A stretch of 34,867 bases of DNA from a virus (lineage: Duplodnaviria; Heunggongvirae; Uroviricota; Caudoviricetes), in IMG/VR virus record IMGVR_UViG_2684622580_000006. One strand, 5' to 3'. The position numbers and the translations under genes were made by a program. Shown one piece after another: positions 1-34,867 of the stretch (positions within the stretch are counted from its first letter, which is position 1; each line of letters opens with the position of its first letter). The notes below the pieces were generated by a model. It was not told where the DNA came from and did no database searches. It saw nothing but the letters and a program-made list of their open reading frames with translations.

Positions 1-8389: not shown

Positions 8390-8600
8390 ATCGCACAGCA
8401 CTTTTGAAGATCTGTTTCAGACGGTTGATAGAGACACGATCTGGTGAAAGATGTCGGATTTGTATACCACAATATTTCATTACATCATGATTACAAAGGA
8501 TTTGATGGCAGTTGTAATGCGATTCAACGCGATGCATCACCGTGTCCGTTCTTTTCAAAGAGCATTTGCAGTTTGCACACTGATGGTCAAATTTTGTCAT
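8388..8600 (-). CDS. Small Cys/His-rich protein (70 aa), possible zinc-binding / HNH-like
   Basis: Start moved to M26 of the track ORF, where gaggaag SD precedes the ATG at 8600. Sequence MTKFDHQCANCKCSL...HRVESHYNCHQILCNHDVMKYC. HNH assignment uncertain. Confidence 0.4.
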   Translation of the reverse strand: MTKFDHQCANCKCSLKRTDTVMHRVESHYNCHQILCNHDVMKYCGIQIRHLSPDRVSINRLKQIFKSAVR

Positions 8601-8690
8601 AGATACTTCCTCTAAAACTGTATTTATACACTGTGCACAGTGATGATATATTACTATGCATGAACTTGATTTCATGCTTTATAAGTTTTA

Positions 8691-8719
8691 TTGAGTCTCA
8701 CAAAATGATAGATTATCCT
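8691..8719 (+). promoter_or_regulatory. Candidate sigma70 promoter TTGAGT-17-TATCCT for the 8769 gene
   Basis: Hexamers read by eye in the divergent intergenic region; weak match. Confidence 0.25.
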
Positions 8720-8768
8720 ATGTGAATACAAACAGTTATAACCGACAGATTAATGGGTTGAGGACGTA

Positions 8769-9245
8769 ATGGACAATGAACTGAAAAAACTTATACACGC
8801 ATTCAGAAATGCTCTCGTTATGGCTGCGGATACACATTCATTTGGGTGTTTCAGTATGCCAAGATGGTCAGAGTTAAACAGTTTTCCACATGGTTGCTGT
8901 GACTTAGCAAGTAATTTTCTGGCTCAATATCTCACAGACTATGGATATGAGCCTGAAATAATTTGGTTTGAATGCTGCGAAGAACTAAACAAATATATCA
9001 AATCACACGTAGTTGTTAGGATTAACGATTACTATGTTGATTTAACACGAAATCAATTTGATGATCATAATGGAAGAGTATTGATTGAAGACAAATTCGG
9101 TTCCATTCCACGATTAATTAAACAAATAAAATCAATGAACTCAAATAATGTTGAGGATAGAAATATCAATATTAATACATTTAATTCAAGTGGGTATGAA
9201 CTCTACAGCTATATCAAAAAAATTGCGAATAATTTGATTAACTGA
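8769..9245 (+). CDS. Transglutaminase/papain-like Cys-His-Asp fold protein (paralog A, 158 aa)
   Basis: FPHGC(43)C(44)DLASNFLAQYL then SH(80)VVVRINDYYVD(91)LT, which is the order and spacing of Cys-helix, His-strand, Asp-strand in transglutaminase-like cysteine peptidases. SD gagga. Confidence 0.45.
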   Translation: MDNELKKLIHAFRNALVMAADTHSFGCFSMPRWSELNSFPHGCCDLASNFLAQYLTDYGYEPEIIWFECCEELNKYIKSHVVVRINDYYVDLTRNQFDDHNGRVLIEDKFGSIPRLIKQIKSMNSNNVEDRNININTFNSSGYELYSYIKKIANNLIN

Positions 9246-9270
9246 ATAAAATTATTTTAAAAAGGAAAAG

Positions 9271-9304
9271 AACCAGCATTGGAAATTTATTAAACATGTT
9301 GGTT
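9271..9304 (+). terminator. Hairpin aaccagcat / atgttggtt (9 bp with one G-U) followed by ttataat
   Basis: Read directly between paralog A and paralog B. The T-rich tail contains a perfect TATAAT (9306-9311) that could serve as the -10 for the next gene. Confidence 0.4.
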
Positions 9305-9341
9305 TTATAATCGATAAAACAATCTGATTGGTGAGAATAAA

Positions 9342-9848
9342 ATGAATAATAATGAAATGAAGCAACAAATAAATGAATTGTCTTCTTATGTTCTGGACAA
9401 GACAATCAAAAAAGAGAAGGCATGTCTCTACATGAGTGCATATCTTTGCGCACTTATCAATGACAACATGAGAATAACCGCAAGATTGATTTCTGGGTCA
9501 CTTGTTATAAAAAACACTAAGATTTTCTCACATGAGCCTATACTGCCGATACTTACTTCGGGGAGCAATTATACCGGAGAATGGGATGGTCATGCTTGGG
9601 TTGAGGTCGCTGGATATATATGCGATTTATCAATCTTTTGTACAATTTTTTCAGAAAGTACATCAACTGAATTGCAGGATGTTTTCATGCAAACATTTGA
9701 TAGATACTATGAATTCTTAATCGCACCAAGAGAAAAACTAGAAGCAGCAGATATTTGCTATAAAGAATGCGAAGAATTAGGTAATGAACAAATAGATATT
9801 CTGATTCACTCAGGAATCAAATCAGGTATCTTAGTCAATCCAGAATGA
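9342..9848 (+). CDS. Transglutaminase-like Cys-His-Asp fold protein (paralog B, 168 aa)
   Basis: KAC(28)LYMSAYL then WDGH(84)AWVEVAGYICD(95)LS. GHAWVEV...D closely resembles the HAWVEVY...D core of transglutaminase-like domains. Confidence 0.5.
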   Translation: MNNNEMKQQINELSSYVLDKTIKKEKACLYMSAYLCALINDNMRITARLISGSLVIKNTKIFSHEPILPILTSGSNYTGEWDGHAWVEVAGYICDLSIFCTIFSESTSTELQDVFMQTFDRYYEFLIAPREKLEAADICYKECEELGNEQIDILIHSGIKSGILVNPE

Positions 9849-10567
9849 TTACAGAGGATAAAATGGAAGCAAACACTTTTATCGACCGTTTTTTTCATAG
9901 TTCTTATGAATTGACAGATTTTCGTCACGTTGGCGAACGAGACATTAACTCATTGTATACATTTCTGAATTTACTCCATTCTCTAAATGATCGTTTCAGC
10001 AAGGAATTTGGGATAGCTCAACTGGCCAAAAGGCCAGAGTTTAAATTATTACGTTTGATACGTAATTATTTTCAACATGTAGGGGATGTGGACGAATTCC
10101 GTCTATTTCAGACTCGTGATGCCATTTTGACTTCACATATGGAAATGATCATCATCCCAACAGCTTTAGTAGCTCGTGCCATCGAAAGTTTTCGAAACCA
10201 ACCACATAATAAGAAAGATCCAGTACGGGCTGAAAAAGAACTTTCATCCATTGCATCAGCTATCAGCGATTTTGAATATCTTTGTGATAATACGGATCTT
10301 TTTAGAGAAAACCCTCCTTTTCATGATACTGATAATACATATTTCTTAGGTTTTGACCTTTATAAATCCGTGTATAATATTACCAATATCGTAGCAGATA
10401 TATGCAGGAAAAGGGATGAATTTGCAATAAAAAAATGCGTTCAAGAGCTTGAAAAAGAATACACCGAAATGAATAACATACCAAAAGAAAATATATTATT
10501 ACTTGCGGGAAGTCCACCGCCACTACTAACAACCCAAGGTTTTGTGTTTCCTAAAAGGGATAGATAA
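9845..10567 (+). CDS. HEPN-domain protein (putative RNase effector, Abi-like)
   Basis: 240 aa, mostly helical. LLRLIR(73)NYFQH(78)VGD is a canonical HEPN R-x4-H (RNxxxH) motif at 10061-10078. ATGA overlap with the upstream gene at 9845-9848; alternative start ATG 9863 with agagga SD. Confidence 0.6.
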   Translation: MITEDKMEANTFIDRFFHSSYELTDFRHVGERDINSLYTFLNLLHSLNDRFSKEFGIAQLAKRPEFKLLRLIRNYFQHVGDVDEFRLFQTRDAILTSHMEMIIIPTALVARAIESFRNQPHNKKDPVRAEKELSSIASAISDFEYLCDNTDLFRENPPFHDTDNTYFLGFDLYKSVYNITNIVADICRKRDEFAIKKCVQELEKEYTEMNNIPKENILLLAGSPPPLLTTQGFVFPKRDR

Positions 10568-10609
10568 ATTAAAGTAATTATAGTTCGTATAGATTTTCTT
10601 TTACCAAAT

Positions 10610-10649
10610 ATTGTTGATTCGCTATTATACCTTAATAGCAATCAACAAT
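10610..10649. terminator. Long bidirectional hairpin (attgttgatt-c-gctatta-tacct-taatagc-aatcaacaat)
   Basis: 17 paired positions with one bulge, between convergent genes ending at 10567 (+) and 10656 (-). Confidence 0.6.
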
Positions 10650-10655
10650 TGATTT

Positions 10656-11264
10656 TCATATTGCTTTGGTCGGCTTTGAAATTTCAATTTTCACAATTAA
10701 CAGTTCTTCGTCAAAAGATAACTTATTCCCCTTCATTACTTTTCTCATAACGCCGTTCTCATTTTCGAGAGCAGCGTTTTTTAGTTTTAAGGCTTCAATC
10801 TCCTTTCTCAATTCTTCCAATTCGTTGGTGATAACATCAACTTTCTGTTCAGTAGGAAATTCAATTTCTTCTTTAATCTCTACAAAACTCCCAACATATT
10901 GCTGAACAAAGTTATCGGTGTCTTTTTTGTGAATCATAGTCAAGTCTGAACCTAAAGCTTTCCAGTTACGACCTTCACAGCAAACGATCACAGCTTTTGT
11001 CATATCACTTGAATAAGCAACGATAGCAGGCTTGTCGTTCAGTTCTGACATACCGATTTGGAATTTACGCATATCTTTTACAGTCAACGCGTTTTCAACT
11101 TTGCTTAACATCTTTGCTCTGATGTTACGGTGAATCTCTGTAAAGCTACCGATAAAACTTTTCAGCTTGTTTCTGTTATTGGTCATTTCGTTAGTCTTAA
11201 CGATTTTTTTATTCAAGCTAACGTTAGTAGTCCCGTTCAAGTTTTCAAAGATTGAGAAATTCAT
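10656..11264 (-). CDS. Hypothetical protein, 202 aa, internal F[IV]GSF[TV]EI repeat and C-terminal coiled coil
   Basis: ORF coupled to the upstream small HTH gene (TAATG overlap). ELEELRKEIEALKLKNAALENEN is a coiled coil. No recognisable catalytic motif. Confidence 0.5.
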   Translation of the reverse strand: MNFSIFENLNGTTNVSLNKKIVKTNEMTNNRNKLKSFIGSFTEIHRNIRAKMLSKVENALTVKDMRKFQIGMSELNDKPAIVAYSSDMTKAVIVCCEGRNWKALGSDLTMIHKKDTDNFVQQYVGSFVEIKEEIEFPTEQKVDVITNELEELRKEIEALKLKNAALENENGVMRKVMKGNKLSFDEELLIVKIEISKPTKAI

Positions 11265-11428
11265 TATTTGATGTCCTTTTTAACAGGTTGAGTTCTGATA
11301 TTTCGTTTCTTGCAAGCGTTATATAGCGTTGCTTTGTTCATCTGTTTAGATTCTGCAATCTGCTGAAATGTCTCACCAGCATCTAGACGTGATTCGATTT
11401 CAAATTTGTTTGGAATAAACTTTGCCAT
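11264..11428 (-). CDS. Small HTH DNA-binding protein (54 aa, below the ORF-track cutoff)
   Basis: Hand translation: MAKFIPNKFEIESRLDAGETFQQIAESKQMNKATLYNACKKRNIRTQPVKKDIK. GETFQQIAESKQMNKATLYN is a resolvase/Hin-type HTH. The stop overlaps the start of the 202-aa gene. Confidence 0.55.
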   Translation of the reverse strand: MAKFIPNKFEIESRLDAGETFQQIAESKQMNKATLYNACKKRNIRTQPVKKDIK

Positions 11429-11450
11429 TTGGTTGCCTTTTTATGATGTT

Positions 11451-11476
11451 GAAAAAAGAGCGCTCTTGCGAGCGCT
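11451..11476 (-). terminator. Intrinsic terminator for leftward transcription (agcgctc-ttgc-gagcgct followed by T6 on the minus strand)
   Basis: 7-bp GC-rich stem 11459-11465/11470-11476. The A-run 11452-11457 on the plus strand equals a U-run after the hairpin on the minus strand. Confidence 0.5.
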
Positions 11477-12419
11477 TCAAACTTTAAGGAATTTTTAAAT
11501 GAACTTATCGTTGTTCACATAGCTATTTTATATCGGCTATTCGATAGCGTAAACAAAGAGAGAAAACAACGAGGAGAAGAAACTCTCTATTGTTCTTCAT
11601 AGGGTATTTAGTGCCCTCACCGAAAGTGTAAGCAAAATTTTTAAAATAATTTGAAAGCAATCGGAGCAAACGTATCGATGCACTGATAAAACGCATCGAT
11701 AGCGCATCGATGCTTCTCGGCAAAGCGCATGGACCTTGAAGAAAATCGCCCTATAAGAACAATTGGATAAAGATGATATGGAAGGATATAGAAGCAGTAA
11801 ACACTACAAAACCAGATCTGAAAAACAGATTTCGCGAAGCGCGGGCGAAGCCCTAATTAATAACATTAGCGCGTAAGCGCGACAGATAGAAGTTAATCAA
11901 CATCGCTATGATCATAGATGTTGAACTTGATGATCAGTAATTATTACTAGATACGATTATTAGCGCTTCGCGCGTTCGCTACGCTCACAATATTGTTTTC
12001 TGATCATAATCAATAACTTCTAACTGCATTATAACCAGATCTGAAAACCTGATAAACTTAACTATCGTTAATTAAATCAGATAGCGTTAGTGAGTTCTCC
12101 ATCGCTTCGCTCAGTCGAACGGGCAAGCGCCGTCTTTGATAGAGATCTGGTCTTTATCGTTTTAGCTGACCTTATCGTCCCTCCTCGCTTCTCCCTGCTC
12201 TACTGACCATCTTGATACACCTTGTTCATCTATACCAGCCAAATTGAACCTGATGCACCCTGCTTTGATACCGACCTTGATTGTTGTCGCTTCGCCTGCG
12301 GCTCGCTTACCACCGTTATTGAATCGGACCAATAGAGATTCCTAGTTTACTAAATACAAGCGTGATTCAGAGAAACATCTGAAAGTCAACACTTCTATTC
12401 AAATTCAAACTTTAAGGAA
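11476..12419. other. ORF-poor, repeat-rich segment bounded by a 16-nt perfect direct repeat (ttcaaactttaaggaa at 11476-11491 and 12404-12419)
   Basis: No ORF of 60 aa or more except one implausible TTG-started minus ORF. Contains iteron-like repeats, palindromes, a GATC cluster and short NUMOD3-like reading frames (see findings). Confidence 0.6.
11674..11713. promoter_or_regulatory. Three GCATCGATGC-type palindromic sites (operator-like)
   Basis: gtATCGATGC 11672-11681, GCATCGATag 11693-11702, and the perfect 10-bp palindrome GCATCGATGC 11704-13. Confidence 0.35.
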
Positions 12420-12426
12420 ACTCAAA

Positions 12427-13041
12427 ATGTACAAAAGAACTATCAACAACGTAACTTACAAAACCCGTTCTGAACTGGATACTGAGCCAACCGGATTCAG
12501 CGTTTATAAAACCGTTTTCAGTATCAACAATGAATCATTCGTTTATTACGGCAAACAAGCTTTCAACGGTCAGCCTGATATGTCGTATATCGGTTCTGGT
12601 CGCAGAGTTCAGGAAAAACTCGCTGAAATGACCGAGTCAGATATCGTTTATAAAATCGTTCTACAGAATTTTGAATCAGAACAAGAAGCGTATGACTTCG
12701 AATCTGAATGCATTCAATCAGCACGCAAATCGAAGGTTAATATTTTAAATATATCTAAAGGAAACTCCGGTGGTAAGGTCTTTGACAAAATGACAGAAGA
12801 ACAAATTAAACAACGTAACGCGAAAATCTCTATGAGCATGATGGGTCACGAAGTCTCTGATGAAACTCGTCGTAAAATCTCAGAAGCGAAATCTGGTCAG
12901 ACTCGCTCTGATAATACGAAACAAAAAATCGGTGATGCTCTGCACGGTCGCAAAACTGGACCTAAATCAGAAGAAACCAAACGCAGAATGTCAGAAGCAC
13001 ATAAAGCACGTCACGCTAACAAGGAGACAGCGAATGTCTAA
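12427..13041 (+). CDS. Free-standing GIY-YIG homing endonuclease with NUMOD3 repeats (T4 Seg-like / I-TevI-like)
   Basis: 204 aa. GFSVYKTVFSINNESFVYYGKQ is GIY-x11-YIG. Three NUMOD3-type repeats are present (SDETRRKISEAKSG, TKQKIGDALHGRK, SEETKRRMSEAHK). Confidence 0.85.
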   Translation: MYKRTINNVTYKTRSELDTEPTGFSVYKTVFSINNESFVYYGKQAFNGQPDMSYIGSGRRVQEKLAEMTESDIVYKIVLQNFESEQEAYDFESECIQSARKSKVNILNISKGNSGGKVFDKMTEEQIKQRNAKISMSMMGHEVSDETRRKISEAKSGQTRSDNTKQKIGDALHGRKTGPKSEETKRRMSEAHKARHANKETANV

Positions 13042-13285
13042 AACTCAGCAGTTTCTAAGACCTGTTATCGTTGCGCTTGTTGTCGTAGGAGGTTGCGCTA
13101 TTGAATCGTGTAGCAGCACAGTATCAAAAGAATCGATTATAAAGCGTGACATCATATGCGCAAATCAGGAGTACAATCCTAAAACTGCAAAGCATGACAT
13201 TGAAATGTGCCGAAAGGGATTCAACAAAAAAGGGAGCATCAGCTCCCTTTTATCATTTAAATCCATGAACCAGCAGCTGCTCTAA
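13034..13285 (+). CDS. Small lipoprotein (83 aa precursor)
   Basis: ATG 13034 with aaggaga SD, overlapping the endonuclease stop. MSKTQQFLRPVIVALVVVGG-C is a signal peptide with a lipobox-like VGGC. The track ORF 12860 is an upstream extension in the same frame. Confidence 0.6.
   Translation: MSKTQQFLRPVIVALVVVGGCAIESCSSTVSKESIIKRDIICANQEYNPKTAKHDIEMCRKGFNKKGSISSLLSFKSMNQQLL
13227..13251. terminator. Hairpin aaaaGGGAGC-atca-GCTCCCtttt (bidirectional)
   Basis: Perfect stem with flanking A/T runs. Sits 2 nt beyond the stop of the minus-strand 59-aa gene and inside the 3' end of the lipoprotein ORF. Confidence 0.6.
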
Positions 13286-13432
13286 TCTCTTCTCTAGCAA
13301 CTTGTTCGCTGAATCTTCGCTGAAGATGATTGATTGAACGTCACAGTCGGTTTTCAGTCTTAATGCTGCATCATCAACCGACATACGTTCGTTTTGTACA
13401 TCACCATTTTTGTAAATAACTTTAACAATCAT
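13253..13432 (-). CDS. Hypothetical small protein (59 aa, below the ORF-track cutoff)
   Basis: Hand translation: MIVKVIYKNGDVQNERMSVDDAALRLKTDCDVQSIIFSEDSANKLLEKRLEQLLVHGFK. Strong SD taaggag 6 nt upstream, terminator directly downstream. Confidence 0.55.
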   Translation of the reverse strand: MIVKVIYKNGDVQNERMSVDDAALRLKTDCDVQSIIFSEDSANKLLEKRLEQLLVHGFK

Positions 13433-13501
13433 GCTTGCTCCTTAGCATTGTTTGAAACATGATGATTTCACATTTCAACTTATATCTCAATCTACATACA
13501 G

Positions 13502-13527
13502 AAAATGGGAGCATTAGCTCCCATTTT
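13502..13527. terminator. Hairpin aaaatGGGAGC-atta-GCTCCCatttt (bidirectional)
   Basis: 11-bp perfect stem immediately after the stop (13528-13530) of the minus-strand HTH gene. Confidence 0.65.
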
Positions 13528-13929
13528 TCATTGTGAACCTCCATTTGTTTTATTGGTACAGCGTAAAAACTGATCGCGTATATACGCTTTTGATTTACCT
13601 GTCATTCGCTTACCGAATTCAATGAAATCTCCTTTCGTCTGACGATAAACAATCAAACTGATTTCAGAAGGTTTTTTGTGAGCACTATTTGATGCTAGCT
13701 GTTTTTCAATGTTCGGGATTTCTGATTCTTTAACTTCACCAGCTTCAATTTCAGAAGCAATAACTTCCTCTTCAACTGGCTTCACAGTGTATTTTTCAAT
13801 ATTTGCTTTAACGCGACGAACAACAGAGCGGGAAACTTCAAATTGTTCAGCAATCTTACGTTCTGATAAATCTGTTCCTGCGTTAATCATTGCAGCTATT
13901 TTATTTTCGATAGTCGGTTCAGTTTTCAA
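13528..13929 (-). CDS. HTH DNA-binding protein, 133 aa
   Basis: The N-terminus IAAMINAGTDLSERKIAEQFEVSRSVVRRV is a resolvase/terminase-small-type HTH, followed by an acidic linker. Divergent from terL. Confidence 0.5.
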   Translation of the reverse strand: MKTEPTIENKIAAMINAGTDLSERKIAEQFEVSRSVVRRVKANIEKYTVKPVEEEVIASEIEAGEVKESEIPNIEKQLASNSAHKKPSEISLIVYRQTKGDFIEFGKRMTGKSKAYIRDQFLRCTNKTNGGSQ

Positions 13930-14039
13930 TTCGATGTTCTCCGTGTTGAGATGGATTGAACTTTAACAATCCAGGTCCGAGGTGCAAGCGTCCTGAAAAT
14001 TATTTGTTGGATTCTTCATAAATACACTCAGAGGTGACT

Positions 14040-15923
14040 ATGAAAAGTATCAACAAATTAAAGAAAATCATTAAAGCATCAAAAATTTTTATCATGCCTC
14101 CTGCTGATTACACGCCGTCAGAATGGGTCGAACAGAACTTAATCTTCCCTGATGGACCATATGCGGATCAGCCAATGCGACTTTTTGAGTTCCAGCGCGG
14201 AATGATTGACGCTATCAAAGGCAATAAGAAGAAAATCGTTCTTATGACTTCTGCACAGATCGGCAAAACGACGATTCTGAACGGTGTTCTGTTCTATAAA
14301 TCAGCTATAGATCCAGGCAACGCGGGTGTTTTACAGTCTACAGCGAAAGAAACGACACAATGGTTATCAGGTAAAATTAAACCGATGATTGATGCATCGG
14401 AAGAAATGCAGAAAATCGTTACTGATAAAAACGACAGAAATGCAGTTAATAACACCAGTCAGATTCAGCTACGAAATGGTGGTTTCTGGTATTTCATGAG
14501 TTTGAACTCTCCTTCTCACTTGCGTGGTAAAACTCTGCCATTGCTTCTGCTTGATGAAGTTGATGCTGTCGATACTGATACAGAAGAAGGCAACCCAATA
14601 ATGATTGCCGAACAGCGTGCAACAACTTTCGGTTCAGACGCTCGAATCTTTATCAGTTCGACGCCTACTGGCAAATACGGTGCCATCAATACTCAATACG
14701 AAGCATCCGATAGACGTAAATTCCATATCGATTGTCCTCATTGTGGTCGTTCTCATGAACTCGTTTGGGAAAACATTAAATTCGATTGGATTAAACATGA
14801 TGGTAAATCAGTACCAGATCCAGAAACTGCGCGTCTTGAATGTCCTTCTTGTAATGAAGCAATCTCAGAAGCACAACGAGCAAGAGCATTAGCAAACGGT
14901 AATTGGATTGTGACTAATCCAGAAGCTGATACAGCAGGATTCCATGTAAGTCGTTTATACAGTCCTATGAGTTCAATAAAATCTGTCGTTCAAGATTTCA
15001 AAAATGCTTATCAAACATTCAGTTTGTCAACGTTCTATAACACCGTATTAGGTCTGCCTTTTGATGATCTGAACGAGGATGTGGAAATCAGTAAATTAAA
15101 CGAACTGAAAACTGATATCAGTATCAGAAATATTCCAGAAGATTGTCTTTTCTTAACTGCGGGTGTTGACCAACAGCAAGACCGTTTAGAAGTAACCTTG
15201 ATGGGTCACAACGAACGAACCGTTTATATTCTTGCACATCGTAGCTTTATGACAATGAACGCTGAGGTTATCGATTCCCCTGCTTATAAAGAACTTCTTG
15301 CATACGTTAAAGCACCGTTCAGAACAGCTTTGGGAAGAAAGGTTCCTTTAGCGTGGGTGAACGTCGATAGCTCAAACGGTCGAGCAACTAAAACAATCTA
15401 TCGTTTCTGCTCTCAGTGGACAAACCTGAAAGCAATTAAAGGTGCCAGCTCAGTTGATGCCCCTTATGTTCCAACGAAAATCACGAAAACCGGTGGTTAT
15501 GAACTTTATATGATTGGTGTAAACCAAGGAAAAAACTTAGTTCGTGAACTGCTAAACAGAAGCGTGAAATCTGGAAATACACCAGTCAGAGTCGAAATCT
15601 CTGATGATGTTCCAGATGATTACTGCGAACAGCTTATGTCCGAAGAATTAAAACGCTCTGGCAATACTGTTAGATGGGTTATTAAACAAGGCGGTGTTCG
15701 TAACGAAGGTCTTGACTGCTTTAACTACGGTTATTGTGCGCGTCTGCAAGTTCTAGAGAAAATCAAATTTCACGAGTGGAGGAAACTCGCTGCTAAATCT
15801 GATATTGAAATGCCAGAAGAACAAAACGAAACAAATTCTCCTGTTATTCAAACTCCTGAACCACGTCGAAACATTATCAAACGAAACAGACCAGTTAATA
15901 AGCCTCGTGGTTTCGGATTATAA
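14040..15923 (+). CDS. Terminase large subunit, lambda GpA family
   Basis: Collinear blocks with lambda gpA: Walker A SAQIGKTT, LLLLDEVD, FHIDCPHCGRSHE zinc motif, GFHVSRLYSP, LTAGVDQQQDRLEVTLMG, RNEGLDCFNYGY. ATG 14040 with agaggtg SD (track start GTG 14034). Confidence 0.95.
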   Translation: MKSINKLKKIIKASKIFIMPPADYTPSEWVEQNLIFPDGPYADQPMRLFEFQRGMIDAIKGNKKKIVLMTSAQIGKTTILNGVLFYKSAIDPGNAGVLQSTAKETTQWLSGKIKPMIDASEEMQKIVTDKNDRNAVNNTSQIQLRNGGFWYFMSLNSPSHLRGKTLPLLLLDEVDAVDTDTEEGNPIMIAEQRATTFGSDARIFISSTPTGKYGAINTQYEASDRRKFHIDCPHCGRSHELVWENIKFDWIKHDGKSVPDPETARLECPSCNEAISEAQRARALANGNWIVTNPEADTAGFHVSRLYSPMSSIKSVVQDFKNAYQTFSLSTFYNTVLGLPFDDLNEDVEISKLNELKTDISIRNIPEDCLFLTAGVDQQQDRLEVTLMGHNERTVYILAHRSFMTMNAEVIDSPAYKELLAYVKAPFRTALGRKVPLAWVNVDSSNGRATKTIYRFCSQWTNLKAIKGASSVDAPYVPTKITKTGGYELYMIGVNQGKNLVRELLNRSVKSGNTPVRVEISDDVPDDYCEQLMSEELKRSGNTVRWVIKQGGVRNEGLDCFNYGYCARLQVLEKIKFHEWRKLAAKSDIEMPEEQNETNSPVIQTPEPRRNIIKRNRPVNKPRGFGL

Positions 15924-15943
15924 ATATAAGAAAGGAGAACTCA

Positions 15944-16438
15944 ATGCAAAAATCAAATTCAGAAATTTACATCGGTGAAAAACTCGCTGTTTATAATCCT
16001 GAAGGTGCAACAGTCTCCATAGGCTCAACTGAAACTAAATTGTTTTCTCAAACTGATTGTCCAGCGAATATCTCGGTGGACACATCAGATTTTATCGAAG
16101 GAACTTTTTCTGCTGTTGTTCTCTATGAAGGTGCGCTTATCAGTAACAGCATTATCAAAGTGAAATCACCATTCGTTTCAAAAACGAAAAAAGAACAACT
16201 CAGGGAAATGATTAACGATATCGATATGGTTATTCAGTATCGTCTGACAAGTAACGAAGAAGCTATTCAGCAAATGAGCATTAACGGTAAATCATTCGTA
16301 TATGAAACCCTTGATTCTCTGCTATTAGCTCGCAAACGTCTATTAGCAAACTTGGCGAATCTGATTAAGTCAGAACAAATGGCAAACGGTAAATCTCCGA
16401 TTGTTACTATTAAAGCGAGGTTCACGAATCCATCATGA
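15944..16438 (+). CDS. Head-tail joining protein, gpW-like C-terminal half with an extra ~80-aa N-terminal domain
   Basis: Occupies the gpW position between terL and portal, with an ATGA overlap to the portal gene. The C-terminal EQLREMINDIDMVIQYRL...INGKSFVYETLDSLLLARKRL follows the gpW pattern. Confidence 0.45.
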   Translation: MQKSNSEIYIGEKLAVYNPEGATVSIGSTETKLFSQTDCPANISVDTSDFIEGTFSAVVLYEGALISNSIIKVKSPFVSKTKKEQLREMINDIDMVIQYRLTSNEEAIQQMSINGKSFVYETLDSLLLARKRLLANLANLIKSEQMANGKSPIVTIKARFTNPS

Positions 16439-18000
16439 CATTAAAAGAATTTTTCACATTTAAAAAACCAGAACCTGAAAAGCGTTCGAAGGGTTACAGA
16501 TTAGTAAATTACAAACAACCGAAGCTTATTATCGATAACGACAAAGCTTATGGTTCAGAAATGAAACGTCTTATGGGTCCTCGTGTTGACCGTTTGGATG
16601 GTGATTTCAATACTAATCTGATCAGAACTGCAACGATTAATAACGAGATTCGAGGCAACGTTGAAAAACTGCGTGATATGTCCCGAACTCTGACAGTTAA
16701 CAGTCCGTTTGCAAAACATGCAGCACAATATCAGATTGATAACGTTATTGGTGAAGGTATTAATCCTCAACTGCGTATTCTTCAATCTAATGGTAAACCG
16801 AATAAGAAACTGAACTCTGCTATTTCAAATCAGTTTTATTTCTGGGCAGACTCTGCAAAACGTTTCAGTAAAAACGAGCGTATGAACTGGCGCAGATTCC
16901 AAGAAATGGTTGAACGTTCTCGTTTCGTTGATGGTGAAGTTTTTATCCGTATCTATGAAACAGAAACTGAATTTAAACTCGAACTAATTGAAGCTGCTCG
17001 CTGTAAATTCGGTGAAAGAGCAACAACTGAAAACGGTTATATTCTTGACGGTATCGAATACGACGCATCGAATACACCGATTCGTTATTACTTTGACAGC
17101 GTAAACCAATCGACTCAGACAGCATCAGGAAAGTCTTATTCTGTTGAAGCATCAGACATTATTCACTATTTCAAAGACGAGTTCCCTGATCAGCGTAGAG
17201 GTTATCCAGAGATAACTCCTAATATTGACGTAATGAATCAATACGACGCTTTCACAAAAGCCACTCTTGTTCAAAAACGTGCTGCCGCAAGTTCTATGGG
17301 TTTCATCACTCAAGATAAAGACGGTCAGGATAATATCGAACTCGATGACGATAACGAAATGCAAGAAACTCCTGAAATCATTCAGAACTTTGAATCAGGA
17401 ACAATTCATCAATTACCTGCTGGTTACGATATCAAGCAATTTAGCTCTACTCAGGGCGGTGATGATTACTTGAATTTCACAAGTCGTCTGGAAGATATGC
17501 TTGCAATGGGTTACGGCTTTTATAAGCAAGGCTGGAAAGGTGATACGTCAGGTATTAACTATTCTGCGGCTCGTTTTGGTGACTTAACTCAACGTAATAA
17601 ATTCCGTTCTGTTCAGCGCAATGTCAAAGAGCAAGTTTTTGAAACTATCTTCGAACGTTGGTTGACTTGGATGATTATGCAAGAGCGAATTCAAATGCGC
17701 ATGACTGCTATTCCAGAAGTGTTAAGACAGACTGTTTGGACATATCCAAAATGGGCATCAATCGATCCAAGCAAAGACGCACAGAAAGACGCGCTTGATG
17801 TTGAAAACGGTTTTAAATCTGCTGCTGACGTAATTATTGAACGCGGTGAAGATCCAGAACTGGTGTTTGCTCAGATTGAACAAGAGAAAACTCGTTTTGT
17901 TCCGAAATACAGTAATCAAATTGCGGTTGCTTCTGTTGCTGCTGATGCACAAGTGGAAGTTGCTGAAATTAATTCGGATAACAGCCAGGAAAACATCTAA
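16435..18000 (+). CDS. Portal protein, lambda gpB family
   Basis: 521 aa, directly after the terL/gpW-like genes; size and conserved-block pattern typical of lambda-type portals. Confidence 0.85.
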   Translation: MTLKEFFTFKKPEPEKRSKGYRLVNYKQPKLIIDNDKAYGSEMKRLMGPRVDRLDGDFNTNLIRTATINNEIRGNVEKLRDMSRTLTVNSPFAKHAAQYQIDNVIGEGINPQLRILQSNGKPNKKLNSAISNQFYFWADSAKRFSKNERMNWRRFQEMVERSRFVDGEVFIRIYETETEFKLELIEAARCKFGERATTENGYILDGIEYDASNTPIRYYFDSVNQSTQTASGKSYSVEASDIIHYFKDEFPDQRRGYPEITPNIDVMNQYDAFTKATLVQKRAAASSMGFITQDKDGQDNIELDDDNEMQETPEIIQNFESGTIHQLPAGYDIKQFSSTQGGDDYLNFTSRLEDMLAMGYGFYKQGWKGDTSGINYSAARFGDLTQRNKFRSVQRNVKEQVFETIFERWLTWMIMQERIQMRMTAIPEVLRQTVWTYPKWASIDPSKDAQKDALDVENGFKSAADVIIERGEDPELVFAQIEQEKTRFVPKYSNQIAVASVAADAQVEVAEINSDNSQENI

Positions 18001-18053
18001 ATACATTCAGTAAAACAAAGAGCGTCGAAAGACGCTCAACAAGAGGAATCGAA

Positions 18054-20030
18054 ATGCTAAAACTAAAACGCGATTTCGAAGCCCAAGAAATTAAAATTAC
18101 TGATGATAGTTATGAAATTGCGTTCTCAAGTGAAACTCCTGTTGAACGTCAAATTCTCGATAGTTACGGTCAACCAATAACAGTTAATGAAATTCTTTTG
18201 CATGACGGTCCTCAAAATGCTGACCTCGAGCGAATCAATAACGGCGCTGCTCTGTTGTTTAACCATAATTTCGACAATCATCTAGGCGTTGTAATTCCCG
18301 GGTCTGTAAGAATCGATAATGACCGTAAAGGTCGCGCTGTTGTTAAATTCAGTAAAGTTGGTCAATTAGCTAACGAAATTAAATCAAAAATCGACGAAGG
18401 AACAATTTCTAAAATTTCTTTCGGCTACGACATTATTGAATATGAACTCAAAGGAGACGACTTGTTAGTTTCTCGTTGGAGTCCGTATGAAATTTCTTTC
18501 GTTACTGTTCCTGCTGACGACAAAGTTGGCTTGGGAAGACTTCTAAATACAGATGACAAAACAATTAACGTTGAAGGAAAAAGAATGAATTTTGGTGAAA
18601 TCACTCTCGAAGAACTTCAAACACTTTCTCGCGAACAACTTGCGGAAATGAATGTTGAAGAAATTGAAGCGATGCCAGAAGAACTTCGTTTGAAGCGTGA
18701 AGAACTATTAGCGGAAGAAGCTGATATTCAGGATATCAAAGAAGAAGTTCAAGAAGCATCCGAAGAACAGACTGTTCCAGAAAAACAGGAACAAGAAGTA
18801 CAGAAAACCGAAGCTGAAATTGAGGCTGAAAAAGCTGCTGAAATGGAAGCGCTAAATAAAGAAAAAGAACGAGTTGAAGAAATCGAAGATATTTCGGTTC
18901 GATACAAAGTTCCTTACGAAAAAACGAAATCTGCTATTGAAGACAAAATGTCTGTTTCTGATTTCAAACGCTCTATTAAACCTAATAACGCTCCTACGGT
19001 GGTAAGAAAAATGACTAAAGATACTCAAATTGAACTTGAAAACAAATTTAATCTGGCTAACGCAATGCGCGCAATTGCTGACGGTAAAGCACTGACTGGT
19101 GCAGAAGCTGAATATACTCAAGAAATGATTTCTAAACGTCAGAAAGCTGGTCGCGGTATCGTTTCTAACGGTCTGTATCTGCCTCTGTCAGTTCTGAAAG
19201 GCAAACGCGCTATTAACACTGTCCCGACTGTTTCCGCGATTCAGCAAGTTGAACAGCGTTATGACAGCTTTGTTGAAATGCTGCTTGCTCCGACTGTTCT
19301 AGGTCGTATGGGTGTTAACTTCCTGACTGGTCTGAATACTCCGATTTCTGTGCCTAAGCAAACTGCTAGTTCTGTTGATGCTTTCGGTTTCGTTGATGAA
19401 AACGGTGCTTCTCCAGAAGGCGAAAGCAAATTTGCTAACGTTCAGTTCATGCCGAAAACATTTACTGGTGGTAACCCGATTTCTCGTCAAGCGATGCTGA
19501 CTATGCCGAATCTTGAACAGTTTATTTCTGATCATATCGTTAAGCACTCACGCGCTAAACTGGAAGCTCTGATTCTGGGTTCTGCAACTGACGCTAAAGC
19601 TCCTGAATCTCTGGACGCTCAATTGACCGCTACTTCTATGGGCATGACCTATAAAGAATTCGTTAAAGCTGCTGCTAAAGCGAAAGGTAAAGGCGTTGAC
19701 ATGGACAAGTTCATGTATCTGATGGATGCCGAAACTGAAGGTGATCTGAAAACCACTCTGCGTGACGCTGGTGTTGCAGGTTACATCGTAGGTGAAGACA
19801 ACAAACTGGGTGGACACGAAGTTGTTGGTTCCGGTCTGGTTAAAGATGGCACTATCTTTGCTGGTGATTTCTCTGCTCTGACTGTTGCTGAGTGGGAAGG
19901 TATCGGTATTGATATCGACGACACAACTTATCGTAACGCAGGCGCTATCGTTCCTCGTGTTTGGGCTGACATCGACTGGAAAGTTACTGCTGACGACCGT
20001 CTGTTTAAATACGTAAAAACGGGAGCTTAA
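18054..20030 (+). CDS. Fusion of HK97-type prohead protease (S78), acidic coiled-coil scaffold-like linker and HK97-fold major capsid protein
   Basis: 658 aa. N-terminus FSSETPVER...NGAALLFNHN...ISFGY...YEISFVTVPADD is a prohead protease. Residues ~190-290 are an E/K-rich coiled coil. The C-terminal ~350 aa are MCP-like. A strong terminator follows. Confidence 0.8.
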   Translation: MLKLKRDFEAQEIKITDDSYEIAFSSETPVERQILDSYGQPITVNEILLHDGPQNADLERINNGAALLFNHNFDNHLGVVIPGSVRIDNDRKGRAVVKFSKVGQLANEIKSKIDEGTISKISFGYDIIEYELKGDDLLVSRWSPYEISFVTVPADDKVGLGRLLNTDDKTINVEGKRMNFGEITLEELQTLSREQLAEMNVEEIEAMPEELRLKREELLAEEADIQDIKEEVQEASEEQTVPEKQEQEVQKTEAEIEAEKAAEMEALNKEKERVEEIEDISVRYKVPYEKTKSAIEDKMSVSDFKRSIKPNNAPTVVRKMTKDTQIELENKFNLANAMRAIADGKALTGAEAEYTQEMISKRQKAGRGIVSNGLYLPLSVLKGKRAINTVPTVSAIQQVEQRYDSFVEMLLAPTVLGRMGVNFLTGLNTPISVPKQTASSVDAFGFVDENGASPEGESKFANVQFMPKTFTGGNPISRQAMLTMPNLEQFISDHIVKHSRAKLEALILGSATDAKAPESLDAQLTATSMGMTYKEFVKAAAKAKGKGVDMDKFMYLMDAETEGDLKTTLRDAGVAGYIVGEDNKLGGHEVVGSGLVKDGTIFAGDFSALTVAEWEGIGIDIDDTTYRNAGAIVPRVWADIDWKVTADDRLFKYVKTGA

Positions 20031-20102
20031 TTAACACAGGAGAACAAGCTTCTCCTGCTAAAGTTAAAAAGCCACGTGCTCTTAAGGTGAAATAAAAACG
20101 AA

Positions 20103-20126
20103 GGACTCCGAAAGGGGTCCTTTTTT
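20103..20126 (+). terminator. Intrinsic terminator GGACTCC-gaaa-GGGGTCC + T6
   Basis: 7-bp stem (one G-U), GNRA-type loop, T-run; downstream of the capsid gene. Confidence 0.85.
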
Positions 20127-20161
20127 CGTTTCTGGACTAAATAAAAGAAAAAGGAGACAAC

Positions 20162-20458
20162 ATGATTTTCCCATATACAGAAAAACAAAAACAGTCTTTC
20201 TTAACTCGTTTCGGTCAAAAAATTAAAATCAACGATAAAGACGCTCTCGGCATTGTTGAGATTGAAATTAATAACGATAACGGACAAGTAAGCGAGACAC
20301 TTTATATAACCGCTGATATTAATTCAATTAAGCAAGACGATTCTATTTTGTTAAACGAGATTTTGTATAACGTCGCTTATCTGACAAACGATGGTTCAGG
20401 ACTCGTGAATTGTTATCTTGCTTATAAAACTGAACAGGAGACCTCATTCTATGATTAA
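20162..20458 (+). CDS. Head-tail connector/adaptor candidate (98 aa)
   Basis: Position after the capsid gene, SD aaaggaga; no motif recognised. Confidence 0.35.
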   Translation: MIFPYTEKQKQSFLTRFGQKIKINDKDALGIVEIEINNDNGQVSETLYITADINSIKQDDSILLNEILYNVAYLTNDGSGLVNCYLAYKTEQETSFYD

Positions 20459-20849
20459 TATGCCACGCTTGGGAATTAAACGAGCACTGGAAGAAATAAT
20501 TGTAAAAGAGCTAAAACTGAAATACGTAAAAAATGCTTTTACAACTGGAGTTACAGAAACAGTTCAAGTGATGATTCCAGAAATGACAGAAGAATACACA
20601 AGAATTAATCTTCAATCGAAGCTATCAGCCGTTTTGAATATTACGATTAACGTTTTCTCTGAGAAAAAAGAAACAGACGTTCACAAAGCTGTTTACGACC
20701 TGATTTCTATTAAAGCTGATGATCCGAAACTTCGAGAATTTAAAATCAATAAAATTTATCCGAGTTCGAGTTTTACCGATTACGACGGTGAAGCATCAAA
20801 TGGTCATGTTAGCGCACAAGTAATTTTAACTTTCGAATACATAATGTGA
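20451..20849 (+). CDS. Head-closure / tail-completion candidate (132 aa)
   Basis: ATG 20451 with aggag SD, overlapping the upstream stop (ATGATTAA). The track start 20418 is unlikely. Confidence 0.35.
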   Translation: MINMPRLGIKRALEEIIVKELKLKYVKNAFTTGVTETVQVMIPEMTEEYTRINLQSKLSAVLNITINVFSEKKETDVHKAVYDLISIKADDPKLREFKINKIYPSSSFTDYDGEASNGHVSAQVILTFEYIM

Positions 20850-20856
20850 GGCAGAA

Positions 20857-21885
20857 ATGACAAATGATATTTTTGTAGGAAATAACGTAAGAGTTTCAGT
20901 AAACCCAGAAGTCGTTGAACAACCCGGCTATCACGACCCAGGATATATTTCAACTGCTAATCTTGCTGCTTTTCCTGTTATCGGTTTCAAGAAAGATGTC
21001 CAATCGCTAGAAGACTTTCGCGATGACTTTACGGTTAAATTATCCGGTGACGTAACAGTTAATGACACTTTTATAAGTCTTTTTGAAACTTCTGATGACC
21101 CAGTTTATCAGTTGCTTGATGAAGCGTTAATGGAAAAGAAACTAATCAGATTCAGAAACCTTTATGTTATCGATGGTGAATCGAAAAAAGAAAATGAATC
21201 CGGTCTGTATCATATTTTCAACGCTTGGGTAACTAAGAAAGAAACAACAGGCTCCGAAAACTCAGTTGTTACTACCACTTTTAATCTTTCTCCTGATGGT
21301 CAGATTTTCACTGGCTTTGCTGAATTCACTGCTCCGTTAAACGTTGGTGATTATGGCGTTGGTGCTGGTACAGAAGAAATCGAAGGTGTTAAAGATTTAG
21401 GTCTGTTGAGTGGTAATAGATGGGTAACAGTTGACGCAACGAACAGCGATAACCCTTATAACTCTGGCACGTCTGCTATGGCTATTCAGCATCCTGATGG
21501 ACAAGGTTGGGAGCTTATTGGTTCGTCAGTCGGTAATCCAAGTATCAGAATCAGAAATAAACAAATTGCACACGACGAATCTGTTACAGAATCTCCGTGG
21601 GTGAAAGTCTATACAGAACTTGAACGCCCTACTCCTGAAGATATTAACGCATTGCCAATTACTGGTGGAACTCTGAAAGGTTCACTTGTTATTGAGGAAT
21701 ATCTAACAGTACGTAAAAAGATTTCTGCTCCGCAAGGTGAAATTCTGGCTCTAAATAGTAATGAAATTAACTCAACTTCTGTAAAGGTCAAAGGCTCAGA
21801 AGTCTATTCTCCAAGTAACAAACCAACACCATTAGAGATTAATTGTGTAGCGTTAGGAGAAACTTTAGATGCAGGAGTTTTTTAA
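20857..21885 (+). CDS. Tail-tube-fold N-domain fused to a fibre-like C-terminal region (342 aa)
   Basis: The N-terminal ~160 aa align by eye with the 159-aa tube-like protein at 24791 (DIFVGNNVRVSVN vs DIFAGSYVSVFYN; AFPVIGF vs AFPSTGI). The C-terminus has LPITGGTLKGSL, a motif common in tail fibres. Confidence 0.5.
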   Translation: MTNDIFVGNNVRVSVNPEVVEQPGYHDPGYISTANLAAFPVIGFKKDVQSLEDFRDDFTVKLSGDVTVNDTFISLFETSDDPVYQLLDEALMEKKLIRFRNLYVIDGESKKENESGLYHIFNAWVTKKETTGSENSVVTTTFNLSPDGQIFTGFAEFTAPLNVGDYGVGAGTEEIEGVKDLGLLSGNRWVTVDATNSDNPYNSGTSAMAIQHPDGQGWELIGSSVGNPSIRIRNKQIAHDESVTESPWVKVYTELERPTPEDINALPITGGTLKGSLVIEEYLTVRKKISAPQGEILALNSNEINSTSVKVKGSEVYSPSNKPTPLEINCVALGETLDAGVF

Positions 21886-21897
21886 CGGATAAAGAAA

Positions 21898-24729
21898 ATG
21901 GCAAATAACAAAGTTAAACATTATAGAACAGACGTCGCCGGAAGAAAGCCAGAAGCAAAAAACATGCTTGATGGTGAAATCGCTATTAACTTAGCCGATC
22001 GAAAGATTTTCACTAAATTCGGTGACGCTGTTATTAACATCGGTAATGGTGCCGACGCTGTTGTTGAAGGTAGTCAGACCTTTACTGGCAAAATTAAAGC
22101 AAGTGATATTGAATCCGATTCGAATCTGACTTTAAAAAATCTTGATAAAAGCGATATTGTTTTTGCTGATGAACACGGTAAAGCAAAAGCACGTATTAGT
22201 TCTCCTGCTCAGACAGACTCTAAAGGTGAACTTCGTGTTACGGTAGCGAAAGGAAAAGCTACAGGAGAGAGTTCTGACTTCGTGCTTAACGGTAATGGTC
22301 AGTTATCTTTGCCTGCTGCTCCTGTTGCTCCTGATAGCGCTACGCGTAAAGATTACGTTGATTCTGAAATCAGCAAAGTTCAAACAGGTTCAAGTGCTGA
22401 CCTGACGAAACTCGAACAGAAAGTTGATGCTAACGACGCTGCTATTAACACTCGCGTTGATAATCTGAATTCAAAAGTTGACCAGAACGACACGGCTATT
22501 AATACGAAAGTTGATGCGAATAAAGCTGATGCTGACGAAAAGATTAAAGCAGTTAATGACCGTTTGACTGTTGATAATCAGACTCTGAAAGACATGATTG
22601 ACACCAAAGTTAATAAAGCTGGCGACACGATGACTGGCGACTTAACTGTTCCTAAGTTAAATGCTACTGACATTAGAACCACAAAGATGCTCGTTACAAC
22701 TAATCCTGTTGAAGCTAACGCTCTTGGTGATAACTCTATTGCTATGGGTGATGGTGATACAGGTCTGAAATGGCAATCTGATGGCAAATTGCAATCATGG
22801 TCGAATAATATTCCTGTAACAGAACTTGATAAGTCTGAAATCAAATTTAATAGAAACGCAACCTTTCGTTTCAGAAGCGATAACGGTGAAATTGACTTGA
22901 TGACTCCTGATGGTATGAGTCTTGTTAAAATTGATACTACGAAAGACGGTAATAACACTGGCGATTCTATCAGTTATCTGGGACTTGTTAACTCAGGAAA
23001 ATATAATCACTATCTGAGAGGCACAGGCAGAACTTATATTGATACTCACGAAGGTCTCGGTGTTGCTGGTCCTACAAGTTTCTATCAGACTATTTTTAAC
23101 AACAAAGGACACGGAAGCTACGATAGTGAATCATTGCCTATTTGGACTGATGCTGGATTTCAGACAAATCATCTTCGTAAACTTAGAGCTAGAGACGCCG
23201 CTACAATTTTTCATGAAGCTGTTGTTGGTGATCATGAAGATCCTAGAGCTAGACAATCGATAAGTTGGTGGCATGGCAATGGTCCTGAAACTTTCATTGC
23301 CTCGATGCAACAGGATGGAACAATTAACGCATATCGTTTTAATACGTCGGCTGAATATGAAGCGATTAATCTAAAAACGAAAAATCGCGAAGCTGCATAT
23401 ATTAGAGGCACAGACGGTGACAAAACCTCATGGTTATTTGGTCGTTTGAATCCCGGTGATAACAGGTTAATTGCTCGTTCTACTATCGACCAAGACGGAA
23501 GTTCTACTGTTGACTTGGAGTTGGATTCAGGAAGCAAATACTTCGGTGTTAATGTTGGTGGGAATAGAATTGCAAGATTTCATGAAAAGAATATTATTAT
23601 CGACGGAAGAAAATGGGCTGCAGACAATAGTCACGCGTGGGCAGACCAATGGAATCAACTTCCTCCTGTTGCTATAGAATTTGGTGCTGTTCCTGCTGCG
23701 AGTGATTATTATCCTGGTTATGCGTTACAAAGTAGCTCTGTTGGTTTTGGTTATTCAACTCGATTCGAACTTGGTATGATTCGTGCTCCTGCTGATCAAT
23801 TCGGTAAAGGTATTCTTCGTGTAGGAACATATGAAGAAGGTGCGTCGAAGAGAATGGCGAATTACGAGTTTGATATTGACGGAAGATTCGCAGTTCCTGG
23901 TAAAATTAATACTCCTTACGTGGAAACCGATCGTTTAACAAGCTTTGGTGTTCATACTAATAACTTGCTTGGTGGAAACTCTATTGCTTTCGGTGACCAA
24001 GATACGGGTATTCGTCAAAGATTCGACGGAAACTTAGAGATTATTACAGATTCGCTTCATCTGGCTACGTTTAATCCTTCAGGCTTAACTATTAATGATC
24101 GTATGATTTCAGTTAACGCTCCCAATAATTCTCGCGGTATTTACGTTGGAAATGTGAGAACTGGTAATGCTAATGCGATGATTCAAGGTCAAGTCGATGG
24201 ATGGGCTGATTGGGGTGCATGGCGTGATCGTCCTGCGGGAATGACCGTTGAAGCTCCTACTCGTTCGAAATGTATTAATATCTGGAAACATGTTCACTGG
24301 GGCACTGAATGGGGCGCTGCGATGGACGTTTATAATCCCGACGGTGCAGGTCCTGAAGCCCAATTACACGTTGGTGGTGCAAACTATCATTTCAGCGGTA
24401 ACGGAACAGCAAACGCCATTTCTTGGGTTAGCACTTCTGATAAACGTCTGAAATCAAATTTTGAAGAAATTGAAAACGCGGTTGATAAAGTCGAGAAACT
24501 TACTGGTTACGTATACGATAAGAAATCTGATTTAGTCGAAACTGAATATTCATTCGAAGTTCGTGAAGCAGGTATTATCGCTCAAGAATTGCAAGAGGTT
24601 CTTCCAGAAGCTGTTAGTTCTTTCGGACCTGACAAAATTCTTGGTGTTAACTCTGCTGCTGTAAACGCGTTGTTGGTTAATGCTATCAAGGAATTAAGTG
24701 CTCGCGTTAAAGAACTTGAAGCTAAATAA
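21898..24729 (+). CDS. Long tail fibre with C-terminal S74 intramolecular chaperone (auto-cleaving) domain
   Basis: 943 aa. N-terminus GEIAINLADRKIFTK, coiled-coil VDxNDxAINTxVD repeats, GDTMTGDL. C-terminus SDKRLKSNFEEIENAVDKVEKLTGYVYDKK...EAGIIAQELQEVLPEAV...LVNAIKEL is an endosialidase/T5 pb1-type chaperone domain (from about 24436). Confidence 0.85.
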   Translation: MANNKVKHYRTDVAGRKPEAKNMLDGEIAINLADRKIFTKFGDAVINIGNGADAVVEGSQTFTGKIKASDIESDSNLTLKNLDKSDIVFADEHGKAKARISSPAQTDSKGELRVTVAKGKATGESSDFVLNGNGQLSLPAAPVAPDSATRKDYVDSEISKVQTGSSADLTKLEQKVDANDAAINTRVDNLNSKVDQNDTAINTKVDANKADADEKIKAVNDRLTVDNQTLKDMIDTKVNKAGDTMTGDLTVPKLNATDIRTTKMLVTTNPVEANALGDNSIAMGDGDTGLKWQSDGKLQSWSNNIPVTELDKSEIKFNRNATFRFRSDNGEIDLMTPDGMSLVKIDTTKDGNNTGDSISYLGLVNSGKYNHYLRGTGRTYIDTHEGLGVAGPTSFYQTIFNNKGHGSYDSESLPIWTDAGFQTNHLRKLRARDAATIFHEAVVGDHEDPRARQSISWWHGNGPETFIASMQQDGTINAYRFNTSAEYEAINLKTKNREAAYIRGTDGDKTSWLFGRLNPGDNRLIARSTIDQDGSSTVDLELDSGSKYFGVNVGGNRIARFHEKNIIIDGRKWAADNSHAWADQWNQLPPVAIEFGAVPAASDYYPGYALQSSSVGFGYSTRFELGMIRAPADQFGKGILRVGTYEEGASKRMANYEFDIDGRFAVPGKINTPYVETDRLTSFGVHTNNLLGGNSIAFGDQDTGIRQRFDGNLEIITDSLHLATFNPSGLTINDRMISVNAPNNSRGIYVGNVRTGNANAMIQGQVDGWADWGAWRDRPAGMTVEAPTRSKCINIWKHVHWGTEWGAAMDVYNPDGAGPEAQLHVGGANYHFSGNGTANAISWVSTSDKRLKSNFEEIENAVDKVEKLTGYVYDKKSDLVETEYSFEVREAGIIAQELQEVLPEAVSSFGPDKILGVNSAAVNALLVNAIKELSARVKELEAK

Positions 24730-24790
24730 CGAAAATGGGAGAAATCCCCTTTGCTAAATAAACTATATTAACTCAAATAGGAAATTAAAA

Positions 24791-25270
24791 ATGGCAGACA
24801 AATTTGATATTTTTGCTGGCTCTTACGTCAGTGTGTTCTATAACTCAGAAATCACAAACACTGATATTAATTCAGAAAAGTTTGTTGAAATTCCTGAAAC
24901 TGGTGCATTCCCTTCTACGGGTATTGAGCGAGAAGTTATTACAGCTCCTAACTTCTCTCACAAATATTCCCGTAAACTGGTTGGTCGTGGCTCTGTTCCT
25001 GATATCGACTTGACTGTTAACTATATTCCAGAAAGCGTTCATGATGTTCTGATTAAGCTTGCGGAAGATGGCAAACGTGGTCAGTTCAAAATCGTTTATT
25101 GGGTCGATGCTTCTAAAGATCTGGGTGTTGCAAAAGTCTATAACGGCTTCTTGTCAAGCGCTGTTCACAATGGTGGAGAATCAGAAGTTTCTGGTCTGAC
25201 TCTGACTCTTTCTGTTGACGGTGGTCCAGTTGCTTCAGGCGTTATCGATACAACTACTCCTACTCCGTAA
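24791..25270 (+). CDS. Major tail tube protein candidate (159 aa)
   Basis: Size, position, a strong terminator right after it (typical of abundantly expressed structural genes), and paralogy with the N-domain of the 20857 product. Confidence 0.5.
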   Translation: MADKFDIFAGSYVSVFYNSEITNTDINSEKFVEIPETGAFPSTGIEREVITAPNFSHKYSRKLVGRGSVPDIDLTVNYIPESVHDVLIKLAEDGKRGQFKIVYWVDASKDLGVAKVYNGFLSSAVHNGGESEVSGLTLTLSVDGGPVASGVIDTTTPTP

Positions 25271-25287
25271 TATCGAAGTTGAACGAA

Positions 25288-25311
25288 GGACTCCTTGTGA
25301 GTCCTTTTTTT
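25288..25311 (+). terminator. Intrinsic terminator GGACTC-cttgt-GAGTCC + T7
   Basis: Perfect 6-bp stem (8 bp with flanking aa/tt) and a T-run. Shares the cgaaggactcc prefix with the terminator at 20103. Confidence 0.85.
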
Positions 25312-25338
25312 GGCTCTAAATAAAGTCAGAGGTGAAAC

Positions 25339-25755
25339 ATGTTTAAATTTCAAGCTGACTTATCAAAATTACTGAATCGATATATCAACAAAGAACATCA
25401 ATTCGGTCAAAACGACTGTAATATCCTTGTTGCTGAATATATCGACCTTGTTTGTGTTACTGAATACACAGACAAATTAAAAGACAAATATACGAGTATT
25501 CCTGAAGGTCTCAAGATTTGCAAAAAACTCACTGGTTTTAACAACGTTCTCGAAGCTTGTGAAAATCATCTTGAGAAATCAGAAAAGATAGAAACTGGCT
25601 CGGTTATCTTAATTAAGAAAAAACATAAAAACCGTGTCTATTACGTTGCGTCCATCGTTTTCAATAATCAAGCATTAGTTGAACACGAAAACAAATACAA
25701 ACTAGTGAACGTCAACGATTTTAACTTTGAATTAATTTTTAACAGGAGAAAATAA
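25339..25755 (+). CDS. Small tail-tip-associated protein, possibly NlpC/P60-like (gpK / GTA g14 position)
   Basis: 138 aa, TAATG-coupled to the J-like gene, with the Cys motif [11 protein letters not shown]. Assignment rests mainly on position. Confidence 0.3.
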
Positions 25756-28700
25756 TGGCCATTGCTGCTATTGGTGCAATTATTGCGGGTGCTTCCGCTG
25801 CTGCTGCTGCATATGCCGCTGGTGCTGCAATTGCTGTTGCTATCGGTATTGGTGTTGCTGTTGCTGCTGTTTCGGGATTAATGTCCTATTCGATGAAAGA
25901 ATCTGTTCCTCGATTTAATAGCGCAGACACTGCAACGACATTAGGAACAACGTCTGACCCTGCAAGCGTAATTCCTATTATCTACGGCGAACAACGCACA
26001 GGGACAATTAACGTTTGGAAAGCTGTTGGTGTCGATACGACTTATCTGGTGCAAGTCTTTGCAATCTGTGAAGGAGAAGTTGATAGCTTCAAAAACCTGT
26101 ATATGGATAATCAGAAAATCTTACTTGATGGAACTTACAGAGATGGAATTTTAGATAAAGGCTCTATCGCTGCCGAATATCAGAATTTCGTTGAAATTGA
26201 ATTCTCAACTGGTAAACCATACGGTCACGTTTTCACGCTTGCTCAAAAATATCTGGGTAATGATGTTGCTGGTTGGCCTGATTCTGCAACTGGTAATGGT
26301 ATCGCTTCTGTGTGTGTTGTTATGCGCAAACGTAACACAGACTTAGAAAACCAAGCTGATATTCTGCAACCTAACAGTCAAGTAGCTGTTGACGTTAGAG
26401 GACGTTTGATTACAGACCTGAACACAGGAGGCATCGTCCCTTCAAACAATGGTCCTAGTCAAGCAGTCGATTATCTGACGAACGAACGTTACGGTCTGGG
26501 TATTCCACTTGATAAAATCAATCTTGATAGTTTCAAGCAATGTGCAGAACACGCAAAACTGAACAGTCTGTTTTCTAACGGTGCAACTGACCCGAATGGT
26601 TCATTCAAAGAAAACTTAACTCAGATTGCAGGTGCTTTTAACGGTATTATCACTGAATCTTTCGGACTGGTTACTTGCGTTATCGATGGTCCTGGTGTTG
26701 TTCAATATGATTTCAACGAAGATAATATTAATGCTGGAACTGTTAGCTTGAATGATGGCGGAACAGAGAATTACTACAATACTCTGAACGTGAAATATCA
26801 AGATCCTGAAATCGATTATTCTGACCAAGTTCTTCGTTATCCGTCTGACGTAACAAATGATGGAACTATCGCGAAAGACAAACGTATTATCGCAAAAGAT
26901 ATCAGTTACAGATTCGTTAAAGGAAAAGACCAGTTAGACAAAATTGCTTCAATCGAACGAAGCAAATCACTGTTACAACAGGTTATTAGTTTTTCTTCTA
27001 CTGATGCTTATACCGTACAAGTATGGGATATTATCAGAGTTAATTTCGAAGAACTGGAACTGACTGATTCATTATGGCGAGTAACTAACGTTGATCGCAC
27101 GATGGAAAAAGGTGCTGCTGGTATCGTTACTATTACCGCTGCTGAATATATCGAAGAAGTTTATACCGATCTTGACTACGCGAAAGACCCGGATAACTCA
27201 GGAAGTAACATTCCAAACAAAGCTGTTCTTATTCCACCGAAGAATCTGACAGTTAAAGCAGTTGCTGAAACAGCACTCGGAAGAACTTTGAAAGTGCAAT
27301 GGACGTCTGAACCTGATTATAACCGCGCAGGTTATTATATTCAGTATAGTCTTGCTGGCAAGAACTCCTGGACTCAAGCAGGTTTCACATCAGGCGATTA
27401 TTTCTTGATTATGAGTCTTGATCCTAATCAGAAATTTGATATTCGTGTTTGTGCTTCTGGTGTTGTGTATCGTTCAGATTGGGTATATGTGAATAACGTT
27501 AACCCTGATGTTACGTATAACTTACCAAGCGTCACAGGATTACGCCTAGTGAACGCGGTTGAAAATCAGTACACCACTAACAAGACTCAATTTGAATTCG
27601 CTTGGGACGACCAGAGCGCACAGAAATTCTATGTTGACGACACGTTACAGACATTCGGTGAAGTTTTTCAATATTACGAAATTAAACTCGAAGGTCAACG
27701 TCCTGTAATTTGCAAGACTAAAGATTTAGGTTTTGTATATGACTTTAATATGAACTTGGGTAATGGTCTGAGTCGTGAACTGAAAGTTTCTGTTACTGCA
27801 TACGGTCACGCTGGTATGAAATCAGATCCGAGTATTATTACTGTTAAGAACAATCAAGCTCCTGCGATTCAAGGTTTCACAGCTTCTAATGGTCCTGGAA
27901 TGCTGATGTGTTCATGGAATGACCCACGCGATAATATTCCTGAAGTTCCTGACTTCAAAGGCACAATCGTTCATATTGCGAAAGACCAAAGCTTTAATGA
28001 AATTGTCCACGTTTATTCAAGCTCAAGTCCGTTTTTAGACAACTTCCCGTTAGAAGATGGTCAATTCTATGTTCGTGCAGCATGGTATGACGTTTTCGGA
28101 CAAGACCAGATTACTTGGTCACAGGCGACTTATATCGATATGAAATGGGATATTCCATGGAACGACGATATGAAAGACCAGTTGGAAGACTTGTTAGATC
28201 TGAACAACCGAGTTGATGGTGCTATCGATGAAGCGTTGAAACTTGCTAAGGAATATACTGACACCGAGGTTATTGCTTCTGAACAAAAAGTTGTTACCGA
28301 ACTGAATCAGACAATCACAACGAAAAACACCGAACTGTATACACAAATTACAGATGAAACGAATGGCGCTATTAATCAGGCTATTACGATTCAAGAGGCG
28401 AATTTCGATGGAAAACTGAATTCAGCAATCACTAAAGTTGAAAAAACTCAAGCTGATGATAGAGAGGCAACTGCAAGTTCTATTAGCCAACTGAAAGCTG
28501 AAACTGACTCGGCAATTGCAAGTGTTTCAACAGAAGCAAAAGCAAGCGTTGACGAACTGACAGGAACTATTAACAGCAAATGGGCAGTTCAGACTAATGC
28601 CGACGGTGTTGTTGCTGGTATCAGTATGCTCGCTAATAAAAATGCTGACGGTTCGAAATCATCAAGCATTATTTTCAACGCTGATAAAATCGCTATTACG

Positions 28701-29444
28701 AATAACAACACTCCTGAAGGTGCTGTTCCTCCGTTCATGGTTGCAGATAATAAGACTTATCTTCAAGATGCTATGATTCGCGATGCTTCAATCGGTAATG
28801 CGAAAATTGGTTATGCTGCTATTGATACAGCGAAGATTCAAGACGCTGCTATTAACAACGCTAAAATTCAAGATGGTGCTATTACATCAGCGAAGATCGG
28901 TAATGCTCAGATCGGTAATGCTCAGATTGCTTATGAAATATCGTCTGATAACTGGTTCCCTTCCGGTGGTACTCAAGGTTGGACAATCAGAAAAGACGGT
29001 TGGGCTTCTTTCCAAAACGTTAATATCAGAGGTAACATTCAAGCAGATTCTGGTTATTTCGCAGGTGAAATCAGAGGCGGTTCAGGTTATTTCACAGGAA
29101 CTGTATACGCTGACAGAATTGAAGGTGACGTTATCAAAATGGGTCATATAGATCCGTGGACAACAGTTCATATTCCTGCTGTTAACTGGAACAGAGTAAT
29201 TGCTATTCCAAACCTTGCGATTTCAGGCAGAACTTATTCTGGTGGCGCTTGGGGCTACGGAACTGCATGGATTAATATGACGAACGGTCAAGAAATCGTA
29301 AGAACAGTTACCAGTGCAATGAGTGGTTCAAACGGTGGTACGGCTATTATCTATGCGGGACAAGCTGTTGATTTGAGTTACGGTGCTGACTTGAATCATG
29401 CGACCGCAGCAAGAGCAGTTTACTTTATCAGTAAACAACAATAA
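25755..29444 (+). CDS. Central tail fibre / host-specificity protein (lambda J / GTA g15-like) with FN3-like domains
   Basis: 1229 aa. Ala/Gly-rich hydrophobic N-terminus, FN3-like segment ([35 protein letters not shown]...), coiled coil, then IxxAx pentapeptide repeats near the C-terminus. Confidence 0.7.
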
Positions 29445-29488
29445 CGTTCTAAATAAAGACAAGGAGGTCTTTAAAAAGGAGATTCAAG

Positions 29489-29773
29489 ATGGTCGATATG
29501 GCACTGATCATTTCCATCTTGGGTGCTCTAGGAGGTTTCTTGGCTTGGGTTTATGCCGAAATTAAATCAAACAATGAAAAACGACTTGACCTTGAGAAAC
29601 GTTTCTCAGACATCGAAAAAAGCATTGCCGTTAATGACGCAAAAGATGCTTCGCTTATAAGCGATATAACCAGACAACAGGATGAATTTCGAGAGGTCAA
29701 ATCTGATTTGAAGAATTTAGAAGGAAGGACATCAAAGCTAGACATCGACCTAGCAGTTCTAAGAGGAAAATGA
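29489..29773 (+). CDS. Membrane-anchored coiled-coil protein (94 aa; i-spanin-like or holin-associated)
   Basis: One N-terminal TM helix (ALIISILGALGGFLAWVYA) followed by a coiled coil. ATGA overlap with the next gene. Confidence 0.4.
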   Translation: MVDMALIISILGALGGFLAWVYAEIKSNNEKRLDLEKRFSDIEKSIAVNDAKDASLISDITRQQDEFREVKSDLKNLEGRTSKLDIDLAVLRGK

Positions 29774-30246
29774 AAAGAAAAGAGATTCCGATTTATAAGC
29801 AAGAACTCTTTCAAAAGCAAAAAGGTCTTTGTGCGTTAACAGGCATAAAGATTCACGAAGTTAATAAAGCCCATCTTGACCATGACCATATTTTAACAGG
29901 CTCTAACGCAGGCAGATGCAGAGGATTATTAATCGCTCAAGCAAACGTCCTCGAGGGTAGAATAAAACATCAGTTTAAACGTTCAGGTCTCGATGGGAAA
30001 ATTGACTACATCGAGTTTTTAAAGAATCTTGTTCAGTATCTTGAAAAAGACTACTCAGACAATCCTACGCATCCACAACTTATTCCCGATTTAAAGAAAG
30101 CGTTCTCTCGAAAAAATCTTTCTGAGATGAAAGCTATTACAGGTTCAAACCTTAAAACGAAAAAGGAGCTTGAAAAAGTCTACTCAAACCAAATAAAGGT
30201 GAAATATGAAAATGAAATATCTCCAAGCAATGGCAAAACACGCTAA
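29770..30246 (+). CDS. Endonuclease VII-like (T4 gp49 family) protein, Cys-depleted variant
   Basis: QKGLCALTG...AHLDHDHILTGSNAGRCRGLLIAQANVLEGR matches the Endo VII core (Q.G.C..C...DHDH.TG..RG.LC..CN..G), but three of the four zinc-ligand Cys positions are replaced. Confidence 0.65.
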   Translation: MKRKEIPIYKQELFQKQKGLCALTGIKIHEVNKAHLDHDHILTGSNAGRCRGLLIAQANVLEGRIKHQFKRSGLDGKIDYIEFLKNLVQYLEKDYSDNPTHPQLIPDLKKAFSRKNLSEMKAITGSNLKTKKELEKVYSNQIKVKYENEISPSNGKTR

Positions 30247-30403
30247 AGATTATCTTATTGTTCTATTTCTCGTTACTGTAACTTATAACACTGTTGCTGT
30301 TCCTGTTCTGCAAGCTTTCGATATTAAAGCGCCTAAAATGATTCTTATCAGCGAAGAACAGATTAAAACATTCGGGGCACTTCTGATGTCAGGAGTGAAC
30401 TAA
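30206..30403 (+). CDS. Small membrane protein (65 aa, one TM helix)
   Basis: aaggtg SD before ATG 30206. Overlaps the Endo VII-like 3' end by 41 nt and is TAATG-coupled to the next gene. TM segment YLIVLFLVTVTYNTVAVPVL. Confidence 0.45.
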   Translation: MKMKYLQAMAKHAKDYLIVLFLVTVTYNTVAVPVLQAFDIKAPKMILISEEQIKTFGALLMSGVN

Positions 30404-30945
30404 TGGCAAAAGCAAAAGATGTTATGAAAGACCTTGAAAAATGGCGAATCAAAGAATCTGACGTGTTCAGTAAGAAAGTAACCAAAGCGTCTAAACTCGC
30501 TTCTGTTGAGTTGCAAAGAAAAATCAATAGACGTGTTGACGGACCAGTTAATTTCACTAAGAACGCAGTAGGTTTCAGTTTCAGATACGATCAGAACGGG
30601 TCACGAAATAGAATATTCATCAAAGACAAGCAGGCTGATTATCTTGCTCCGTTGATTGATGATAACAAAGGAATTAACAAGTTTGTTCCAACTGGCGTAA
30701 GAGGTTCAAAGAACAAATTCGGTAACATTCCTAACTTGAAATCAAGAAATAATCTTGAAGCTGTCAAACAGAAAAAAGATGGCGTAACTCGAACGATCCT
30801 CATTAAAACTAACGTTAAAAAGCAAGACCGTCGTTTAATTGCTGTGTTCAAGAAAAATCAACATAGAAGAAAAACTCTGGGTTCATGGAATCAAATCTCT
30901 GACGATTTTTTCAAAACCGTTAAGCGTGTTGCGGGCACTAAATAA
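30403..30945 (+). CDS. Tail completion protein candidate (lambda gpZ-like position and style, basic 180 aa)
   Basis: Position two genes before the chaperone pair; a basic protein with an N-terminal helical segment; weak resemblance only. Confidence 0.3.
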   Translation: MAKAKDVMKDLEKWRIKESDVFSKKVTKASKLASVELQRKINRRVDGPVNFTKNAVGFSFRYDQNGSRNRIFIKDKQADYLAPLIDDNKGINKFVPTGVRGSKNKFGNIPNLKSRNNLEAVKQKKDGVTRTILIKTNVKKQDRRLIAVFKKNQHRRKTLGSWNQISDDFFKTVKRVAGTK

Positions 30946-30962
30946 AGTCAAAAGGAGAACAA

Positions 30963-31280
30963 ATGAACATTCACGATTTTGATACTTACAGATTAGACGA
31001 ACTTGCCGACATCTACGTTAACGAGATTAATCCCGAGTCAATGACTGTTCCTTACGGTTGCGAACACATCAAAGATAAGCGCATTAAAAAATATCTGTTC
31101 AACGATAAAAACGTTTTTATTGTTTCAACACAAAAGAAAAAACCTAATTGTCATTTCAAATTAGGACAGACAGTTCGACTGCAAGGTCCATTTTTTGAGA
31201 CCGAAGCGAAGAACTTAGGAATGATTGAATATATCCACAAAGGTTTCAGAATGTACGGATATTTCTTTCAATGGAAATAA
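30963..31280 (+). CDS. Hypothetical tail-module protein (105 aa; gpU-position)
   Basis: ORF with aaaggaga SD, inside the tail operon. Confidence 0.3.
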   Translation: MNIHDFDTYRLDELADIYVNEINPESMTVPYGCEHIKDKRIKKYLFNDKNVFIVSTQKKKPNCHFKLGQTVRLQGPFFETEAKNLGMIEYIHKGFRMYGYFFQWK

Positions 31281-31343
31281 CAAAAGGAAGCCTCGCGCTC
31301 CCTTTTTCATAAATAAAAGAAAACTCAACAAAGGGAAACAAAA

Positions 31344-31652
31344 ATGAATTTCGATGAAATGTTAGCATCATTATCACCAAAACGCGAAGCTGTTGAAATC
31401 AACGGTTATAAATTCTATGCACGTCCGATGACTGTATCCGAGTTTGGTGAATTCTATTTCAAAAATGAAAACACAGAAGAACGTAATGACCGAATGATTC
31501 TGAATTGTATTCAGCACGAAGACGGAACAAGCGTTTTTAAAGAAATCTCTCAAGTTCAGAAACTTTATACAACTGTTCGTTCGCAACTCGCAAGCGCTGT
31601 TTCAAACGCTAGTATTCTGACTAAGGATTCAGACATTCTGGAAAAGAACTAA
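31344..31652 (+). CDS. Tail assembly chaperone (gpG analogue)
   Basis: 102 aa, immediately upstream of the T-like ORF and the tape measure gene; acidic, typical size. Confidence 0.7.
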   Translation: MNFDEMLASLSPKREAVEINGYKFYARPMTVSEFGEFYFKNENTEERNDRMILNCIQHEDGTSVFKEISQVQKLYTTVRSQLASAVSNASILTKDSDILEKN

Positions 31653-31687
31653 GACAGAACTGGGCAAAATCATTTCAGTATCGAACA

Positions 31688-32050
31688 ATGTTACGTCGCG
31701 GATTATCTAACGAAGAAATTCAACAGATGTCCGTAATGATGTATTATGAATTATGGTTTTTCGATTCGTTTATTGAACCACAAAGTCCTGTCTATAACGA
31801 TTTCTATCAAGCTCGATTGATTCACACTATCGAAGCAAATAACCCGAATCTGACCAAAGAGTACAGGAAAAAGTTGAACATGAAAGACCATCAGCTTATT
31901 AAAGATTCTGTGTTTAAGTCTCAAGAAGAAATCGAAAAAGAGAAAGAACAACAGGAGATTAAACGTAAGAAAGCTATTGAATCGATGTTCGACCCAGCTC
32001 TGTTAGATAAAGTTAAACTGAGAAAAACAAAAAAGGTGAATAATGGCTAA
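31688..32050 (+). CDS. Tail assembly chaperone frameshift extension (gpT analogue; likely made as a G-T fusion)
   Basis: This ORF is in the -1 frame relative to 31344-31652, and that frame is open from 31625, overlapping the end of the G-like gene. G GAA AAG lies at 31640-31646. Confidence 0.6.
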   Translation: MLRRGLSNEEIQQMSVMMYYELWFFDSFIEPQSPVYNDFYQARLIHTIEANNPNLTKEYRKKLNMKDHQLIKDSVFKSQEEIEKEKEQQEIKRKKAIESMFDPALLDKVKLRKTKKVNNG

Positions 32051-34442
32051 ATCACGTTATGACGTTGAGATTAACGGAGATAACAAAGGCCTTTCAAAAT
32101 CTATTGATAAGTCTATGGAGCAACTGAACGAACTTGATTCGGTTGCTAATGGACTTTTTAGTAATATGACAGGACCGTTGAATAATCTCAACAGTGGAAT
32201 ATCAGGTATTGCAGGAATGTCCTCGGGTATGCAAGCTCTGGGGATTGCAGGAATGGCAGCAGGTGTAGGTGTCGCCGCTCTTAATACCGCTTTAGAAAAA
32301 ACAAGAGAACTTAATCAGATCTCTACGTCAACTGGACTTTCAGTTGAATATCTGCAACAGCTTCAAAAAGAATTTCGCACTACAGGAATGGAAATTGACC
32401 GATTCGGGGATCTTAACAAAGATACTCTCGACCATCTCGGTGATTCATTCAGAGAAGGCGCAGGTGGTATTGGTGATGACCTTGAAAAATGGGGTATTGG
32501 TCTTGAGCGATACACTCAATATGTTAACGACGCTGAAGGCGGTATTAAAGCACTTGTTCAGACGTATTATGACCTGAAAAAAGCTGGTGCAAGTCAAGCT
32601 GAAATCGTTAACGGAATGGAGTCTATGGCTTCTGACGGTTCTCACTTGATTACTGTTCTTGAAAAATACGGCTCAACTCAAGAAGCATTAAACGCTATCA
32701 ATAACCAATCAGCTAGTATTACAAACGAAACAGCAAGAGAATACCAAGGATTCGATGAAAACATGAAAACGCTTTCGGTGAACTTGGATAATTTAACTGT
32801 TAACGTTATGGGTCCTCTCGTTTCGAAAATGAATAATCTTTATGATATTGCGAATAAAGATTGGACAGCTAGTAATATCCTCGATTTCTTTACTAAGATT
32901 GATAGCTTACGTCCTGATAAGATGTTAGCAGATTGGGCGGCTGACACAGTTGTTGATGCTTACGCAGACGCTAATCCTACTTCTGGCGCAGGTCAACGTA
33001 AACAGCAAAAAGATTATCTTGATACGACAGAACGTTTTCTGAAACAGACCAAAGCTCAAGGCGATAAAGCTTATGAAAAACGTAAGCAAGACGAAATAAC
33101 ACGAGCGAAGTTACAGAAACAGCGTAATGAGAAAGCCGCTGAGGATGCGAAAAAAGAAGCTGATAAAGCTAAACGCGAAGCTGACAGAATAGCAAGAGAG
33201 CAAGAACGCGCTGGGAAAGAAAAGCTACGCTTACAGGAGCAAGCCGCAAGAGAATCTAAAGCTGCTTACGATAAGATGATGCAAGAAAGGGAGACAGCGT
33301 TACAGAGTCTTTCCAGTCTTGATGCTGCAATTCTGAGTCAAGAAGGTCGCACGATTTCAAATCAGGTTAGTCAAGTTCAACAGGCTATTAAAACTATCTC
33401 AGAACTTGAGAAAAAAGGAATTATCTCCGCTGAACAGGCTAAGCAACGTCGAAACATGCTGTTTAAAACATCTAATGCAGAATTTAAACAGACTCTTATG
33501 ACGAGTCCTGAAGAAATTGGAGCAATCACGACAAGTCTTGAAGTTGTATATCAGCAACAGCTTGAACAACTCGAAGCGAAGAAAGCCCAGTCGTTAATCA
33601 GTCAGCAAGAATACAACACACAGGTTGAAGCATTACAGCAAGACCATCAGTCACGTCTTGAAGCTATTAAAGCAACGAGCGGTGACGGTAATATGGCTAA
33701 TATGAAAAATCTCAGTGCGTTGGGTTTTGCAACTGACGAAGAACAGATGGCTATTCAACAAGCCGCGTTAGATGAACAATTTCAGAAAATGCGTGAACAG
33801 AACCAGAAATTATATGATGGTCAGTTAATCAATCACGAGCAATTCCTGCAACAGAAAGCACGTCTTGACCAAGCGTATGCCGCGAAGTCGAAACAAATTA
33901 CTTTCTTGGAAACTCAGACGAAACTCCAGATGTATAACGGGTTGGCTTCTGGTATGGGTTCAATAATCGCTGGTATCGCAGGTGAAAGTTCGGACGCTGC
34001 TCAAGCTGTATTTGCTATTCAGAAAGGAACAGCAATCGCAAGCGGTATGTTAAACGCTTATGAATCCGCGACTGCTGCAATGGCTAAATATCCTGGTCCT
34101 ATGGGTTACGCTATGGCTGCTTCAAGCTATGCGCGTGTTATCGGACAAGTCTTGCAGATGAAATCAGTGAATATTACTGGTATGGCTCACGATGGTATTT
34201 CAGAAGTGCCAAGAGAAGGGACATGGTTGCTTGATGGTGGCGAACGTGTTGTTGATGAACGCACTAACGGCGACTTAAAAGAATTCTTAGACAATAACAA
34301 AATAGGAGAAGCAACAAAAATCGATGCAAGTATTCACGTAAATGGAAATGTTACTGATCAGCGTTGGTTTGCTGAACAATTAAAACGTCAGCAACAGAAC
34401 ATCGCGGCTATTGTGCAAGACTGCAACAGACGCAAGATGTAA
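32043..34442 (+). CDS. Tape measure protein
   Basis: 799 aa after the chaperone pair. Long Q/E/K/A-rich helical core and Gly/Ala/Met-rich hydrophobic segments (GIAGMSSGMQALGIAGMAAGVGVAAL; GLASGMGSIIAGIAG). Confidence 0.85.
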   Translation: MAKSRYDVEINGDNKGLSKSIDKSMEQLNELDSVANGLFSNMTGPLNNLNSGISGIAGMSSGMQALGIAGMAAGVGVAALNTALEKTRELNQISTSTGLSVEYLQQLQKEFRTTGMEIDRFGDLNKDTLDHLGDSFREGAGGIGDDLEKWGIGLERYTQYVNDAEGGIKALVQTYYDLKKAGASQAEIVNGMESMASDGSHLITVLEKYGSTQEALNAINNQSASITNETAREYQGFDENMKTLSVNLDNLTVNVMGPLVSKMNNLYDIANKDWTASNILDFFTKIDSLRPDKMLADWAADTVVDAYADANPTSGAGQRKQQKDYLDTTERFLKQTKAQGDKAYEKRKQDEITRAKLQKQRNEKAAEDAKKEADKAKREADRIAREQERAGKEKLRLQEQAARESKAAYDKMMQERETALQSLSSLDAAILSQEGRTISNQVSQVQQAIKTISELEKKGIISAEQAKQRRNMLFKTSNAEFKQTLMTSPEEIGAITTSLEVVYQQQLEQLEAKKAQSLISQQEYNTQVEALQQDHQSRLEAIKATSGDGNMANMKNLSALGFATDEEQMAIQQAALDEQFQKMREQNQKLYDGQLINHEQFLQQKARLDQAYAAKSKQITFLETQTKLQMYNGLASGMGSIIAGIAGESSDAAQAVFAIQKGTAIASGMLNAYESATAAMAKYPGPMGYAMAASSYARVIGQVLQMKSVNITGMAHDGISEVPREGTWLLDGGERVVDERTNGDLKEFLDNNKIGEATKIDASIHVNGNVTDQRWFAEQLKRQQQNIAAIVQDCNRRKM

Positions 34443-34469
34443 GAGTTTTTGCAAGCGATTTACGATAAT

Positions 34470-34493
34470 ACGGGGTGAATAAAATCCCCCCGT
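34470..34493. terminator. Hairpin acgggg-(12 nt)-ccccgt between convergent genes
   Basis: 6-bp GC stem read directly, between the TMP stop (34442) and the minus-strand gene stop (34511). Confidence 0.45.
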
Positions 34494-34510
34494 TAATTGT
34501 TCTAAAAAAA

Positions 34511-34867
34511 CTAAAGCACAGCTTGAAAACTCTGCCATTCAGGTGCATGCATTAGTACCGCGCTTTGTTCATTTCTATTCCAGATAGATACAGCTTTTCC
34601 CATATAGAAAAAATGCGATGTAGCATCGTTACTTTTCTTTTCGCTGCTTTTCCCTGTTTTTGTATATACGACAACAAGATCGCCAGCACGAACAGACTTA
34701 TCCGGAAACCAAAATGTTTCATAAATGCCAGTGTTCACTGACTCATTCTCAAATCCTGTTTGTAGTAGGATAAATTCACCAATATTGCATGAACTGTCAA
34801 CTCGAATGACAATTCGTTCCTTCTCTAAGTTTCCTGGTTCGCGAATTGCTGTAATATTAACTTTCAT
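34511..34867 (-). CDS. Hypothetical protein, beta-rich, possibly lamin-tail-domain-like; start coincides with the window edge
   Basis: 118 aa ORF opposite in orientation to the tail operon. The pattern ITAIREPGNLEKERIVIRVDSSCNIGEFILL...FWFPDKSVRAGDLVVVYTKTG resembles LTD-type beta-sandwiches (weak). May extend beyond 34867. Confidence 0.4.
   Translation of the reverse strand: MKVNITAIREPGNLEKERIVIRVDSSCNIGEFILLQTGFENESVNTGIYETFWFPDKSVRAGDLVVVYTKTGKSSEKKSNDATSHFFYMGKAVSIWNRNEQSAVLMHAPEWQSFQAVL

Follow-up and report, generated by a model that had tools for sequence, protein, structure and literature searches.

Do three small genes that lie side by side in the cargo of an Escherichia coli prophage act together as one conflict system? 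The window, that is, the whole stretch of 34,867 nucleotides analysed here, is a prophage that lies integrated at ybiT in E. coli; its terminase is of the GpA type and its integrase, at ybiT, is a serine integrase. An initial annotation had read the genes at 8769–10567 as a candidate for a single undescribed system, composed of two paralogous transglutaminase-like Cys-His-Asp proteins and a HEPN protein. The three same-strand ORFs are present with the coordinates and lengths that it gave, namely A (8769–9245, 158 aa), B (9342–9848, 168 aa) and C (9845–10567, 240 aa). Their genomic context, protein families and distribution were assessed, and A, B and C look like three separate cargo genes stacked in a prophage defence hotspot rather than a new three-gene system.

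Comparison with sister prophages confirmed that the genes form a cargo island interrupting the terS-terL pair. DNA homology to these prophages stops at 8215 and restarts at 10649, which delimits a variable segment (8216–10648) located downstream of terS, with a zinc-ribbon gene on one side and a coiled-coil gene on the other, that breaks a minus-strand operon between terS and terL. A retron Ec67 RT fills exactly the A-B-C slot in the prophages of E. coli MS 115-1 and 2021CK-01361, while the slot is empty in the PSS-15 prophage. One backbone position is thus occupied by a retron Ec67 RT, by nothing or by A-B-C, the pattern of a prophage defence hotspot. In addition, a TIR gene at 6597–7493, just upstream of terS, matches the PADLOC candidate PDC-S35 (E 1e-70). 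The retron in the same slot of the sister prophages, this adjacent TIR gene and the PDC-S15, PDC-S31 and PD-Lambda-1 genes that adjoin C relatives elsewhere support the view, already put forward in the initial annotation, that the A-B-C region is conflict-related cargo. Megablast and blastn searches with the region against 50,697 phage records retrieved no match, and neither did a tblastn search of the same records with C.

The slot is bounded by strong hairpins, as had been described. At its left edge, a GC-rich hairpin (8373–8387; MFE -14.7 kcal/mol, z -4.2) directly follows the terS stop codon and separates terS (plus strand) from a small zinc-ribbon ORF on the minus strand (8388–8600, 70 aa), which lacks a RefSeq annotation. 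This ORF shares 30% identity with the zinc-ribbon protein encoded at the same position in the PSS-15 prophage (pairwise E 2e-7), and a 70-aa gene occupies the equivalent position in 2021CK-01361. Judging from these sequence matches, it is a phage backbone gene that forms the left border of the cargo slot. At the right edge, a stem-loop of 17 pairs (10 + 7, with one bulged base; 10610–10649) lies between the convergent C gene (plus strand) and a 202-aa coiled-coil gene (minus strand), with z values of -4.2 on the plus strand and -3.5 on the minus strand.

Within the slot, gene A (plus strand) has its own Shine-Dalgarno sequence (GAGGA) and a hairpin 3' of the gene. The first gene had been said to be set apart by a hairpin and a TATAAT box, and both are found between A and B (9269–9311, plus strand), the box (9306–9311) overlapping a hairpin (9269–9306) weaker than those at the edges (MFE -11.2 kcal/mol, z -1.8, with equally good folding in 9 out of 200 shuffles). 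Their presence suggests that A and B-C are separate transcription units. The promoter scan of the cargo gave a promoter count at chance level, and the sole terminator-like site recovered inside the cargo by the terminator scan falls within gene C, with none between B and C. Rfam and tandem-repeat scans of positions 8000–12500 revealed no ncRNA and no ToxI-like repeats, which makes a type III antitoxin or a retron-like RNA less likely.

The fold call is clearest for B, encoded on the plus strand (9342–9848). The fold calls for an ordered triad, with the Cys at a helix start, the His on a strand and the Asp on the following strand. An alignment of 46 homologues shows no variation at C28 and H84 and at least 90% conservation of D95, and all three residues are invariant in the 12 closest sequences; this 12-sequence alignment was used for the B locus search, the broad B alignment being too diverse. 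The AF2 model of B, at a pLDDT of 94.4, resembles solved papain/transglutaminase-fold structures, and the papain-fold relatives of the protein include the injected effectors SseI, SpvD and Ceg10. A sequence-profile search of the PDB yielded a weak SpvD match at the Cys. B therefore combines the triad with similarity to solved members of the Peptidase_CA-type papain/transglutaminase-like fold, and the model allows us to predict with confidence that it is a papain/transglutaminase-fold protein. Against DUF2026 (PF09641), B scores 15.7 bits, where the gathering cut-off is 25, which places it outside the curated family, and DUF2026 matches at E<=0.01 were obtained for 5 of the 46 B-family members. 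By these profile scores, B is a distant relative of DUF2026 and not a member of it.

In A, residues C44, H80 and D91 are invariant in 35 homologues, and still so after adding two distant members, with the order and spacing expected for a papain/transglutaminase-like fold. The ordered Cys-His-Asp triad reported earlier for both proteins is thus conserved in the A and B families alike. Direct scans of A, B and C against Pfam, PADLOC, PHROGs and NCBIfam produced no match that reached threshold. At the family level, 10 out of 35 A members match YunG, below the cut-off, and one distant member matches Gln_amidase at E 0.034. Profile searches of the PDB with A retrieved nothing relevant (NusA and arginyl-tRNA synthetase only, which we regard as noise), and a literature search under the name 'YunG' returned author names only. 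A is probably a papain-fold, YunG-like protein. The term 'paralogous' proved too strong for A and B, since BLASTP detects no pairwise similarity between them (E 0.73 over 15 residues) and hhalign of the two families gives only 41% probability (E 2.7e-4), albeit with the Cys, His and Asp residues aligned in register.

Genes B and C had been described as overlapping at an ATGA, suggestive of coupled expression. All C homologues start at the ME..TF residues, the RefSeq start corresponds to window position 9863, and a good Shine-Dalgarno sequence (AGAGGA) lies upstream of 9863, with none upstream of 9845. For these reasons, the true start of C is probably 9863, so that the gene (9863–10567, plus strand) encodes 234 aa instead of the 240 aa read from 9845, and the ATGA overlap at 9845 is probably an ORF-calling artefact. 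Even though the overlap is probably not real, the remaining B-C gap of 14 nt, which contains the C Shine-Dalgarno sequence, is still compatible with co-transcription of both genes, which is probable.

The HEPN motif of C was located where the initial annotation had placed it: codons 10061–10078 (plus strand) encode R-N-Y-F-Q-H, an Rx4H motif that runs from R73 to H78 if the protein is counted as 240 aa and from R67 to H72 if counted as 234 aa. Across 35 homologues, the most divergent at 34% identity, R73, N74, Y75 and H78 do not vary. HEPN domains are defined by a conserved Rx4-6H in which the R is followed by a polar residue (N, D or H) (PMC3710099), and C has this arrangement, with N74 as the polar residue. 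The protein is predicted to be all-alpha with beta inserts, which appear as beta-hairpins in its model, and has a C-terminal region without a solved relative. Weak matches to Ribonuc_2-5A (KEN/HEPN) were obtained for 6 out of 35 family members, on the motif stretch, and sub-threshold matches to HEPN_Cthe2314 for 3 out of 35 (residues 7–110); the best E values of these sub-threshold HEPN matches are 0.015–0.04. None of the Pfam HEPN models reaches threshold with C, nor does any model from Pfam, NCBIfam, PHROGs or PADLOC with C and its homologues. HEPN_AbiU2 (PF18734) matches 0 out of 35 members at E<=1, and two homologues labelled 'HEPN AbiU2-like' by their sources do not match that model even at E<=10. 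A Foldseek search of the PDB with C retrieved nothing, and a sequence-profile search of the same database only the AP-3 delta subunit, which is noise. Literature searches by RefSeq accession numbers found nothing, and the DefensePredictor text mentions HEPN systems, none of which could be matched to C. That the Pfam HEPN models stay below threshold and Foldseek is empty speaks against C as a HEPN defence protein. Altogether, the earlier fold calls hold clearly for B and probably for A, while C is probably a HEPN-superfamily candidate RNase from an uncharacterised family with an invariant RNYxxH, its profile matches being sub-threshold.

The initial annotation had named co-occurrence in other genomes as a test of its three-gene system. 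HMMs of the A, B and C families were run on all ORFs of 81 loci, and the three genes were found together only in one prophage lineage, at >=87% identity. The claim of a single system fails this test, because A, B and C do not co-occur outside this phage lineage. Suggestive domains in three neighbours within one element lineage do not establish a system. No model among the 5027 of PADLOC-DB v2.0.0 matches A, B or C at E<=1, in agreement with the earlier remark that no named defence system was known to pair a HEPN protein with small transglutaminase-like proteins, but the combination of HEPN and transglutaminase domains is not unprecedented, as discussed below.

Each family has a distribution of its own. 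C was found alone in about 24 distinct loci, and its neighbours elsewhere include a PDC-S15/FRG gene, a PDC-S31/DUF2971 gene and a PD-Lambda-1 gene. It is present on 22 plasmids, as a lone gene in the plasmid loci inspected, and the nearest relative outside phages (61% identity) stands by itself on a plasmid, with genes of the opposite strand on either side. In Aliivibrio, Vibrio and Marinomonas, C forms a one-gene integron cassette with attC-like repeats on both sides. The aligned proteins come from several orders of Gammaproteobacteria, in whose prophages, plasmids and integron cassettes the family resides, clinical Klebsiella, Serratia, Enterobacter and E. coli among them; more distant relatives were detected in Campylobacterota MAGs. 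B relatives are solo in 14 loci, with no conserved neighbour, and no C-type neighbour of theirs was found outside the prophage lineage. A relatives are usually paired with a KfrA-like gene on plasmids, in an ATGA-overlapping operon with a KfrA_N gene, and others lie near ParA and resolvase genes or near Abi_C. In a sister clade of C, the gene is always tightly linked to one encoding a 239-aa HNH-like protein; this partner was considered as a possible A- or B-like protein and rejected, having no BLAST or HMM match to either.

The cassette setting provides a lead on function. In a phage-survivor screen, enrichment was seen for an integron cassette of Vibrio mimicus that encodes a 'HEPN AbiU2 domain' (HNPBCG_15845, strain MB461, genome GCA_ADAF00000000.1); it gave T4/T7 protection and could not be cloned by itself (bioRxiv 10.64898/2026.03.17.712381). 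The C family is present in V. mimicus, and the cassette may encode the same protein. Should it belong to the family, the failure to clone it alone would hint at toxicity that needs a partner.

We consider it reasonably probable that A, B and C are accessory genes, each mobile by itself, that came to lie stacked in a single slot of a temperate E. coli/Enterobacter prophage. C would then be a self-sufficient single-gene module, a candidate stand-alone HEPN abortive-infection protein. It may form a HEPN-type dimer in which the Rx4H residues (R67/H72 in the 234-aa numbering) would constitute a metal-independent RNase site. The protein would stay inactive in the lysogen until a superinfecting phage activates it, and active C would cut host or phage RNA, thereby aborting the infection. 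B could be a DUF2026-like Cys-His-Asp enzyme (protease, deamidase or transglutaminase) acting on some protein, and A a second Cys-His-Asp protein, only remotely related to B, that elsewhere is a plasmid or island gene usually accompanied by a KfrA-like DNA-binding protein. The co-transcription of B and C would be an accident of stacking, not an obligate partnership.

It is unlikely, by comparison, that B and C make up a two-gene module restricted to this lineage, with A as unrelated cargo, in which B would restrain or activate the HEPN RNase C by cleaving or modifying it or by sensing a phage protein. Such a module agrees with the terminator-free 14-nt gap that holds the C Shine-Dalgarno sequence, with the hairpin and TATAAT box that separate A, and with the tightly linked, though different, partner of the C sister clade; moreover, all members of the lineage, an 87%-identical variant among them, retain B next to C. 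Outside the lineage, in contrast, no C relative has a B-like neighbour and no B relative a C-like one, the nearest outside relatives of both are solo (C at 61% identity; B at 50% identity, locus L074), and C exists as a one-gene integron cassette. The spacing of 14 nt and the joint retention of B and C down to 87% identity are also observations that sit uneasily with stacked cargo, and so is the constant HNH-like partner of the sister clade, which implies that C-type proteins sometimes keep partners. That B was specifically recruited in this lineage as a regulator of C, a protease/deamidase switch licensing or silencing the RNase, seems to us rather unlikely; if true, it would represent a HEPN control logic unlike MNT AMPylation, small antitoxins or CARF ligands. 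More widely, the small papain-fold proteins of the A and B families would then make up a so far unrecognised class of conflict effectors carried in the cargo of phages, plasmids and integrons.

An improbable reading is that the three genes do not protect the host and instead serve mobile elements in counter-defence, establishment or host manipulation, for example through papain-fold enzymes that inactivate host immunity proteins or through a C protein other than an active RNase. The presence of KfrA, ParA and resolvase genes next to A-family genes, in plasmid maintenance regions, is consistent with this, as are the injected effectors among the relatives of B, the lack of a PADLOC model matching A, B or C and the sub-threshold HEPN evidence for C. 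It is countered by the retron in the same slot of sister prophages, by the defence candidates that neighbour C elsewhere, by the invariance of the motif R, N and H across a family drawn from several gammaproteobacterial orders, and by the role of integron cassettes as a known source of defence genes (10.1101/2024.07.02.601719).

Finally, a single three-gene conflict system, as first proposed, is very improbable. In its favour, the genes share one strand and one hairpin-bounded slot, they are inherited as a block in the E. coli, Enterobacter and IMG/VR contigs of this lineage, and distant A-like genes precede C by two genes in Marinomonas and B by 2.2 kb in a metagenome contig. Against it, every trio lies in the same slot of one prophage lineage, so that together they amount to one independent case in evolution; A comes with a Shine-Dalgarno sequence of its own, a 3' hairpin and a promoter-like box before B; relatives of A elsewhere go with KfrA_N genes on plasmids; and unrelated genes intervene in both loci with a distant A-like gene. 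The proximity of these A-like genes to C and to B is a further observation that does not fit stacked cargo easily.

Variable cargo slots are known from P2/P4-like elements, and, as in known prophage defence hotspots, a fixed backbone position here carries differing cargo in related prophages, although the backbone, with its GpA-type terminase and serine integrase at ybiT, differs from that of the P2/P4-like hotspots. Since its content ranges from a retron through A-B-C to nothing in prophages that are otherwise alike, the slot is a handle for discovery, and the two papain-fold families in mobile cargo are reasonable candidates for defence or counter-defence screens. The papain-like family DUF2026, to which B is only distantly related, has a solved structure, 2HLY (Atu2299), with a Ser at the catalytic position where B keeps a Cys (PMC10318531).

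HEPN and transglutaminase-like peptidase domains do coexist in one defence unit in a single described case, the giant HEPN-transglutaminase-helicase-Vsr proteins of the MTES_1575 type (Anantharaman et al. 2013, PMC3710099). There, the domains are fused to each other and to a helicase and a DNase in multidomain proteins of >2000 aa, whereas B and C are small separate genes from families that are otherwise unlinked. The arrangement of B and C also resembles that of the type VII HEPN-MNT and the RnlA/LsoA-type pairs, in which a HEPN RNase gene, C being the candidate here, adjoins a small partner gene. In those pairs the partner is a nucleotidyltransferase or a small antitoxin; here it is a papain-fold protein, and C is mostly partnerless elsewhere. 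Compared with the stand-alone HEPN Abi proteins (AbiU2-like, AbiJ, AbiD/F and the ApeA class), the candidate C matches no curated model, HEPN_AbiU2 included, and has beta-hairpin inserts. It is nevertheless these proteins that C resembles in being small and predicted cytoplasmic, with an invariant R-N-x-x-x-H, mostly without a linked antitoxin, and in residing in defence islands, prophages, plasmids and integron cassettes. If C is an active single-gene HEPN defence, it would add an uncurated family to the abortive-infection repertoire.

Three plus-strand cargo genes lie between terS (7683-8372, phrog_57) and the GpA-type terL (14034-15923, followed by head and tail genes), namely A (8769-9245, 158 aa ORF), B (9342-9848, 168 aa ORF) and C (longest ORF 9845-10567, 240 aa). 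The initial annotation had read them as one undescribed conflict system, and its description of the locus was largely right. All three ORFs are present, and the flanking hairpins, one 3' of terS (8373-8387) and a long one 3' of C (10610-10649), fold far better than shuffled controls (z about -4 each). The hairpin (9269-9306, weaker, z -1.8) and TATAAT box (9306-9311) said to set A apart from B are also found. G+C content is 31-36% in A-C compared to about 39% in the remaining phage. However, the proposed ATGA overlap of B and C (9845-9848) is most likely an artefact of the longest-ORF choice, because the ME..TF residues align as the N-terminus of every C homologue, the RefSeq start lies at 9863 and a strong Shine-Dalgarno sequence (AGAGGA) precedes 9863, while none was found 5' of 9845. 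With the start at 9863, the B-C gap is 14 nt, which still fits co-transcription.

The window is a prophage integrated at ybiT, a site also occupied by three of its diverged relatives. Its cargo region is 100% identical in four complete E. coli chromosomes, and a DNA search of 50,697 deposited phage genomes retrieved no match. In the prophages of E. coli MS 115-1 and 2021CK-01361, the slot equivalent to 8601-10655 contains a retron Ec67-family RT/endonuclease gene between zinc-ribbon and coiled-coil genes (8191-9945 in L084 and 4027-5796 in L086, respectively; L numbers denote fetched comparison loci, in their own coordinates), and the PSS-15 prophage has no cargo between these two genes. The same slot holding a retron, nothing or A-B-C in relatives indicates a true hotspot, in which sister prophages keep a known defence system. 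The slot interrupts a minus-strand operon consisting of the coiled-coil gene and then the zinc-ribbon gene. The latter corresponds to an ORF without RefSeq annotation (8388-8600, minus strand, 70 aa), probably a real backbone gene, homologous to a zinc-ribbon protein that is annotated at this position in the sister prophages. DNA homology with MS 115-1 ends at 8215 and restarts at 10649. Position 8215 is inside terS, about 155 nt before the stop codon, which points to a recombination break within terS and a C-terminal part that differs among sister prophages.

A second, defence-type cargo pair is located directly upstream of terS: a YuaX-like (PF27363) small ORF (6298-6597, plus strand; 99 aa as longest ORF, 95 aa by gene finders) and the abutting gene of a CAP12/Pycsar-type TIR protein (6597-7493, plus strand, 298 aa), which matches the PADLOC candidate PDC-S35 (E 1e-70). 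MS 115-1 retains the pair, in PSS-15 an IS2 element splits it, and the Enterobacter relatives lack it. Together with the retron, the TIR gene supports the conflict-related setting attributed to the cargo.

Elsewhere in the prophage, a NUMOD3/homing-endonuclease-like gene (12427-13041, plus strand; phrog_314, PADLOC HEase) lies between the slot and terL, and a GntR-type regulator gene is found at 13528-13929 (minus strand). A segment of ~1.7 kb (4215-5956), comprising a DUF2163 gene, a 185-191-aa gene and a lysozyme gene, is inverted between the otherwise similar prophages L010-L013 and L014-L015; it adjoins the large serine recombinase encoded by the prophage, and either a rearrangement or an invertible DNA segment would explain it. 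IS3-family insertions were observed in the prohead protease/capsid region of strain 2017.06.05CC (L024 22812-24040) and in terL of MS 115-1 (L084 14291-15411), so several copies of this prophage are probably defective.

HMMs of the three families were run on every ORF of 81 fetched loci. A, B and C occurred together only in one prophage lineage (E. coli, Enterobacter cloacae complex, IMG/VR contigs and one 87%-identical variant), in the same slot throughout; the trio loci are a single evolutionary observation. The closest C relative outside the lineage (61% identity) is a lone plasmid gene between opposite-strand genes, and in Klebsiella and Serratia plasmids C stands alone amid large gaps or IS elements. 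It adjoins a PDC-S31/DUF2971 gene in Alloalcanivorax, a PDC-S15/FRG gene in Pantoea and a PD-Lambda-1 gene in Shewanella. Attributable to the attC-like repeats on both of its sides, C is a one-gene cassette within chromosomal integron arrays in Aliivibrio logei (L030 4864-5853), Vibrio sp. TBV020 (L032 4857-5857) and Marinomonas alcarazii (L031 4880-5821). An enterobacterial C clade (224-227 aa) always has, 8-20 nt downstream, a 239-aa gene with an HNH-like Cys/His motif and a weak ZorE-HNH match (L001 6001-7414; L003 6001-7421; L025 4968-6413; L052 1-1414; L053 3968-5413); since this pair recurs in different contexts, it is a possible two-gene module. HEPN-like motifs also appear in C neighbours at L003 7489-8085 (RHIGIH) and L006 2491-2976 (RNKWVH).

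In loci outside the lineage, A most often shares an ATGA overlap with an upstream gene for a KfrA_N DNA-binding protein, forming a conserved two-gene operon in Klebsiella and Salmonella plasmids/islands (L016-L023 4381-5516). Its other neighbourhoods contain ParA together with a resolvase, or a DpnII-MboI-type gene together with Abi_C. A distant A-like gene lies two genes 5' of C in Marinomonas, and a metagenome contig has another one 2.2 kb 5' of B, with unrelated intervening genes in both. The IMG/VR phage contig L075 (3989-6301) encodes, two genes after a B-family member, an unrelated protein of 269 aa that has a HEPN-like motif (KVRNYVAH).

These distributions are most economically read as a stack of three independently mobile cargo genes in one defence hotspot. 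A functional link between B and C, restricted to this lineage, would suit their short spacing but seems unlikely; the neighbours of B are not conserved in 14 loci outside the lineage, and none of them is C-like. That A, B and C act as a three-gene system is very improbable: they share a slot within one lineage and are separate elsewhere among the 81 loci. As stacked cargo, C would be a self-contained candidate HEPN-type abortive-infection gene, and A and B would be papain-fold enzymes.

The transglutaminase/papain-like fold assigned to both A and B holds for B and is only probable for A. The A family has >100 homologues in Enterobacterales, with C27, C44, H80, D91, T93, Q96 and F97 invariant in the alignment of 35 members; sub-threshold YunG matches were obtained for 10 of 35 members, and one distant member matches Gln_amidase ('papain fold toxin'). 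Calling A and B paralogous was too strong, as direct BLASTP gives an E-value of 0.73 and family-level hhalign a 41% probability (E 2.7e-4), with Cys, His and Asp in register. At most, they are remote members of one superfamily. The family-level match to B also lends weak support to the fold of A.

The HEPN assignment of C is likely to be correct. It has 62 homologues, almost all unannotated; R73, N74, Y75 and H78 (240-aa ORF numbering) are invariant in the 35 that were aligned, and the RNYFQH stretch of the reported LIRNYFQH motif, encoded at 10061-10078, agrees with the R-[N/D/H]-x3-H HEPN definition (PMC3710099). Weak Pfam matches to two HEPN families occur in 9 of 35 members, with Ribonuc_2-5A/KEN sitting exactly on the motif and HEPN_Cthe2314 covering residues 7-110; two homologues are labelled 'HEPN AbiU2-like' by their sources. 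On the other hand, none of the curated models, HEPN_AbiU2 included, reaches threshold in the C family, and a Foldseek search of the PDB with the confident AF2 model (pLDDT 89.5) returned no match. By analogy with established HEPN domains, which have a metal-independent RNase site with essential R and H (PMC3710099), C would act as an RNase.

Among known systems, an integron cassette of Vibrio mimicus encoding a 'HEPN AbiU2 domain' is reported in a 2026 preprint to be enriched in cells surviving phage and to confer T4 and T7 protection in constructs that also carried other cassettes (bioRxiv 10.64898/2026.03.17.712381). V. mimicus has C-family members, which may include this protein. No PADLOC-DB v2 model matches A, B or C, in line with the view that no named system pairs a HEPN protein with transglutaminase-like ones. 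However, the combination is not new, since giant MTES_1575-type proteins, of completely different architecture, are known to contain the two domains fused. What is left is an uncurated, stand-alone candidate HEPN Abi-like gene accompanied by two cargo genes with a papain fold, which is probable in the case of A.
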